A DNA stretch of 11,468 nt from an uncultured Cytophagia bacterium (GTDB taxonomy: Bacteria; Zhuqueibacterota; Zhuqueibacteria; Zhuqueibacterales; Zhuqueibacteraceae), in assembly GCA_964457925.1 (NCBI GenBank), contig CAYWGH010000024.1:81724-93191 (forward strand), read 5' to 3'. How positions within the stretch are numbered: position 1 is the stretch's first letter; each line of letters opens with the position of its first letter. The position numbers were made by a program, and so were the translations under genes. The notes beneath the pieces are model-generated. The model saw only the letters and a program-made list of their open reading frames with translations. It was not told the origin of the DNA and did not search any database. Of this stretch, positions 1 through 11,468 are shown piece after piece.

Positions 1-186
1 AGCCAACTTCCCTGCCCTCGACAAGCTGCCTTCGACAAGCTGCCTTCGACAAGCTCAGGCAGCGGCTATTCGTTGGCTGGGCCTGTCGAAGCCAACTTCC
101 CTGCCCTCGACAAGCTGCCTTCGACAAGCTGCCTTCGACAAGCTCAGGCAGCGGCTATTCGTTGGCTGAGCTTGTCGAAGCCAACT
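1..186. repeat. Tandem repeat array, 89-bp unit (2 full copies plus a partial one), cut by the window edge
   Basis: agccaacttc... recurs at positions 1, 90 and 179 (period 89), with 2 mismatches between the full units. Each unit has an internal 14-nt sub-repeat (cgacaagctgcctt, about 2.5 copies) and self-complementary segments (agccaac/gttggct, gctgcc/ggcagc). The array ends exactly at the stop codon of the minus-strand gene 186..1511. Confidence 0.9.
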
Positions 187-1511
187 CAATCATTGCTGCT
201 GAGATTATGTTCATACTTTTGCAGCGCGGTTTTGGGAAAATAATGCCTCAATATTTTTTGATATGAAAACCCGGCGCGCGCCATGCCCATGGCGCCGAAC
301 TGGCACAAGCCGACGCCGTGACCCAGCCCTCTTCCAGTAAAAACATATTTATTGTTTTCAAGCTGCAGATCGAACGCCGTGCTCTTCACCGAATTCCAAC
401 CCCAAACCCGGCAAACGACGGCGCGAAATCGTTCACCGCTGACGAGATGAAGCGATTGCCCCATCAACGCCAGCTCGCGGACACGGCCGTCCGAGTTGCG
501 CTTGCTAACGCCGAGAGCCACGATCGGCTCGCCCAGCTCCTGTTGCCACAATTGCAGCAGGCTGTCGGCTTTCATGCGCCATTGCCAGCGAAAATGCGGC
601 GATTTTGCGCAGTAACTCGTTTGCCGCGAGGAATCGGAGATGCTGATTAAATAAGGATGATCAAATTCGTTCGACCATACGTCGAGATCATTGGCCGTGC
701 GTCCCCCGCATGTCGAACTGTAGAAAATTTCAATCGGCAGGTTTTTATAGGTAAGAATTTCATCGGCGGTGCTTGCAATTGCATGCTGAATCGTCGAATC
801 GACGCCGGCGCTGCCGGCATAGCGCTGGCAATGCGTCAGATCACAGGCTTGATAGCCTTTTTGCTGATGGCGCCTCCAATTCTTAAGAAGATACGTGCGC
901 GCCGCCACCGCCTGTGCTTGCAACGCGGCAAACGGCGCTTGCCGCAGCTCCGCCGCTAACACACCGGCAAGATAATCCTCTTGCGCCAGCAAATTAATAA
1001 TGCACAGCTCGTTTCCCGCAACATAAATTTTAACAGTGCCGGCATACGGCCGCGCTGCAAATCTGTCTTTGCCATTGCGGTATTTCACTGCAGCGAGTAT
1101 TTCTCCTGAAGTTGTTGCAACGGTAATCGTATCTGCCAGATCAATTTCAGGATTAAGGTCGTCACTTTGAAGGTGCACGCGGCGGCCTTGTCGAATGAAG
1201 CGAATGGGTTTCGCCGTGTGCCAAGAGGTTCCATTCACGTCTCGCACAACGAACATGGGCAGCGCTTCACTGAAAGAAACCGCCTCCGCCAAGCCCGCGG
1301 CGTTATGCGGCGTTATGACTGTGTTGCGCGCCCGCAGCCCGTTCGAAAAGAGACTCTCGTACGATGGTTCTGCAAGCTTCACTTCAAGGGCTTGTGGATG
1401 AAGAATCTCAAACAAACGAACCGCTATCTTCTGTTGCGGCGGCGGCGTTTGAGCAAAAAGCGTGTGAGCAACCAGCCACCCTCCCCAAAAGACAGCTCTG
1501 CGGATCGACAT
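186..1511 (-). CDS. SpoIID/LytB-domain protein (cell-wall amidase enhancer / lytic transglycosylase family), secreted
   Basis: 441-aa ORF with ATG at 1511. Signal-like N-terminus (AVFWGGWLVAHTLFAQ). Family hallmark motifs ALQAQAVAARTY, CDLTHCQRY, YSSTCGGRT and GHGVGLCQFGAMGMARAG. Confidence 0.9.
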   Translation of the reverse strand: MSIRRAVFWGGWLVAHTLFAQTPPPQQKIAVRLFEILHPQALEVKLAEPSYESLFSNGLRARNTVITPHNAAGLAEAVSFSEALPMFVVRDVNGTSWHTAKPIRFIRQGRRVHLQSDDLNPEIDLADTITVATTSGEILAAVKYRNGKDRFAARPYAGTVKIYVAGNELCIINLLAQEDYLAGVLAAELRQAPFAALQAQAVAARTYLLKNWRRHQQKGYQACDLTHCQRYAGSAGVDSTIQHAIASTADEILTYKNLPIEIFYSSTCGGRTANDLDVWSNEFDHPYLISISDSSRQTSYCAKSPHFRWQWRMKADSLLQLWQQELGEPIVALGVSKRNSDGRVRELALMGQSLHLVSGERFRAVVCRVWGWNSVKSTAFDLQLENNKYVFTGRGLGHGVGLCQFGAMGMARAGFSYQKILRHYFPKTALQKYEHNLSSND

Positions 1512-1672
1512 TCCTGTCCTGCCTAAAAAAGTTGAAGAGAATCAAATATTCATTTTGACCGGGCAAATATACTAGCATTGCTTCAGGTAAGCAAACGGAA
1601 TATAATTAGGATTTGGGGGTAGGCATATAGCATTGCAAATCCAACAATCCCGTCCCCCCAATTATCCGGAGA

Positions 1673-2359
1673 CTAGGCCGGCCACAATCTGGGAAAGAAA
1701 CGCGGCGTTTTTGCGGCGTACTGCGCATAAGCTTCCCCGAATTCCGCGGCGACTTCGCGTTCTTCGCGCAACGCCAGCCAGACATAAGCCGCCATCAACA
1801 CCGGCCATAACACCAGCATCGTCACCGTCGGCCAATGCAGGAGCCAGCCCAGCGTGAAAAGAAACATGCCGGTGTATTGCGGATGCCGGATGAAACGATA
1901 AATGCCGTGCGTCACCAATTCTTTGGCCTGGTGAATTTGTATCCAACCCCAGGCAATCAACGCGAGTCCGAAGAACGACAGTAATGTGCCGAGAAACGGC
2001 CCGGTATGGCCAAGATGCTGATGCGCCCACTCCCGCAACGAAGGCACTTCAAACAGCGGCGACAGCAAAAAGATGAGCAACGGCCAGCCGAACATTTCCG
2101 TGACCAATGCCAGCACGAATGCAATGAATGCGCCCTGCGATTTCCACGTTCCTTTGGTCGAACGGCGATACGGCAACAGCGCCAGGAATGCAATCATCAC
2201 AACCAGATTCAACCCGATCAAACCGCCTCGGCCGAAATGATCTTGCACCCACGCCACGGTTGCCGGACGCCCGGCGTGACCGAACAATTCAATGCCGTAC
2301 AATGCTGCAAAAATCACCAAAGCGATAACGCCGGCCCAGGTGAGTAGTTTTGTTTTCAT
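1673..2359 (-). CDS. Isoprenylcysteine carboxyl / phospholipid methyltransferase (ICMT/PEMT) family integral membrane protein
   Basis: 228-aa ORF with several hydrophobic helices. The motif THGIYRFIRHPQYTGMF matches the RHPxY signature of this methyltransferase family. Confidence 0.8.
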   Translation of the reverse strand: MKTKLLTWAGVIALVIFAALYGIELFGHAGRPATVAWVQDHFGRGGLIGLNLVVMIAFLALLPYRRSTKGTWKSQGAFIAFVLALVTEMFGWPLLIFLLSPLFEVPSLREWAHQHLGHTGPFLGTLLSFFGLALIAWGWIQIHQAKELVTHGIYRFIRHPQYTGMFLFTLGWLLHWPTVTMLVLWPVLMAAYVWLALREEREVAAEFGEAYAQYAAKTPRFFPRLWPA

Positions 2360-2471
2360 CGCGCCTGCCTTTCCTGAGGTTCACTTTCGTTGGTTTGCTT
2401 TGCGGATAATCTGTGGCAATTCGAACATATTCCAGCCCGACCAAGCCGTTGCAGGAACATAGCCTAATTTC

Positions 2472-2575
2472 ACTATGTCACTTTGCAAAAACCACCACAG
2501 AGTCGCGGAGCTCGCAGAGTAAGATTGCGTGAATTCTCAGCGAACGCTGCGTCTCCGCGGTGAATCTGACATAGT
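2472..2575. repeat. MITE-like imperfect inverted-repeat element (~104 bp)
   Basis: actatgtca (2472-2480) pairs with tgacatagt (2567-2575). The inner cgcggag (2504-2510) pairs with ctccgcg (2553-2559). The cacagag...gcagag core resembles short dispersed hairpin repeats common in environmental genomes. Confidence 0.6.
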
Positions 2576-2756
2576 CAAGTTAAAATACAATGTTTTTAAA
2601 CGGACACAATTGAAAAAATGCCCGGCAAAAACCAACGCATTTGAACAATTGCGTAATAAACTCGCGCAACTTTCAATATCGTAAATCCGCGTCATGCACT
2701 GATAAAAAAATAATCACTTGCATACTCCTAAACCCAAAAATTTTCCTAAATTTCAA

Positions 2757-2785
2757 TTGACAATCTTATGTGACAGTTGTATATT
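2757..2785 (+). promoter_or_regulatory. Near-consensus sigma70-type promoter facing the T4SS-like genes
   Basis: TTGACA (2757-2762), a 17-nt spacer, then TATATT (2780-2785). An A/T-rich UP-like tract (aaaaattttcctaaatttcaa) lies immediately upstream. No other start-proximal promoter is visible before gene 3170. Confidence 0.6.
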
Positions 2786-2791
2786 CGCGGC

Positions 2792-3075
2792 ACTCTTTGG
2801 GGTAGTCTCCATCAAAACCCGGGTAGCTCTGCGCGAAAGAGCTTAGGAGACTCCCAATTCTCCTACCTAATTCACTGCATCGTTCTCCTCAAGGAGAATG
2901 CTTCTCCCATTGGTCTGCCCAGTGAGGTAGATTCTCCGTAGTATCGATGTACAAACGAAACCGGATGTCGTCCCAGAGGTTGCCGCTGTCTCAGCTTCTT
3001 TTAGATTTGCTTCGCGTCTCATTATTCCTTGTCCAGCGCCGTACTGTTTCGCCGACGGCTTGATTCATTTTCTTC
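2792..3075 (+). promoter_or_regulatory. Long structured 5' leader or candidate cis-regulatory RNA (alternatively an oriT-like region)
   Basis: No credible ORF. Nested hairpins: gtctcc 2805-2810 pairs with ggagac 2846-2851 (extended by ggg/ccc), enclosing agctct 2825-2830 / agagct 2838-2843 with loop gcgcgaa. A further hairpin is ttctcc 2883-2888 / ggagaa 2893-2898 with loop tcaa. The exact hexamer TTCTCC occurs four times (2858, 2883, 2902, 2932). Confidence 0.4.
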
Positions 3076-3086
3076 AGGAGGAAGTC

Positions 3087-3173
3087 ATGAAGCCATGCAA
3101 CTTTTTTTCATATTCGCGAGTTAGTAGCCTCCTTTCCGGATACTGGTTGGCTGAATATAAGGATCTTTCGTGA
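3087..3173 (+). CDS. 28-codon upstream ORF / leader peptide, translationally coupled to the T4CP gene
   Basis: AGGAGG (3076-3081), a 5-nt spacer, then ATG 3087. Product is MKPCNFFSYSRVSSLLSGYWLAEYKDLS. Its TGA (3171-3173) overlaps the GTG start (3170-3172) of the next gene as GTGA. It is too short for the supplied ORF track. Confidence 0.45.
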   Translation: MKPCNFFSYSRVSSLLSGYWLAEYKDLS

Positions 3174-5053
3174 AGCGATTCGGCGAATTTCTCTTGAGCC
3201 TGCTGGCTCTCCCCTTCCTCTTGCCGTGGTATCTGGCGGAAAAGCTGTTCGAATATTTCATTCAACCGCTGATTTTCAAACACTATCGCATCGGCCTCGA
3301 TGCCCGCAAGAGAAGAATCGTTCGCCTCGTCATCATCGGCGCCGGCGCGCTTGTGCTTGCCTATCTCGGCTGGAAATTCTGGCAGGTGAGCCAACTGTTT
3401 CCCTCGATCCTGGCCTTTCTGTCCAAAGGACACGTTTACTTTTTGGCGATTCTCAACGATGCCATTCGACTTGCGCAAACACTGTTGTGGCCGCTCAACG
3501 TTACGTTGACGTTCATTCGGGGCGGGCTGGTCAATTTTTGGCATCTCGCGCTGGCACTCTACTTTTGTTTTTTGCCGGTTTTGTTCGCGTTCAATCTCGT
3601 GTTGCGCATTTTCACCACCTCACGCTCGCTGGGCAAGGCCGTCACGCTGCGCAATGAGGCGGTGCGCGATGTTGACATCGTGCGCTTCGCGGAAAAGGCC
3701 AAGCCCGATGAGATTTTCATCGGCATCGACATGAACCGCAACAACGCCCCGTTTTTTGTCAAACGCCAATGGCTCAAAGGCCACGCGCAAATCATCGGCG
3801 CGGCCGGCAGCGGCAAAACCGAAAACATCATTCAGCCAATTTGGTTTCAGGAAGTACGGCGCAATGTGGCCACCTTCGTCATCGACGGCAAAGGCTCGCG
3901 CCGAAATCTCGACCGGTTTTACACCATTGCCACTTCGCTGGCCCAGGGACACGAGGTGTTTTATTTCAACCCCGGCGATCCTGATCGTTCTGCGACTTAC
4001 AATCCCGTGCTGCGCGGCAATCCCGGCGAGATTCGGCAGAAGATTATCGCCAGCTTGAACTGGGCCGAGGCTGCCGCCGGCGCGAAAGAGCACACCGCGA
4101 ATTATCTCGATTTGATCATTCGCGCCATCAAAGAAACCGGGCGCTTTATCAGTCTCGACGAGATTTATAAATACTTCACCTCGAAGACGCATTTGCACAA
4201 CGAGCTGCGCAAGCTGCGCAATCGCGCGGCTTATGAAGGCCTGTTCGAGGTGATGGAAAATTACGCGCGCTTTCAAACCGAGACCGAGTTTCTCGCCACC
4301 GCGCTGCGCGAGGTTTGCCAGTCGGATTATGCCTGGTTGCTGGACACTGATGAGCCGGAGATCGACATTGCCGATATTTACCTGCGCCGCAAGGATTGTT
4401 ATTTCACGCTGCCAATGCACAGCGGCTCACCGGCCATGCACTTTCTCGGCCAACTGATTTTGCAAGACATGGCTACCAGTTTCGCGCGCGTCACGCTCAA
4501 TCCCATGTCTGAAGCAGGCTCGGGCAACGAGGGCTTGCTGATCATCGACGAGTTGGCGCATTTTGTCAATCCTGGTTTTATCGAGTTGCTGCGGGTGTGC
4601 CGCAACGCGCAGGTGAGCGTATGTTACACCAATCAATCGTTTGCCGAGCTAACAAATCCAGCACTGCATTTGCATACTTCTTTTGTGGAAGAATTGGCAG
4701 ATCACACCAACGCGACGTTTTGCTTTCATCTCGGCAGCGTGGAGAGCATTCGCACCGTCATGCAGCGCATCGGACAAAGCAGCAGCAAAGCTGAAGCAGA
4801 ACCCGCGCCTGCACCCGCTCCAAAGGGAAAACCCAGGCCCGGCCCCAGCACAGAAACACCCGCAGCAAGCAGAAGCAGCATAGCCATCACAGAAGATTTG
4901 CTCAAACATCTCGAAGTTGGGCGCTGCCTGGCCTTCATCCGCCAGCCGCGCGTTCTTGCAATTTTGAAGACGGGCTATTTCAAATTTGAAAAACCGTTGA
5001 GTTTTGAGGGGAGGAAGAGCAGCGTTGAGATGGTTGCGAAAACCGTTGCATAG
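3170..5053 (+). CDS. virD4: Type IV coupling protein-like ATPase (VirD4/TraD/TraG family) with a polytopic N-terminal membrane domain
   Basis: 627-aa ORF. GTG 3170 is the first start after the in-frame TAA at 3158. About 150 aa of N-terminal hydrophobic helices. Walker A GAAGSGKT (nt 3797-3820) and Walker B LLIIDE (nt 4535-4552). The membrane anchor plus FtsK/HerA-type NTPase architecture is typical of T4CPs. The gene symbol denotes the family analogue only. Confidence 0.8.
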   Translation: MKRFGEFLLSLLALPFLLPWYLAEKLFEYFIQPLIFKHYRIGLDARKRRIVRLVIIGAGALVLAYLGWKFWQVSQLFPSILAFLSKGHVYFLAILNDAIRLAQTLLWPLNVTLTFIRGGLVNFWHLALALYFCFLPVLFAFNLVLRIFTTSRSLGKAVTLRNEAVRDVDIVRFAEKAKPDEIFIGIDMNRNNAPFFVKRQWLKGHAQIIGAAGSGKTENIIQPIWFQEVRRNVATFVIDGKGSRRNLDRFYTIATSLAQGHEVFYFNPGDPDRSATYNPVLRGNPGEIRQKIIASLNWAEAAAGAKEHTANYLDLIIRAIKETGRFISLDEIYKYFTSKTHLHNELRKLRNRAAYEGLFEVMENYARFQTETEFLATALREVCQSDYAWLLDTDEPEIDIADIYLRRKDCYFTLPMHSGSPAMHFLGQLILQDMATSFARVTLNPMSEAGSGNEGLLIIDELAHFVNPGFIELLRVCRNAQVSVCYTNQSFAELTNPALHLHTSFVEELADHTNATFCFHLGSVESIRTVMQRIGQSSSKAEAEPAPAPAPKGKPRPGPSTETPAASRSSIAITEDLLKHLEVGRCLAFIRQPRVLAILKTGYFKFEKPLSFEGRKSSVEMVAKTVA

Positions 5054-5151
5054 TATTATGATATTATCGCGAGCCTCAAGTATGCAGTACCATTTTTGTA
5101 CGTGGATAAGTGCTATGCAGGGCCCAAAACGGGTTCTTGAACTAGTTCATT

Positions 5152-5727
5152 ATGATGAAAATTGAACTAATAACGCCTAGTATCGCCACATTATTGTACT
5201 TAGGAGCGTGGCTTGAGGGCGTACCGTCTATCACATCGCTAATCGGTGGTTTCATTGGAGGCTTCATCTCCGGTGTAATAAGTTTTTACTTGGCACACCT
5301 TGTAGGAGATCCTATTGTTCAATGGAATCAGTTGCGTTCAGACATCACGAGTGCAATAATATACTACATCAACATACTGTTGAGCGACGAGCAAACTTCA
5401 TCTCGTCAAAATGGACAAGAGGAATTACGAAGACTTGCCGCCAAAATTCGTGGTCTTTCACAAATAATTCGCATGAGATGGATTACTGAAAAGGTGTTCC
5501 AAATACCATCCGTGCTTCAGGCAGAAGAAGCGAGCAGCAAACTTATAGGCCTTAGCAATATTATCGCTGACATTAGATCCAACGACAAGTCATCTGCATA
5601 CAAAAGAATAGGTGTTTTTTCCTTCATTCAATCTATTGAAAAAATTATGCGTATCAAAATTGACCCAAACGTCCAAGAAAAACTCAAACGTGAACATGAG
5701 CTTATTAAACTCTATAATCAGTTGTAA
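5152..5727 (+). CDS. Hypothetical membrane protein: glycine-zipper TM region plus a helical soluble domain, encoded in a low-GC island
   Basis: 191-aa ORF that stays open in AT-rich DNA, where stop codons are frequent. N-terminal hydrophobic, glycine-rich segment LIGGFIGGFISGVISFYLAHLVG. Codons mostly end in A/T, unlike the neighbouring genes. No family motif recognised. Confidence 0.65.
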   Translation: MMKIELITPSIATLLYLGAWLEGVPSITSLIGGFIGGFISGVISFYLAHLVGDPIVQWNQLRSDITSAIIYYINILLSDEQTSSRQNGQEELRRLAAKIRGLSQIIRMRWITEKVFQIPSVLQAEEASSKLIGLSNIIADIRSNDKSSAYKRIGVFSFIQSIEKIMRIKIDPNVQEKLKREHELIKLYNQL

Positions 5728-5847
5728 AGATAGTTATTGCTACTTTCGTTACTAGCCTGGCCAAGATTGACATAATATTATTTTGTGGCATTCCGTTTCG
5801 AATCAAAACTCTCAAATCTACCTTCGGCAACTTTCAAGGAGGAAACT

Positions 5848-6090
5848 ATGCAAACCATCATTCAAGCCCTCAATCAACTGACCAATGCGCTGTTGATCCT
5901 GGCCTCGCCGGTTATGGTCATCGCGCTGATCATCGCCGGCCTCAACATGGCGAGCGCAGACGGCGGCCGGCATGAGAAAGCCAAAAAACAACTCATCGGC
6001 GTGGCGCTGGCGGCCATCGTGGTGTTTGGCTCCAAAGCCATCGTCTCCGCGCTGGTGTCGTTCGTGCCCGGCGCCAACGTGTCGTTTTAA
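5848..6090 (+). CDS. virB2: VirB2/TrbC-like T4SS pilin-type small membrane protein (80 aa)
   Basis: AAGGAGG (5836-5842), a 5-nt spacer, then ATG 5848. Two hydrophobic helices (LLILASPVMVIALIIAGL and LIGVALAAIVVFGSKAIVSAL) flank a short charged loop (ADGGRHEKAKKQ), the classic VirB2/TrbC layout. It lies upstream of VirB3-like and VirB4 genes. The GTG at 5785 in the ORF track lacks an SD and was not used. Confidence 0.65.
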   Translation: MQTIIQALNQLTNALLILASPVMVIALIIAGLNMASADGGRHEKAKKQLIGVALAAIVVFGSKAIVSALVSFVPGANVSF

Positions 6091-6168
6091 ATCAGCGATC
6101 TCGACAATTTCAAGCCGTACAACGCCGAAGGCGTGACATGATTATAGATTCAAATCAATTCCCAAGCT

Positions 6169-6246
6169 GGAACCCCGTCAGGGGTGACATGTTCGCACAA
6201 CAAAACAACATGTCACCCTTCCAGGGTTCTGACGAAATTGGGTTCC
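6169..6246. repeat. Long imperfect palindrome (hairpin repeat element) downstream of the pilin gene
   Basis: Perfect 12-bp stem: gggtgacatgtt (6182-6193) pairs with aacatgtcaccc (6207-6218). It is extended by cgtcag/ctgacg and by ggaaccc (6169-6175) / gggttcc (6240-6246). The flanking ctataaacatgccagccctagcgggc resembles a dispersed repeat type seen in environmental genomes. Confidence 0.7.
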
Positions 6247-6434
6247 CACATCTATAAACATGCCAGCCCTAGCGGGCTTAAAAAACAGTTTCATTTCATG
6301 CCGTGACGAAATCGGCTTGTCATGACACAAACCGAAACCCAAATGGCTTGAAAATCACAACGAGAAAAGCTCGACAAAAAGCATTATCCGTTGGGTTTTT
6401 CAATCCGCTGGAAAAATCTTTCTCAGCTTTGCTC

Positions 6435-6764
6435 ATGACCGAAAAATGCTATCGTGAAATCCAGGCGCACAGCCAGCTCGCGGGCGTCAGCCCGATTGAG
6501 GCCATCATCCTGCTGGCCGTGCCCATCGTACTTGCGCCGTTTTTCACGCTGATGGACATCAATCTGCTGTTCGCCTTCGTGATCGATATTTTCGTCTACG
6601 CCCTGCTGCGTTTCAGCAACCGGCTGTCGGGATTCGATCACGGGTTGGTGTCATTCATCAGTTATCATTTCATCTGGCCCAAGCAGCTTTCCGGCTTCAA
6701 GCTGGATGAGCATGATTATCTGCGGAAGAAAACCGAGCAGGAAAAGCGAGTAAACGCTGCCTGA
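6435..6764 (+). CDS. virB3: VirB3-like small inner-membrane T4SS protein (start uncertain; GTG 6303 is the alternative)
   Basis: 109 aa from ATG 6435. The N-proximal LAGVSPIEAIILLAVPIVLAPFF and second hydrophobic segment LLFAFVIDIFVYALL parallel the VirB3/TrbD pattern (xGVPxx followed by TM helices). It sits between the VirB2-like and VirB4 genes. No SD is seen, and the last 6 codons and the stop lie inside a repeat. Confidence 0.5.
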   Translation: MTEKCYREIQAHSQLAGVSPIEAIILLAVPIVLAPFFTLMDINLLFAFVIDIFVYALLRFSNRLSGFDHGLVSFISYHFIWPKQLSGFKLDEHDYLRKKTEQEKRVNAA

Positions 6765-6890
6765 GCTTGACTTCGGCGAGCTCAGTCGAGCCGTCGAAGG
6801 CAGCGGTCGTTGGCTTCGACAGGCTCAGCCGCCGAGTAAGCGCTGCCTGAGCTTGACTTCGGCGAGCTCAGTCGAGCCGTCGAAGGCAGC
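6748..6890. repeat. Tandem repeat (86-bp period, about 1.7 copies), same family as 1..186 but on the opposite strand
   Basis: gagtaaRcgctgcctgagcttgacttcggcgagctcagtcgagccgtcgaaggcagc occurs at 6748 and 6834. The segment ttcgacaggctcagccgccgagtaagcgctgcctgagcttg matches the reverse complement of the 1..186 unit (ttcgacaggcccagccaacgaatagccgctgcctgagcttg). Internal hairpins include ctgagct/agctcag and gtcgaag/cttcgac. Confidence 0.85.
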
Positions 6891-6937
6891 CAACCGCAAG
6901 GCCCGACAGACTTGACTTCACAGCCTCTCTTGTAATT

Positions 6938-7007
6938 GTCATTCTGAAAGAATCTTGTTGAGCATTCAGATCGTGCTCGAATCTTCAAAAGATTCCTGCG
7001 GAATGAC
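6938..7007. repeat. MITE-like inverted-repeat element (~70 bp) upstream of virB4
   Basis: gtcattc (6938-6944) pairs with gaatgac (7001-7007), and gaatctt (6950-6956) pairs with aagattc (6989-6995). A second gaatctt at 6979-6985 allows alternative folds. Confidence 0.55.
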
Positions 7008-7048
7008 GCACTGAGGAGGCGTCATCTAAGAAATATGAATTGAACTGA

Positions 7049-9502
7049 ATGGCAGCAACCAAACTCACAGAGCGGCAGGCTTATCAAAACCGGCCGGCGC
7101 TGGCGCTGTACCTGCCCTACCTCGAGGTGCTGGACGATTTCATCGTCAAGAAAAACGGCAATCTCGTGGCGGGCTTCGAATTGCAGGCGCTGGACAACAT
7201 GAGCCTGTCCGCCGATGCCTACACCAAGCTTTGCGCCAATCTTGAAAACGTGTTGAATGCGATCGACGAAGACGTCAATCTGCAATTCTCCTCGTTCTTT
7301 GACTATTTCCCCTATCAAGCGGATTTCGTCTACACCGAGGATGCCACGCTCGATTTCTTCAAGCAGCAGCGCCACAAGTATTACGGCTATTTCAAATACT
7401 TGATGTGCAAGATGTATGTGTTCGTGGATTTCGAGGCGGGCAAAAACCTGCGCACGCCCTACAATATTTTTGCCTCGAGCGCGAGCATCAAAACCCGGCT
7501 GCGCGCGGAACACGAGCGCCTGGTGCTGGAGAAGAACAACGCGCTGAAAACCATTCAGGCCGCGCTGGAAGGCACGGGCATCAAGCTGCGGCGATTGCGC
7601 AACAATGATCTCGCCACGGTGCTGTATCGCGCCATCAACATTTCCGCCAACGAATTCACCGGCAGCCTGCGCGGCAAAGCCACCAACAACGAATTGATTG
7701 CGAACGATTGCCAGGTTGAAAAAGGCTATCTCCGCATCGGCAATCAATACGTCGCGTGTCTTTCGCTGAGCTTGCTGCCGGAAGTTACGCGCGATCATAT
7801 CACGTTCAACGGCATTCCGCTGCCGTATCTGTTTCCGTTGCTGCACAATCTCGCGTTTCCGCATCGCGTGGTGTTTTCGACGCAGAATCTCGACATGGAA
7901 AAAGAGACGGCGCGCCTGAGCCGGCAGCTCAATTTCTCGCGCTTCATCATGAACTTCTCACGCCAGCGCGAAGGCCGCAAAAGCGAAGTCAAGTTCCGCG
8001 AGTTGAACGAGCTGATGGACGAGATTTACACGCAACACAAGCGCCTGGCCAGCATCAGCCTCAATGTTTTGGTTTATGACGATGATCTCGAACGCCTGAA
8101 TCAAAAGATCAATCAAACCCAACTCGCATTTGCCGCGGTGGACAAAGCGCAATCCGTGCTCGAAACCCTGGACATTTTGCCGATCTTCATCAGCAGCCTG
8201 CCGGGCAACAGCGCGGAAAATTATCACCGGCTGTTGGTGAAAACCTCGAATGCAGCACAGTTCATCAACCTGACCAATTTCAATCGCGGTTATCATCGCG
8301 GCGTGCTGATGAAGAACCGCAACAACGAACCGCTGCTGTTCGATTACTTCGATCAAAATTTGAATTCGTGGAACAGCATCATCGTGGGCCCGACGGGAAC
8401 CGGCAAGAGTTATTTGATGCAAGCGATGTTGCTGCAATTGCTCGAACAGGGCGTGAAGGTTTTCGGGCTGGATGTCGGCGGCGTGGGCGACATGGGCGGC
8501 AGTTACAAAAAGATGATCAAGCTGCTCAACGGCCGCTACGTCGAGTTGAACGTCGATCATCCCATTCCGCTGAATCCGTTTGCGCTGGTGAAATCCGAGG
8601 GCGTGGTTGATACCAAGAAGCTGCTCTTTCTGCGCGCCTTCATCGAAAAATTGATTTTGGAACGCGAGCAAACTTCGATCTCGAAAGTCGAACAGGCCTT
8701 CATCAGCAAGGCGATTGAAAAGTATCTCACGGAGTTCAACGGCAATCGCAATCTCAAAACGTTTGTCGATTTCTTCAGCCAGCAAGTCGATCCCGACGGT
8801 TATGTCGATGTCAAGCTGCTCAGCCGCAAGATGTACATTTACACCCACGGCGAGTACAGCCGCTTTTTATGCGCCGATGACATGATCGACATTCGCGAAG
8901 ATTTAGTCTGCTTCGATTTGAAGGGACTCGAAACCCATCCGGATTTGCAGGGCATTATCGCCATCATCATCACCGGTTTGTTGTGGGATTTGATGGAGCG
9001 CAATCTCAGCCACAACAAAGTCATCTTCGCGGACGAGTTGTGGAAGGTTTTGGATGACAATTCGACCATCGGCCATCTGGTCGTTGAATTGTTCCGCACC
9101 GCGCGCAAAATGGGCGCAGGGATTTTTGCAATTTCGCAGTCGATTGAAGACATCGACTCCGTAAGTTTTTCCGCGCCGATCAAGGACAATGCGCTGAATC
9201 ACTTTATTCTGGCGCATAAACCAAAACAACTGGAAACGCTGTCGCGCGCATTCGGCTACGGCGAACGCGAGCTGGCGTTGATTTCCAGCCTGCAGCGCGG
9301 CGAGTTTCTGCTGGATCGCGACGGCCGCATCACGGTGTTGCGCGCGGACATGAGTACGTATGATCATTACCTCTTCACCACCGACCGGCAAGAGAACAAT
9401 TTGTTGGAAGGCAAGTTGAAGAAGCATCAGGGCAACTTGATCAAGGCGATCAAGGAGATTGCCGTGGAAAAGGATTTGGAGATTTCGCCGTATTTGTTGT
9501 GA
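7049..9502 (+). CDS. virB4: VirB4/TrbE/TraC-family T4SS ATPase
   Basis: 817-aa ORF. An in-frame TGA lies immediately upstream (7046-7048), so ATG 7049 is the first possible start. Walker A GPTGTGKS (nt 8387-8410) and Walker B VIFADE (nt 9020-9037). Size and N-terminal domain are typical of VirB4, and it follows the VirB2-like and VirB3-like genes. Confidence 0.92.
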   Translation: MAATKLTERQAYQNRPALALYLPYLEVLDDFIVKKNGNLVAGFELQALDNMSLSADAYTKLCANLENVLNAIDEDVNLQFSSFFDYFPYQADFVYTEDATLDFFKQQRHKYYGYFKYLMCKMYVFVDFEAGKNLRTPYNIFASSASIKTRLRAEHERLVLEKNNALKTIQAALEGTGIKLRRLRNNDLATVLYRAINISANEFTGSLRGKATNNELIANDCQVEKGYLRIGNQYVACLSLSLLPEVTRDHITFNGIPLPYLFPLLHNLAFPHRVVFSTQNLDMEKETARLSRQLNFSRFIMNFSRQREGRKSEVKFRELNELMDEIYTQHKRLASISLNVLVYDDDLERLNQKINQTQLAFAAVDKAQSVLETLDILPIFISSLPGNSAENYHRLLVKTSNAAQFINLTNFNRGYHRGVLMKNRNNEPLLFDYFDQNLNSWNSIIVGPTGTGKSYLMQAMLLQLLEQGVKVFGLDVGGVGDMGGSYKKMIKLLNGRYVELNVDHPIPLNPFALVKSEGVVDTKKLLFLRAFIEKLILEREQTSISKVEQAFISKAIEKYLTEFNGNRNLKTFVDFFSQQVDPDGYVDVKLLSRKMYIYTHGEYSRFLCADDMIDIREDLVCFDLKGLETHPDLQGIIAIIITGLLWDLMERNLSHNKVIFADELWKVLDDNSTIGHLVVELFRTARKMGAGIFAISQSIEDIDSVSFSAPIKDNALNHFILAHKPKQLETLSRAFGYGERELALISSLQRGEFLLDRDGRITVLRADMSTYDHYLFTTDRQENNLLEGKLKKHQGNLIKAIKEIAVEKDLEISPYLL

Positions 9503-9630
9503 GCGTTTTTATTTTGAATGAGGCCCGAATGCTGCGCCGCTTCATAAAAATTTTGCTCTGTGCTTTTTGCCCCCTGCTCCTTGCCCTTTGCCTCTTGCCC
9601 CTGCCCGCGTGCAAGAAGCCGACGGAGCCG
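9464..9630 (+). repeat. Segmental duplication, copy A (virB4 3' end, spacer and lipoprotein signal peptide)
   Basis: 9464-9591 is identical to 10754-10881 (128 bp). A 9-nt patch with 6 differences follows, then 9601-9630 is identical to 10891-10920 (30 bp). Confidence 0.95.
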
Positions 9631-10605
9631 AAAGCCGCTCTGCCCGACACCACCAGCCACGACTTTGTGTTCGAGATTGACACCTTCGGCAACGGCAGTT
9701 CGAGTGTGCTGAATGACGTGTGCATCATTGATGAAAACAACATCTGGGCAGTAGGCGAGATTTATGTGCAAGGCGCCACCGGCCAATCGGAAGAGGTTTA
9801 CAACGCGGTGCATTGGGATGGCAAGCAATGGAATCATGTCAAAGTGCCTGTGAAAGACTTTGGGGGCTTGATCGCTACTATTCCACTTAGAACTGTTTTA
9901 GGATTTGCATCAAATGACGTTTGGGTCGCCAGCAGCGGCAGTTTAATTCGTTGGAATGGGTCCTTCTGGAGTGAAAAAGCCTTTTTTGTAACGGATCTAA
10001 CTTTCAATGGGCAAGTGCTAAAAATGTGGGGCGCGAGCGGTTCGAATATTTACTGCGTTGGCCGCAACGGTGCAATTTATCATTTCGACGGCAGCACTTG
10101 GCAAAAGCTCGTGAGCGGCACGACGGTGGACATTCAAGACATCTGGGGCGCGGGGCAAACGGTGCTCGCGGTGGCATCGTTAGTGAATTACGGCAGAGCG
10201 TTGGATTTGCTGAAAATTGAAGGTGCTACCGTCACAAAACTGGACACAGCAGGTTTACGGATTGCTGAAAGCAGTCTATGGTTTGCGCCTGGCAAAGTTT
10301 ATTATATCGCCGGTGACGGACTGTTTCAAAAATCCGGATTGGCAGAACAACGATGGCAATTCAATGCTTTTCAACCTTCAATTTATATCGACCGTATCCG
10401 CGCAAATGCTTCGAATGATATTTTTGTTTGCGGCTCTTTTGGCTTTTTGGCGCATTACAACGGCTCGACCTGGAAAGATTATACCGGTTCAGAAGCGCCG
10501 CAATTTTTCTCGCGCTACAAAGGCTTGAGCGTGAAGCAAGACGTAGTTGCAGCGGTTGGTTGGATGAATGATCATGCTATAATTGTACGAGGCAAACGAA
10601 GGTAA
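9529..10605 (+). CDS. Lipoprotein with beta-propeller-type repeats (paralogue 1)
   Basis: GAGG (9520-9523), a 5-nt spacer, then ATG 9529. The signal peptide MLRRFIKILLCAFCPLLLALCLLPLPAC ends in the lipobox LPAC (Cys28, nt 9610-9612). Blade-like motifs recur every ~45-50 aa (NIWAVGEIY..HWDGKQW, DVWVASSGSLIRWNGSFW, NIYCVGRNGAIYHFDGSTW, DIFVCGSFGFLAHYNGSTW). The alternative in-frame GTG 9499 overlaps the virB4 stop as GTGA. Confidence 0.8.
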   Translation: MLRRFIKILLCAFCPLLLALCLLPLPACKKPTEPKAALPDTTSHDFVFEIDTFGNGSSSVLNDVCIIDENNIWAVGEIYVQGATGQSEEVYNAVHWDGKQWNHVKVPVKDFGGLIATIPLRTVLGFASNDVWVASSGSLIRWNGSFWSEKAFFVTDLTFNGQVLKMWGASGSNIYCVGRNGAIYHFDGSTWQKLVSGTTVDIQDIWGAGQTVLAVASLVNYGRALDLLKIEGATVTKLDTAGLRIAESSLWFAPGKVYYIAGDGLFQKSGLAEQRWQFNAFQPSIYIDRIRANASNDIFVCGSFGFLAHYNGSTWKDYTGSEAPQFFSRYKGLSVKQDVVAAVGWMNDHAIIVRGKRR

Positions 10606-10645
10606 TTGTATGCAGTTTAGAAACGATGAAAGCAAGGAGGCAGTC

Positions 10646-10792
10646 ATGAAGTCAATCAACCTGATATCGTTCATGGCCATGACATGGATCATGATCCATG
10701 CAAACAATGTCACAGCGCAAGCGCCAATTTTCGGAAACACGCGCGCACAATCAGTGGAAAAGGATTTGGAGATTTCGCCGTATTTGTTGTGA
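10646..10792 (+). CDS. Small ORF (48 aa) with a Sec-type signal peptide; its C-terminal 12 residues are a duplicated virB4 tail
   Basis: AAGGAGG (10634-10640), a 5-nt spacer, then ATG 10646. Product is MKSINLISFMAMTWIMIHANNVTAQA-PIFGNTRAQSVEKDLEISPYLL. The last 12 codons and the TGA are identical to the end of virB4. It could be a real gene or a duplication scar. Confidence 0.35.
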   Translation: MKSINLISFMAMTWIMIHANNVTAQAPIFGNTRAQSVEKDLEISPYLL

Positions 10793-10920
10793 GCGTTTTT
10801 ATTTTGAATGAGGCCCGAATGCTGCGCCGCTTCATAAAAATTTTGCTCTGTGCTTTTTGCCCCCTGCTCCTTGCCCTTTGCTTTCTCTCTCTGCCCGCGT
10901 GCAAGAAGCCGACGGAGCCG
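10754..10920 (+). repeat. Segmental duplication, copy B
   Basis: Offset of exactly 1290 bp from copy A. See feature 9464..9630. Confidence 0.95.
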
Positions 10921-11468
10921 CAGCCAATTGCCAAGCCTGACACCACGAGCCACGACTTCGTGTTTGGTATAGACACCCTGGGCGCTGATGTTTTCGGCTA
11001 TCCTAGTTTTCTGAAAGACGTTACCATGATTGACGAAAACAATGTCTGGGCAGTGGGCCAGATTTATTTGAACGATTCGTCCGGGCAATTGGAAAATCAA
11101 GCATATAATGCTGTTCATTGGGATGGAAAAAAGTGGAGTTTTCAAAAAGTTCCGGTCAAAGATTTCGGCGGCATCACTTCTTCTTTTCCTCTTGAGGCAG
11201 TTTTAGGATTCGCACAAAATGATATTTGGGTTACAAGCAGCGCTGGCTTAATTCGGTGGAATGGGTCATTTTGGAGTGAAAAAGCCTTCTTTATGACGGA
11301 TTTGTCTTTCAATGGCCAGGTTCTAAAAATGTGGGGCAAGAACGGCTCAAACATTTACTGTGTTGGCAGAAACGGCGCAATTTATCATTACAACGGCAGC
11401 ATCTGGCACAAGCTGGAAAGCGGCACGGACATCGATTTGGTCGACATCTGGGGCACTGGCGATGATGA
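10819..11468 (+). CDS. Lipoprotein with beta-propeller-type repeats (paralogue 2, 3' end outside the window)
   Basis: The frame is open from ATG 10819 to the window end, and is absent from the ORF track because it has no stop. The signal peptide and LPAC lipobox are near-identical to paralogue 1. Downstream residues align colinearly (DENNVWAVGQIY, HWDGKKW, LIRWNGSFWSEKAFF, NIYCVGRNGAIYHYNGSIW), with roughly two-thirds to three-quarters identity by eye. Confidence 0.8.
   Translation, partial: MLRRFIKILLCAFCPLLLALCFLSLPACKKPTEPQPIAKPDTTSHDFVFGIDTLGADVFGYPSFLKDVTMIDENNVWAVGQIYLNDSSGQLENQAYNAVHWDGKKWSFQKVPVKDFGGITSSFPLEAVLGFAQNDIWVTSSAGLIRWNGSFWSEKAFFMTDLSFNGQVLKMWGKNGSNIYCVGRNGAIYHYNGSIWHKLESGTDIDLVDIWGTGDD

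Follow-up and report, generated by a model that had tools for sequence, protein, structure and literature searches.

The 11,468-nucleotide stretch analysed here (the window) holds the front (5′) half of a divergent but otherwise unremarkable type IV secretion system (T4SS) locus from an uncultured Zhuqueibacterota bacterium, in which genes for a coupling-protein-like ATPase, a pilin, a small membrane protein and a VirB4-family ATPase are followed by two propeller lipoprotein genes; the right edge falls inside the second lipoprotein gene, before channel genes are reached (Table 1). The original prediction had described a type IV coupling protein (T4CP) together with a VirB2/VirB3/VirB4 core, and profile matches uphold the T4CP, VirB2 and VirB4, while VirB3 found no sequence or structure match. 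The protein in the VirB3 position drew no hit from Pfam, NCBIfam, the PDB sequences (searched with a family profile) or Foldseek; its AF2 model (pLDDT 68) is a transmembrane (TM) helical hairpin, and it is VirB3-like solely by position, size and this topology.

Table 1 Features of the window. Positions count from the first nucleotide of the window.
Feature	Position	Strand	Remarks
Promoter-like site, TTGACA-17-TATATT	2757..2785	+	Upstream of the T4SS block; matches consensus at 11/12
Conserved non-coding element with nested inverted repeats	2790..2867	+	GGGGTAGTCTCC...AGCTCTGCGCGAAAGAGC...GGAGACTCCC...TCTCCTACC
28-codon upstream ORF	3087..3173	+	ATG 3087; other frame than T4CP; TGA overlaps the T4CP GTG (GTGA)
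T4CP-like ATPase, 627 aa, N-terminal membrane anchor	3170..5053	+	GTG start
191-aa ORF in variable slot 1 (T4CP-pilin interval)	5152..5727	+	Low GC
VirB2/TrbC-type pilin, 80 aa	5848..6090	+	ATG 5848; Pfam
Conserved ~105-aa membrane protein, VirB3 position	6435..6764	+	Position and topology only
~86-nt interspersed repeat, two copies	6747..6890	.	Spacer before virB4
VirB4-family ATPase, 817 aa	7049..9502	+	Pfam, NCBIfam, PDB
Lipoprotein A, 358 aa, predicted 7-bladed Ycf48-like β-propeller	9529..10605	+	Gene 1 of lipoprotein + BNR cassette
Duplication-junction remnant, 48 codons	10646..10792	+	5′ end of BNR/T9SS partner plus virB4 tail
Lipoprotein B, paralogue of A	10819..11468	+	72% aa identity; truncated by window end

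The predicted VirB4-type ATPase exceeds the Pfam gathering scores (GA) of both P-loop_TraG (5.8e-37, 127.7 bits, GA 25.8) and CagE_TrbE_VirB (22 bits, GA 21), and VirB4/TrwK matches were recovered from the PDB. Its NCBIfam matches include TraC-F-type (1.6e-69) and VirB4_CagE (3.8e-54), with Bac_Flav_CT_G at 109 bits where the cutoff is 261; all NCBIfam scores lie below the curated cutoffs, and the F-type TraC model outscores the Bacteroidota TraG model. The two-helix pilin was likewise confirmed, as it carries two TM helices and surpasses the gathering scores of T4SS_pilin (35.5 bits, GA 26.6) and TrbC (33.8 bits, GA 27.9) in Pfam; relatives' pilin genes at the equivalent position also encode 80 aa, which agrees with the annotated start.

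The coupling-protein-like ATPase has TM segments at its N-terminus and belongs to a family in which Walker A (GAAGSGKT) and Walker B (LLIIDE) motifs are invariant, in line with what had been predicted. Profile searches matched it to TraD models (SXT_TraD, 4.4e-22; TOL TraD, 5.9e-12) and to TraG-D_C (0.003), and a profile of the family retrieved DotL/IcmO (1.7e-5); judged by sequence, the gene would encode a type IV coupling protein, though the SXT_TraD, TOL TraD and TraG-D_C scores all fall below the curated family cutoffs. Its start had been placed at 3087 and needs correcting, as the ATG there opens a separate short ORF and the T4CP begins at GTG 3170; clade-A relatives have a 29-codon ORF at the equivalent place that is unrelated to it in an alignment. 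The location of the T4CP upstream of the pilin, also part of the original prediction, recurs in all relatives, with VirB4 after the pilin. Between T4CP and pilin, the 191-aa ORF has a GC content of 0.42 against about 0.53 elsewhere, no Pfam or NCBIfam match and no counterpart in relatives, which carry assorted unrelated genes in this first variable slot.

Upstream of the T4CP gene, the promoter-like hexamers are unchanged in 10 loci from three VirB4 clades, and clades A, B and C all retain the adjoining non-coding element 5′ of their T4CP genes. Rfam returned no match to this element and RNAalifold no consistent covarying structure; it may be a candidate leader RNA, operator or oriT. Scans of the whole window for Rfam families and tRNA found none, and scans for sigma-70 sites and terminators did not delimit the operon boundaries. 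Inverted copies of the ~86-nt repeat that precedes virB4 occupy positions 1–178 of the window.

That the two downstream genes encode paralogous lipoproteins was borne out. Each would be a bacterial lipoprotein by its predicted signal peptide and lipobox: a hydrophobic N-terminal helix leads into a lipobox (LLPLPAC followed by KKP) whose Cys28 is invariant across 44 homologues. The propeller-like repeats seen earlier are consistent with the AF2 model of lipoprotein A (pLDDT 90.5), a predicted 7-bladed propeller whose best Foldseek match in the PDB is Ycf48 (E 8e-12, TM 0.62–0.74), and a profile of the lipoprotein matched no PDB sequence. Both lipoprotein starts had been described as tied to the virB4 stop, which is true of A, co-oriented and 26 nt past that stop; for B, the stop is that of a duplicated 39-nt virB4 tail, not of a second virB4. 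Over about 130 nt the A and B genes are 100% identical, after which identity falls to ~75%. Between them, the remnant ORF (MKSINLISFMAMTWIMIHANNVTAQAPIFGNTRAQS followed by VEKDLEISPYLL and a stop) consists of the first 36 codons of a BNR protein, the only part of this partner within the window and from a single copy, joined to the final 12 codons of virB4 with their stop; its BNR portion agrees with the BNR N-termini of two related loci (L013 and L012) and the remainder with the VirB4 C-terminus. A local tandem duplication of the unit comprising the virB4 tail, the lipoprotein gene and the BNR 5′ end accounts for both lipoprotein B and this chimeric remnant.

What follows virB4 in this family can be seen in about 13 loci of Ca. 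Zhuqueibacterota / "KSB1" relatives: genes for a polytopic VirB6-like protein, a bitopic VirB8-like protein, TraN/VirB9, TraM and a PKD protein, plus one other. Channel genes lie 3′ of virB4 in L001, L003, L004, L006, L007, L008–L011 and L103. In Pfam, DUF4138 (52.5 bits) with CagX identifies TraN/VirB9 and Transposon_TraM (45.2 bits) identifies TraM, all above GA; NCBIfam likewise returned TraN, VirB9 and TraM, and a CD3337/EF1877 match for the polytopic protein. The VirB6-like and VirB8-like proteins show the expected TM topology and VirB8 matches to the latter are faint; these two and the first downstream gene had no significant profile match, and family profiles of the two retrieved nothing significant from the PDB sequences.

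The lipoprotein gene also adjoins virB4 in six loci besides that of the window, and a gene for a ~1300-aa BNR protein with a type IX secretion system (T9SS) sorting tail always comes next (6/6). The two cassette-bearing loci that extend far enough, L005 and L012, carry virB4, lipoprotein, BNR and then the same channel genes, with gaps of 10–40 nt around the lipoprotein gene (with one exception of 157 nt in L012) and 26–97 nt before the next T4SS gene. The T9SS sorting domain Por_Secre_tail was detected in the BNR partner of L005 (33.4 bits, GA 27) and also of L100, L012 and L016, and the T9SS CTD motif is visible in relatives; the BNR protein matched no PDB sequence. Lipoprotein homologues with ≥57% identity all lie 3′ of virB4 and 5′ of a BNR/Por_Secre_tail protein, and for those with ≤49% the pair is set among hydrogenase or metabolic genes. 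Distant metagenomic homologues have the BNR partner in 18 of 30 informative loci and a nearby T4SS gene in none of 80. The proposed synteny with virB4 is real, yet limited to one lineage and patchy within each of its clades, and the constant partner of the lipoprotein is the BNR/T9SS-tail protein, not virB4. Each of three VirB4 clades has members with and members without the cassette; L004 and L100, for instance, have VirB4 proteins that are 99% identical, and only one has the cassette. L013 and L098 are 93% identical in nucleotide sequence through roughly the first 300 nt of the lipoprotein gene, past which only a single ~190-nt stretch of that gene can still be aligned (76%), and the BNR gene aligns at 67%. 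This patchiness in every clade, together with the recombination breakpoints, indicates that the cassette is a variable accessory module and not core machinery.

We consider it probable that the window contains the 5′ half of a complete, divergent MPF_B-like T4SS operon in which the propeller lipoproteins belong to a cassette inserted in a second variable slot. The operon, which would be typical of Ca. Zhuqueibacterota and 'KSB1'-labelled FCB bacteria, would run from promoter and leader through T4CP, variable slot 1, pilin, VirB3-like protein, VirB4 and variable slot 2 to a secreted coiled-coil protein, the VirB6-like and VirB8-like proteins, TraN/VirB9, TraM, a PKD lipoprotein and one further gene. 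Slot 2 would here hold an outer-membrane Ycf48-like propeller lipoprotein and the ~1300-aa BNR/Asp-box protein, which ends in a T9SS sorting domain. This pair is widespread in FCB phyla without a nearby T4SS, and one of its clades would have come to reside between virB4 and the T4SS gene that follows. By comparison with relatives, a full-length copy of the BNR gene, as well as the channel genes, should lie about 0.4–5 kb past the window end in this genome.

The original prediction had instead taken the propeller lipoproteins for lineage-specific envelope components of a compact, undescribed type of T4SS, in which they would replace VirB5/6/7/8/9/10. The close, co-oriented spacing of lipoprotein A behind virB4, the linkage in six further loci and the lack of a channel gene in the window would fit this scenario, and it would have been remarkable if true. 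The apparent replacement is a product of where the window ends, however: because it stops inside lipoprotein B, the absence of channel genes cannot be observed there. Relatives at 90–95% VirB4 identity have VirB6-like, VirB8-like, TraN/VirB9 and TraM genes straight after virB4 and no lipoprotein, L005 and L012 carry both lipoproteins and channel genes, and homologues outside the lineage never adjoin T4SS genes (none of 80 metagenome loci), so that we give this scenario almost no credence. One may also ask whether the tandem lipoproteins are a mis-assembly of two strain alleles, since the source is a MAG contig and copies that are identical at first and then diverge might look like collapsed alleles. 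This is very unlikely, and we rejected it as the origin of the second copy: at the remnant junction (about 10753/10754) BNR codon 36 meets virB4 codon 806 and the two sides have no k-mer in common, a join that graph assemblers do not make; L012 independently has an array of lipoprotein, BNR fragment, lipoprotein and BNR; and tandem copies occur in 14/80 unrelated metagenome loci.

A further scenario holds that the cassette is unrelated to the T4SS, a passenger in a permissive intergenic site, with homologous recombination in the conserved T4SS genes on either side accounting for its spread and loss. Its patchy distribution, even between loci with nearly identical VirB4, the unrelated settings in which it occurs among Calditrichia, Bacteroidota and others, and the comparable gathering of unrelated genes in slot 1 all speak for this. 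Against it, T4SS-linked BNR proteins share 55–80% identity among themselves and 35–42% with unlinked ones, a similarity group of their own that points to one old capture retained in three clades; moreover, the cassette is tightly embedded in the operon, and other BNR/Sortilin/PKD proteins with T9SS tails recur across relatives' T4SS loci. We regard a pure passenger as unlikely on balance. Under the preferred reading of a cassette within a complete operon, its genes would be co-transcribed with the T4SS genes and would build a variable complex at the cell surface that the machine can do without; that this role is accessory, aiding cell contact or recognition at most, we advance tentatively, at somewhat below even chances. 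The long stay of the cassette in T4SS loci of three clades could indicate a more integral role. In a more speculative reading, a chromosomally fixed, relaxase-less system of MPF_B ancestry, retained by Zhuqueibacterota and KSB1-like bacteria, would have recruited T9SS-exported BNR/Sortilin and PKD proteins and the propeller lipoprotein as a hypervariable recognition or contact module; we think this improbable, and if true it would imply functional coupling of type IX and type IV secretion, with the recombining lipoprotein + BNR cassette setting target specificity.

No relaxase had been visible to the original prediction, and Pfam searches found no relaxase, integrase or mob gene within about 10 kb in any relative either. 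The genes examined, covering about ±10 kb (the window, L008–L014, L098–L100, L103 and the flanks of L001 and L003–L006), lack the relaxase with integrase or replication genes that would mark a conjugative element (ICE or plasmid), and the T4SS loci of relatives are flanked by housekeeping genes. What stands is a divergent T4SS family of an uncultured FCB phylum, located among housekeeping genes with no relaxase nearby and having two variable slots, one of which repeatedly houses a fast-recombining pair of lipoprotein and T9SS cargo. Annotators gain a concrete gene order for this family, and also the definition of a two-gene surface cassette that is widespread, counts >1000 homologues and has been assigned to no family. 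The description of Zhuqueibacterota does not mention T4SS or conjugation (PMC11683472), and a literature search on KSB1 and type IV secretion yielded no title of apparent relevance.

Among known systems, the Bacteroidota MPF_B type (the CTnDOT-type traE–traQ operon) shares with this locus the order of pilin, small membrane protein and VirB4 (P-loop_TraG), the downstream TraN (DUF4138/CagX) and TraM (Transposon_TraM) of relatives, and a host in the FCB group. It differs in that VirB4 here favours the F-type TraC model, TraJ and TraK profiles of Pfam and NCBIfam have no match in relatives, the T4CP comes first in the operon, the surrounding 10 kb or so lack relaxase, integrase and mob genes, and the locus itself includes BNR/PKD proteins bearing T9SS tails. 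With Ycf48/HCF136, a photosystem II assembly factor, lipoprotein A appears to share the 7-bladed β-propeller fold at only about 16% identity and with no match to Pfam PSII_BNR (PF14870); it is predicted to carry a lipid anchor, its context is non-phototrophic and its partner is a giant T9SS cargo protein, and the likeness of fold carries no information on shared function. Some conjugation systems carry variable surface or adhesin determinants, for example the TraN alleles of F-like plasmids and the R64 PilV shufflon. The cassette has no homology to these and, unlike them, also occurs without any T4SS; by analogy, it may nevertheless be likened to them as a fast-diverging, recombining surface-protein locus inside a conserved transfer operon.

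The part of the original prediction that concerned a T4SS core stands for the coupling protein (T4CP), the pilin and VirB4, and one order (T4CP, variable genes, pilin, VirB3-like gene, virB4) was common to all loci that we compared with the window. On its sequence matches, VirB4 is assigned unambiguously: the expected VirB4-type ATPase matched P-loop_TraG (5.8e-37), AAA_10 and, slightly above the gathering score, CagE_TrbE_VirB in Pfam; the TraC-F-type (1.6e-69) and VirB4_CagE (3.8e-54) families in NCBIfam; and VirB4/TrwK in the PDB. The 80-aa two-helix pilin was also confirmed, as its ORF lies above the gathering scores of both T4SS_pilin and TrbC (Pfam), and the 80-aa form has two transmembrane helices and the same length as the genes called in relatives. 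The proposed coupling-protein-like ATPase held up through matches to TraD-type coupling proteins (NCBIfam, 4.4e-22 and 5.9e-12) that are significant but below cutoff, and through Walker A (GAAGSGKT) and Walker B (LLIIDE) motifs invariant in 11 orthologues; it has hydrophobic segments at its N-terminus and a weak TraG-D_C match, and the T4CP family profile matches DotL/IcmO at 1.7e-5. Its start had been placed at ATG 3087, which opens a 28-codon ORF in another frame; the GTG start fits the conserved N-terminus of the orthologues. This upstream ORF has a strong Shine-Dalgarno sequence and a stop that overlaps the T4CP start (GTGA). At this position the clade-A relatives carry an ORF of 29 codons whose sequence is unrelated, and the arrangement suggests a leader peptide or translational coupling. 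The VirB3-like label survives by position, size and topology only: the protein, which is conserved and modelled as a transmembrane helical hairpin, had no VirB3 match among Pfam, NCBIfam or PDB sequences or by Foldseek, and none of its 74 homologue clusters has a Pfam domain.

Coordinates of features in the window and in related loci
Feature	Locus	Position	Strand	Remark
Repeat of ~86-89 nt	window	1-178		two tandem copies
SpoIID/LytB gene	window	186-1511	minus	
ICMT/PEMT-like methyltransferase gene	window	1673-2359	minus	
Promoter and ~78-nt element	window	2757-2867		TTGACA-17-TATATT, then nested inverted repeats
Upstream ORF	window	3087-3173		28 codons
T4CP gene	window	3170 (start)	plus	GTG start
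Orphan ORF between T4CP and pilin genes	window	5152-5727		191 aa; one predicted TM segment; GC 0.42 (low)
Pilin gene	window	5848 (start)	plus	ATG start
VirB3-like gene	window	6435 (best start)	plus	
Repeat of ~86-89 nt	window	6747-6890		two tandem copies, inverted relative to 1-178
VirB4 gene	window	7049-9502	plus	
Lipoprotein A gene	window	9529-10605	plus	
Lipoprotein B gene	window	10819 to window end	plus	
First duplication unit, identical stretch	window	9464-9590		
Spacer and BNR gene start, L013-like	window	10606-10752		147 nt past lipoprotein A
Second duplication unit, identical stretch	window	10754-10880		
Sortilin/BNR/PKD protein	L004	2-6507		
Sortilin/BNR/PKD protein	L001	4114-6705		
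Sortilin/BNR/PKD protein	L008	17234-18556		
PemK toxin and AbiEi/AbiEii genes	L103	3856-6482		directly upstream of T4SS locus

The window has a GC content of ~0.52, and its co-oriented plus-strand block comes after the two minus-strand genes. The nearest loci in reference genomes belong to MAGs including Ca. Coneutiohabitans thermophilus, of a genus in Ca. Zhuqueibacterota (FCB group), and several identical or near-identical proteins bear the label 'candidate division KSB1'. The absence of a visible relaxase extends beyond the window, as no relaxase, integrase, primase or tRNA was seen there or within ~10 kb in any relative, though a relaxase may lie farther away in the genome. Flanking genes are housekeeping ones (SpoIID, peptidase S9, NAD synthase, glutamine synthetase III, PALP/CBS enzyme, ATP sulfurylase); toxin-antitoxin/AbiE genes lie upstream only in L103. 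This locus has a T4SS of the same type but is more distant, and an additional DUF5678 gene separates its VirB3-like gene from virB4. The ~86-89-nt repeat widens the spacer between these two genes to 284 nt in the window, compared with ~130 nt in the related locus L008, and recurs at the end of the Logan contig L101. Some 300 nt upstream of the T4CP gene, the near-consensus promoter is followed by the ~78-nt element, which is almost invariant over three VirB4 clades, with counterparts in L001, L003, L004, L005, L007, L008, L012, L013 and L098; it had no Rfam match and no clear covariation, and its candidate roles are leader RNA, operator and oriT.

The claim that propeller lipoproteins stand in place of channel genes does not hold up against the relatives (seven genome loci and further contigs found via identical or homologous proteins). 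There, virB4 is followed first by the gene for a secreted coiled-coil protein (~280-320 aa). Next come, in this order, the genes for a VirB6-like polytopic protein (~335 aa), in which several TM segments are predicted and which weakly matches the CD3337/EF1877 'mobilome membrane protein'; a 192-aa bitopic protein with faint VirB8 matches; a protein of ~282 aa that combines a DUF4138 (TraN) and a CagX/VirB9 domain; a second bitopic protein, of ~306 aa, that carries a Transposon_TraM domain; a PKD-repeat protein, which is conserved at the 3' end of the operon; and a ~211-aa protein. In L008, on a 379-kb contig and with a VirB4 90% identical to the window's, the block is bounded by the SpoIID gene on one side, as in the window, and a peptidase S9 gene on the other; the lineage therefore has a full channel-type gene set, and the window stops before it. 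Other large proteins of the Sortilin/BNR/PKD kind are a recurrent feature in or beside these loci, and some of them carry T9SS sorting tails.

Lipoproteins A and B are true paralogues, as predicted, with 72% amino acid identity, a signal peptide and a Cys28 invariant among homologues. The confident AF2 model of lipoprotein A (pLDDT 90.5, pTM 0.84) is a propeller with seven blades; in the PDB it lies closest to Ycf48 structures (E ~1e-11), with generic WD40 propellers next. Their family comprises at least 1108 database clusters, from Ignavibacteriota, Calditrichia, Bacteroidota and others, and has no Pfam domain; some members are labelled 'glucosyl transferase'. Synteny with virB4 holds for close homologues only: all those with at least 57% identity (P0002, P0005, P0007, P0009, P0012) lie immediately 3' of a virB4, and the next gene is in every case one for a protein of ~1300 aa that has a BNR_2 domain and a Por_Secre_tail (T9SS sorting) domain; in L005 and L012 the T4SS genes resume 26-97 nt past it. 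At 49% identity or less, however, the lipoprotein and its ~1300-aa BNR/T9SS partner occur in contexts without any T4SS, whether adjoining NiFe-hydrogenase genes (Calditrichaceae), adjoining serine-pathway and TonB-receptor genes (a Bacteroidota MAG) or among metabolic genes (L099). Likewise, of 80 metagenome loci with more distant lipoprotein homologues (33-47% identity), none had T4SS genes within 6 kb on either side (tblastn with VirB4, T4CP, pilin and five downstream T4SS proteins), and a BNR-body match lay downstream in 18 of the 30 with at least 2.5 kb of downstream sequence. It is therefore the BNR/T9SS protein that is conserved as the lipoprotein's functional neighbour. Of the 80 loci, 14 have two or three lipoprotein copies in tandem, so that tandem paralogues are a recurrent trait in this family.

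The lipoproteins are thus best described as opening a surface-protein cassette that is autonomous and lies in a variable slot of the T4SS operon. VirB4 sequences form three clades, A (90-98% identity; window, L001, L008, L013, L098), B (94-99%; L004, L005, L100) and C (89-92%; L003, L007, L012), plus L006, and in every clade the cassette is present in some members and absent from others; indeed, L100 has it and L004 does not, with VirB4 99% identical. Nor does lipoprotein similarity track VirB4: between L013 and L098 VirB4 is 98% identical and the lipoproteins 60%, and the lipoprotein nearest to copy A is that of clade-B locus L100 (80%). The DNA of L013 and L098 is 93% identical over a stretch that begins upstream of the T4CP gene and extends ~300 nt into the lipoprotein gene (L013 10306, L098 8360). 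Farther on, the BNR gene is 67% identical and, of the lipoprotein gene, no more than a single ~190-nt segment can be aligned (76%); the divergence point is a recombination breakpoint within the lipoprotein gene. BNR proteins linked to a T4SS share 55-80% identity among themselves and 35-42% with unlinked ones, suggesting that the cassette was captured once, long ago, and was then lost, exchanged and rapidly diversified. The T4CP-pilin interval is a second variable slot, holding an 863-aa BNR/Sortilin-like protein in L001, five unrelated genes in L008, and in the window an orphan ORF with no family match and no counterpart among related loci.

Both lipoprotein starts had been described as linked to the virB4 stop; this is true of lipoprotein A, but copy B lies behind a duplicated 39-nt virB4 tail. 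In L013, the spacer between the lipoprotein and BNR genes together with the start of the BNR gene is ~80% identical to the 147 nt that follow lipoprotein A in the window. At ~10753/10754, the window sequence switches to the final 39 nt of virB4, and a repeat of the virB4-lipoprotein spacer and signal-peptide region comes next. A 48-codon ORF across the junction reads MKSINLISFMAMTWIMIHANNVTAQAPIFGNTRAQS, the BNR protein N-terminus (cf. L013 MKSINLLSLVAMIWIMIHANNVSAQVPIFGNTRAQSEPH...), then VEKDLEISPYLL, the VirB4 C-terminus, and a stop. The junction marks a tandem duplication in which the repeated unit comprises the virB4 tail, the lipoprotein and the BNR 5' end. This accounts for both starts seeming linked to a virB4 stop, and predicts that, beyond the window, the remaining ~430 nt of lipoprotein B are followed by a full BNR gene (~3.9 kb, beginning MKSINL... 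and with a T9SS CTD at its end); homologues of the L008 genes at 12587-19236 would come next. Between the two units, ~130 nt (virB4 tail, spacer, signal peptide) are 100% identical, and identity then drops abruptly to ~75%, a mosaic suggesting that gene conversion took place recently or that a divergent allele replaced the lipoprotein body. An independent version occurs in L012, with an interrupted lipoprotein, a ~85-codon BNR fragment, a lipoprotein and a full BNR gene.

As the most likely mechanism, the lipoprotein would be anchored in the outer membrane and partner the T9SS-exported BNR protein at the cell surface, and the pair, embedded in the operon with short gaps, would be expressed with the T4SS. 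Rapid, recombination-driven turnover of the cassette would fit an exposed, selected surface structure. The cassette may aid T4SS-mediated contact; that it is only a passenger seems to us somewhat less likely. Near-identical T4SS loci without the cassette indicate that it is dispensable for the machine itself.

This T4SS is not described in the publication on phylum Ca. Zhuqueibacterota (PMC11683472). It differs from MPF_B in that VirB4 falls below every curated family cutoff and TraJ/TraK were not detected, whereas TraN and TraM, present in the relatives' loci, are shared with that type; the locus encodes a divergent T4SS with MPF_B affinities.
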